Translations under genes and position numbers: made by a program
NCBI GenBank assembly: GCA_047495785.1
Contig: JBLDXI010000019.1
Location: forward strand, 2,728,001-2,792,000
Direction of reading: 5' to 3'
Length of the DNA: 64,000 bases
Origin: Lepidodermella squamata
Taxonomy: Eukaryota > Animalia > Gastrotricha
Notes under the pieces: generated by a model
The model's input: only the letters and a program-made list of their open reading frames with translations
Database searches by the model: none
Told to the model about the DNA's origin: nothing
Part shown: one piece after another, positions 1-64,000 of the stretch
Layout of the letters: each line of letters opens with the position of its first letter
Position numbering within the stretch: position 1 is the first letter of the stretch

Positions 1-767
1 TCAATATTGCTGGAGCTTCTATGTGCATTTTCTACCTTTCTACTGCGAATCTTATCATCAAAAGAACAGCTGAGCTGAATTTAATCGAAGCTCGCCGGAG
101 CTCTGCTGTATCTCAGCTAAGTTCTCGGGCTTCTAGCTCGACAGTTGTATGCCCGCAGCAGGATACAAGACGAAGTTCAATTATTATCCCAGGTCAATCT
201 AGAATTTCGATTCCGAGTAAATTCTCTTCGTCCAACTTGTTGGTCCCTGGGTCCCAGGAAGAAAATTGCTGTTCTCTCACAAAATCGGCGGTGAAGGAGT
301 TTTATTGTCTAATACCTGTTTCAGTTGTCATTTTCGTAGTGGTCGCATGGCTATGTACATCTTCGTATGCTATCAACACCAGATCTACCGGCGTGAATTT
401 CGATGAGTCAGAAGACTACTATTTTGAGGTCACCTGGAAAATCTGTGCCCCAGGACCAATTAATGCTTACTGGCTCGCGGCAATCAGCTCAATCCTTGCT
501 GTAAGCTGTTTAGTGAGCCTCGTCTTTGTTTATCAAACATGGCGTCGAAGATTCCCCCAGGCAGCTATTCAAAGGGAAGTAAGACTAGTGCAACTGAGCT
601 CCATCAACTCTGCAATGATGTTTGCTCTCGGAGCGGTTTGTGTGACAATTTTGGACGCAAGCCGAGAATCATTGGTCAACAATACTCTGCTGCACAACGG
701 GGTCGAGGCGAGTTTTCTTTTACTGCAGTCCTTTTCATCAGCAATTATTAGATTTTTTAAAAAGTAG
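1..767 (+). CDS. 3' part (TM3-TM7) of a GABA-B-like class C GPCR (C0); gene starts before the window
   Basis: Hydrophobic helices with a long Ser-rich ICL2, then 'VVVAWLCTSS', ECL2 'FDESEDYYFEVTWKIC' and stop shortly after TM7. Same layout as the 7TM halves of the receptors at 48-61 kb. Confidence 0.7.
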   Translation, partial: NIAGASMCIFYLSTANLIIKRTAELNLIEARRSSAVSQLSSRASSSTVVCPQQDTRRSSIIIPGQSRISIPSKFSSSNLLVPGSQEENCCSLTKSAVKEFYCLIPVSVVIFVVVAWLCTSSYAINTRSTGVNFDESEDYYFEVTWKICAPGPINAYWLAAISSILAVSCLVSLVFVYQTWRRRFPQAAIQREVRLVQLSSINSAMMFALGAVCVTILDASRESLVNNTLLHNGVEASFLLLQSFSSAIIRFFKK

Positions 768-853
768 AGGATATCGTCAACACCGCCGAAAATGTCGCAT
801 TTTTAATGCTACTAATTGGTCGTAATAATAAAATCTTGTTATGCCAAAGTAGC

Positions 854-2320
854 CTATTCAGAGGTAAGCATCAGGTTGAAGTAAACCACATCGGAAACAA
901 TCAACACAGATGCTAGTAAAGCTGCAGCGATTATGTCTCCGATTCGAATAACACTGAATTTGTGGCCTTTGAACTTGTACGATGCTGTATGTTTCGAGAA
1001 AGGCAGGACAGCTAGAGTGTAGACAGTCAACAAGACACCTGCTACGTATTTGATGACGACCATCATGACGAGATAGACCGTCTCTGAAGTTCGCGGTATG
1101 TTCGAAAATATCAGCGTCAATAGGAATGAGTTTGCGATTACTGTTGACATTGCAAATGTGGCTCTAAAAAGTTAAAATCAAATTACGAAATTAGCTTTCA
1201 GGGCTGAAACAATGGGCATCAAATATTCAGAACGCCAGACAAATTTCAAAGGGCTAGCGATTTTTCATTTTTTCCGCAATTTAAATCTACGCTGGCCCCA
1301 GAATGGCGTAACTATCTTCCTCAATTGTATCATCAACTCTTGAAGGCACACTGCCATTATATACCTGTCTGAACGTCTTGGCGGCATGAGGAGACTCGAG
1401 AATTGCAGGATCGATGTTCCATAGCTAGGGACCATGACACTGGCGACAAAGTAATTGTACTTCCTCTTAAAGCGTATTCGTAAGTATATGTAGGCATAAC
1501 TATTTGTTGACTCGTTAACATTTATGACTTCGTGATCAAAGGCAGACTGGTTGGAGGTCCGTTTGTTTCTATCGACATCCTGGTCCTCGACTTTCCCATC
1601 CAACTCCCAGATGTCTGTTTGACCCAGGAATGTGTTTCGTACGGACTGATCTATGTTGAAGTCGAGAATGTTGAACTGCAAATATATGGCCTCATCCTCA
1701 GTCGACAAGACAATGGTACACGAGAGTTTATCAAAAGGGAAGAATTTGAACGCAAATGAATCGCAAACAGTGTCGATTCGCCTGAAAAGTCCAAGAAATG
1801 CTGACGGTCCGGTGGAACCCAAACCAAACGGGTAGATGTACACATTATCACCGCTTTCGTATGATTCAAGTGGCCTTGGATTACGATATGCATTGTAATG
1901 TGTCACGTAAGGCTGCCAGATAGTTTGAGCGTTCATTTGAAAATGAACAAAAGGCTGCTCATCAACACTCAAGTCGCACATTTTGTTGTCTTCAACGTTC
2001 TCAAGACCAAAATCCGAGCAGTTTGTAACACGTGAGCATGGGTACTCCCATTCAAAGGTGAAATATATGAAGGAGGAGAATCGTTGCTCCAAGTCGCTGA
2101 TTTCGATGAAGCGAAAAAATAAAGCCGTCGTGTTGACTACCAAAGGGCTTTTGTAGCCATTTTTCGCTACGACTTCGCTAGGCAGGCTTATCGATGATAC
2201 AGCCGGGCACCATTTCAAAAATGCGATGTGAAGCTCAGAACTCATAGCCCTTTCGACAGAAACAGTGTTGCTAAAGATCGGAATCATGGAAAAGTAAGTT
2301 AGGAACAACATAAGTGCCAT
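854..2320 (-). CDS. Divergent Cys-loop ligand-gated ion channel, family A1 (exons 2320-1365, 1163-854)
   Basis: Signal peptide, IWQP loop A, Cys-loop CDSFAFKFFPFDKLSC, pre-M1 RFKRK, M1 to PPRRSDR. Phase-2 GT-AG intron 1164-1364 joins R-ATFAMSTVIANS (M2), then M3 and M4. Confidence 0.9.
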
Positions 2321-2553
2321 CGCTGATATAACTCAAGATAGCGTTATAAGAGAATATTATTAGTACGCCCGATGCAATTTATTTTGAAGCTTTGTTTGCT
2401 TTTAATTTTTTTTCGACTGTCTGCACGCATTAACTACAAGAAATCATTTTTGATTGGAAAGTGAATTGCTAGCGGTTCTAGTAAGTACTCTCATCCCAGT
2501 GGTTGATTTTCATCAAAAAAAGAAATAGGAGAAAGAAGTTGAGATATTTAAGT

Positions 2554-3880
2554 TCAAGCGCTAAGCATTAGGTTGAAATAAATTATATCCGATACAATCA
2601 CTGTGGTGGCAAGTAAAGATGCAGCGATCAGGTCCACGATTCGAATAACACTGACATGACGACCGTTGAACTTGCAGGTTGGCGCATGTTTTGCGAATGG
2701 CAGGACAGCCAGCGTGTAGACGGTCAGCAAAACACCTGCAACGTATTTGATGACGACACTGATGACAAGGTAGACGGTCTCTGAAGTTCGCGGGATGTTT
2801 GAAAATACCAAGGCGAGTAGGAACGAGTTTGCGAGCACCGTTGTCATGGCGAAAGATGCTCTGGGTGGTAAATAATATTCAATAGAAAAGGTAACAAATT
2901 CATTTCAGAGCATACCGGTCTGAAAGTTTCGGCGGCATGAGGAGACACGCGATTTGGAGTATCCATGTCCCGTAGTTCGGCATCATTACACTAGCGACAA
3001 AGTAGTTGTATTTCCTCTTGAAGCGAATTCGAAGGTATATGTAGGCATAACTATTTGTCGATTCGTTAACATTGATGACAACCGAATCGAAGGCAGGCTG
3101 TGAACTGTTTCTCATCTCCTGCTTGTCTTCAATACCATCGTATTCTGGAATGTACCCATCCAACTCCCAGATATCAGTTAGACCCAGAAAACTGTCTCTT
3201 GCAGATCTATCAATGTTGAAGTACTGCATGTTGAACTGCAGATAGCTAGCCTCGTCCTCAGTTGACAAAACTATGGTACAGGATAGTTTGTCGAATGGGA
3301 AGTATTTGAATGCAAATGAATCGCATGAGGTGTCTATCCGTCGATAAAGACCAATAAATGCTGACGGTCCTGTGTCGTCCCAACCAAACGGATATATGTA
3401 AACATTGTCTCCGCTTTCGTAGGATTCCAGAGGCCTTGGACTACGATAGGCATTGTAGTGAGTTAAATAGGGCTGCCAGATAGTTTGGGCGTTTATCTGA
3501 AAATGGACCAACCTCTGATCTTCAGCACCTAATTTGCATATTTCGTTTCCTTCAGGGTTCTCAAGCCCGAAAGCCGAGCAGTTGGATATCCGCGAGCAAG
3601 GGTACTCCCATTTGAATGTGAAATACATGAAGGAAGAGAATCGTTGATCCAAATCGCTGATTTCGATGAAACGAAATAATAAAGCCGTCGTGTTAACTAC
3701 CAAAGGGATTTTGTAGCCATTTTTCGCAACGACTTCGCTCGGTAGACTTATCGATGATACAGCCGGGCACCATTTCAAAAATGCGCCCTGTACCTCGGAG
3801 CTCATAGCCCTTTCAACTCCAGCATGGCAGTTATAAGGCATGGCAACGAAAATAGAACTTAAGAATACCAGAAAAGTCAT
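2554..3880 (-). CDS. Cys-loop channel family A2 (exons 3880-2916, 2860-2554)
   Basis: Same motifs as A1; 55-nt GT-AG intron 2861-2915; M2 RASFAMTTVLANS. Confidence 0.9.
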
Positions 3881-4539
3881 CTCTTTCCTATCAAAAGCCG
3901 ACAGCTTTGCTAATTGCTAATGAATTAGATGCGTGGTGCATATTATGCAAGTATTGTTTGCCTTTCAGTTTCCTGTGTACTATCGATTTCAAGGTGTCAG
4001 TGTGCATTAACGGGAAAGAGAATCATCGATTTTGATGAAAAGTGCATCTTTTTTTAGGTCGAATACCTGGGTCAAAGAGATCAAAACGGCAGCAACGTGG
4101 TATCCACTTGGTATACAGTGGATTGTACAGGCCCCGCAACACCATTATACCTTGATCAGATTTGTAAGTTGTAGGCCATCTGCTCTTTCTGCAGCTTGCC
4201 GTTGCTGATCCCCCCGCAGCTAGGCCAGACAGGAATTTTAGCCTGCTGCTTCGTTAATTTTGAGAGGTTTTGGAGCGTGCTTAAGTGGAAAATCATCAAC
4301 ATGCTTTTCGCTCCGCTCGTTTCTTGGCTGGAACTGGAATCTTGAGTCATTCTGGCAGTACAGCAAAAATTGTTCGAATTCCTGCAGCTCCAGGATTCAA
4401 GATCGCAACCTGACGCGTTGACACCAATACTTTAATTCACCTAGCATGAAAAGGCCTAATCTTACAAGACATTTATCGAAGCGCTAAAGTAATAATAATT
4501 ATAAATAATTAATCCGAATTTACACGCATGGGCTCCGAG

Positions 4540-4706
4540 CAGTGTGCGAAGTAGGATCCGGGAGCTGAGATGTTTTCTACTTGTTTTCCAGGACCCAGCC
4601 GAGGAAACCAAAAGGGTCCCCCCTGTGGATTTTTCAGCCTTCCTCTGGTTAAAGTCCCGGAGCTGGGGTGTCGCGACACCCCAGCACCCCTGTACTTCGC
4701 ACCCTG
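4540..4706. mobile_element. hAT-like non-autonomous element (MITE)
   Basis: 14-bp TIRs CAGTGTGCGAAGTA / revcomp CAGGGTGCGAAGTA (1 mismatch); flanking 8-mers gctccgag / gctaagag (6/8 match, decayed TSD). Confidence 0.6.
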
Positions 4707-5278
4707 GCTAAGAGATTCGGATACTTCCTGCGAACAGAAGCGCCGCCGGAAATTTTTATAAATCCAGCGTTATCAATCTCGGTCGTTGATATGAAAAATA
4801 CTGATAAGAGATAAGGCAATGTTGAACAATTGAATTGGTCACCGTAATGAAAGCTACACTCCGAATGAGGGTGCGATGCTAAATTTTGTAGCGTGATAAC
4901 TCATAGGGCAGCCTTTTACCTCATCGACAAACGGCATTTGCATTAGCATGAAACGAGCAAATAGCGAACAATTAAAAGACTAAAAATAGTTATTTCTGGC
5001 ATTCATTCATTGCACGTCTCCCCGCCTCTGCAACATTGACTCGCATAATTGACAAGTTCAACCGCCAAACCCGCCCCAAAATATCTCTCATTCTTCATAC
5101 AACAGAAACGCCATTAGCTGATGTTGTATTTTGATGCCGAACACGAAATGAGCAAAGGCTTCTTTACCCATATTTGTCATTGATCTTGCCATTTTTCTAT
5201 CGTTCTGTCGTCTTTTAGTCAGGAACAACACGGGTCGACGAGTCGCGTGGCTATTCAGCTGACTGCCGCGACTTCATC

Positions 5279-6991
5279 ATGTCACTAATTGACAACGAGA
5301 ATAAAAAACGTCCCATAATCGATAAAGCGGTGGAATATGAATTCCTATCCGGCGAACCAACCAAAGACGAAGCCATTAAGGTAAACAATTATAACTTGTA
5401 CCATCGTCTACGTATCAGGTTAGCTTTTATAGTTAGGCTTGATTTGCAATGCCCAAATATAATACCCTGTAAACAATTAACACGTTTACAATCAAACGTC
5501 TTAGGTTGCTTGAGCTTCGTTTCTGTCTTAAGCTCTGAAACTTCAGAAACTGACATTGTCAAAATGTGGAATTAGCAATTAGCGCTTATTTTTCAATTGA
5601 TGAAACTTCAATAATTGGTACATTGAAATCCGGGTAATCTTCCGGGACCAGGAAATGAGATTGGGCTAGTAACCTTAGTGAATTGTTTTCGAAGGAATTC
5701 GTGAGATGCGAATTTGAAAATGATGCAACAAGAATGTTACTTTTCAATGCGCTATTAATTTCGAATAATGTAGCCGGTCGACCCCCGTCAAACCAAGAGG
5801 ATGCTGTTAACGTTGCTTCCTTTGTTATTATGCTACCTTATTGATACTTCAGCTTTTGACCTATGATTATTTACACAGGAATTAGTGCGATGCGCAGTTG
5901 AGAATGACAAAGCGAGTTTATCACAGCTGCTGCTATCAAGTGACCGATTTGGGCTGGATGTTAACGGAAAATATTGGGATAACGGAGGAACAGCACTTCA
6001 TGCTGCGGCATCCAAAGGCCATGCTGAAATTATTGAACTGCTGGCTTGCAAATTCCAAGCCGACTTCAACGCGGCAACGATTGGCGGCTGGACGCCATTG
6101 CACTTTGCTGCTTGGAATGGGAAAGCTGACGTCGTGGAACTGCTGGCGGGCAAATTCAAAGCTGACATCAACGCGCCAGCTAAGGATGGCAGGAAGCCAT
6201 TGCACTTTGCTGCTTGGAATGGGAAAGCTGACGTCGTGGAACTGCTGGCGGGCAAATTCAAAGCTGACATCAACGCGCCAGCTAAGGATGGCAGGAAGCC
6301 ATTGCACTTGGCTGCCTGGAATGGGAAAGCTGACGTCGTGGAGCTGCTGGCGGGCAAGTTCAATGCTGACGTAAACGCCGTAGCTGAAAATGGCTGGACA
6401 CCATTGCATAGTGCCGCCTGGAGTGGCCAAGCCGACGTCATTGAACTGCTAGCGGGGAGGTCCAAAGCCGACGTCGAGGCGGCAACTAAGGATGGCTCAA
6501 CACCGTTGCACTTGGCCGCCGAAAATGGCAAAGCTGATGTCATTAAACTCCTGGTGGGCAAGTTCAAAGCTGACGTCAACGCAGTGAATGCGAAAGGAGA
6601 GACATCATTGCACTTGGCCGCCCTATGTGGTGAAGTTGACGTCGTGGAACTGCTGGTGGGAACGTTCAATTCTGACATTAACGCACCAACTAGGGATGGC
6701 TGGACACCATTGCACTGGGCCGCATGGAGTGGCAAAACTGATGTCATTGAGCTGTTGGTGGGCAAGTTCAAAGCTGATGTCAACGCGGAAGATAAGGATG
6801 GCTATACACCACTGATGAGGGCTGTCAATCGGGGAAACCTTGCTGTTGTTGATCTTCTCGTCAATAAATTCAAAGCCGAGACAAAGACTAAGAACAAGAA
6901 GGGACAAACAGCGCTGGATTTGTCTAAACTGGCTGAATCTGAGAAAAATTCTGATGGACAGCGACAAATAATCAAAATCCTTGATGTTTAA
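5279..6991 (+). CDS. Ankyrin-repeat protein, ~10 repeats of 34 aa (exons 5279-5380, 5879-6991)
   Basis: Repeating G-x-TPLHxAAxxGxxDVVELL units. Phase-0 donor AAG|GTAAAC at 5381 and acceptor ACAG| at 5878 join in frame. Confidence 0.85.
6095..6298 (+). repeat. Exact 102-bp tandem duplication (two identical ankyrin repeats)
   Basis: ccattgcactttgctgcttggaatggg...ggatggcaggaag occurs twice back to back. Confidence 0.9.
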
Positions 6992-7801
6992 AATAATCCC
7001 TTGTGCGATAATACCAATTATCAGATTCGTTTCTACTAGCGAGAGAGTTCATTGTACTTCAAACATTTTGGTTTATTGTTTCTGCTGGACTCTGGTTAAA
7101 GTATGAGAGAGCGAGCATGGTGCATGGTTCGCGTCGTCTATCGTTTTCGTTCGTAAAGAGCAGTTCAAACGAACTAGTAGTGGGTCTTTGCAGTTCTTTG
7201 CACAAATCGTTGTAACAATGAACGTAACAATAGATGAAAGCGCCATATTAGGCTGGTTCGGTGCGATAGTGGTTTAGCTCGGTCACCCCCGCCAGGAGTT
7301 CTTGGGATGGTATCCAAGTCCGGACCTATTCATATTTCTGCGCTTTTCATCAGTTCTGCTGCATGTACTATCAGTCTTTAACACTTTCTGAAAGTGTTCT
7401 TTCATGGTCTAAGAATTCTCTTTACCAGAAGTAATCTAATGTGTCTACCTTAGCTATGGCATGTAATTATCACCAATATCACTTTTATTTATCAGTAATA
7501 AGTTTAGCTATTCTTTTTAAATACTCGTGATTTTACTCGTGAGATAATACAAAAAGTAGGCAAAATTAAACATGGGAGATGGGAAGCGGGTAACATAGAA
7601 GAAGAAGGTAAATCAACCTTTGTAGTTCTGCATTAAAAATTTGGATAATTTTCCGATTAAGCAAAAGAAAGCCTGAGAAACCAGATCGCTTACAATCAGT
7701 CCTCTCTTGTGAACAAAAGATGTTTTCAAAAGGTAAAGAACTCAAAAACATGCGAGGCCCTTTGTGAAAGAAAATAGCTCGTCTGCGATTATACTCACAC
7801 T

Positions 7802-9122
7802 TTATGCACTAAGCATTAGGTTGAAGTAAATTATATCAGATACAATCACTGTGGTGGCAAGTAAAGATGCAGCGATCAGGTCCGCGATTCGGATAACACT
7901 GACATGACGACCGTTGAACTTGCAGGTTGGCGCATGTTTTGCAAATGGTAGGACAGCCAGCGTGTAGACGGTCAGCAAAACACCTGCGACGTATTTGATG
8001 ACGACACTGATGACGAGATATACCGTCTCTGAAGTTCGCGGGATGTTAGTAAATACCAAGGCGAGTAGGAATGAGTTTGCGAGTACTGTTGTCATGGCGA
8101 AAGATGCTCTGGGTGAAATATTATAGCCGATAAATAAGATTCATCAGTTATTTCTGAGCATACCGGTCTGAAAGTTTTGGCGGCATGAGCAGACACGCGA
8201 TTTGGAGTATCCATGTCCCGTAGTTCGGCATCATTACACTAGCGACAAAGTAGTTGTATTTCCTCTTGAAGCGAATTCGTAAGTAAATGTAAGCATAGCT
8301 ATTTGTCGATTCGTTGACATTGATGACAACCGAATCGAAGGCAGGCTGTGAACTGTGATTTCCAACCACCTGCTTGTTGTCGATGTCATCGTATTCGGGA
8401 ATGTGCCCGTCCAACTCCCAGATATCGGTTTGACCCAGAAAACTGTCTCTTGCAGATCTATCAATGTTGAAGTACTGCATGTTGAACTGCAGATAACTAG
8501 CCTCATCTTCAGTTGACAAAACTATGGTACAGGATAGTTTGTCGAATGGGAAGTATTTGAATGCAAATGAATCGCATGAGGTGTCTATCCGTCGATAATA
8601 GCCGATGAAAGCTGACGGTCCAGCGTCGTCCCAACCAAACGGATAGATGTATACATTGTCTCCGCTTTCGTAAGATTCCAGAGGCCTTGGATTACGATAG
8701 GCATTGTAATGCGTCATGTAAGGCTGCCAGATAGTTTGGGCATTTATTTGAAAATGGAACAACTTCTGATCGTCAGCGCTCAATTTGCAGATCTCGTTTC
8801 CTTCAGGGTTCTCAAGGCCGAAATCCGAGCAGTTTGATACCCGCGAGCATGGGTACCTCCATTTGAAGGTGAAATACATGAAGGATGAAAATCGTTGATC
8901 CAAATCGCTGATTTCGATGAAACGAAATAATAGAGCCGTCGTGTTTACTATTAACGGCTTTTTGTAGCCATTTTTTGCTACGACTTCGCTAGGCAGGCTT
9001 ATCGATGATACAGCCGGGCACCATTTCAAAAATGCGCTCTGAATCTCAGAGCTCATAGCTCGTTCAACCTCGGCATGGCAATGGACAATGAAAAGAGAAA
9101 TTAGGAATACCAGAAAAGTCAT
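7802..9122 (-). CDS. Cys-loop channel family A3, recent paralog of A2 (exons 9122-8164, 8108-7802)
   Basis: Near-identical to A2 including ~180 bp of upstream DNA; 55-nt intron 8109-8163. Confidence 0.9.
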
Positions 9123-9975
9123 CGCTATCCTACCGAAAGATAACAAGGTTGGCTAATGAATTAGATGCGTGATGCAAATTATGCTAATATTATCTGCCAG
9201 TTTTCCTGTTTCCTGTGTACCATCGATTTCAAGGTGTCAGTTCGTATTAACGGGAAAGGAATTCATCGATTTTAATATAAAGTTCATATTTTTGAGGTCG
9301 AAGTGATCATAAATAAAAGCAATGTGGAATCCATTCGTATAGATAAACGCAGTGGTGTGTACATATTACATTTGATGAACAAGGGTTTGATACAGCCCTC
9401 GCAGCTTGCAGCGGTACCATCTTGCTGACACGAATGAACGAGTATGCAAGCAAGTGAGCATTTGGCGGCGCTGCGTGACCTATAAAAATCCTTAGTGATA
9501 GTAATGTGTACTCTCAACTGCGTTTGTATAATAATAACTTGCCTATGATGTTTGAATTTGACGGGTGATTTTTACCAGCGATCATGGGAAAAGAATGACG
9601 ACGATATGATGGCCAGCCAGCGCTAATACCAGCCAAGTGAAGAATACTGCACATTGCTTTAACTCATTAATTCCCATTTAACTCGAAATGGTAAGAAAAA
9701 TGCGAACATTCAAAATTAAGAGTTGAAAGTTCGCCCAGTTGTTAACTTGCATAGCCTATGTTGAGGCATCATTTTGCATTATTTTCCACTCGGTTTGTAC
9801 TATTAGTGCTTTAAGTGGATAAATAAAGTAAAAAACGTAATTATGATTTTTATTTCACGCTTCACATTTCGTTACTCATGAGCTCCCGCGGGGACTATTC
9901 TCAGGCAGAAAAAGTGAAATTATGGTCCCAGCGAGGGTCGATACGTCTTAGAATAAAGAATCAAAAACCTATAAT

Positions 9976-11268
9976 TTACTTCATAAATGAAAAATAAGTT
10001 ATATCTGCTATTATAACAACGAAGGCAACAGCGAGACCTATCACTGCATCTGCATGGCGTAAGATATGGAAAGGTATCTCTCTGCTTCCTATTTTGAAAT
10101 GCCGATCCACCTTCGCATAAGCCGCCAATGAAACGCCACACGAAATGTAAATGTTCAAAATGATGCCGCAAATGTACTTGATAATAATCGTCGAGACAAG
10201 ATAGACTGATTCCGATGTTCTGGGAATGGCCGAAAAAACCAGGCTCAAAAGAACTGAATTAGCTAAAACTGTAGTCATTGCGAACATCGCTCTAAACAAA
10301 ATTGAAAATGATAATATTATTATTAACTAGACTATCAAAAACTTAATTGGGAACCTGTCTGAGGATCCTGGTGGCATGGACAAACATGCGAGTTGAAGAA
10401 TGAATGTCCCGTAAGTAGGGATCAGGATGCTCGAAACGTAGTAGTAATACCTTCTTCTGAATCGAAGGGTAAGGAAGATGTAGGCATAATTCCCAGTCGA
10501 TTCATTGACATGGACGACCTCCCCACTCAAGGCTTCATTCATCGCCCCATCCAAGGCCCAAATGTCATCCTCGCCCAAAAAGCTGTCACTCACCGATTGG
10601 TCCACCGAGAATTGCAGAAGCCGGAAGTCAAGTACATACAAAGGATCCTCCGTTGACAGAATGATACTGCATGATAGTTTGTCGAATGGGAAAACTTTGA
10701 AGTTGAACGAATCACAAATAGTATCTAGCCTCCTGTATTGACCGAAGAAGGCAGATGGCATTATTCCAGCAAGTCCGAAAGGATGAACATAAATCTTATC
10801 CCCATCAAGATGGACCTCGAACGGTTTTTCATTTTGCATAGCGTTGTAGTGAATGAAGCAAGGATGCCAGGTGGTAAAAGCATTCAGGCGAAAATAAAGC
10901 TCGTCTTTCACAGATTTTCGGCTGCTGTTACAAATCCGGTTTTGTTTTTGATTGATCAAACCGAAATCTTCGCATTTTTCAACATTAGGGCAGGGATACG
11001 CCCAGGTTTGGGCGAAGTAGATGAAAGTCGACATTCTTTGGTCTAAATCATTTATTTCGATGACTCGGAACAAAAGGGCTGAGATGTTTACTGTCATAGG
11101 CCTGCGGGTTACGGAAAGCGTGTTGACTTCGCTTGGGAGATCTGTTGATAGCACCGCTGGGCACCATTGCAGGAAAGCATCGCGAACTTGTTGATAGGAG
11201 GAAGGCTCTGCAAAACCTATCCTGCTATTGAATAAGCCAAAAATTAGCGATATGAAAAGGATTAGCAT
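9976..11268 (-). CDS. Cys-loop channel family A4 (exons 11268-10355, 10291-9976)
   Basis: CDSFNFKVFPFDKLSC; PPGSSDR|AMFAMTTVLANS; intron 10292-10354. Confidence 0.88.
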
Positions 11269-11589
11269 GCTGGATAGGAAACTGACTCTCTTTTCAAGTG
11301 CGATTACATCGGAGCAAAAACCTGACAGATGATAGTATTCAGATTTCACCTGAAAGGAAAATCATTGCGTGGTTGATTTTGTAAGTGCAATAATCAGAAT
11401 TTCGAGCTGAAGAGCATCGATTTGACGGCTTTCATATCAGGGCGAAGAGGAAAACAGACATGACCTAATTCATCTGAGTCCCAGCAATTTTATTGCTCCT
11501 ATTGATTGTGAAACACTTTATAACCGCAAGCAGCATTTTTACATAGAAAAAATCACACAAAGAAATCACAAAATGAGATACAGAAGCTG

Positions 11590-12924
11590 TTATGCGTTCG
11601 TCATTATGTTGAAGTAATAAGCATCACTTATCATCACTATCACAATCAAAACTATGGCTAAAACGAGATCCGCCACTCTGATAGGAGACAGTTTCACATT
11701 GGACCCTCTTACAAGATATATAGTCTTCTTCATCCGAGTAAGGTTAACCAAAGGGATTGCAAATAGTGTGTAAATTGTTAGAATTACTCCAGAAATGTAT
11801 TTAATAACGACCATATTGACCAGATAGACAATTTCTGACGTCCGAGGTATGCTCATGAAAACCAGGCTCAACAGAACAGAATTCGCCAGAACAGTCGTCA
11901 TAGCGAAAGACGCTCTAAGAATTAACATGAATAGAACGATTTTTTCCAAATAATTTCGCTATTACCTGTCTGCAAGCTTTGGCGGCATGGCGAGGCAAGC
12001 AATTTGAAGTATGTAAGTCCCGTATGTAGGTAAAATGACGCTCGCGAAGTAGTAATGAAAATTTCGCTTAAAACGCATGGTCAGATAAATGTAAGCATAG
12101 CTATTGGTCGATTCATTGATATAGATCACAGAGCTTTTCATAGCCGGTTTGCCTGGATTCGGAAAATCAATAGGCCCATCGAATTCCCAAACTTCGGTAT
12201 CCTTGAGAAACGAGCTTTTCACAGATTTGTCGACATCGAATGATATAACGTTGAAATCGAGGTAATTCACAGGCTCTTCATTCATTAGTACAATGTCGCA
12301 AGTCAGCGTGTCGAAGGGGAAATTTTTGAATGAGAATGAGTCGCAGGCTGTATTGATTCTCCCGTAGAGGCCGACGAATCCAAATGGTGGCGAACCGTCT
12401 TTGCCAAACGGATGAATAAAGATGTTGTTGACATAGTTGCTGCTCTCGAAGGGTCGTGGGTTGTAGTAGGCTGACATGTGGAAAATGGCTGGAGACCAAA
12501 TTTCCAACGACTTTCTCTGATAATGATAGCGATCCCTGTGATAACCAGGTCCGAGATTGCATAGTCTATTCTTGGTGCTATTCTCCATATCAAGTAAATC
12601 GCACCCAGTTAAGTGAGGGCATGGGTACTCCCATTGTAGCGAGAAAAATAAAAATACTGACAGTCGTTTTTCAAGGTCATCGATTTCGATGAAGCGAAAT
12701 AGCAGCGCGGTTGCGTTAATGATGAGAGGGCTCTTGAAGTTGTTTTGTATCACTACTTCGCTGGGCAGATGTGTGGATGTAACTGGCGCGCACCATTTCT
12801 CAAAAGCGAACTTGAAATCTTCCGACGAGGCGTGTATTTTATGTGCGAATACGAATCCGCAACAGATTCCAGCGAATATTGAGGTTCGAAGGGCAACCTT
12901 GGGTGAGCTCTGCATAGCAAACAT
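11590..12924 (-). CDS. Cys-loop channel family A5 (exons 12924-11966, 11914-11590)
   Basis: CDSFSFKNFPFDTLTC; PPKLADR|ASFAMTTVLANS; 51-nt intron. Confidence 0.88.
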
Positions 12925-13349
12925 TTTACATTTTACCAAAGTTCTGCCTCGCTATATATAAAATAAATGTGTCATCGCCAATGATCGACTATGATATGGA
13001 TGGTACTTGGCAAATATTCTCATTAAGATTTAATCAGTATTCAGCGAAGTAAGTAATAGATGTGCTTGTTGCTTTAGAGGAAATCGATGTAGATAAAAAT
13101 CAATCATGTTGGCTGTTCTCCCGATGCGCGATAATAATTGCTTCCTTAGACGAGAGAGGGGAAATCAACACAGCAGTCATTGTAACATAGTGCAGTGTTA
13201 CACGTATTTCTTGTACTTCAAGTATATTATTGGTATATTCAGACTCAGCTGTTTCTAGAGTGGTTTCTTGTTCTTGTTTTGCGAAGTTTTGACTTTAGAG
13301 CATCCATTCTTTTTCTGGCTTCAAGCTCTTCAAGCACCTCATAATTCTC

Positions 13350-13700
13350 AGGGGGTATTATCGAACTCGGTATTATAAAGCGCACTATAAAAAAGATGCC
13401 TTCGAATTCATCTTACTGATATTTATCCTGGGCTTGATATCAAAGACCGGGGAGTGACATTTGACGTATCTCTACAAAACCAAAAGATGCGGCCACAAAG
13501 GCTTATTTTAGAATTTCATAATTAGTTCGGGTCCATTTCAGGAGTTCCAGTGACAGCAAACCTTAATGAAGCATGAACCTGCGACGATTTTTAGGAACGA
13601 AAATATCAGCAAGAGTTTTAAATTCAGCCCATGTATCTGTGATCGCCAGTCCATATATTGCTTTAGACTTTTTGGATAACGGATGCGGCGATTAATTTAA
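13350..13700 (+). mobile_element. Degenerate LINE (CR1/L2-like) RT remnant
   Basis: Translates to 'DIKDRGVTFD' (~13437-13466), like the KDLGVxFD motif of LINE RTs; many stops; boundaries approximate. Confidence 0.35.
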
Positions 13701-14181
13701 CGAGCTAGGCGGCAAATTCGACGGCTATTATGATTTACCCGTGCCAGTCGAGATACCTATGCATCACTTTCTAGAAAATTACGATTATTGTAGGGACCGC
13801 AAATTACACCGCAAACACTTAATTTCAAGATAAAAATCGATGTAAACTGCCACCACAGATGGACAAAGATGGATGGATAGCATCAGTGCTCCGATTTTTT
13901 CCATGACTCAAAAGTTTCTGTCACCAATTTTCCAAAAATAATACCCCTAACCACCTTCTCAACGGTAATTATAAGGAGTATTTTTTGGTGGCTGCCACTG
14001 AGCGTGGTCCAGTGGGGGCGCGAAATCAGAAGCTTGGATAGCATAAGAAATGTATTTATTTGCCCCAGATTCTATTACCCAATTATGAATCAGATTATTA
14101 GGTATCACAAGTGTCAAATGACCGGAGACCGGAGTCAGAGCTGACCGAAAGAGATTGCATCGGCGTAGAGGAATAGGATTT

Positions 14182-15522
14182 TTAAGCACGCGTCATTAAA
14201 CTGAAGTAATATGCATCACTTATCAAAACAATAACAATCAATACTATGGCTAGAACAAGATCGACGACTCGTATAGGAGACAGCTTCAAATCTGACCCCC
14301 TGTACAAATATATGGTTTTCTTTAACCGCGTAAGGCTAACCAGCGGAACCGCAAATAAGGTGTAAATTGTTAGAATCACTCCAGAAATGTATTTAATGAC
14401 AACCATATTGACCAGATAGACAACTTCCGATGTCCGAGGGATGCTCATAAAAACAAGGCTCAACAGCACGGAATTCGCCAAAACAGTCGTCATAGCGAAA
14501 GATGCCCTGAAATATTGAGATGAAGAAAGTCTTCAGATAATGTAGCCTTACCTGTCTGAAAGTTTAGGTGGCATGGCGAGGCATGCGATTTGGAGTATGT
14601 AAGTCCCATATGTGGGAAGAATGACGCTCGCGACGTAGTAGTGGAATTTTCTCTTGAAATGGATGGTCAGATAAATGTAGGCGTAGCTATTAATCGATTC
14701 ATTGATATAAACCACTGAACTTTCTAAAGCCCTTCTTCCCTTGGTCCAATTCGAAACATCGATTGGCCCATCGAATTCCCAAACTTCGGTATCCTTCAGG
14801 AACGAATATCTCACAGATTTATCGACATCGAATGACAACACGTTGAAATCGATGTAATTCACAGGTTCTTCGTTCATAAGCACAATATCGCAAGTTAACG
14901 TATCAAATGGAAAGGATTTGAAGGAAAATGTATCACAGGCGGTGTTTATCCTCGCGTACATGCCGATGAACCCAAACGGAGGAGAACCATCGTTCCCAAA
15001 TGGATGAATGAAGATATGGTTGACATAGTTGCTATCCTCAAATGGCCGTGGGTTGTAGTAGGCTGACATGTGAAAAATTGCTGGAGACCAAATTTCCAAA
15101 GAATTCTTCTGGTAATGATAGCAGTCTCTGTCAAAGCCGGGCCCTAGTTCGCAGACCCCATTCGTTGTTTTGTTAGCGATATCCAAGATGTCGCAGCTTG
15201 TTAATTGTGGGCACGGGTATGCCCATTGAAGCGAGAAAAATACGAATAGAGACAGACGCTTTTCCAAATCATTGATCTCGATGAAGCGAAAGAGCAGTGC
15301 GGTTGTGTTGACAATCAGAGGGTTCTTGAAGCCGCTCCTAACCACGGCCTCGCTGGGTAGATGAGTGGCAGTAACAGGGGAGCACCATTTCTCAAAAGCG
15401 GCTTTGAAATCTTCCGACATTGCATTGATTTGATTTGACAAAGCTAATCCGCAGAAGATTCCAGCAAATGCAGCTGCTGAGAGGACGAAATTGTGGGTGA
15501 TTTGAAAAGCAAACATTTCCAT
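14182..15522 (-). CDS. Cys-loop channel family A6, paralog of A5 (exons 15522-14552, 14506-14182)
   Basis: CDTFSFKSFPFDTLTC; 45-nt intron 14507-14551; M2-M4 nearly identical to A5. Confidence 0.88.
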
Positions 15523-16398
15523 ACTTCCGTTTTGCAATTATCGTTGAATAACTGTGTCATGCCATTATTTGTTGAATTTTCGCTCGGATGCCACATGGTA
15601 AATTTGCTCATTAAGGTTTAATCAAAATCCATCACATTACCTGTCACAAATATAGCTATTGAATATATGTGCCTGCTGTTTTCACGGTGGCAATCGATTG
15701 GTAGAACATTTTGCTGCGAGGGAGATAACGATTTTCAAATATTGAATATGAGAGCTATTAGCATATCTCCATTATCAACAAAAAAGCTAACAATAAACAT
15801 GAGATTTCTTTATTCAGTCAGGAACTTAGTGAGCTAGACATAATCGGAAATCGGAAACTATATGAAGGTTTATGAAGCATCTCTCAATTCAGCTTGATAA
15901 AAATTATCAGCCAACAATGCTTTTTGCTCAATTATGCTCAGAGCGCTTATTTCCTGTTTAAACCTCTCTTCGAAATATTTATAAATTACGGACGTGTATA
16001 TATTCCTACCACGAGATATCCTCCCTTTGTGTCTCGAGTGGTGTCTCCTAGCAGGGAATCCGCAATTGAGAGCCATCGATGTCTAAATGAAAATATCGAT
16101 TCTTCCGTAAATCGAAATTCACCAGTAAAAGGACGTTGGTTTAAGAGCTATCATCCTAATTGTTTGCTGCACGCTTTATTATCGAGTTTATTCAAATCGA
16201 TTTCAGCTATGTAAATCAACTGGTTTTATTAACTGTGCACCGGGTTTTCCGACTCCAGAAAAATGAAGTTTTCCGCTCGAATTAGAGCCAAGGCCCTAGG
16301 CCAATATTTAATTCATTATAAGAAAATATCAATAAATGGTCAGTCTTTTCACAAAGGATTTTCAATCTCAAGAAAAATTGCTAGTACTTAGGAACATA

Positions 16399-17702
16399 TT
16401 AGTTAATCATCGCATTAAAGTAAACACAATCAGCAATAAAAACGGTCAAAGTGATGGCAACAGCAACAAAGCCATCTATAACTCGAATGGTATTGTACTT
16501 CAGCTTGTTATCACCGGCTTTCGGGTGGAGAACCTTCGCTAACGGTATCGCTGCTAGAGTGTACATTGTCAGAATAATACCAATGATGTATTTGATGATA
16601 ACCATTTGAACCAAGTAAACTGTCTCTGAAGTTTGAGGTATGCCAGAGAATGCAAGATTAAGGATCACTGAGTTGGCTAAAACCGTTGTCATTGCGAAGT
16701 ATGACCTGAAATTCAGGACCAATCAAGAATTGTTCGATCATTTCTCGTTCATTCAACATACCTATCGGGGCGTTTCGGGTCCATGACGAGACATGCAACT
16801 TGCAGAATGAAAGTCCCATATGTCGGCAACATCACACTAGCAACAAAGTACTCATATTTTCGCTTGAAATTCATCTCTAGATACATATAGGTGAACCCAT
16901 TCGTCGTCTCTTTGACGTAAACAACATGACCATGGAACGCTTTTTTCACCGTCGAATTAGCTGGAATATTCTCATCAATCGAACCATCAATAGCCCAAAT
17001 GTCAGTATCGCCTAGGAAAGTGTTTACAACAGACTGGTCGATTTTGAAGTAGACAATGTTGAAGTCCAAGTAAGCTGTGTATTCTTCGGTAGTTAGAACG
17101 ATGTTGCAAGTTAGCCTGTCGAAAGGAAATTTCTGGAACGAAAATGAGTCGCAAGCTGCGTCAATTCTACGATACAGTCCTATGTAAGCCACTGGCCCTG
17201 AGCCACCCCAGCCGAATGGATATACATACACTAAGTCGGATGAATGGCCCTCTAAGGGACGAGGATCCCTATAAGCGTTGATGTGGACCATGTATGGCTG
17301 CCAGATATATTGGGTATTGACCTGGAAATGGACATCGTCTCTCAGTGGGCCAGGTTGCAGCCCGCAGATGGTATTCTTCGACGGATCTTCCAGGCCTAAT
17401 TCTTCACAGCTATCGAGATGAGGACATGGATAGTTCCAGCGAAAGGTAAAATAGACGAAGGAAGAAAATCGCTTCTCGAGATCGTTGATCTCAATAAAGC
17501 GAAAAAGGAGAGCAGTTACGTTGATGAGTACAGGTCTTGTGAAATTGTTTTGAGCCAACGTTTCACTGGGCAGACTTTGAGACATTATAGCTGGGCACCA
17601 TTGAATCGTGGCCTGTTGAATTTGCTCAATCATTGCATCTCTTATCGGTTTAATCGCCCAGGTAGAGGCTGATAATCCTATCAAAATCACAGCTAGCTTC
17701 AT
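16399..17702 (-). CDS. Cys-loop channel family A7 (exons 17702-16762, 16705-16399)
   Basis: CDSFSFQKFPFDRLTC; DPKRPDR|SYFAMTTVLANS; 56-nt intron. Confidence 0.88.
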
Positions 17703-18342
17703 ATTTGACGGATCGGTGAAATGTTGTGCTGGAATGAGCAGCTTTTAACTAAGCTATGTTCTGCCAATCAAGCTTCGAAAATCCCGTGAGAAGCACGTAG
17801 CCAGTGCTGCGTTGCTTTTTGGGAGGCGATAATATCGATTTTTAGGGGAAAAGCAAAACGAGAGAGCTGCATCGTCAATATTTTAACAGTGGAAAAATGT
17901 TTACACGACTAGTTTAAAGCTATTCAACAATCCGCACAGGAAATCCGTCGGCTAATAGGTGAACTCTCGGAAATTCAGTTAATTCAATGTTGTATAGAGT
18001 TAATAACAGGCATTCTCATGGCATCAAAAATGCAGACCTGCTTGGTATGCAGCTTCAATGTTTGCTGTATGCCCATATTTCGGGAAATAATTGCTGCTGG
18101 CATGAATGCAGTTAAATGGGAGGGATCGAAAAATGATTATGAAGACAGAATTTTGCATGTTTTTTGACGTAGAGATAGGAGAGAATTGGAAAAATGGGCT
18201 TCCCTAATCTGAATAGCATTGATTTTTTCTAATGTTCAACTCAACTTTTTGACTTCCGCCTGGGTTAAGCGAATAACAATCTCGCCCACTCGTAATTAGG
18301 AGTTGGCTTCTCCATTTTCGATTAAGCCTCATCCCATTGATC

Positions 18343-19497
18343 ATGCTCCAAATTCTCATTATCTTAAGCCTCCATACCTTGGTAATTGCAGAGGAGCTCG
18401 ACATTTGGGAGTTCAAACCAACAGAAACAATCCTGGCTAATTGTAGGGTAGGGCCTACTGTCAACTCGCCAACTGAATTGGAAGGAAAGCCAACAGGAGT
18501 CACTATCTCTCTGCAACCCAAGAAATTCGTGGGAATTGATGACGTTTCAGAGACTTTCACATTCGATGGTTCACTCATTGTAGACTGGGAATCGATATGC
18601 ATACAAGGTCTTTATCGCAATATTTCGCGATCTGGCAAAGTTGTTTGGCCGGCTGCTATTAAGCAGCTAACAAAAGAGGACCCTAGCTTGTATTGGTGGC
18701 CGTCAGTTCAGCACGTAAATTCAGTAACAAGTGCAGCCATGACAGACGGATTGTCTAGATTCTTGAAGGTCTACCCCAGTGAAGGCGGCAAGGTGACCGG
18801 AATTATCAGTGGAAAATTTTCATCGTACTGTAGTTTAAATGTCAATTACTTTCCTTTCGACAAACAACTATGTCGAGTCATATTCCAATTTATGCAGAGT
18901 GACCGATATTCTTATATAGCTGGTACCGCGTTCGTACCGTATAGCTATCCATTCATGCCATCCAACGCTGGGTGGGAACACGATGATTCATGGCGCTACT
19001 TTTCTCATGCATCTGTCGCATCGGGAAGGGCTGCAAACTTCTCAGAGGCAGTTTTTAGCTTTCAGTTCAAACGTAAACCCGACTACTATTTGATGAGTCT
19101 TTACGCGCCGAGTTTGATCCTCAGCTTCTTGATACTTTCTTCGTTCCTGATCCCCGCTGAGGCACCGGACAGGCCAGCATTCGCTTGCACTGTCATGCTA
19201 TCGATTTTTGTCCTACAAGACAACGTTCAGGCTAGTTTGCCTAAAACACCGCAGCCAGTAATCGCAGCGACGTTCAGTTTGAGCCAAACAGTCCTAGCAA
19301 CAGCCTGCGTGGCATATGCAGCTGCAATGTGTGGTTTCATTGCATTTCGTCCAGATGTTGCTGAGAGGGAGATGAAATTCTGCATTTTCAAAAGACCGGT
19401 CAAATTCTACATTATCATTGATGTTTTGACCTTTTCCGCTGCATTATCAGCCTATGTTGTATCCAATCTCATCGTGTTTATTCGCCTTAGCGGATAG
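18343..19497 (+). CDS. Intronless Cys-loop channel, family B1
   Basis: Signal peptide, YWWP, canonical C-x13-C loop CSLNVNYFPFDKQLC, FKRKP, four TM helices, M2 PDRPAFACTVML. Confidence 0.9.
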   Translation: MLQILIILSLHTLVIAEELDIWEFKPTETILANCRVGPTVNSPTELEGKPTGVTISLQPKKFVGIDDVSETFTFDGSLIVDWESICIQGLYRNISRSGKVVWPAAIKQLTKEDPSLYWWPSVQHVNSVTSAAMTDGLSRFLKVYPSEGGKVTGIISGKFSSYCSLNVNYFPFDKQLCRVIFQFMQSDRYSYIAGTAFVPYSYPFMPSNAGWEHDDSWRYFSHASVASGRAANFSEAVFSFQFKRKPDYYLMSLYAPSLILSFLILSSFLIPAEAPDRPAFACTVMLSIFVLQDNVQASLPKTPQPVIAATFSLSQTVLATACVAYAAAMCGFIAFRPDVAEREMKFCIFKRPVKFYIIIDVLTFSAALSAYVVSNLIVFIRLSG

Positions 19498-20355
19498 CTT
19501 TCGTTTTCTATCAATTCATCGAGCAATGTCAGTTCTCTCTTGACAGATTATTTGCTGTATGCTTGCAATTGTCTTTTCTTAAAACATTTCATTCGCGTGG
19601 CGCGAATATATACAAATTTATTGTAATTAATACAATGTAATTACATTCAAACATGCTGTTGTTTTACTGGTTTGAACGAAGTCACTCAAGAAACTCCTTG
19701 AAATATATTCCCTAAAACATAAAACATGATTTTTCATCTCCAATTTTGAATTCTCCTTGCTTGATCCATTTTTCACAATTTTGATCTCAGATAATTCCTA
19801 TACCTCTGCTGCATACCCATTATTGCCAGCCCTGATTACATCTTCTTCCAATCCTTAGCAGGGTGACGTTGGGCTGATATGCGACAAGCCGAATGGATGA
19901 AAGCTCTGCGACGCACCAGTGCTAAAGAGCTTGTTTGGCCTTTCGTCTCGATTTTTATAGAATTGAAAACCATCAAAGGCAAAGCATATAGTCGTAAAAT
20001 CCTTGAAATGTTTGTATCAACTACTAATTTGTTTTTCAAATTACAATCCCCAAGTTAACATGGATATAATAAATTAGGTTTTCTCAGTATAGCACCTTGT
20101 GATTGTAAAGGCTGGAGTATCAAGGCTCGCCCCGCCCACCCGAATATATCCGCAATTGGCTTGGCCTGCTGCATTTTACGCTGCACATTTTCCCTAGCAA
20201 AAATACTCAGGCTCTTTTTGCAAATAATCGATCTCACTTTGCAACTTTTCAGTTTGTTCAGCTTTATTATTTGACTTCCGCCTGGGCTTAGCAAATACCA
20301 TTCTCGTACCTTGGTATTAGTGCAGTTCATTAGTATCGCTCATTAATTGGGCATC

Positions 20356-21522
20356 ATGATGCTTCTCATGCCTCGTGCTCTGGTTTTTTGTATCCTCCCG
20401 ACCTTAGTAATCTCAGCTGATGGGGATATCTGGGATTTCAAGCCAACCGAAACAATCCTGGCTAATTGTAGGATTGGGCCTACTGTCAACTCGCCGACTG
20501 ATTTGAATGGCGAGCCTACAGTAGTCAACATCTCCATGCAAGCCAAGAAATTTGTCGAAATCGATGACGTTGCAGAAACGTTCACAATCGGCGTTTCATT
20601 AGTTATCGAATGGGATTCAACTTGCATCAGAGACCTCTACCGGAATATATCGAGATCTGGCAACGTAACGTGGCCGGCTGCTATTAAGGAGCTAACAAAA
20701 GAGGACCCTAGCTTGTATTGGTGGCCGTCAGTTCAGCACATTAATTCAGTTGGAAGTGCCGATATGGCTGATGGCTTCTCGAAAGTAATGAAGATCTTCC
20801 CTGGTGAGGGTGGTAGAGTATCACAAGTGATTGGCGGGAAATTCTCATCGTACTGCAGCTTAGATGTCACACACTTCCCTTTCGACAAGCAACACTGCGA
20901 AATCATCATCGAACTCTTTCAAGATAACCAATATGCCTATATTGCTCGAACTGCGTTCATTCCGTATGGTTTTGTTTTCATGCCGGCGAATGCTGCGTGG
21001 GAACACGACATCTCCTGGCGCTCCTCTTCTCATGCTTCTGTCGATTCAGGAAGGGTCCTCAACTTCTCAGAGGCAGTTTTCAGCTTTCAGTTTAAACGTA
21101 AACCCGACTACTATTTGATGAGCCTTTACGCGCCGAGTTTGATCCTCAGCTTCTTGATACTTTCTTCGTTCCTCATCCCCGCTGAGGCCGCGGACAGACC
21201 AGCATTCGCCTGCACTGTTATGCTATCGATTTTTGTCCTGCAAGACAACGTTCAGGCGAGTTTGCCTAAAACACCCCAGCCCGTCATCGCAGCAACATTC
21301 AGTTTGAGCCAAACAGTCATAGCAACAGTCTGCGTGGCTTATGCAGCAGCAATGTGCGGTTTCATTTCTTCGCGTCCTCATATAGCCGAGAAGGAGTTGA
21401 AGTTTCGCTTTTCAAAGCGGCCGGTGAAATGTCATATTCTCCTTGACTTCGCTGCTTTTTTTGTTGCATTTTCTCTTTACCTTATATCTAATGCCATCGC
21501 TTTTTTGTGCCTTAGTGTTTAG
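20356..21522 (+). CDS. Intronless Cys-loop channel, family B2
   Basis: CSLDVTHFPFDKQHC; TM region nearly identical to B1. Confidence 0.9.
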   Translation: MMLLMPRALVFCILPTLVISADGDIWDFKPTETILANCRIGPTVNSPTDLNGEPTVVNISMQAKKFVEIDDVAETFTIGVSLVIEWDSTCIRDLYRNISRSGNVTWPAAIKELTKEDPSLYWWPSVQHINSVGSADMADGFSKVMKIFPGEGGRVSQVIGGKFSSYCSLDVTHFPFDKQHCEIIIELFQDNQYAYIARTAFIPYGFVFMPANAAWEHDISWRSSSHASVDSGRVLNFSEAVFSFQFKRKPDYYLMSLYAPSLILSFLILSSFLIPAEAADRPAFACTVMLSIFVLQDNVQASLPKTPQPVIAATFSLSQTVIATVCVAYAAAMCGFISSRPHIAEKELKFRFSKRPVKCHILLDFAAFFVAFSLYLISNAIAFLCLSV

Positions 21523-22279
21523 CGGCTTTTTCGAAACTGTCCATTAAGCTAGAGCCAATCTTGTAGCATTTATTTTATTAGTGCAATGCTTGACGTTAAG
21601 CGTCGTAGGAAGAAGAAGGGTAGAAGAAAGAGACAGAATCCTCAATAAAAATATGAGCTGAATCTGTATATTTTCCCCAGCAGTTTGGGCTTCTTGAATA
21701 GCGTGAATATAACAACTATATTGTGTTTTGCTTGAAAAACGATGGCTTGCAATTCTTTTGTGTCTGCATTGCTATCTACAGAGCAGAAAGAAAGATAGAA
21801 CCCCATTAGGCAGAAACATTTCCGCACTACCGTCAATGAGGCTTTGTTTAGACTTGTCTCAACTTGTCTGATGATTGTCGACAAGTTTACAGGTTAAAGT
21901 TCTACTTTATCGAGATGATTCGGGTAAAGTAAGGGTAAGTTTAATCCCAGAAATAAACTCCGCCCATTTTTAGTCATAATGCATATTTTTTGCGCGAAGA
22001 AACTAGGTCATTTGAAATTATAGAGATTATATGGTTTTCTAGGGCACAAGCTAAGAAAGTTGCTTTTTATGTCAATCAGATCAATGTTGTGAGAAAGCAG
22101 CTGTTAATAGAGAGTCCTAATTGCCGGCAGTTATCTGGGAAAAGTCTGACGCAAGTCTCCGCTCTCCGCAATCAAGTCGTGAACTCTTTCTCTCAAGCTG
22201 CTTTCTTCACTTAAGCAGAACAAACACGCTTGCCAGGTTCCACGCCAAGAGATAAATTATAATCACAGCTGCTAGTGGC

Positions 22280-22286
22280 TATAAAA
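22280..22286 (+). promoter_or_regulatory. Candidate TATA box
   Basis: TATAAAA ~40 bp upstream of ATG 22324. Confidence 0.4.
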
Positions 22287-22323
22287 TTGCTTGTTCTTTA
22301 CACTATTTTCATCATTTGACAAC

Positions 22324-22986
22324 ATGAAATACATATTTGTATCGTTATTACTAGCTATTTCCTTCACAGGATCATGTTCTGCTGTAGATCCAGCGGCAAC
22401 TTTAGCCTGGGCTGATGCTTACTGGGATTGCATAGATTTGAACTGTACAGTCCGAGGTGAGGAAGGAGCGAAAGTTCCAGATACCTTCAAATGTGCCGAA
22501 TATGTCGCTCGATCCCTAGCTGCTGGTGGTTACCTGCCACGTCTTGGCCCGCTCGACCCGATCAATGCCTACTGCCTACTGGAATTACGCTGTGGGGAAG
22601 AAAAAGTACTGTTTAACCTGCGCCTGCAAACACAGTCCAAACTTGCGAAGCACCAAGGGAGGTTTAGCCGAGGCCCTACCCGCCTTGGGCTGGCGGGTGT
22701 CCGATGCCTGCACACCTGGAACTTGCAAGTACAACGTCACCCGTAAATTGACAAACGGCACATCAGTGGTAATGGATGAATATTGCAAGGGCCAGAAGTG
22801 CGACTACGACGCTGTAAAAACCTATATATTGATCTTCCGAATGTTTTGGTAGTAAATGGCATGGCCCATATAGCTCTTGGCGTTGGGCCTGGAATTGTCA
22901 ACGCTCACAATAGAGCCCGTTACCATGCGGATTACAGCATTTATAACGAAAGTGAGTACAATGTAGTGTATCTACCGCCGCTTTGA
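22324..22986 (+). pseudogene. Secreted Amidase_6 / NlpC-P60-like protein, reading frame broken
   Basis: Signal peptide, AATLAWADAYW...KCAEYVARSLAAGG, later AHIALGVG...NAHNRARY. The 7-bp duplication tgcctac (22566-22579) shifts the frame. A second break near 22725-22852 is either an intron or a frameshift. Confidence 0.6.
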
Positions 22987-23149
22987 AGACTCGACAATCC
23001 CGGCTGCATTTTTTGTATGTCGATTGATGAAGCTTGCTTTGCCATTTTGAAAAAACCATCTGGAGAATAAAGCTGGATAGTATGAAGAGTCTTTAGGCTA
23101 ATATTGGTGAATATTAGGTGAATGAACGGTGAACGGAAATCGTTATGAA

Positions 23150-24480
23150 GCAAACCAACTTTTTGTTGTTCCTGGTTTAACAAGTTCAATTAGTGCTTAC
23201 AGAGCGACTTTCAGCAGGTAGCCTTGGGTCAAAAATATTGAATGACGTCACCAAGGCAATTGAAGACAATATCCATCGTGAAGAACTGCTCGTGAAGAGA
23301 TTTGAATCGTTGGTGCGTTAATGGGACGACAATAACCAGCATGTGTTGGAACATCGGGAAAACGAAAGAGGTGTTGGGAAAACACTCATATTCTGAAAGA
23401 AGTCAACCAGGTGCTCACGAGGCTTATACTTATAAAGATCGCTGACAACTCAGTTGAGTCGTCGAAGAGTGCCATCGAAGAAATTCCATGAAATGCTTGA
23501 AATCCCTCGTAAAGATTCTCGCGCATCCGACAGATGGGCAGGATGCAACTGCTGGACATCCTCTGGCAAGTCGACATTCGAGGGGAAATTTGGGCTCTCC
23601 TGAATTCCTACCTCAAATATCGTTTTTACGTGTCTTAGTGACAAGGGCAACCTCAGGCCTAAGAGCTAAAGTAGCATAAATCTGTCAGGGTCGCGTGATC
23701 GGCTCGACACCATGGATTTTTGGATGGCAAGTATTTGCATCAGCTTCTCCGTAAAACAAATCGGAAATGAACCCAGCCACTCGCCTCCGCAGACGTAGAA
23801 GTTTGCAGATGATTTTGACGTCGGAAGTCCGGTGCTGGAAGATGTGGGAAAGGGAAAAGAGCGACCAATCAGATGGTCAAAGACTTTAGAGTTTTCATGG
23901 ACCCGAAGAAAAGGATTGATACGCGGTTTTCATATCCTCGATTTCGATGTGACAGAAGAAAAGCTGAGCAAGCTAAATTGGAGGGAAAGGGAAATGAACA
24001 AGTCACGACTGGCCAAACGTCGCTGCCAGGCCTGAAACTGGATTCGGCAATGCCAATAGAGGCATTTCATCAATGAAAAAGTAGCAAGAACGACAATGGT
24101 TTAAACACAGCTCTTACGACTCTTACGGCCATATTTGTCGAAGCGCCAACTGGTTAACGCTTTTTAAAAGAATGCCCAGCCCCTCCTGAAGTACGGAATG
24201 GTGGGGTACGCCCACACGTCCACAAAACGGTACTCGATCGGTTAGAGGCGATCTAAGAAAGCTTCTGTAAAGCGACTGTAAAGCGGCGATGACCTACAAC
24301 CACGGAAAAACGTCGTTTTATGGGCATCATAGCTTATCTATACAAGGTCGTCATGGTGACGCGCACTAGCACACCTCATTTGCGATCGAAGTTTGAAATC
24401 CTCGGGCCAAGAAGAGATACGCGAACGCTTCGTGCTTTGAACAACCTACCCGCCTGATGCGTTCCACGTGGACTTTTTAA
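23150..24480 (+). mobile_element. Degenerate non-LTR retrotransposon (LINE) remnant
   Basis: KFADD at ~23799-23813 (RT catalytic motif) and PLLKYG at ~24180 (post-RT PxLEYG motif); numerous stops and frameshifts; boundaries approximate. Confidence 0.5.
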
Positions 24481-24822
24481 TTACAGATGAACTCCCTAGG
24501 CCTCAATATTTGGTTAAAGCTGAAAATTCATCGGTAGATAAAATATAGAGAAGGTTTAGCATATTAGGAATGCTGGGAAAATCTAGCTGAATCGATTTCA
24601 ATAAAAAATCTTGTTTATGCAACAGATTTTGTGCAAGAGGAGGTGAACCATGCTCCTTGCGCGCGGGCAAAACTGCAATATTTGCAACTGCCACTTCGTT
24701 TCCGCAATAAGCGAACAAGCCATTTATTTGAGTTCCCGCTTCAACTCATCAAATAAAATTCTGGCATCAAGCAGTTGGTTTCTCGAATGAACTTCGATAA
24801 ATTTTCATTTTCGAAGTAAAAC

Positions 24823-25980
24823 ATGCTCTGCGCTTTAATTTTCGTGATATTCAATACCGTAGTATTCGCAGCTGATGGCGATATTTGGGATTTTAAACCA
24901 ACGGATACAATTTTGGCTAACTGTAGAGTCGGGCCATCTGTTAACTCACCGACAGACCTTGATGGAAAGCCAACAAAAGTCTACGTGTCTATGCAACCCA
25001 AGAAATTCGTTGGAATCGACGACGTTGCAGAAACCATTACGATTGCTGGTTCCCTAGCTATCGAATGGGATTCAACTTGTATCCGAGATCTTTATCGGAA
25101 TATATCGAGATCTGGCAATGTGCAGTGGCCAGCTGTGATGGAGGAGATAACAAAGGAGGACCCTAGCTTATACTGGTGGCCGTCGATTCGTGCTATTGAT
25201 TCACTCGCTGTCTCAGATATGACTGATGGCTTCGCTAGGTCTTTGAAGATATTTCCTGCAAACGGCGGAAAAGTCATGGGAGTAATTAGCGGGCAATTTT
25301 CATCTTACTGTAATTTAGACGTATCTCGCTTCCCTTTCGACAAACAAATCTGCCGGTTCATATTCGACCTCGAGCTGTCTGTCAAATATGCTTATATAGG
25401 TGAAACTGCATTTATTCCTTATGATTATGCTTTCTTGACGAGCAATGCTGGATGGGAGAGTGATGAATCTTGGCGCCATTCCTATCATGCCTCTGTTTCC
25501 GCTGGGAGGCATGGGGTGAATTTCTCAATGGCAGTTTTTAGCTTTCAGTTCAAGCGAAAACCCGACTACTACTTGACTAGTCTTTACGCGCCGAGTTTGA
25601 TCCTCAGCTTCTTGATACTTTCTTCGTTCCTCATCCCCGCTGAGGCGCCGGACAGACCAGCATTCGCCTGCACTGTAATGCTATCGATTTTCGTCCTGCA
25701 AGGCAACGTTCAGGCTAGTTTGCCCAAAACACCCCAGCCAGTGATCGCAGCAACATTCAGTCTAAGCCAAACGGTACTGGCAACAGCTTGCGTTGCTTAT
25801 GCAGCAGCGATGTGTGGTTTCATTGCATTTCGTCCAGATGTTGCTGAGAGGGAGTTGAAATTCTGCATTTTCAAAAGGCCGGTCAAATCCTACATTATGG
25901 TTGACGTTTTCGCCTTTTTCGCTGCATTATCAGCCTACGTTGTATCAAATCTAGTCGCGTTTCTTCTCCTCAGTGAATAA
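24823..25980 (+). CDS. Intronless Cys-loop channel, family B3
   Basis: CNLDVSRFPFDKQIC; same TM block as B1/B2. Confidence 0.9.
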   Translation: MLCALIFVIFNTVVFAADGDIWDFKPTDTILANCRVGPSVNSPTDLDGKPTKVYVSMQPKKFVGIDDVAETITIAGSLAIEWDSTCIRDLYRNISRSGNVQWPAVMEEITKEDPSLYWWPSIRAIDSLAVSDMTDGFARSLKIFPANGGKVMGVISGQFSSYCNLDVSRFPFDKQICRFIFDLELSVKYAYIGETAFIPYDYAFLTSNAGWESDESWRHSYHASVSAGRHGVNFSMAVFSFQFKRKPDYYLTSLYAPSLILSFLILSSFLIPAEAPDRPAFACTVMLSIFVLQGNVQASLPKTPQPVIAATFSLSQTVLATACVAYAAAMCGFIAFRPDVAERELKFCIFKRPVKSYIMVDVFAFFAALSAYVVSNLVAFLLLSE

Positions 25981-26224
25981 CTTCTATCCCATGTTCCATG
26001 GTTTGAATTCAGCTATCAGCTGCTAAAAGCCTAAAACTTGAATTGACAAACATTTTGAAAAATGTGCTGTATAATTATAAAGTAAAGAATTTATATAAGT
26101 ATTACAAGAATTCCAAGAAAGCCACAGAGGAAATATCATGAAGTGCTCGAGCAGCGCATCGGCAAAAGCCGTCGAAGGTGGAAAAGAGTTGCAAGGTCGA
26201 AGGATAAGCTGTCTATAGTCAAGC

Positions 26225-26300
26225 TTCAATAGTGGTTCAAGCTAGAGCCCAGGAAACCAGAGGTTGATAGTTCGACTCCAGCTCACAACATTCTTTTTTA
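26225..26300 (+). repeat. tRNA-derived SINE-like head
   Basis: A-box-like tagtggtt, B-box gttcgactcc (26269-26279) and an oligo-T run; no convincing cloverleaf. Confidence 0.35.
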
Positions 26301-27926
26301 ATTGATTCTTCATTAACGAAGTGACGAAACTAAAACACTACCAAAAACTCAAACCAAAAACGAAGTGTCCTTACCTACGGCTCACCAGCCTGGTATTGTC
26401 TACCCAAGTCTTCCGAGCTACGTCTGTTCGGCTTCCAGGCCCACGGCTTGAAAGCTGCATTGGATCTGCCTATCGAGTGCGACCCTTTCGGTGTTGTCGT
26501 CGAAGCTGGCGTGGAAGCAATCAGCGACGTATTTAAGCATCAACTGATGCGGTACGCCATCAGGTGCCTCAACGCAAATAACGGGATGAAGGATTATATA
26601 TCCTACGTTGCCAGCTTCCAGCCTGACGCCTTCGGCCTCCGAATGCTGGAGAAGCACTGTCCAGCATGGCATTTGCGTGACTGCATTAGTGCCCCGGCTA
26701 AGCCCTGCCGCCTCATCACCGACATTTTCCCTAAAAGCTAATGTGAGCCTGTGGTTTCCTGGATTCCTTTAGGTGCCCTTGCGATCCTCGCCCTTCTGAG
26801 CCCCTCTCGAGCCAGCCCGATTAATATGTAAGCTTACCGTTTAATGAATTGATCTCTGCCTTGCCTTACAGAGCCCTGAGCCTGAGTCTGAGTCGTCATG
26901 AGCCTTACCTTGAGCCTTGAGCCTTTCGGAACCTGAGCCTTGTCTGATGAGCTGGAATAGCCCTGCCTGTAAGCCCTTAATTATTGCCTTTAACCACCTT
27001 CGATAATTTTCAGCCCTACTCAATTTGCGCAACGAGCCCGAACCCTCGATCGACTTTTCTACCTTTCTACAAAAACGCACAAAAAGCCAACAAAAATCGA
27101 CAAAAACTAAAATACAAAAATAAAATAATAACATAAAACTCGAAATTATGAACTGCCTATGATAATGTTCAATTTATAAATGCTACGAGCCCTAGATAGC
27201 ATGGGGGCAATATATTTTCATGCTCTAATGTCATTCATATGTGCCTATAGCGCCGGCCGGCGGAGGGCCTATATAAATAAAACTATGACATGCTAATGTT
27301 TTGATCACATGCTTTGGTCACGTGGGCACGTGTGACCTTTGACCTGCAAAACAGAAGTATATATGCTAGTGGTTGCTAGCAAAAATTTGAGTCCATGCGC
27401 CGCAAGTCGCTAATTGGGCCACTATAAAGCGTCACTTCCTAAAGTAACTTTTTGTTTCCCCCGCGCACCAGTTTCGGTAATGCTATAGGAAATGGGTTGA
27501 AATAATTTCCGAAACTAATAGTTTCTGGTGACTTTGCTAGCCTTAGATCGTATAAAAGCAAGTGTAATCGATAATGCTTCGTGCCGTAGATCATAAAAAA
27601 GACAGCTCCAGACAGACCTGTGGGGCGTATATTTTTTTTCGTTCTCCACTCTGTCCAAAATGAACTTTTTTCTCTACCTTGTAACTGTGTAAACAAAATT
27701 GTGTGCTATAACTCTTCATGCGATGCATTTCGTTTCCGTAATATGCAGGCATGATTCGTGCATCATACGTTCATTCATGTTTGATTAACGAAGTAACAAT
27801 GATCGATTTCTAATTTATAATGTGTTATTATTCGTTCTCCGCCTGCGCTCGGCAGGGACAAAACTGGGATTGCTCATCGTGCCGTTGTATTGTCTGATGA
27901 ATGGAAACAAATTTTCACAGCTCGCC

Positions 27927-29087
27927 ATGCTCCTTGTTGTAATTTTCGTAATTTTCCAAGCCGCATTAACAACCGCAGCTGATGTGGATATTTGGGATTT
28001 CAAACCAACGGAAACAATCCTCGCTAACTGTAGGATAGGACCCACTGTCAACTCGCCAACTGATTTGGAAGGAAAGCCAACAGTAGTCACTATCTCAATG
28101 CAACCAAAGAAATTCGTGGGAATTGATGACGTTGCTGAGACGATCACAATCGATGGTGCAATAGTGATTCAATGGGAATCAACTTGTATTCAAGATCTAT
28201 ATCGAAACATTTCCAGATCTGGCAACGTACAGTGGCCGGCTAGAATCAAGGAGCTAATCAAAGAGGACCCGGGTCTATATTGGTGGCCCAGGGTCAATGC
28301 CATCAATTCACTCGCAAAATCTGATATGTCTGAAGATTTCGTGAAAGTTTTGAAGGTATTCCCTGCCGAGCGTGGAATAGTATCCGAATCTATCAGCGGA
28401 AAATTTTCATCTTATTGCAATATCGATGTTAGTCACTTTCCCTTCGACGAACAACACTGCGAATTCATATTCGAAGTCACGCAGAGTGATGAATATGCAT
28501 TCATAGCTAAAGCTGAATTCCTTCCTTATAACTTTTATTTCATGCCGCTCAATGCTGGTTGGGAGCATGATGTGTCTTGGCGATCAACCTATCATGGCCT
28601 TTTTTCTTCTGAGAGACGTGGAATTAATTACTCAGAGGCAATATTCAGGTTCAAGTTTAAACGTAAGCCTGACTACTACTTGACTAGTCTTTACGCGCCG
28701 AGTTTGATCCTCAGCTTCTTGATACTTTCTTCGTTCCTCATCCCCGCTGAGGCGCCGGACAGACCAGCATTCGCCTGCACTGTAATGCTATCGATTTTCG
28801 TCCTACAAGACAACGTTCAGAACAACCTGCCTAAAACACCAAGACCAGTCATTGTAGCAACTTTCAGCTTGAGCCAAACGGTACTAGCAACATTGTGCGT
28901 GGCATATGCAGCTGCGATGTGTGGTTTCATTGCATCGCGGCCTGAAATTGCTGGGAAGGAGTTGAAACTTCGATTTTTCAAGCGGCCTGTCAAATTATAC
29001 TTTCTTATCGACCGTGTTGCCTTGATCGCTGCATTCACTGCTTACATCATTTCAAATCTCACCGCTTTTATTTGTCTCAACAGATAG
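27927..29087 (+). CDS. Intronless Cys-loop channel, family B4
   Basis: ATG 27927 begins a signal peptide; CNIDVSHFPFDEQHC; same TM block. Confidence 0.9.
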   Translation: MLLVVIFVIFQAALTTAADVDIWDFKPTETILANCRIGPTVNSPTDLEGKPTVVTISMQPKKFVGIDDVAETITIDGAIVIQWESTCIQDLYRNISRSGNVQWPARIKELIKEDPGLYWWPRVNAINSLAKSDMSEDFVKVLKVFPAERGIVSESISGKFSSYCNIDVSHFPFDEQHCEFIFEVTQSDEYAFIAKAEFLPYNFYFMPLNAGWEHDVSWRSTYHGLFSSERRGINYSEAIFRFKFKRKPDYYLTSLYAPSLILSFLILSSFLIPAEAPDRPAFACTVMLSIFVLQDNVQNNLPKTPRPVIVATFSLSQTVLATLCVAYAAAMCGFIASRPEIAGKELKLRFFKRPVKLYFLIDRVALIAAFTAYIISNLTAFICLNR

Positions 29088-29133
29088 CTTTTATTGCCAG
29101 AATGTCGATTTTTACCGGATGTGTGCAATATAT

Positions 29134-30647
29134 CTACCAACTATTCATCATTATCGTGAAATAAATTGCGTCAGCTATGATGACGACAAAGCTTATCGTC
29201 ACTCCCATCACCACGTCGACATAACGCAGGAAGTGGAACTTGATTCGCCTGGAGAATACAGTTATCGACCTGTTCCTTTTCGAAATGACAGCCAACGATA
29301 CTGCCATAGACATGTATATCGTCAGAATTATTCCACTCAAGTATTTGATTATTATCATAGAAACCAGGTAGACTGTTTCCGAGGTCCTGGGAATGCCGGC
29401 GAAAACCAGGGCTAGCAGGACTGAATTGGCCAATACAGTAGTCATTGCAAACATAGATCTAATAGAAAGGGCACATTACATACAAATTCAGTGAGTTTAA
29501 TCTCAACTACCCGCTCTAAACTCTAAACCCAAACCCCAAATGGCCCAAATACCCTTCAAGCCACAATAGTAATCGAAATACAAACCATAGCTCGGATTTC
29601 TTAGCTAACCGTAGCTGTAGAACTATAGCTAAGCCGTAGTACTAGGTGTTTATCATTAGTTTTTATTGACTCAGCCCTCAGCCTCAGTATCTACTCAGAT
29701 TAACATTTAAACTGATAATTTTTAGGAATTTACCTGTCAGAGTTCCCCGGAGGCATGGTTAAGCAAACCAGTTGGAGAATGAATGTGCCATATGTCGGCA
29801 CTAGTACGCTTGACACATAGTAGTGAGTTTTCCGCTTGAATGACAGTCGTAAGTAGACATAGGAATACATGTTGGTTGATTCGTTCACGTGAACGATTTC
29901 GCCGCTGAAAGCTTCGTGTTCCAAACCATCCATCTCCCAGATGTCAGCATCGTCCAGAAAGGAGTTGCCAACCGACTGATCGACATGGAAGTAGAGTAGG
30001 CGAAAATCCAGATGGCTCAACGGCTCCTCAGTAGAAAGGATGATCACACACTTCAATTTATCGAAAGGGAACACTTTGAAGTTGAACGAATCACACATCG
30101 TGTCGATTCTTCGATATAGCCCGATGAAACCAACTGGTCCTTTCCTCTCCCAGCCAAATGGGTAAACCATAATGTAATCACCAGCTTCGGACACCTCAAG
30201 AGGCCTCGGATCTTGAAATGCGTTGTAATGAATGAAAGATGGGTGCCACGTTGTCCTGGCAGGAATTTTGAAATGAAACTCATCTCTATTTTTGACATTC
30301 ATATTCCCGCAAATCGGATTGAGAGTGGAATTGAGCATGTAAAATTCGTCGCAACTCCGAAGGATCGAGCATGGATATTGCCAGCGGAAGGTGAAGTAGA
30401 TGAAAGCTGAAAGACGACGGTCGATGTCGTCAATCTCAATGAAGCGAAATAACAGAGAAGTTACATTGACGACAAGTGGGTTTTGAAAATCATTTGAAGC
30501 TAAAAATTCGCTCGGTAAGCTGTTCGAAAGAATAACCGGGCACCATTCCAAAAATGCCTCTTGAAATACTTCGAGATGAGCTGGGTTTTTGACAGCATTA
30601 ATAGGGCACAGGCTGGTGAGGAATATAAGTGTGTATACTAGGCTCAT
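29134..30647 (-). CDS. Cys-loop channel family A8 (exons 30647-29734, 29458-29134)
   Basis: CDSFNFKVFPFDKLKC; PPGNSDR|SMFAMTTVLANS; 275-nt intron. Confidence 0.88.
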
Positions 30648-30769
30648 GCTAACACTAATGTGAGCAATTGAGCTTTAATTAAGCTCATACGTGTATTCGC
30701 TTGACTTTATTCAACGAGCTTTCTTGAAATCCTAACATTCAACAGAAATTATATTGTCGATTTGATTAT

Positions 30770-32057
30770 CTAGGCATTTTTCATTAGGCTGAAATAAACT
30801 ATATCAACAACAATGACTACTATGCTGAGAGCAACTCCGATGCTGATATCCGAGATGCGGAGGACGTTAAATTCAGCTATGCGGTTGCAAATTTTCAATT
30901 GACGACGATCTTTTTTATAGCGTGAGACTGAAACAGCTATGCACATGTAGATTGTCAGTAGGATACCACTTATGTACTTGACAACAATCATGGTGACCAG
31001 GTATACTGTTTCTGAGGTTCGAGGGATGCCAGCGAAAACAAGGGCAAGAAGGACGGAATTTGCCAGTACAGAAGTCATCGCGAACATCGCCCTAATGGAA
31101 ACTAGGACTCAAAATCCGATATATAAATGATACCATTTCAAACCTGTCTGAATTTCCCGGAGGCATAGCAAAGCAAGCTAGTTGAAGTATGAAATTCCCA
31201 TAGGTTGGCACGAGAATGCTTGAAACGTAGTAATGATTCTTCCGCTTGAAAGCTACCTTCAAATGCATATAAGCGTAGACAGCAGTTGATTCATTAACAT
31301 GAGTAACTTGGCTCTTCAAAGCGTCTTCCAGCGACCCGTCGATCTGCCAAATATCGCTAGAATCTATAAAATTATCCCTGACAGATCGATCAACCTGAAA
31401 GGCGAGAATGTGAAAGTCCAAATGGCTAAGTGGCTCCTCAGTCGAAAGCACGATTTCGCAGTTCAACTTGTCAAAAGGGAAGATTTTTAAATTGAAAGAA
31501 CCGCAAATTGTATCGATCCTTCTATATAGACCCAAAAACGCTGTTGGACCGGATCCTGACCAGCCGTATGGGTATATCATCACATCATCTCGCCCTCCAC
31601 TGACTTCAAGAGGCTTTGAGTTTTCGAAAGCGTTGTAGTGTGTTAAAGAAGGGTACCAAGTTGATTCCGCCGGAATCTGGAAGTGAAAGTCGTCGATATC
31701 GCTGGAACTCCTCGCTCTGCATATTGAGTTGGTCGAAGCATTTTCGAGCGCAATTTGATCGCAGTTACCCAGGCTTTCACACGGATAATTCCATTGAAAA
31801 GTGAAGTATAGGAATGCTGAAAACCGCTTGTCCAGATCATTGATCTCGATAAATCGAAATAGCAATACGGTTACGTTGACTTCATGAGGCCTTTGGAAGT
31901 CGCTTAGAGCATGAACTTCTCCAGGTAAGCTATTCGAGTTGATAACAGGGCACCATTTCAGAAGTGCTTCCTTGAATTCACTGAGAATTGCTTGATTCCG
32001 ACTTTGAGCTTGGCAAATGATGAGGAGAAGAAATTGAATTATTTTCAACAACTGCAT
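30770..32057 (-). CDS. Cys-loop channel family A9 (exons 32057-31144, 31091-30770)
   Basis: CGSFNLKIFPFDKLNC; 52-nt intron; M2 AMFAMTSVLANS. Confidence 0.88.
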
Positions 32058-32208
32058 CTCCAAATCTGGTCAAGCACAGAACGTGACTTTGATGGATATA
32101 AGTAAGACAATAGCGTGCATAATCAAGTGCCCCAAGGCTACAATTCCTGTTTTTTTTGTAGGGAAATTAGCCTACATTTTTTTCATGCCACATACCACGA
32201 TTTATTAT

Positions 32209-33592
32209 TCACAGCCAGGAAATAACAGGAAATGTGCCTATCATGAGACAGAAGTGTGTAACGTCAACCACGATCACTACGACGCTCAGGGAAACACCGA
32301 TTGCAACATCGGAAAAGCGTAGGACGTTGAATTCAGCATGCCGCGAGCAGATTGTCATGTGGCGGCGTTCGCGTTTGTAATGCGATATCGAAACAGCTAT
32401 ACACATGTATATTGTTAGCAGAATTCCGCAAATGTATTTCGCGACAATGGTTGAGACCAGGTAGACCGTATCGGAAGTTCGTGGAATGCCAGCGAATACC
32501 AAGGTTAGCAGCACTGAGTTGGCTAAAACGGCCGTTATTGCAAACATAGACCTGAAAATAAAACAAAATTAGAGAATTTGAAAGCGAATCCCTTATTAAG
32601 TAATACAGATCCATTTATGTTTAAACATTTCTTTGTAAACATGAACAAGGCTTTTTTAATACGAACCTGTCAGAATTTCCTGGCGGCATGGTCAAGCACG
32701 CCAATTGCAGAATGAATGTCCCATAAGTCGGTACCAGAATGCTTGGGACGTAGTAATTATTCTTCCGTTTGAAGGCCAATTTTAGGTGAATATAGGCGTA
32801 AACAGCCGTCGACTCATTAACATGTGTGACTTGGCTTTGCAAAGCTTCCTCTAAGGTACCATCAATCTGCCAGATGTCACTAGGGTCTATGAAGCTGTCT
32901 CTAACCGATCGATCGACATGGAACCCCAGTATCTTGAAGTCCAAGTGAGTGACCGGTTCCTCCGTTGTCAGAACAATGTCACATGCCAATCTATCGAAAG
33001 GAAAAGCCTTCAAGTTGAACGAATCACAAATTGTATCAATCCTCCGATACAGGCCTAGAAACGCCTTCGGTCTCGACCCTGACCAGCCAAAAGGGTATAT
33101 TTTGATATCGTCCCGCCCCACGTCTGTGTCTAATGGTTTTGGGTTTTCAAACGCGTTGTTATGCGTGAAGGACGGGTGCCAAATGGATTGAGCTGGCAGC
33201 TGGAAATGGATGTCTTCGATGCGGTTCAATTTTGGCACGTTGCAAATCGAATTAGCCGTCGCGTTTTGAATGTCCAACTGCTCGCACTGATTCAAAGTCA
33301 TGCAAGGATATTGCCATCGAAAAGTGAAGTAAAGGAAAACTGATAGACGCTTCTCTAAATCGTTGATTTCGATGAAGCGGAACATGAAGACTGTAATTTT
33401 GACATGAAGCGGGCTCTTGAAGTCGTTTAGCGCGTGAACTTCGCCCGGCAAGCTGTTCGACAGCACAACTGGGCACCATTTCAGAAATGCGTCCCGAAAT
33501 TCACTCAGTAGAGCGTGATTTTCGAGATAGTCCTTGGCGTGATATCCATGAAAAAGCACGAAAAAAACAGCAAGCGATGCAAAACTGTTCAT
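32209..33592 (-). CDS. Cys-loop channel family A10 (exons 33592-32667, 32551-32209)
   Basis: CDSFNLKAFPFDRLAC; 115-nt intron; M2 SMFAITAVLANS. Confidence 0.88.
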
Positions 33593-34030
33593 TGTTATAC
33601 GATGTGTAACAAGTTACAACAAACGCGAGCTCATTAGATGATAAACAACGTAATTAGCACTTCTTTTATCTTGTCTTCCGTCTCTGGTCATTGTGAGTGC
33701 GCGCGTACTTAACGGATTGAGAGACTCTTGTCTAAATGTCACGCGACAAGCTGAGACTGTGATGAATAGAATTGCTACTCAGAAACACTGATAGCCACTT
33801 TAATCACAAGAACTATTTCACAGTCCCACCAGATAGTAATATTTGAATTTCGGGAATGTAGTGAGTGCGTGAGAACTTGGTCCTAATCCCCTGATTCAAA
33901 GAGAGTCAGAGGTGAGCAGCCAAATTCTACGACGAGTTCTGATGAAAATTGCCAGGTGTTTCCTACGACAGTTATTTTACAGTAGTTTATCCTTCGTAAT
34001 TATGTACAAATAACATCTTTACTTAGATTT

Positions 34031-35274
34031 TTACTGGGCTTGTTCCAACAGAAGCTTAAAATAAGCGTAGTCGGCAATAATAACACAAGCTACAACACAA
34101 GAAGCGATGAAAATGTCGAAAAATCGCAGAACCCTGCAATGAATCTTGCCGCGACAAAAGCGCAGTCTTCGATTGAGCTTCTCGGTCTGCGGGGCTACTT
34201 CGACAGCCAGAGCGTTGTAGATGGTTACAGCAAGACCGCAGATGTACTTGACAACGAGCATTACCAGCAGATAGCTTAACTCTGAGCCATGCGGCATTAT
34301 CTGGTAAACGAATGCTATGAGGACGGTGTAAGCAAGGACTGCTACCATGGCGACGGTCATCCTAGATAAAATGAGCATAAAATCATCATTCATCTTGTAT
34401 GATAGTTAACCAACCTATCAGGTAGCTTGGGCGGCATTATTAGGGAGGCTAATTGGATTAACAGTAACCCATAGGCAGGGACCAAAATTGCTGTCAAAAT
34501 GTTCTCGGACCTCCTCTCGAAGCACATCTGCAATGAATTTCCTCCGTTCGCTACTGTGAAATTGAGCCTCTGATCGCGACATCTGGCCCAAGCAGAATCT
34601 CCATAGCCTTGAATTTGTTCTCGAGTTATAATATTGATATTAAAATCGATCAGCTTCGGTAAATCCCCTCCTGAAATATCGATCGGGCAACTGAGGCGAT
34701 CGAATGGGAAGCGATTTTTGTTGTAAGATCTGCATCTAACTCGTGATTTCCTGAAAAGTGTCATCTCACCGTACATACTATTGTCCCCTGGTTGGCTTTG
34801 AAACGGGAAAATTCTGACGTTTTGCGGCGAATAAACTTCACTAGATGGTATTACAACTGGTTGCCATGTTGGAATTTGAAACTGCAGGATTTCTCGTATT
34901 TTCGGGAAGACGGAACACAAGTTCGAATTTGAACCCAATAAATCACAATTTCGTAGTGCCGGGCATGGGTAATTCCAGTTGGCAAGGTAACGAGAGAAAA
35001 TCGTCAGTTCATTTCTCGACTCGTCGAAATCGTCAAAAGAAAGTAACTGAACTGATAAATTCACGGTAAGTTTGAACGAGAAGTTGTTGCGGACCGCGAA
35101 TTCAAGAGGAAGATCTGGGGAAATAATAGGCGGGCACAATTTTAGGACAACTTCTTGCATCTCCGCCAGGAAAAGAGTTGAATCTGTTGCATTGTTACCA
35201 AAAGCAGACCTCGTCTTCTGAGAGAATGAAGACGGGATGAGAAAAATCGAGATCAGAAGGTAAACAGAATTCAT
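34031..35274 (-). CDS. Most divergent Cys-loop channel, family A11 (exons 35274-34415, 34361-34031)
   Basis: CRSYNKNRFPFDRLSC, NYPCP insert, PPKLPDR with the same intron position, then M2-M4. Confidence 0.8.
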
Positions 35275-35401
35275 TATGAAAAAATAGGCAAAGAGGCATC
35301 ATAATGAGCTGGGCTTTTATTTCATTTACCGATGTCACGCAATTTACGAGCGCATCAAAGTGAGTCAAAACATTGCAATGCATTACGAATAGACATAATT
35401 T

Positions 35402-35914
35402 CTATTTTTGCGTAATGAGCAGTAGTAATCTATCTGTTTTAGGAATGGGTCTTATTCTAGTCGACGTCCTATAGCCGAAGTACTTTCTCGGTCTCGTGCG
35501 GTTTGTCGGCCTAGAATGGGCCCCGATATGACCCCAGCAGATCGGAGCCATGACTGCCGTTGAGTAGAGGCAATGCTTCTCCCGCGACCTGATGCGACGC
35601 TTGGCCAGCTCTCGAATTTTGAACCGTTCAATCATTTTCTGGTCATCCGAGTCCGTGTACATGAGGAATGTTTCGTTGAAGAGTGACTCAAATGCCTCGT
35701 CGAACAAACCCCCGTGTTCAGTTAGGAAACAGTCATGTTTGCAAGTTCGCATATATTTTGTCAGAAGCCATGCCAAAGTTATCAAAACCAGGCATACTAC
35801 TCCGAAAATTGTTGCTCGAATTCCAGGCAGAAACCGATGAACATCAAGAAATTTCTGTCGTATGGCGGACGGAGTTCCAACCATGACGGGTTTCGTAGTC
35901 TTGCGCCGAAACAT
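35402..35914 (-). CDS. Hypothetical single-pass (type II) membrane protein
   Basis: 170-aa ATG ORF with one hydrophobic segment (ATIFGVVCLVLITLAWLL); no recognised family. Confidence 0.45.
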   Translation of the reverse strand: MFRRKTTKPVMVGTPSAIRQKFLDVHRFLPGIRATIFGVVCLVLITLAWLLTKYMRTCKHDCFLTEHGGLFDEAFESLFNETFLMYTDSDDQKMIERFKIRELAKRRIRSREKHCLYSTAVMAPICWGHIGAHSRPTNRTRPRKYFGYRTSTRIRPIPKTDRLLLLITQK

Positions 35915-36343
35915 TGTTGTAGGCTGATGAGAACCAATCGATTTACTTGAGGGTCCTTAGGACATATCTAAGATTTTTTGCACTAGTGAGACTTCTGGTT
36001 TTGTTGCCACACTTCTTTCGGCTCTCTTGGGACTCAGTTTATCAATCTGGGCAAAATGTTGCCCAAATTAGGAGTTGCTGCGCATGTTTACGATCGATAA
36101 TCGCATATACTCAAGTTCATATAGCAACTGTTGCTAAGATACAGTTTGACCGCGACTAATGACTGTCACATTACAATTTATTAAAGATATGGCGACGAAA
36201 TGACAAGGCAAAACGTGAAAACACAAGTTTGTGAAACAAAGCAATCAAAACTCGTTATAAATAACCGGCAAATTATAATGCACTTACATTCACTATTATG
36301 GGCAATAATTGATTTACTAAAGCACAACTAAGATCGTTACATT

Positions 36344-39300
36344 TTATTTGTTTTTACTACCGCTCCCGGATTTATCTTTGCTGCCAGACCTCCCAATTTG
36401 CGACAAGCTGTTGCCAAAGCCTTTGAAACCAGTTTTCAATGCTGAAAACATGTTCTCAGCTTTCAGCGACGCCTCGGCCTTCAATTTCTCCTTCTTGCTA
36501 GAAGTTGTTGAGGAGGATGATGCCGCTGAATGGACAGAGCCTGATGCAACCGATGAAGAAGCACTCATCGCAACAGGGGCTTCTTTAGCGGTTTGCTTCG
36601 TAGAGCTGCTCTTTCTCTGTGTCGTTGGGGTATTTGTTGCAGAAGATGCCCCAGATGACCGCGAGAAAACTCCCGTTGTAGTAAGGGATGACTTCTTACT
36701 AAGCTCAGGATGAGGTGGTAGCTGAACGTTTCCATTCACAATTGACGGATTGTGGCCTGTGTACGTTGGGGATGGCTCGCTGATTAATGAATTTCGAAAT
36801 CCCAAGGGTGGAGTGGTGGCTAGCGGCGATGAAGACCAACTGCCGCTGTTTGCTCGCTCGGCGAAGAATCTTTCAACTTGACTATCACCTTTGATCGCGG
36901 CATAGCTGCAATTTATCAGCCTAGGAAATGGTAAAACTCATTTAATTGGCTGGATTGATATTGATGAGGCTCACAATGGTGAAAGTGGGTGAATGGACAC
37001 AAGGGAGGGGTAGACAGGAGGCAAAGCCAGGGCCATCCAAAAGAGAGCCCTTGATAACAATTATTTGCGATAACAATTATGGATCCCAGGGTGGCCCAGG
37101 CTTGATTTGTTAATTTGTAACTTACTTTGGACTCTCAGGTACATTGCTAAGTAGCAAGCTGAGGCCTTCGCATGGCAGCAAGTCCTCATGGCTCGAAATG
37201 TCAATAGATCCATGCGACATCATTCTTGCCATCTTTTGACTATTGGCCATGGGCGGTAGTTTCAACTCCATGTAATTCTTGTCGCTGATAACATCCGTCG
37301 CACATTGTTGAATGATAGCCCAGTCTCGGCCGATATCTTCGGGCGTAGTATGAGTTGATGTAACGACAAAGCGAATAACGTAGACTCCCTTCAGACTGGC
37401 TGGAACGCAATGTAAGCGGCGATCTTTATTGATAGCTTTCAGAAGGCGTTCAGTTTGGCAGTTTTCTCCTTTTAGGCGGAATACAGTCAGCCCGAGATGC
37501 CGCTTGGCAGGGATCTCGAATCTGGTATCCTTTGATACCAGTTGCTCGAACTGTTTTGCCCTTTCGATTCCCTGTCTTATGTGATTTTGAAGGCCCGCAA
37601 CTCCAAACGATCGGATTACAAACCACAGTTTCAGGGAACGGAAACGTCTACTCAGCGGTATTTGCCAATGCTTTGAATATAAAAAATGAATAATTTATCG
37701 CAAACTGTACTGAGATAAACTTACCATGTAGTCTATCGCAGCTCCAGCTTTGTCGTGTTGCAGATAGAGAGGATCGACATTGAATGTTCGATGGAGCAAT
37801 CTTGAATCATCCACCCTTATGATGAAATTAACAATTCCTTACCATGTAGCAAGATCAATCATTTTTACAAAGTGAAATGGAACTAATACAATTTTCAATG
37901 ATTGAAAAACTGAGGGACAGTGGGGGCTCAAGAACTAAGGAAATCACTCACCACATGGCCGTGCAGTCAAAATGGACCATCAGATACTTGCTAGGGTTGA
38001 ATGCAAAGGATTGAGCGTGCTGTATGCCCTTCATAAAGTGCTGAAACTCCGGGCAGATGAACGTAGACCCAGCGTAAGCTGCATCAACATGCAGCCAAAG
38101 GCGGTACTCCTCACATACAACGGCTATCTCTTCAAGGTGATCGAAGGCACAGCACCCTGTGGTGCCCAATGTAGCGCAAACATAAAAAGGCACTTTCCCA
38201 CGGTTTATGTCTTCAATTATTGCGTCCTCTAAAGTTTTCCCTCGAAGACCATAATCTTCTCCACTAGGCAGGATTCGGAGCTCGATCAATGAAGCGTAGC
38301 ATGCCTTCTCCACGCTTGAGTGAGCCTGATCGGAACAGTAGGCTACGAGCCTACTCGACAGTTCCCCTCGCCACTTCGCGAAAGCTTCGCTGATGTTCGC
38401 GCCATTGTTATTCGCATTATCGCTAAAATTAGGCGGCATTTGCTGCGCGATTACGCTGTTCCGCGCCGCTAGGATCGATACGAATGTGGCATCACTGAGT
38501 GTCGACTTGAGAGCGAGTAAATGTTTATCTTTAAAATGAATTAGTGTCAATTATACCTGGATGATGCCGCCGCCTGCTGTTCGACTGGCTGTGTGGATGA
38601 ATTTGTCGGGTAGGTTTACCATTCTGGCCAGCCAATCCATAACAAGTGCCTGATGGGTGCAGAGCAATCAAATGAAGACATTAATATAATGATCAAGTGA
38701 CAACGTATAAATTTAACTTACTTCAAGCTCGGTGCAAGCTGGACTAGATGCCTGAAATAAGAAGAATTGAAACGTGACATGAGCAATCTTGATTTCGATA
38801 GGACAAAAAAGGTGCGTAAAATTGGAATAAAATGATTCAGTGAAGAACAGCCCAATTTTTAAGCATTTTCCAGTTTCCCTAAGCTGGGAAATAAACGAGA
38901 ATACTCGCGAATAAGCCCTCCACATCACTAGTTCTAAAATATGTGAAATCTGGCAAAGCCGAAATTGGTGTTCCAATAAAATCGCAGAATCTTTTTGGGT
39001 GAAGGTTGGAAATTTACCCAAGTAAATCCAATGCAGTTGATAGCGTCAGACAGCATATCTCCAAGCAATGAAGGATACGAATTTAGTGCCGGAAAATAGG
39101 CGTGCATATGCGGGCTTTGCCAATGGGTAACTCCCGGCATGATAACTCGATCGATATCGCCGAATATCTCCGACCAAGGTTCGCCCTTTTTCGGGGGCTC
39201 GCTGGGTACGAGACCTCGTAAGTACCCTGGCTCAACATCTGGCATAACACGCCGATTTCGGATCGTCTCTAGGTAGTTGGCGATATAATCTGTCAACTCC

Positions 39301-39386
39301 GCCGCTGAATAAATCAATTAATGAAATACGAATGTATCGGAGAATAACTCGAACTTACCTGCTTTTTTGTACTCTTCGGAATTCAT
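36344..39386 (-). CDS. Hdc: Histidine decarboxylase (PLP-dependent group II), 8 exons
   Basis: MNSEEYKK..., [40 protein letters not shown](PLP Lys)[23 protein letters not shown] (Ser as in HDC, Gly in DDC) and C-terminal [11 protein letters not shown]; GT-AG exons join in frame. Confidence 0.88.
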
Positions 39387-40910
39387 TGTCACTGTTGAAC
39401 CGATATTTTGTTGTTTGAACTATTTAGCATCCACTTTTTTGTGACATGACATCTGGATGAATAAATCGAATTGTCTGGAAGAAGCAACGACTAAATCGGA
39501 AAAATCTATGAATATCAATGGTGGACGCGCGTGTTCAGAATGCACCAGATTAGCTAACAGAAGGGTGACATAATAAATAAGAGGCGTGTTTGCAATTCTA
39601 ATTAACCTCCATTAAGACAAATGCTGTTTTCGATCAGACGTTGAAGGAGCGGAGAAAATTACCGCCGGAAAATGATATCACTCGAATAAGTGCAGTTAAT
39701 AGCGACAATATATCAATAAAATGAAAACAGTGCCTAGTTTTATTGAGCAGCAGCAAGGCTGAAGGATGAATGCAGATAACCGCTAGCCTTATGACGGGCG
39801 GGTGCAGTGCAGCGATTGCTAATCGATAATGCCTGAAAAACAGTGATCGACATTGCAGTGGCAGTTAATCGCATTAAACGGAGTGTCTATGACACATCGG
39901 CTCAACGCTTTCGTGTTAGAAAAAACACATGAAGAATACCTTCATTCGCTCGTAGCCTTACTGTAGTGCGTGAAAAAAAGAAACGAATAAAACATAAGGC
40001 CGAATGATCCGAGGTAAAATTCTTGAAAAAATTCAAGTGAAATTAAACATTGAATTTACTATAATGAGATAAGACAATAATAGGTATATTTTGACTAGCA
40101 AAACGAGCCACGTGTTATATCAACCCAATTTTATTGGAAATATGACAGACACAGACGATGAAAAATGTAAATTAGGGCGGAAGGACACATGAACAAGCAA
40201 TCTTTTCGGTCAAGTTATCGGTATTCTCCGTTCGCAGAGTGCGCTGTTCACGATGCTGATTGAGTCGACGCTGTTTCGCGATGGAGGAAGGTCAGTTCGG
40301 TTGTAATTGCAACCAGCAGCTCGCCATTTATATGGCTTGTTCAGAGTTGGCCTGATCTCACCCTAAAAGCAATTACAAATGAATGACAAATCAATGAATA
40401 TTTTTATCAAAACGAGCCATTGAAATTGTCACGTGGATAATTAAATTTCATTTTAGCCTCGCTGTCAACAAGCTAGTTAAATAGATTCCAACTCGACTTT
40501 AAAAACACCACAAGTACGAGATTGGCAAAATTATCAGAAATGGAAACATATTCCGTCTAATATTGAAATTGATAAGCCTTTTTGCCTATGCTCCCTTTTC
40601 TATAATAGCAATTGGATTCCTTTTTTTAAACAATACCTATTATTATGCGAGTTGAGCGTTGCATTGCTATTCTCATGCCCAAGTTTCAATTTGAAAACTT
40701 CGACGTCCCTAGACCTTTTTTGCTAACTCAGCGTGATGTTGTTATCACAATTCTCGTGCTTATTCTTGTGTAAACCACGATGTTTAGCAATGATCTGCAC
40801 CTGTCTGCCAAGTTCTTTACCTACGCGTTAAAGAAAAAACGCAGGTCGTCAAAAACAATTAAAAAACGCATTACTTCTCACTTATTTGAACGTGATAAAC
40901 GTGATCAACA

Positions 40911-42825
40911 ATGCATTATTACTCGACTGCTCTTTTTATTGTCCTCGCTTGCACATATCATACTTTGGTTGAATGCTTGCCTAGTTATGCCTCGCAATTA
41001 CCGAATGGTAACCGAGTTCCCGATCCGTGTAACCGCAGCCTGGTTTGGGCCGGGGTTGGCCATCAAAACTCGCAAGGTTCGGGTGAACTAAACTCGTTTG
41101 GTCTTGATTTTTCTCGAGCCGGAAAAAAATGGACGCGGGAACTGTGTCAAAAAGACAGTGATGGCGATGGGGTGACTAATGGCCAGGAATTGGGTGATCC
41201 GAACTGTAACTGGACCCCAGGAAGCCCCCAGCCTATCTCAACCAATATCACACACCCAGGTGTTTGTGAACCCACGGATGCCCCGATATGCAAGGGGAAG
41301 GTCGATTTTCTGGCTGCCCTTAACTCTCAATGCCAAACAGCGGGTAACGCAAATGCCTGGTGCCCAGCAATCAATGATGAAGGCGTTAAGGTATATGACA
41401 TGAGGTTCCGAAACTATTCGGTTCCTTTGGCTGAAACAGCTTACGACTGCATGGAGTTTCAACTGCCGGAAAATGATGATTACGAAATCATCGCCGTAAG
41501 TTTTTGATCAAAATTTTTAGAAGCAAAGGCGATTATTGCTAAATTAGTACAACGCGATCTATGAAAACCCTGAATTCGTTCATCACATGGTTGTAGTTGG
41601 CTGCCCGTCCCCGGTTGAGCAGAAACAGCTCGCAGAAACAAACGGCCGATTCAAAACTCCCAGCCGATGCAGTATGGGATCAACACCATGCTTGACCCAA
41701 GTTGTTCGCGGATCTGGGTACTATTGTTACGGCGACGATGTGGGCGTTGCATTTGGCAAGAGCTTCTTCGGCAAGTCCATCCTACAGATTCATTACACGA
41801 ATCCTCAGAAGAAAACTGGAAAGATCGACTCATCAGGGGTGATGCTTTACTACCAAAAGATCAAGCGACCTAACAAAATCGCGATTCTAACCCTTGGCCA
41901 AAAGTTGCTACAACTTGCCCCGCAAACGCCGAGGATATCAGTGAAAAGCGAGACTTTCAAGGACGATTGCAGTGTCAAGACTTTTGGCGGTCCTGGCAAG
42001 AAATATTCCCTAAGAGCCGCTTACTTCCATATGCATCAAACGGGGAGCTACGCCAAGGCTTATCTTAACAAAAAATCGACTGGTCAGCGAATTGTTCTGG
42101 CTGATATGTCCTTTTCCTACGACAGACAGCCCAGATCCGACTGGACTGCGGAAAACGCCCCGATAATCGAAGCTGGTGATGGCTTTGAGATCGAATGTAT
42201 CTTCAACACGACAGGCCGTGATACATGGACATTTTACGGCGAAGGAACTTACGAGGAAATGTGTTATCTATCGTTGGACATCACACCACCGGTTAATGAT
42301 AATTACAATTTAAATGGAGTTGAATTCGGTGGCATCGACTGGTGCTCGCTAACGTTGCCGACTTTCAACAACTGCTCAACAGCTGAATTCATGAAGAAAG
42401 TGAATGAAGTGAAAGAATTAGGTAGTTTCCAGTCGGAATGTTTATGCTCGGTCTACCCAGTGACAGCTTGCTCGAGGCGCTGTTACGATTTTCTGACCAA
42501 AACTGGCTTTATCAACATGAGACAATGCCTTGACACGCCGGCAATCTTCCGACTTGGCCTGGGGAAAGAATGGCCTGATCGCTTCAACATCAAAGACCAT
42601 TTAGCGATGTGTTTCAGGCTATCACAAGCCCCGATTTCAGAGGCGAAATGTGACACAGGTAAACTATTGCCTTTTTACCGCCCTAAAACACCAATTTTCT
42701 GTCTTTTTTACCCAGCCGAAATGAAAACCTTGGATGAACCAAAGAAAAACGGAGCATCGATTATTCTTGGAGCGGGATATTTCCTAACTTTTTGGGCTGT
42801 TTACGTCGCAGGGCAGCAATTTTGA
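40911..42825 (+). CDS. Copper type II ascorbate-dependent monooxygenase (DBH/TBH/MOXD-like) with N-terminal temptin domain (intron 41496-41547; probable in-frame intron 42659-42715)
   Basis: Signal peptide; temptin motifs LPNG..VPDPC...GVGH...NSFGLDF...DSDGDGVTNGQELGDPNC; Cu ligands VHHM, QIHY, HMH and EEMC; hydrophobic C-terminus. Confidence 0.88.
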
Positions 42826-42903
42826 GCCTAAAATCTGGGATTTTGAGGACGAAACATGGATCTGGAAAGAGTTAGTTCTGTTGACAGAATACCGCTGAGC
42901 GAA

Positions 42904-44367
42904 TTATTTGCTTTTGAAAGAAATTTGAATAAAAAATGAAGAAGCAACACTTACGGTATCCAAAGTGTCTTGTTGCTGAGTATCAATTGAGAGGATCATA
43001 TCCTTCAGGGACAGGCCATACATTCCGCACAAAGGTTGGTTTACTGCATCACCCGGGCTAGCCAAGTCTCGGGTATCGAACGGCCATGGCGCATTTGCCA
43101 AGGTCGACCCATCACGTAAGAGCCAAGCCATATTGGAATTAGGCCGAATGAGGCCAAACCAGAAAAAGTTGGCTTTCACACGATTTTCAGGCGGTCCGGC
43201 CAGTTGAACAGACCCATCCACGAGATTCATGGCCTTCGTATCGTCATCAGTCGTTAAAACCATCGCTAAATCACCGCCTTCGTTCTGACAAGCCGCTATC
43301 GCTTGGTACCAGTTGTATGGGCCAATTAGAATGAAGAATGACCGGGTGTAATTTTTCGCCGATCTTTGCGACGAGCTTGATAGATATGGCAGAGATGAAT
43401 TGGAGCTGGAAGATGAGTAGTATTGTTGGCTTGAATCACTGGCCCAATACCACGCTGGCTGATACTGATCTTTACCGGTCGATGAGCTCTTGCTATTGGC
43501 CTGGTAACGGACCATAATATTATAGAAAACCTGAAGAATTTCATTTAAAAACTTACCAATCCTAGTCCTTGAATCACAGCCAACGGAACTCCAACTGCTA
43601 GAGCTGTTACGATAATAGCAAAACCAAACGCCATCCAGCCAATTCGACACCTGCATCTGTATCGAACTTCTGGATCTTCCCACTCGAAATCATCAATAGT
43701 TGCACCGGGAGGGATATTTAAGAGAGCCGCAAAAGTCGCCGCAGGGCCACCTTGGGCTAAAGCTGGTCCTATCTGGTTCGGAAGGATAATTTTCGGGGCT
43801 CGCCTTGGCCCCCGCCTGGCCATCTCTTTCGGAAGATTTTTCGCTGTCCGTATCTTATCAGCCTTCGTTTCGGCCTCCGTATCAACGGGGAAGGCCGAGA
43901 CACCATTTGGCGTTAACTCGTTCACCGATCGACACATAGGACATCTGATAATGAGGACTTGAGTTGGTAGGGCAGGTTCTGGGGCGTTAGTTGTCTCGTC
44001 CACTTGATTAGGGCTGGTTGGTGTGGGCCTGGATTGTTCTGGTGGAGGTTTTATTATCATTTCCCGGTCCATCTGTTCGAGGCAATCGAGGCAGAAGGCA
44101 TGGGTGCAGTTGGGTAGGCGCCGGGGTGAAATGAAGAGTTCAAAACATATAGAACACGTTGCTGCTTCCTGATAGAAAAATATCACAAACAAGCAATAGA
44201 AAATCGAAATAATTTTTAAAAATTTGCGAAACCGTGTTTGGGATAGTCAGACTAACCTCTTCTGCATCTGTGGGCTGTTTAGGTTCCTTCTTATCCTTGC
44301 TTTTCACAGCCTTGCTGTTGGTTTTATTGCTGGTCCCACTCGCTGGGGTTGTTTTATTAGCAACCAT
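42904..44367 (-). CDS. RING finger - transmembrane - C-type lectin-like protein (exons 44367-44257, 44168-43557, 43500-42955 or 42904; 3' end uncertain)
   Basis: C3HC4 RING CSIC...CTHAFCLDC...CPMC, TM IGWMAFGFAIIVTALAVGVPLAVI, CTLD motifs NWYQAIAACQNEGGDLA and FWFGL; phase-0 GT-AG junctions link the ORFs. Confidence 0.75.
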
Positions 44368-44706
44368 TTTTCAACAGCTCGATTCCGCACTAAATTCACT
44401 TGATTTGATACATAGTTAAAATACTAACTCGAAGTTTCTTTCACAATTTTCTTGGATTATCTGCTTCATTCAGCTAAGGGCAATTATTGAATGCGACAAA
44501 ACTGAAAAGGCTCTAGCAACCGTTTTTTCATGGATCGCTTCAAAAGAGAAAGGATGGACCCCATTCATGGTTTTCTGAATGGGCGTATAACTACGTTTTT
44601 GCTTGAAAAAAGCTGCGACTTTATTAAAGACACCTTCGATTTCATTCCAGGTCAACATAAAAGATAATACAAATTACAAAACGACAGCCTGATTTCGTTT
44701 GTCCAG

Positions 44707-45030
44707 TTATTCGTGTTTCAACGCGATGGATGTCATAGAAAAGTAGATGATGAGAGGAGCCGTGAAGCAAAGGAAAATCATGACGGAGAACAACATCATG
44801 CAGCCGTGTTTCAGGGTACAGCAACAAGCAGTGGAATCGCTTTTCACCTTCATCCCACCATCCTCTTCTGATATCGACGAAGTCTCTGAACGTAGGTCGA
44901 CAATGTAAGGCGGCTCGAAGGGCTTAATCTTGATTATGAGTTTGGCCTGTTGTTCAAGGTTTAGCTCACTGCCTTGCATGGTCGCATCTGAATCCATGAT
45001 CTCTTCGTAACTAGGCGGCGGCAAATTCAT
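44707..45030 (-). CDS. Small tail-anchored membrane protein with PPxY motif and Cys cluster
   Basis: MNLPPPSYEE...EPPY...ACCC...single C-terminal TM helix. Confidence 0.6.
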   Translation of the reverse strand: MNLPPPSYEEIMDSDATMQGSELNLEQQAKLIIKIKPFEPPYIVDLRSETSSISEEDGGMKVKSDSTACCCTLKHGCMMLFSVMIFLCFTAPLIIYFSMTSIALKHE

Positions 45031-45749
45031 AAAATTATTGAAAATTTGAGATCTGATAATGTTCACATTTAAAACTCGATTTATATAGCTACGCTAAGAG
45101 TGTCGGTTGAAGCCATGCCGATTTGTCGAATAATCAAGGCCGCCATTAAGTAGACCCCGTCATCACAAGTGTCTTGCGTGACTCGCAAATGCGATAAGCT
45201 GAGATGATCCTGGCTTACAATAATTGATGATCATTAACAACACACTTGAGCGAGTGCGCGTGGACTGAAAAGCGAGGACTCAACGATCCATATATTTCCA
45301 AACTCAATATACCTAAGTTCTCGTTCCTGTTTTCTGTAGATTTTAGGTGGAGCTTCACAACAATTCTTCAAACGTAGAACTTCTATGTTTTTTCTGAACT
45401 ACGTGGAGAATGTAGTTATCAGCGGGTCTTGTATCCGATCTTGTAATAGCAACGAATAAAATGTGAAATATGGAGTGAAAAAAAATCCACCTTAAAAGTC
45501 CATTGTTTCGAATGTTTTCTTTCCATTGCTTTCATGTGTTTTAATATCAAATTTCACGCAATTTTATCTTCTTCGGGTCATTTTTGAATCACGAAATTGT
45601 CCACTGAGATCTGCTGGATTTCTCTGTGGTTCCCGTATTTTTAGTAAGTTTGATTTACAATCATTTTTATCCATTTTTCCATACGAAACCGTTTTGAGAC
45701 GCAGTTGTATTCAAATACTTAATCCCCCCATTATTCAAATTTCCAGACA

Positions 45750-46164
45750 GATGAAGAAGAAAGTGGCCCCATCAGGTTTGGACTTGAAAGCGTTTCTAGG
45801 AGGTACAAGAAATGGCACATCACGGTTGGCTCAATTCAAAATGATCGAGTCATGGGCGGATAACTTTCCAGTCGTGCGCCAAGATTCCAATCGACTTCGA
45901 GTGCTGAACGTCGCAAAGAAATTCGAAAAAGATCATGCAAGTAAAAGGGGCCAGGACAGGATCGATCACAAAATGAAGAAGTTTGAGATTGAAATTGATA
46001 TCGATGAGCAAGAGTTGGCGAAGCGAGATAATATGCCGGCTCAAATCAAATCGAATATCGGCACCGCATCAGACGTTAGTAGAGATACGAATTTCGAGGA
46101 GTATTCAGAGAATCAACCTCTTCTACTTGCCGCCTGCTCTACGGAACCTTTGCCCCAGAAATAA
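45750..46164 (+). CDS. Hypothetical hydrophilic protein or exon
   Basis: Charged coding-like ORF starting after the acceptor-like tttccagacag|ATG; no family recognised. Confidence 0.35.
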
Positions 46165-46870
46165 ATGAAAATGGACGGCAAATCTGAGATCAAAATACCG
46201 ATAACAGAGATGCCGACAACGCCTAACAAATCCACTACGGTTGCACCGGCTAAATCACTTCGCTCTCTATATGCTGGATCAAATTACACACTGAGCCACA
46301 ATTATGAGCTTTTCCCATGTTTCCCCTCGAGGTTTACTGCCTTTCTTTAATGCCGTTCATCATATAAAAATATTTCATATTTTCTGGTTATATCCCAATC
46401 CCAATGTCAAACTTGTAGACTGTAGACCGAACTCCCTAATAAACAAGCGATTGAATCAGGGAATTGTTCAACTGCGTTTGGAATTTTATCTTCCAGATAA
46501 TAAAGGCGGCATGTGAAAGATGAAGAACTGTGATTCCTTCCGAGGTTTCTGTCGGTCACTTTTAGATATCAAACTCTCCTTGGGAAAGTGCCGCAATGAA
46601 AAGTCATATTTTTATTGCCGGCTAATCAGCGTCGCGCCATATCAGCTCGATTACGAAGTGTGATACGTGACATGAAAAAACACTACAAGAATAATTGAAT
46701 GACGGTTTTGTGTTTATACCAGAAAGGCTAGCCAACTCATTTTTCGGTACATTAAGCCGTAGTATGACTGGGCTAGGAGGTATGCAGTGACCGCGACACA
46801 CAAACACTTGTCACTTCAGCATACGAAATACACAGATATTATAATTTGACAATTGATCCTGCTCTGAAAA

Positions 46871-47810
46871 ATGGCATCGTGCTGGAAACGAACATTTATC
46901 CGCGGGAAACGAATTTTACGCGTTGCGTTCATGGTATGTTTCCCCTAGAAATTCTTGAAAACATTTATTGATGAACAATTTTTAGATCCTAACATGCGGC
47001 TTACTATCACTTCTGCTATGGGGTCCTTTTACACTGGAACATATTGTGAAATATCTACCTCTAAACGTCATCAACAAGCTGAGCAAACTAACCAAAAGTA
47101 TCAATCAAATAGCAACTCTCAACGTGATTCATCTCGGTATTATCGGATATGCCTTCCATCGACTGCCGAAGAAAAACCAATACGCAAGAAGTAGCGTGAA
47201 AAAACGGAAAATAGCTGCAATAGCGGTAAACTCTTGAAAAAATCTCACCAAAATCTATTAATATCAAAATGTATTATAACACTTCGAATAGGTTTCTGCA
47301 TTATTCATCCTTGCTGAATGCGTTTCAATGTTCCTGATGTCAGGCTACTTATTCAGTAACAAGGAATGGGTGGGTTACGCATAATTTACAATGTTATCAC
47401 CAATTTACCGATTTTTTCATCAGGTAACCAGCCAGGTTCGAAGCAAAATGTTGTTAGAACTCAATTATCTATCAATGCCGAAGCCAGACGAGGCCAATCC
47501 GATATTTCTGAACAAAACTAACATTTTACTATCCTACGCTGTCGAAACGTATTCATGCTGTGGCGTTGTTAACGAGCCAAACTGCTCACTGACTCATAAA
47601 CCAGTTGATGTTTGTAAAATTGGAGCGAAGGCTTGTTCACCCGGCTGCCTCCACTACGTCACGCAGCGTAACTTGATGCCTTACATGGATACGGTATCTG
47701 GCGTTGGTTTCACAATTGGATCGTTCGCTTTCATCGAACTGATTTTGGAACTTCGTAAAATTGGAAAAACCATCATACAAGAAGGACGCGGATCGGAGTT
47801 GACTTATTGA
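46871..47810 (+). CDS. Divergent tetraspanin (exons 46871-46933, 46986-47225, 47292-47369, 47424-47810; ~255 aa)
   Basis: Four phase-0 exons give TM segments with Glu in TM3/TM4 and an EC2 containing CCG plus four more Cys ending in GC. Confidence 0.78.
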
Positions 47811-48241
47811 TAATTCAAGTGATCACCTTACATTTTTCTACTGCGATAAACATCGAAAGCAATTAAAGCAAAATCATTCATCGCATTTTATTCAGTCTTC
47901 AATGCTGGAATTGAAATTGAATCCATGTTTCAAGGATATATCTGCCCCACTTTTTCGAGTTCCTTGCCTACCCGGAGTTAGATTTGTTAAGAGTTAGAGA
48001 AGAGTAGTTCAACTATTCCGGATTTCGTGATACATGATCTAGCGTATAACTAGCTTCATTTTTAATCGAGTCTTATGACATACCCCGCCGACAAATTACG
48101 TAGGTACAACGCGAGTTCGGCTCATGGTCGAAATTCAATGCAGCTCATTAAAAGTCTCCCGTACGCTGCTCATTATTAAATATTATTTTATGTGAGTTTC
48201 GATAGCCATAAGCTACTAGTTCGTTTGAAAGAAACCGAAAA

Positions 48242-51178
48242 ATGCATTATTTGAGCATCAAGCTAGGGATATTTCTCTGTCACATCTGCCTGGCAGTATC
48301 ATCAAATCAAACAAACATTTCAATGCTTTTTATGGTGCCGATGACTGGAGACTCGCCAAGGAACGGGGAATCCTGCGTCATAGCGTCTCAAATCGTCATC
48401 GAAGAGGTGAATAGACAAGAAATCATGTTGCCTGGCTACAACATCATACCGATATTTCGGGACGAAGGAGGCGCTAGCAATTTGGCGATTCTGGAATTGG
48501 TGAGATTTCACCGACAGACTGGCGAATTACAATCCCCAATAATTGTCGGCGCATCTCTAGCAGGGGGCTGCAAAGGAACAGGCCTTGCCCTGCCGCATCT
48601 CTATTCATCACTTATTGCGCTGGGTTGTATCAGCCCTAGTCATATGAACAATCGAAAAATATACCCGAATACGTACCGAGTAAGATCAGGAGGCGATATC
48701 ATCGCGCTATCCCACCTCCGTTTCATTCGCGAAGTCGGAAAATGGAATCGAATCGGAATTCTCGCGAGTTCGTTGAATGAAGCTGATTATTCCATAGCCC
48801 TTACTATCCAGGGGGAAGGTCTGGCGAATGGCTTTGAAATTCCCTACTTCGATATTGTTGCAGACATAGACGATTCATCGCTGGAAGTTTTAACGAACAG
48901 GGATATCCGGATCCTCGATGTCATCATCAATGTCCCAGCTCTGTTTTACAAATTATTATGCAGAGCCCATGCTATGGGATTTACCGGGGAAAGGTACGCT
49001 ATAGTTGCCCATTCAACCATGTATGCTGAACTGTCAGGCCTCCCGGATAGTATCACCCCTGGATGTACGAAAGCAATAATCACCGCGAGCAATACAAAAT
49101 AATTTTTTGGGTTGGCTGGGCATCTCGAAATTACGATAACTCGAATGCCTTGTCATCGCTAGGCATGAGTAGGGACACATTTGAGGATAGGTTCATTCAA
49201 AAATGGCAGGCCAGAGGGAATAAGCCAGGAACTCTTCCCGCTGATTACGATCGCCGATCGTTTTGCCATGATGCTACGTTAGCAGCAATAATTGCCCTCA
49301 ACATGTCTGAGATTACCGTATTTCTCGAAAATATACGACACACCTGTATATATCCCCGCTCCCTAATACAACCCGACGAAAAAATCGTTTGTTCATATTT
49401 AACCCAGGCCTCGAAATTGTACCACAGCTATTTTAATTTGGGCGAAGCATGCGTTGGAACAAAAGAAAAGCCTTATTAATGACGCATTATCGTAATCAGT
49501 GATTAGCTATCGCGTAAGCAGCTTCGCAACGTCTGATCTTGGCACCATTCATAAGCCAGCAGAAAATGCCCATTCAGCATTCACTAGCTGAGACACAGAG
49601 TTTTATTTTAACATTTTCATATCCTTCTTAATCGTTTTAACCTTCTGGAATCGATGATGGCTGGCTCTCCTGATCGTCTTCAAGATTCCGTCCAGGTGTC
49701 CGAAGAAGACAAGCGAAAGCGGCACCGCAAGTATTCCCTCGCATTTTCACTGAATCGACAAATAAAACAATCTAAAAACGTCGTCTTAATACGAATTGCT
49801 CGCGGCTTTTTGTGATGATTCGCAATTAAACAGCACACCCGTATATATCCCCACTCCCTAATACAACCCGAATCAAAAATCATTTGTTCATAAATATAGC
49901 CCGCGGTAAATTTTCGAGAAATACGGTAAATTGAGATCAAAGGGCTTGTCTTTGGCTAGCTACAGAGACAATTCTTATTCAGTGATCGCAAAAGTGAACC
50001 AAACTATGGCCGAAATAGAATTCCAAGGGCTGAGAATAGGCAGATTCAAGTACTCGGAAAGGATAGAGCTCGACGACGATTTATATTCTGCGACTCAATG
50101 GAACGCAGCTGAGGGATTGAGAGTCATCTGCACCTTTCGAAGGAACAACTCTGAATCCCCACCGCTGAACTACTCGAGCTACTCAAATCGCAAGGATATT
50201 GGTTCTCCGATTTGGTTGTCGGGAGATGGAAAGGGACCGAAAGATCGTAGGCATGAGATAGTCAGCATCATAACAGTTTCCGTTACTTACTTCTGGATTT
50301 GCTTTGCGTTCAATACTCTAACAATCATTTCTCACGTCTTGCTTTTGATTCGTGGCTACTGGAGAGGGTCAAGGGGCTGTTATGAGTCATTATCAGCTGG
50401 AATTCTGTTAAATATCGCCTCAATATTTCTTGGCATACCACAGTCCTTCCAGATGGGGCTTGAATGTTTTTTCATTAAGAGAGCAAGCATTCTCCTTTCA
50501 CTTGCCGCGATGCATGTAAGATCGTTTTAAAAGAAGAGTAGCGTATATTTCATTTTTCAATTTCAGAATTTCCTAATGAAGTCGTTGTGGATTCATAAAA
50601 TTAATTTAGGATTACAAAGGCCTAAATCATCGGCGAAAAATGTACTGACGAGGGCTGTTTATCGCGAGACGAACAGGTCTAAGATACAGCCTGCAACTGC
50701 CTGGAAACAAAATGAATCGACGAAAAACATGAAAAGGCTGAATTTCCTCATTATCACCGGAACTATAGTTTATATCATAGCATGGCTAACATCCAGCACT
50801 CCTAAGCACTCCATAGAAGCAATAACCAGATTCTACGACCGCACCAGCGATGTTGAAACGACTTTGCTGTTGGAGAAATTTATCAGCAAATTTGATTTAT
50901 ATTTCGCCGTCGTAGCCTTGTTGCTAAATGCTGTGCTATTTTTTCTATCGTGCTGGCTGGCAGTAGGATTGAGAGGTAAAGCAGCTATTGATAGCCCTAG
51001 TTGTGGACTCCCTTCTTTAGGTCGCTTGAGAATCGCAACTGCTTCATTGACCACTCTCTTCGCAGCTGCAGTATTGCTCTTCTTTGTTTTCAATGACAAT
51101 GGTGGTTATCAAATGACAGCTTTATCAGTTACCTGTTGGATTTCGTCGGTGATTTTGTTAGCTGTTAGTAATTTCTAG
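48242..51178 (+). pseudogene. GABA-B-like class C GPCR C1, disrupted
   Basis: Venus-flytrap + 7TM paralog of C2/C3. Frameshift at ~49085 (GCTKAIIT/EQYKIIFW), MITE inside the CDS at 49316-49926, intron 50516-50566. Confidence 0.8.
49316..49926. mobile_element. Tc2/pogo-type (Tc1-mariner superfamily) MITE, 611 bp
   Basis: TIR CCGTATTTCTCGAAAAT at both ends; TA TSD at 49314-15 and 49927-28; internal ~60-bp direct repeat; removing it restores MSEIKLRSKG in frame. Confidence 0.9.
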
Positions 51179-51471
51179 ATGCTAGATTATCAAGGGAAAA
51201 AATACATTCTCAAGTCGTAACTAAAACCAAGTTTCCAAGCTGAGAAATCAGAATGATAATCAGATGATCTTGAATAATTCTAATAACGGCCGGCTGGAGG
51301 CTGGAGCATAGACCTGGGATTTGCTGAAAAATTAGTCGACCCCTGAAGACCTCCCCCTCCCCCTCCCCCTCTCACTTATATCTCGCTTTATACGTAAGAT
51401 GGGCTGTGAAGCCGGAAAAGAAATCAGTAACGCAGACACTTTTAATATCACTCTTTGAAACATGTCATCAG

Positions 51472-53852
51472 CTAGTTAACGCTGAGAAGTAGCATGCTCA
51501 TTGAAGCCAACCAAGTTATCACCGATAGCGAGACCATTTGATAGATCGGGTGCGAAGCTAAAATAAGGTGCAACATGAAACTTGCGACATAAAGCGTCAT
51601 TAAAATAGCCGCTGTTAAGCCCAGACGCGGAAGCATTTTGTCCGCGCGATACTGCCGTGCATGCTTCAATTGCAGAGCGACAAAGCAAGCGGCTATTAAT
51701 AGCAGAAAATTTGCACCAATAACAGGAAGCAGCCATAAGACTTCGACATCGGACGAATATGTCGATATGAACTCGGATTTGAATGTATCTGTTATCGGGT
51801 CGTATTGTTCAGCGTAATCCAACTCATAAAAACGGTACTTCGCCGGGGAAGTGGTAAACCATGCAATAAGATAAACTGCACAAACACTGACGAATCCGAT
51901 AGCTGCCTTGTTCAAGTAGGATTTCAAGTATTTTTTGTCGATTGATTGAACTGGAGTTTCCACTGCCGATGAGCGAATTGAAGAGAGAGTTAAGTGGCTT
52001 CGACTCTCACGCCCGATTGAATTATGGTGAGTAGCATAAAGAAGAGAAATTGCGTTTGATACTCGCGAGGATATTTTGATTTTCTGCTTCCGATAACAAA
52101 TTAAATGGCACAAGATACATACCTGTTTGGGAAAAACTATAGCATGAGAAGTTTTCACAAAAAGTAATAAGAAGAAATCCTTACTTGGGTAAAAGATAAT
52201 GCGAAAGTTCCGACAGTTCTTTGCAGGTAATAAATACCGACAATTCGACCAAAAGAATGAGGAAATGCTAAAGTGATGGACGCAAAATTGAACAGAAGCC
52301 CCACAATTATGGTATAAGGATTGAGGTAGAATCCTGGGTCTCTTTTCTTTCGGCAATAGTCGTAAACTCTCTTAACGATGCTGACACCGAAAGACAAGAG
52401 ATTTACTGTAGCGATTGCCCAAAAAAACGATTCTGGTATGGATAACGTGACGCTGACTTCTATTCTTCGATCTCGCGGTGGCTTCCCGTCTGAAGTGTCC
52501 CACCTTGGACTATTAAGGACCTTTCGAACAGAATAACTTGAGTAACTCAACGGAGGTGCCGAAGAGTTGTATCGGCGAAACGTACTCAGTATTATCTGAC
52601 CATCGGATTGTGTCCACTGAACCGCAACGAATAGATCATCGTCAACTTCTAACCGGTTCGAAAACTTGAAATGTCCAATCCTTAGCCCATTGAAGTCTAC
52701 TTCAGCCATTGATCGGTTTGCTATCGTTATCAATTCCTTTCCAGATGATACAAGGAGAGAGTCATTTACACTTGTCGATTTCTCCGTAGAATCCAGGGCG
52801 ATTATCGAGCTGAGGACAGCGTCGTGGCAAAAGTACCGCCTATCATAATCTGGGGGACGCCTATTAGCGGCACCTCCCCTTTGAAGCCATTTTGAGTCAA
52901 ATCGACGCTCAAACTCGTTTGCATTGAATCCAAGTGTTGAATTGGCATTTGGATCTTCATAGTTCTTCGCAGCCCATCCAATCCAAAAAATGTTCTGATA
53001 CTGCTCAATAACCATTGACTTCGTGCAACCAGGACTGATGGTTTCGCCCAATCCTGACAGCTCAATGAATGCCGAGAAGGGGGCTACAAAGGCATATCGA
53101 CTACCTTTTATACCCTTTGCAAAAGATTTACATAGGAAGGCTAGGAAAGGGGCTGGTAGGTTGATCAAAATATCAATTATTCGTACATCGGCCTCCAGTA
53201 GGCCATCCATTACAGAATCATCGATATCCGAAACAATGTTGAAATATGCGGTTTCAAAGCCATTTTCCAAGCCTGTGTTTCGCATGACTGAGGCGCTTAG
53301 ATAATCTGCTTCGTTCATGGTGCTAGTGATGATACCAATGCGATTCCAGCCGCCGATCTCGCGTATGAAGCGAAGGTGTAAAACTGCGGTCGTGTCAGCG
53401 CCTGACCGAGTTCTGTACGTGTTTGGATTCAGCCTTCGTTGGTTGATCAAAGTCGGACTGTTGCAAGCCAAAGCAACATGAACTAAGCCCAGGTGTTTAG
53501 CTACGGGGCCTACCGCCTTACACCCACCAGACAGTTGAGTACCGATGAATATGGGAGAGAAGAGCTGTTTCCTATCCTCTGATTCTCGAAGGAATTTAAC
53601 TACCTCCCGTAGTACAAAATTACTTCCAGCACCTTCGTCTCGAAATACTGGAACTACGTTGAAGTTGGGTAAAATGTCGCTCATGCGATTGACTTCATCT
53701 GTAACGATTTCAGCTGCAATTATGCACGATTCAGCGGTTCGCGGTGCGTCTCCAGTTAAAGGTAGTGTTACCAAGAGAGACACATTGAACGGTTTTCGTG
53801 CCCAGCCGCTTGCTGCAGCTAATAGGGTTGCTACAATGAAAAGAGAATTCAT
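51472..53852 (-). CDS. GABA-B-like class C GPCR C2 (exons 53852-52185, 52122-51472)
   Basis: Signal peptide, ANF-type VFT (NTYRT, GWNRIGII, HDAV), PPRD stalk, no Cys-rich domain, 7TM; 62-nt intron. Confidence 0.85.
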
Positions 53853-54807
53853 CACGCAGCTTGAAAATTCGAGAATTCTGCTTTGAGACAATTCTGTCTA
53901 AGTGGCGATGCCGATAATGGAGTCACAAATGTACGGACTTATCCGCCTCCGTGCCGTATTAGGGACGAGTTCGATGTGCTGAGACACCCCCGGGTGAGGC
54001 CCTGACGTGATCATAGTACATCGAGGTTGCGATCGAACGGACTATCTATTTCTGTTAGACATGTTTTGTTTGGCTCACTACCCAGTGATCCACCAACGCG
54101 CCAGAGTTAGCTTCTTGAATTGCAATCTCACAAAGCATTAGCCATGCATCCTGTGGCAATGACGGAAACAATCAAAGCATGGACAAATTGGATGCACGTC
54201 TCCCTTATTAATTTTCCTCCCTGATATGTGCTTCTTTGAAGATGATATTACAGCTCGCGGGGCCAAAGGCCAAAAAGATAATTCAACATCTCAATGAATA
54301 TTTCGAATACTGAAATCTGCACCTGATGGCAAGGCATAGTTTTTATCTGGGAAAACATATCCATCTATTTTAACTTTTTCTGGAGTCATTTAATGGGAAA
54401 ATTAAACTTGTTTTCGCGGGAAAAGCTAAGGTCCGATCAATTGTTTGGTCAATTTTTAACTTTTTAGATAAGCCAAAGTTCACTTTAGTGGAAACCAACT
54501 CAACATTCGACGAATTCATTGATTCTAAATGTATTCTACGTCAATTTATTGGAATCCTGATGGAGCACGTAAAATTGGGTTAGCAAAAAGGCGAACAGTT
54601 TATTGACACCCACGTGTCGATTTTGCACTGGATAAGTAGTACAAATTGAAAAAGTTGACTAGCCCAGCACTCCGCTGAAAACCAATAACAATTAAATTTT
54701 AATCAGCATGTAACTATGGCGCTGAATAAAAGCCTTTATTAAATAGCGAAATTATGAGCTACTGTTGCATATTTTCAATAACAGATCGCTGTACCACGGT
54801 CTAAACG

Positions 54808-56233
54808 ATGGTTAAATCGCTTGAATTCGGTTTATTTTCTATAATTGTAGCATTGCTAGCCCAAAAAGGCTCAACATTATCCTGCTTGGTTTGTCCCAAT
54901 GTAACCATTGGCTGTGCTGAGAGCGAAGCTGTGAAAATGACCTGTCCCGCTGTAAACGATGTTACCTGTGTGGTAAGGTTTCTAACTCCAATAAAATCTC
55001 TCAGCCAATATTCTTTGCTTCTGTTGCTTTTTTTCTTTTCTGCTTTTTATGAGCTTGATAAGAGCAGTAGAAGAGCATGTGTAGATAGACTTGAGAACAG
55101 TTCTTTTCCCTTTTTTATGATTTACTGATTCCCGCTTTGAAATCCCTTCAGCCAAGCTTTCCCTTTTTCCCCATGTCCGTTTCCCCCACAGTCATGCTGA
55201 TGTCCCAATTTGATTCTAGGCTTCGAGACCACCGGATATGCAAGCAGGAAAGACAGCGGCCACTCAAGCGCTAGCTAAGGCGAAAACCATCGCTGGTAGC
55301 CAGAACTCATCGTGCGTGGTCTATATTCAAAGTTTACTCGATATGGGACCACCAGGCGGACCACCAGGCGGACCTCCAGGGGGAAACAGCTCGCAAAATA
55401 TGGGCCCTCCTCCAACTGGAAACCCACAGAATATGGGACCTCCACCGACAGGCTCTCCAAACATGAACCAACCTAATAACTACATGTGCGGGACAACATC
55501 GGCCTGTAGCAGTAGTAGTAGCAGTGACAGCAGTGACCTGGCAGCACTCACCTCAAACTGCCCCACTCCTCAATACGCTGATGCCGTCAAATACCTCACT
55601 GACTACAGAGCTAGCGTGAGTTTTCCCCTATTTTCCAGGGGCGTGAATGTGAACCATCGATTTTTAAGGGGACCCTCATTTAGCGGAACCAAATTCGTTG
55701 TATCGGAACCAAATATGCTGTAGCGGGACCAAATTTTAGACTTTTCTATGTAGTTGCCTGAAATAATTCTAGAAAAGTCACCAGTGAATTCAGCGCAACA
55801 TTCTCAATAAGACAGAATGTTCAATCCAGAATTCGTGCTTATAGCCTAAAATTTGTAAAAATATTCAAGAAATGACTCGTGACATATTTCGAGTTTGGTT
55901 CCGCAAAGAGCTAATTTGGTTCCGCTACAGCATATTTGGTTCCGCTCACCGTAAATTTGGTTCCGCTAAAAGATATTCTGTTTTTAAGAGGGCTCTCGTT
56001 TGATTTGTATACAACAAACTCAGGAATTCGAAGCTGATTCTTATTTATGGTTCCGTGACACCGCCACCTAAAAAATGAATCCTTTCTTTTAACAGTCGAC
56101 AACGAAATGTTGTTCAACGGACAACTGCAACACGTTGGGAACTGCACGAGGCTCAGCTTTAATTTCGAACTATGCAATCAATGGGAGGATGCTTTCCTTT
56201 GCGATATTCATGGGATTCATTTGCATCCAGTAA
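54808..56233 (+). CDS. GPI-anchored Ly6/uPAR three-finger protein with large insertions (exons 54808-54972, 55220-55615, 56096-56233)
   Basis: Signal peptide, LSCLVC start, terminal KCCSTDNCN, hydrophobic tail; all junctions phase-0 GT-AG. Confidence 0.82.
55667..55997. mobile_element. Foldback-type MITE in Ly6 intron 2
   Basis: Arms built of three or four GCGGAACCAAAT subrepeats in inverted orientation (55680-55735 vs 55893-55970). Confidence 0.7.
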
Positions 56234-56721
56234 GGAATGCAATGGGAATTCAAAGGATGAACATTTCTCAGTTAATATATCATAACGCCGATTTTCCAGC
56301 ATTTGCATAAGGGATTATAATGTTAAAATTATCAGTTGCATAGTATATATGCCAAGTACTTATACATTGACCGTGATTTGTGTCCCTTACAACGTAAATA
56401 AATTGATTTGAATAAAAACCATACTGAGTGTATACGTAGAAGAATTCATGTAAGGCTTTCCTCTTCAAAATTCAAGGATGATAGGTACAATTAAAATTTG
56501 GAATGGACTCGATTGCAAATTCTTCTTTTCGAAAATCGCTTGGTATATTTCAAATGAATTTCTTCTTCCGTTCCTCAGCCAATCTTGCCGTTTTCTTCTA
56601 TAACTCGTAGATGCCTGGAACGAATCGTGTATTTCTCTCATTGATTTTTTGTTAGAGCGCGTGCTCGATTTATGCTCGACGCCTGAATTGATTCTTTTGT
56701 GAATGAAATCAATCCACGAAA

Positions 56722-58197
56722 ATGCAAATTGTATCATCTTTGTTTCGTCGTTTGATCGGCTTCGCCTTTCTGCTTCTAATCGCCTTCTTGATCGTAGAGA
56801 AATATTGTTTGAACCAATCCAGATTTCACAGTTCAATAACATCAATCGGCCGATCGAAGATTTCAATAAATTATCGCCAATGCCGCCAAAATTTCAACGA
56901 CAAAATGCTCGCTCTAAAGCAGTACCTCGATGACCCCACGCATCCAATACCAGCCAGCTTGTTCCTGAGCAGAGAGCCGAAGAATGTCATGGCTGTTACT
57001 CTAATCCTTGCTACACCAGAATTCGTCGAACGAGATGGTACTCACGAAGTTTGTCCAATGAGCGCGACAAATCTGCGCTTCTGGTTCGATGTCATGGAGT
57101 GGTTTATCCAGTATAACAACCAATCTGTCTCGTGTAATCTTGTCCAATCGTCAACTACCAATTTCTACAATCGCAATGCTCAAGTTATGAAATGCTATGT
57201 CGAATCTAGTTTTTTTGGTCTCGAAACTACTATGGATTTGTTTGAAGGCTCGCATGAAGTGGAATTCGATATTTTCACTAAATTTCGAAGACCAAGCAGC
57301 GATAGCAGCCAAATTTTCCCTGTCGCTGATCATCTTCCGATTTGCAATCTCGAATTTCCGAAACCCTTCTTCAATCTCGTTGCTTCAACTTTCGTATCTG
57401 ATGACAGCATTGACCGAATCCCTGAGTGGATCGAGTACCATCGACTGATCGGGGTCGAATTTTTCCTAATCCACGTCAATCGACCAACAGCGAGTCGTTA
57501 CGAAAAATTGCTCGACGTCTACATTAACAAGCTGAAAATTGTTGAATTGAGCGTTCATTACTCGGACATGCCAGTTAACACCCACTATAAGCTGTCTAAA
57601 ACGCCCGCGGATTTGGAGTCGATTAACCGGCTGAAAGGACGAGCTAAATGGCTGGCTCTCATTGATGTTGATGAATTTATCCAATTTTACCCTCGAAGCA
57701 ATTCTTTGAAAGCTGGATCGTTGGTGGATTATTTGAATATAATGCACGAGGGTAAACCAAATATGGGCGCGGCTGTTCTCAGCAATTGGTTCTTCGGATT
57801 TGGACCCGGAATTTTACCTCCTAGAAATTACCCGAAGAAATCCGATGATTTTGTTGTTTTCTCTCGAATTAACGAAATGACATGGCGGACAGAAAATTTT
57901 ACTCTGTTCAAGAAAGACCCGCATCATAAGTCAATTGTGCTGGTGAATCATGTGGCTTATTTCAACGTGCACAAGGTGACGTATGGTGGCAAGTCGTGGT
58001 GGGTGGATCCGGAGAGGGACATTCGGCTCGTTCACTATCGAACGCCTTATGATAGGTACTTTGAAGAGGCTGGTCCGGAATTCGTCACGGGTACGGCGCC
58101 TGTGGATCGAACTATGGCTGATTCCTATGGTCGTATAGTTGTTGCCAAACTGATGGAAAACGGATTTTCCGTTAACAGGACGACATATTATGCTTAA
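56722..58197 (+). CDS. Glycosyltransferase family 92-like (GT-A fold), type II membrane
   Basis: N-terminal TM, EWIEYHRLIGVEFFLIH, WLALIDVDEFI (DxD), KSIV...VH, LVHYR; intronless. Confidence 0.82.
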   Translation: MQIVSSLFRRLIGFAFLLLIAFLIVEKYCLNQSRFHSSITSIGRSKISINYRQCRQNFNDKMLALKQYLDDPTHPIPASLFLSREPKNVMAVTLILATPEFVERDGTHEVCPMSATNLRFWFDVMEWFIQYNNQSVSCNLVQSSTTNFYNRNAQVMKCYVESSFFGLETTMDLFEGSHEVEFDIFTKFRRPSSDSSQIFPVADHLPICNLEFPKPFFNLVASTFVSDDSIDRIPEWIEYHRLIGVEFFLIHVNRPTASRYEKLLDVYINKLKIVELSVHYSDMPVNTHYKLSKTPADLESINRLKGRAKWLALIDVDEFIQFYPRSNSLKAGSLVDYLNIMHEGKPNMGAAVLSNWFFGFGPGILPPRNYPKKSDDFVVFSRINEMTWRTENFTLFKKDPHHKSIVLVNHVAYFNVHKVTYGGKSWWVDPERDIRLVHYRTPYDRYFEEAGPEFVTGTAPVDRTMADSYGRIVVAKLMENGFSVNRTTYYA

Positions 58198-58493
58198 TAT
58201 AAACTGTTAGTTGTTGACGAATAAAAAGTTGATTGCCCTAAAGCATTTTCATCTATTTCATCTAAAGCATCTATTTTTATTATGCCAAGGAACATTTCAT
58301 TGCCGATGAATGGCCTGGGTGTGATCAGGGGTCCCGGAACTGCCAGGGATGGAGAAATTGACTAGTGATTTCAATTAAAGATTTTCCATTGAAACTTGTT
58401 CTAAAACCTCTCAAGAGTAGATTTTATATGTGTATATGTGCAAGCTCAATTCTTCGTTGAATTACCCTCATCGAATGTCGAAAATGCCCGCGA

Positions 58494-60845
58494 TTAGATT
58501 AGTAACATGCTCATTGAAGCTAGCCAAGTTATGACCGATAACGAAATCATTTGATAGATCGGATTTGAAGCTAAGATAAGATGCAACATGAAACCTGCAA
58601 CATGTAGTGACATCAAAATAGCCGCTGTTAAGCCCAGAAGCGCCGGCATTTTGTCGCCTCGATACTGTCGGGCTTGCCTCAATTGCAACGCGAGAAAGCA
58701 AGCGGCTATTAATAGCAGAAAATTTGCGCCAATAACAGGAAGCAGCCATTGAACTTCGACGTCGGATGAGAACGTCGAAATGAACTCGGATGTGAATGTA
58801 TCGGTAATCGGGTCGTATTGTTTATCGTAATGCAACTCATAAAAGCGGTACTTCGCGGGAAAAGTCGAAAACCATGCGATAAGATAAATACCGCAAACAA
58901 TAACCAGTCCAATAGCTGCCTTGTTCAGGAAGGATTTCAGCGATTTTTTGTCAATTGGCTTCACTGGAGTTTCCACTGCCATGGATCGGCTTGATGAGAG
59001 TGTTAAGTGGCTTCGACTTGTACGCCCGATTGAAGTCGCTCGCGGAGATGCCCGCGAGGATCTCTTTATTTTCTGTTTGCGATAACAAATCAGATGGCAA
59101 AAGATGCTTACCTGTTGCGAAAATAGTATATAACCAAAAAAAGCATTATTTTGAGAATTTCTTACTTGGGTCATAGATATAGCGAAAGTTCCAAATGTTC
59201 GTTGCAGGTAATATATACCGAGAATTCGACCGAAAGAATGAGGGAATGCTATGGTGATGGACGCAAGATTAAACATCAGTCCTCCCATGATAGGATAAGG
59301 ATTGAGATAGAATCCTGCGACGGCTCTCTTTCGGCAATAGTCGTAGAATCTCTTAACGATACTGGCAGCAAAGGAAATGACATTTGCCGTAGAAATGGCC
59401 CAGAAAAATGATTCTGGGATGGATAACGTGACACTGACTTCGATTCTGCGATCTCGCGGTGGCTTCCCGTCTGAAGTGCCCCAGCTTGGACTATTTAGGT
59501 CCTTTCGAATCGAATAGCTTGAGTAACTCAACGGGGATGTCGAAGAGTTATATCGGCGGAAAGTATTCAATATTACCTGGCCATCGGATTGTGTCCACTG
59601 AACCGCAACGAATAGCTCATCGTCGACTTCTAAGCGGTTCGAAAACTTGAAATTCCCAATCCTCAGCCCTGTGAATTTTACGTCAGCAATGGATCTGTTT
59701 GCTATCGCCATCAAATCTTTCCCAGAGGAATTAACGATAGACTCATTTGCCGCGGTCAGTTTTCCAGTAGAATTGAGGGCGATTATCGCGCTGAGGACGG
59801 CGTCGTGGCAAAAGTACCGCCTATCATAATCTAGGGGGCGCCTATTAGCTGCGCCTCCCCTCTGGAGCCATTTTGAGTCAAATCGATGCTCAAACTCGTT
59901 GGCATTATACCCAAGTGATGAGTTTGCATTTGAGTCTTCAAAGTTCCTTGTAGCCCACCCAACCCAAAATATATTTTGATACTGTTCAATAACCATTGAC
60001 TTTGTACAACCGGGGCCAATGGTTTCACCCAATCCTGACAGCTCAAGGTAAGCCGAAAAGGGGGCTACAAAAGCATATCGACTACCTGTTATACCCCTTG
60101 CATAGGAAGCACATAGAAATGACAGGAAAGGGGCTGGTAGGTTGATGGAAATATCAATTATTCGAACATCGGCCTCCAATAGGCTATCCATAACAGAATC
60201 ATCGACGTCGGTAACAATGTTAAAATATGCGATTTCAAAGCCATTTTCCAGGCCGGCATTCTGAATGACTGAAGCGCGCAAATAATCCGCTTCATTCAAT
60301 GAGCTAGTGATGATGCCGATGCGATTCCAGCCGCCGATGTCGCGTATGAAGCGGAGGTGTAGTATGGCAACTGTATCAGTGCTAGACCGAGTTTTGTACG
60401 TGTTAGGATACAGCCTTCGTTGGACTGTCAAAGTTGGACTATTGCAAGACAATGCAACATGAACTAATCCCAGGTGTTTAGTTATGGGGGCAATCGCTTT
60501 GCAACCGCCGGCAAATTGAGTACCGACGAAGATGGGAGAGACAACCTGTTTCCTATCCTCTGATTCTCGAAGGAATTTAACTACCTCCCGTGCTACAAAA
60601 TTACTTCCAGCACCTTCGTCCCGAAATACCGGAATTAGGTTGTAGTGAGGTAAAATGTCGCTCATGCGATTGACTTCCTCCATAACGATCTCAGCAGCAA
60701 TTAAGCACGATTCAGCGGCTCGAGGTGCGTCCCCAGTTATTGGCAGTGTTACCAAGAGGGACACATTGAACGGCTTTTGTGCTAAGGTTGTAGCCCATAA
60801 ACTTGCTATAGCGCATAGCGCTGTTAACATGAAACGATATCCCAT
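58494..60845 (-). CDS. GABA-B-like class C GPCR C3, recent paralog of C2 (in-frame intron 59112-59165)
   Basis: High identity to C2 throughout; intron at the homologous site is 54 nt and stop-free. Confidence 0.87.
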   Translation of the reverse strand: MGYRFMLTALCAIASLWATTLAQKPFNVSLLVTLPITGDAPRAAESCLIAAEIVMEEVNRMSDILPHYNLIPVFRDEGAGSNFVAREVVKFLRESEDRKQVVSPIFVGTQFAGGCKAIAPITKHLGLVHVALSCNSPTLTVQRRLYPNTYKTRSSTDTVAILHLRFIRDIGGWNRIGIITSSLNEADYLRASVIQNAGLENGFEIAYFNIVTDVDDSVMDSLLEADVRIIDISINLPAPFLSFLCASYARGITGSRYAFVAPFSAYLELSGLGETIGPGCTKSMVIEQYQNIFWVGWATRNFEDSNANSSLGYNANEFEHRFDSKWLQRGGAANRRPLDYDRRYFCHDAVLSAIIALNSTGKLTAANESIVNSSGKDLMAIANRSIADVKFTGLRIGNFKFSNRLEVDDELFVAVQWTQSDGQVILNTFRRYNSSTSPLSYSSYSIRKDLNSPSWGTSDGKPPRDRRIEVSVTLSIPESFFWAISTANVISFAASIVKRFYDYCRKRAVAGFYLNPYPIMGGLMFNLASITIAFPHSFGRILGIYYLQRTFGTFAISMTQVRNSQNNAFFGYILFSQQVSIFCHLICYRKQKIKRSSRASPRATSIGRTSRSHLTLSSSRSMAVETPVKPIDKKSLKSFLNKAAIGLVIVCGIYLIAWFSTFPAKYRFYELHYDKQYDPITDTFTSEFISTFSSDVEVQWLLPVIGANFLLLIAACFLALQLRQARQYRGDKMPALLGLTAAILMSLHVAGFMLHLILASNPIYQMISLSVITWLASMSMLLI

Positions 60846-61887
60846 TTCGCAGTTTGAAAAGTAAACGAGATTTGTGCGATTTAAAAAAAATTGAAAGTGA
60901 CAGTGAAAATGCATGGAACTTTTCACCCCCGTGCAGCTTTAGGTTGAAGCTTTTTGACACCTCCAGGTGATGTCTTGTGCGAACATAACCTTATCACGCA
61001 CATGGTTCATTTAGTCTTTCGACTCAAACGGACAAGCATTATATTTATTAGACATGAATTGATGGCATCATTTCCGATTACTCAGCAACACCTCTCAAAA
61101 CATTAGCTATGCCCCAGCTGCATCCCGTAGAACGAAGAATTGACTAATAGTCAAAGTATATTCCTTTATACATCATACCTTTCCCTTCCTGAAGTGTTTG
61201 TGATTAGGATGTTTTGATTAAACAATAGAACCTGGAGCATCGACATCCGATGTTCAGTCCAAATATAGTGAAATGTACTGACATCTACACCTGACACCGA
61301 AAGCACTTACCTTATCAGGTATCTTACCATTGCTTCAATAGTAGGCCATTCACTAATAATCACCCATAGTATCACTTGGTTCAAGTCGGCTTGAAACATC
61401 AACAAATCGAAACACTGACATTTCTTTTCCGGCTCTTACACAACTATTTAAAGGGTGTCGATTTTATAGTGGCAATAATCTTAGCCTTTATATGGAGTAA
61501 GCATCGTCGTCGGCGCGTTTTGCAGTTGCCAACTTCTTCAACAACCATCCTCTGTAAATATGAAAGCAAAAACTATTAAATAATTTTAATCTTGATGCAA
61601 ATAAAACAAATAGTAAATTTGGCCGCGTCTACTAATACCTTCACTTCAATTGTTTCAGAGGGTTCATTCATTCCATCATTTTCGTTTCCGGCCATCGGAG
61701 TCCTTCGAAGATGGATTGTTGATGGATATACGTGAGCGGCATGCGGCATTCGTAGCTCAGCCTGCAGCGGGAGCTCAGGGCTCAGGGCTTGCTGGAGCAC
61801 TGAACACTCGAGTTATGTTTATAGTTCATACTTTATTTTAGGAATGATGGTTACAAGGTACAAGGGGAAAAATAAATGAAAGTGGCT

Positions 61888-62004
61888 ATTTGCACCCTAC
61901 TCGGGTACTACAAAGTTGCTATGTGTACTCAGCGAGTACAATAACTTGCTGTGTGCACCCAGTTGAAGGTACAACTAAGTTGCAGCGTGTACCCGGTGGG
62001 TACC
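61888..62004. repeat. Degenerate ~30-bp tandem repeat with internal palindromes
   Basis: Three to four units like ttgc..tgtgtacyc...grgtaca. Confidence 0.45.
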
Positions 62005-62571
62005 GATTCTCGAGTTGATCTGAGCCCGCTGAGGAGCAAGAACGAGTGCAAGATGCGGCTGGCTCAAGTTTCTAAGCAATCGACATTGATTCTCCGATGG
62101 ATGGTGGATTTTCCGCTGGATACAACCTGATCCAACGGCAAAAATGGCTTGCCACGTGTCTTTGCGACAAATCCGTCAACTTTGTTAATTTTCTCGTAAT
62201 TACGGAATAATAGAATTTAGGGGGTCGTGGGGGTTCGAGGTTAACTGCTTACCTGATTGAAATCTGTGCAAAGTCTGTCTCAAATCTCAAGGGGGGCCAG
62301 AGGCCAGACCATGCCATGAAATACTTGGCCTTCGATCTTCGCCTTATAACTCGGTATTTACGTTCAATCTAAAAGTGATATCGTCAATTTCGTCAAAAAA
62401 TCATTTGGAATGATCATCTCTGCGCTAGCCTTCCACCCTCTCCAAGCCTCATTGCGTAGCAAACTCACCTCCCGGGTCATTCGGTTTAAACTCAAACCAG
62501 TTCCTACCAATTTACACCGGTGCCGGTATAAACCGGTTTTATTCAAGTTCAATAAAAACGGGTTATAATAG

Positions 62572-62968
62572 TATATGTCACATTAAAAGTGTACAATCGT
62601 GAAATGTCGACAATTTATAACAAAAGTCGCCATTTAAAGTGTACAATTTGGCAGATCCGTACAACGCCATGTTGACCACAAGGGGTAATCCGCATCGAGG
62701 AATCCGAATCCGAATTTGTTTTTTCCATCCGGAATAGTGATCAGAAAAAAATCGATAATCAATCGATATCGATTACGAAAATCGATTATTTTCCAATGAT
62801 AGGATAACGATATAAAACTTCTGATATCAGATTCGGATTCCTCGATGCGGATTACCCCTTGTGGTCAACATGGCGTTGTACGGATCTGCCAAATTGTACA
62901 CTTTAAATGGCGATTTTTGTTATAAATTGTCGACATTTCACGATTGTACACTTTTAATGTGACATATA
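62572..62968. repeat. Near-perfect long inverted repeat (139-bp arms, ~119-bp spacer), probable young MITE
   Basis: 62572-62710 is the reverse complement of 62830-62968 with one mismatch seen; TA-rich ends. Confidence 0.9.
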
Positions 62969-63149
62969 TATTGGATTCGAAGGAGTACTATAACGCGTTA
63001 TGTTCGACGCGAATCCACTATGTATGTTATCGTTCGGTGGGACAAAACGAGCCGGACCGGGTAGGATAGCTAGACAACAGTGGTGAATTTCTAAAATTAA
63101 TAAATCCATCCTAATATTTTCACTAACGTTTTGCAAAAATCATTACTAT

Positions 63150-63600
63150 TTATTCATTTTTCGATGCCGCGATTTAATTCACGCATCATTTTTGCGGTTG
63201 CTTTCACGGAAAATTGCTTATATGGGACGCCCCGCCTCATTGGAACCCGTGGCTTCAAAGCTGAAGAAGAAGATGAAGAAGCGGACCAAGAGCGTACGCT
63301 GTTCCAGGCAGTTGATTGTGTCTTGTTGCTGGTCTTGCTGCTGTACTACAACGCTGTCCGCGCCTAACAATCGGTTTTGTGGAAGAAGTTCAATTCCGAA
63401 CTGCGAATAGGATCAAAAGAGCGCTCTACAAGAGGGTGAAGTTGGGCGAGCATTCCATCGACGCTTTGGTGAAGAACGCAGTGTCGAAAGCCGGGATTAA
63501 GAAAATTCTCTCCGGCCACTGCGTGCGGAAATGTACCTGGTGGACTAGTTGATGCCCAATGAAGTAATACCAGAAAGGGCGATGCGTAAATGAATGCTCT
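63150..63600 (+). mobile_element. Degenerate tyrosine-recombinase (Crypton-like) fragment
   Basis: YKRVKLGEHSIDALVKNAVSKAGIKKILSGHCVRK matches the Y...LG..I..(M)VK....AG....T(N/G)HSxR core of Crypton/DUF3504 recombinases; frameshifted. Confidence 0.55.
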
Positions 63601-64000
63601 TTTCAATACCGAATCTTGAAGCTGGAAGCTTGCCCATCCTCTCTTATAGTTCGGAGATGGAGCAGCCTTTGGATGATCCCAATGCGAGCAATCAACAATA
63701 CAAGCTAGTAGCTGAGTCGAACGGAAATAGGGACGACTTCATCACCCTCTTTCAGTTCCGCCCTCCTACGGACCTTTGCCACGATGCCATACGTTTTGAC
63801 AATTTTGAAAATTTCAATAAAGTAATGATACAGCAATAAGGATTTGCATCGCTTAGAGCAAAAATGCCGGGCTTTTCCTTATATATTAAAACAAAACTAG
63901 TTAAGAAATAAGAAAAATGCGTGTTCTTTTGGCTAGTACAGTCAGGGAGCGAGTGGTCGAGTTAGGCAATTTGACAAATAAAATTTAAAAAATCCACCTT

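Follow-up and report, generated by a model that had tools for sequence, protein, structure and literature searches.

Membrane-spanning E3 ubiquitin ligases capture a membrane partner with an outer domain and ubiquitylate from the cytosol with a tethered RING; a 2025 preprint describes such ligases as built around type I proteins and likens the RING to a hook on a flexible line (PMC12458338). The MEGF8/Attractin-MGRN1 complexes, receptor-type ligases whose RING sits on a long tether, target signaling receptors at the membrane (PMC12458338). In the PA-TM-RING proteins (GRAIL/RNF128, RNF13, RNF167, and Goliath) and in RNF43/ZNRF3, an outer binding domain, a single transmembrane (TM) span, and a cytosolic RING are carried on one chain. 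These are type I proteins with a signal peptide, in which the outer domain (PA or a related ectodomain) comes first and a RING of the RING-H2 type comes last. MGRN1 is a separate cytosolic RING subunit on a type I scaffold, and the ectodomain of Attractin includes a C-type lectin-like domain (CTLD). The TRIM13/TRIM59-type ligases have an N-terminal TRIM-class RING and a single span toward the C terminus, keep the B-box and the coiled coil, and have few residues past the span. Finally, the type II CTLD receptors of the NK-receptor group (NKG2D, LOX-1, Dectin-1, and CD69) are oriented N-in, with a stalk and a single calcium-independent CTLD that keeps the canonical disulfides; their short tails signal via ITAM/ITIM or adaptors and contain no RING.

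A locus in the gastrotrich Lepidodermella squamata can be compared with each of these systems. It lies within a 64,000-nucleotide stretch of DNA (contig JBLDXI010000019.1, positions 2,728,001 to 2,792,000), which was analyzed as a whole and is referred to below as the window. Its best explanation, to which we assign a probability of about one-half, is an intact three-exon gene of 439 codons, encoding a type II RING ligase that crosses the membrane once and has a CTLD ectodomain. Like the PA-TM-RING proteins and RNF43/ZNRF3, the predicted protein would have its binding domain outside and its RING in the cytosol, on either side of a single span of the same chain. In contrast to them, it is predicted to be type II, with a TRIM-type C3HC4 RING that precedes the span and with a CTLD as the outer domain, and it has no signal peptide or PA domain; there is no sequence relationship to these proteins beyond the RING superfamily. 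With the MEGF8/Attractin-MGRN1 complexes it would share the receptor-type design at the membrane, but with the RING and the CTLD in a single type II polypeptide; no homology was detected to either MGRN1 or Attractin. Its predicted orientation and the order of RING and span are those of the TRIM13/TRIM59-type ligases, except that both the B-box and the coiled coil are missing and, if the transcript is spliced as predicted, some 198 residues follow the span. With the NK-receptor group it would share the N-in orientation, the stalk, and the single, calcium-independent CTLD, but not the short signaling tail or the canonical disulfides. Relative to the known membrane-spanning RING ligases, what is new here is most likely the combination of a CTLD head and a TRIM-class RING in a type II single chain.

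Gene model and neighboring genes

Three open frames on the minus strand are connected by two phase-0 GT-AG introns into the 439-codon model, and every coordinate that the original prediction had given for these frames and introns is correct. The features of the model, in window positions, are the following.

44367-44257, minus strand: exon 1, 37 codons including the ATG; a Lys/Ser/Thr-rich head with no domain
44256-44169, minus strand: intron 1, 88 nt, phase 0, GT-AG
44168-43557, minus strand: exon 2, 204 codons; RING, poorly predicted linker, and TM helix
43932..44156, minus strand: C3HC4 RING finger (exon-2 residues 5-79); the 46 residues that separate ligands 6 and 7 form a loop (44081-43944)
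43566..43643, minus strand: single TM helix, exon-2 residues ~176-201, with R-Y-R-C-R-C-R just before it
43556-43501, minus strand: intron 2, 56 nt, phase 0, GTAAGT...CAG
43500-42907, minus strand, with the stop at 42906-42904: exon 3, 198 codons; Ser/Thr-rich stalk and CTLD
43500-43351, minus strand: Ser/Thr-rich stalk, ~50 residues, S+T fraction 0.40
43350-42913, minus strand: CTLD, Pfam Lectin_C

The ATG of exon 1 is found in an aaaATGg context, the donor of this exon is GAG/GTTAGT at 44256 (the slash marks the junction), and the acceptor of intron 1 is pyrimidine-rich and ends in ...tttttctatcag. An upstream coding exon is required because exon 2 contains no ATG before the first RING cysteines. 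The donor of exon 2 is TTG/GTAAGT, and the acceptor of intron 2 ends in ...gttaccag.

The codon usage of the three exons resembles that of coding sequence. The in-frame log-odds per codon are +0.24 for exon 1 and +0.13 for exons 2 and 3, compared to +0.15 to +0.23 for the ten Pfam-supported open reading frames (ORFs) of the window that served as the comparison set, and they are negative in both other frames of all three exons. Stop-free runs of at least 198 codons appeared in 7 of 2,000 dinucleotide shuffles of the region, whereas one strand of the real region has two of them, 233 and 261 codons long; the predicted gene as a whole extends over its 439 codons without stops or frameshifts. The window is eukaryotic, with large exons and with introns of roughly 50 to 100 nt.

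A different 3' end is conceivable on the basis of a further pair of splice signals within and beyond exon 3.

42954-42862, minus strand: candidate intron 3, with GTAAGT, a CTAAC branch, and CAG, phase 0
42861-42784, minus strand: candidate exon 4, 25 codons

Although these splice signals are good, the four-exon model is disfavored on several grounds. The codon score of exon 4 is neutral (+0.02), and the exon overlaps the last 14 codons of a convergent plus-strand gene. The residues just before the stop of exon 3 align with the final strand of canonical CTLDs; this unspliced tail, which splicing would remove, also falls within the structurally aligned range. Nothing fitting a canonical CTLD C terminus was found farther downstream in a three-frame translation of 41500-42960. 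The stop at 42906-42904 is therefore favored; the four-exon form is less likely and would be at most a minor one.

The convergent gene (40911-42825, plus strand) consists of a Temptin_C exon (PF24784, E = 3e-39) and a 412-codon exon with weak matches to copper type II monooxygenases and a hydrophobic C terminus. Its stop is 79 nt from the stop of the RING gene, and the 3' ends of the two genes probably overlap. Directly upstream of the RING gene, on the same strand, there is a small gene (44710-45030, minus strand) of 107 codons, which starts with M-N-L-P-P-P-S-Y, ends in a hydrophobic span, and has no Pfam match. With a TATA-like box near 45090, a stop of its own, and, ~80 nt past that stop, an AATAAA at 44627-44622, it is ruled out as a source of extra 5' exons for the RING gene. 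We take its PPxY motif to be a docking site for WW-domain Nedd4-type ligases, and the juxtaposition of such a ligase-adaptor-like gene with that of a putative membrane RING ligase may be a coincidence. Elsewhere in the window, positions 1-36000 and 48000-61000 contain a dense array of at least a dozen ORFs, ~320-420 codons long and distributed over both strands. The five members that were sampled all have matches, most of them weak, to the ligand-binding or membrane domains of Cys-loop channels, and this array is followed by three ANF_receptor-type genes.

RING, membrane span, and lectin-like domain

Domain searches and fold models were run exon by exon, rather than with the joined 439-codon protein as the query. 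The RING of exon 2 has the spacing C-x2-C-x12-C-x-H-x2-C-x2-C-x46-C-x2-C, with all eight zinc ligands present (C5, C8, C21, H23, C26, C29, C76, and C79). It is recognized by two Pfam profiles, zf-RING_UBOX (PF13445; 31.5 bits versus a cutoff of 25.2) and zf-C3HC4 (PF00097; 25.9 bits versus a cutoff of 21); owing to the 46-residue loop between ligands 6 and 7, the profile match spans only the first six ligands. In an alignment of exon 2 with nine RING paralogues from the same genome, the eight ligands and two prolines are invariant, and the loop varies in length, being longer than 46 residues in one paralogue. The long loop is thus a trait of the family and not a defect. The identity of the RING to TRIM-like paralogues of this genome is 30 to 48%. 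The acceptor AG is located 9 nt before the first Cys codon in 8 of the 9 TRIM-like RING paralogues and 12 nt before it in exon 2, so that the position of the pre-RING intron is common to the TRIM-like family to within one codon.

The AlphaFold model of exon 2 has a pLDDT of 90 to 97 over the RING core (residues 1-40 and 71-110), with a helix at residues 97-111 after the RING. In Foldseek, the best PDB match is the TRIM2 RING (E = 2.9e-4, target TM score of 0.77), followed by those of TRIM23, TRIM21, and TRIM25. The earlier assignment of a TRIM-like C3HC4 RING is thus upheld by the zinc ligands, the Pfam matches, the paralogue alignment, and the TRIM2 fold match, all of which agree, and this RING is a member of the expanded TRIM-like family of the genome. 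Its C-S-I-C and C-P-M-C-R segments keep the C-x-I-C and C-P-x-C patterns, and the last ligand is directly followed by an Arg. We take the Ile, the Pro, and this Arg to occupy the E2-contact and "linchpin" positions; as judged from the residues, the pattern is consistent with E2-dependent ubiquitin transfer.

The similarity to TRIM proteins is confined to the RING. Pfam detects no B-box in exon 2, no Cys/His cluster follows the RING (the only cysteines past it are a pair at the edge of the membrane), and the predicted protein has no coiled coil, so its layout is not that of TRIM/RBCC proteins. Where the inspected TRIM-like paralogues of this genome have a B-box, in one case followed by a coiled coil, the predicted protein has a linker, the span, and the CTLD. 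The linker comprises ~60 poorly predicted residues between the RING and the TM span (low confidence and only short helices at residues 120-173 of the exon-2 model) and is probably flexible.

The sole hydrophobic span of the gene model reaches its Kyte-Doolittle 19-residue maximum, 2.51, at exon-2 residues 181-199; AlphaFold models residues 174-201 as a helix with a pLDDT of ~85. Four Arg residues, along with two Cys, flank the span on its N-terminal side; on its C-terminal side, the first Lys residues come only after 9 and 15 residues. The part of the protein before the span is more than 200 residues long and includes the folded RING. From the four Arg residues before the span (the positive-inside rule) and the long folded N-terminal part, we infer an N-in, C-out, type II protein, in which the RING would be cytosolic and the CTLD luminal or extracellular. 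The type II layout proposed in the original prediction, with a cytosolic RING, one TM span, and an extracellular CTLD, is backed by the sequence, the Pfam matches, the structure models, and the topology rules, the CTLD being placed either in a lumen or outside the cell.

Past the span, exon 3 begins with the Ser/Thr-rich stalk, which contains two N-x-S/T sequons (exon-3 residues 34 and 50) and is probably glycosylated. The domain that follows matches the Pfam profile Lectin_C (PF00059) with 26.8 bits versus a cutoff of 22.6 (E = 9e-6, profile positions 3-85 of 107). In an alignment that includes 13 further CTLD exons of this genome, it keeps the W-x-x-A-x-x-x-C motif as W-Y-Q-A-I-A-A-C and the W-I-G-L columns as F-W-F-G-L. 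Exon 3 contains two cysteines only, at residues 71 and 158, in the C1 and C2 columns; with other residues in the C3 and C4 columns, it departs from the pattern of four cysteines and two disulfides (C1-C4 and C2-C3). The best PDB sequence matches of exon 3, all weak, are NKG2D, the yolk-sac IgY receptor, DC-SIGN, and LOX-1, and the CTLDs of the NK-receptor group are among the best matches in both these sequence comparisons and Foldseek. A full HMMER search with exon 3 against 1.84 billion protein representatives returned 11 matches, all weak; 10 of these (all but the top match) were scanned, and each of the 10 contains Lectin_C. Among the ESM Atlas neighbors of exon 3, 27 of 30 are Lectin_C clusters.

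The AlphaFold model of the CTLD has a mean pLDDT of 58, with the second half below 50, and its best E value in Foldseek is only 2.5e-3. VIA-align superimposes it on the carbohydrate recognition domain (CRD) of collectin-11 with a Z score of 11.4 over 108 residues (rmsd of 2.7 Å, model residues 10-156 of 157); Z is at least 8 in 411 of the 534 top-ranked chains aligned, and every entry listed contains a CTLD, although a model built from an alignment with CTLDs is biased toward this fold. Judging from the sequence matches and the fold model, we regard the domain of exon 3 as a complete but divergent CTLD.

It was suggested earlier that the CTLD lacks the EPN/QPD and WND motifs and perhaps does not bind sugars. 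The first point is confirmed by the 13-exon alignment, in which exon 3 has D-A-V at the E-P-N column and no W-N-D. The second gains support from the same absence of the residues that act as sugar and calcium ligands, by which the domain, on its sequence, would not be a classical calcium/sugar binder. For the same reason, the label "glycan-sensing" that had been attached to the protein is unsupported.

Exon joining and genomic origin

The weak point of the gene model is the connection between exons 2 and 3, for which splicing is a strong but indirect conclusion. The donor of intron 2 is a perfect GTAAGT, its phase is 0, and its 56 nt are in keeping with the short introns typical of the window. 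If this intron were retained, the frame would end after three more codons, at a stop at 43547-43545, directly past the hydrophobic span, and the product would be a tail-anchored RING protein instead of a RING-TM-CTLD chain. Such a ligase, made from exons 1 and 2 only, with the CTLD frame left as an untranslated relic or used in a minor splice form, would have a well-known layout, as an N-terminal RING and a C-terminal anchor are also combined in TRIM13, TRIM59, and the RNF183 group. It would also suit the degenerate state of the CTLD, with its two missing cysteines and weak Pfam score. Only with intron 2 retained is the span at the extreme C terminus; in the spliced model, ~198 residues lie beyond it.

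Against this reading, which we consider unlikely, stands first the quality of the intron 2 donor, along with the usual size of the intron. Second, exon 3 is in phase 0, open for 198 codons, and coding-like in its codon usage, and it models as a whole CTLD. Its nearest relative among the at least 774 CTLD candidates of the genome is ~28% identical; a neutral relic so far diverged from every paralogue would be expected to carry stops, so that the open frame of exon 3 argues for selection on a coding exon. Third, exon 3 has no usable start codon or context, no signal-peptide-like segment, and no hydrophobic segment of its own. Since a domain of the secreted type needs a targeting signal, exon 3 must borrow its anchor, and the only span within reach is the one 56 nt upstream. 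We therefore favor the spliced, three-exon form.

Relatives of the exons were sought in the 121-Mb assembly of 151 contigs, in which the window belongs to contig 19. Exon 2 has at least 70 further RING matches in this genome, mostly in tandem arrays. It matches them through the RING alone, and the inspected paralogues continue into a B-box, in one case with a coiled coil. The TRIM-like RING exon candidates, 150 and all scored, form very large tandem expansions. So do the CTLD candidates, at least 774 on a first look, nearly all of which contain the complete domain within a single open frame. Tandem expansions of CTLD or RING exons can be seen, for example, at C36:95000-275000, C46:1048000-1210000, C55:729000-809000, and C25:845000-930000 (contig number and positions). 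Close to one mucin-like, Thr-rich CTLD gene, whose frame stops abruptly, contig C17 has an adjoining 462-codon frame (near 689.5-690.9 kb, plus strand) that by eye resembles the reverse transcriptase of non-LTR retrotransposons.

No paralogue with the same RING-TM-CTLD layout was found in the exon searches of this genome and among the paralogues inspected, and no genomic paralogue matches the linker, the span, or the CTLD closely. Among the matches listed, inspected by eye, this gene is the only place where a RING match is found within 10 kb of a CTLD match. Beyond the genome, word-based protein searches with exons 2 and 3, metagenome contig scans with both exons, and a genome contig scan with exon 3 gave no match. 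The 10 scanned HMMER matches to exon 3 (of 11) are generic CTLD proteins, and there is neither a close relative nor a protein with a RING among them. A word-based protein search with an exon of the convergent neighbor found no relative either; the empty searches thus reflect the poor sampling of the lineage and are silent on expression. In the literature searched, there were no names of the RING-CTLD type and no description of a type II RING ligase with an ectodomain. As to the novelty of this combination, no match, locus, or paper with RING-TM-CTLD was found; that it has never been seen is unproven, as such searches find relatives and not architectures.

The gene most likely arose within the lineage by exon shuffling, with the RING exon coming from the TRIM-like family and the other exon from the CTLD family. 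The same origin allows for a young, nonfunctional chimera that is not expressed or is decaying, which seems to us quite improbable. Both parent families are hugely expanded in the genome, the gene is present in a single copy with no orthologue or paralogue found that has the same linker, span, or CTLD, and two structural cysteines are gone, all of which speaks for such a product. A decaying gene sits poorly with 439 codons free of stops and frameshifts, a complete set of RING ligands, good splice sites and codon usage, and a Kozak-like start. In addition, the CTLD is far diverged from its nearest relatives and so is no recent copy, yet its frame is intact.

Possible function and significance

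For a functional three-exon gene, a mechanism can be modeled on GRAIL, RNF43/ZNRF3, and the MEGF8/Attractin-MGRN1 complexes. Given the predicted splicing, topology, and ligase activity, the cytosolic TRIM-type C3HC4 RING, held on its probably flexible stretch of ~60 residues, would recruit a ubiquitin-charged E2. The outer CTLD on its Ser/Thr-rich stalk would bind a partner, the putative ligand being more likely a protein or something unusual than a standard sugar. The tethered RING could then ubiquitylate the cytosolic face of this partner, of a neighbor, or of itself as the presumptive substrate, and the modification would set the endocytosis or degradation of the target. Ligand-directed ubiquitylation by the predicted ligase is, at this point, a hypothesis.

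The same protein might instead act within the secretory pathway (in the ER, Golgi, or endosome), with a luminal CTLD that picks clients for ubiquitylation. In that case, it would fuse two roles that are divided in ER-associated degradation between proteins acting in trans, the OS-9/Yos9 lectins and the HRD1 RING. The ER is the site of action of many membrane RING ligases, TRIM13 among them; the predicted protein has no sorting signal that would argue for the cell surface, and the loss of both canonical disulfides fits a domain kept away from the harsh extracellular space. Selection of clients by their glycans is unlikely in view of the missing sugar and calcium ligand residues, and stalks that are rich in Ser/Thr and bear sequons are found more typically on receptors of the cell surface. 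This makes the secretory-pathway setting, including the fusion of the two roles, a rather doubtful one in our estimate.

A bolder version of the three-exon reading, in which the protein would be gated by its ligand and would be the first ubiquitin ligase of the receptor type to consist of a single type II chain, is an equally long shot. Multivalent outer ligands would cluster or dimerize the RINGs and thereby switch on ubiquitylation, a scheme proposed because this RING is without the B-box and coiled coil that normally unite such RINGs. If true, a ligand-gated RING-CTLD protein would be the ubiquitin counterpart of a receptor tyrosine kinase.

The weight of the finding is limited for now, as it concerns a single orphan gene from a poorly sampled animal. 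Through membrane-spanning RING ligases, events on the outside can set receptor levels by way of ubiquitin, and a naturally occurring type II form, whose head is lectin-like and whose RING is of the TRIM class, would broaden the range of designs known for these proteins. It would also offer a compact single-chain model for how binding on the outside controls a RING inside the cell, and it would show that exon shuffling between two expanded families can make a new kind of receptor.
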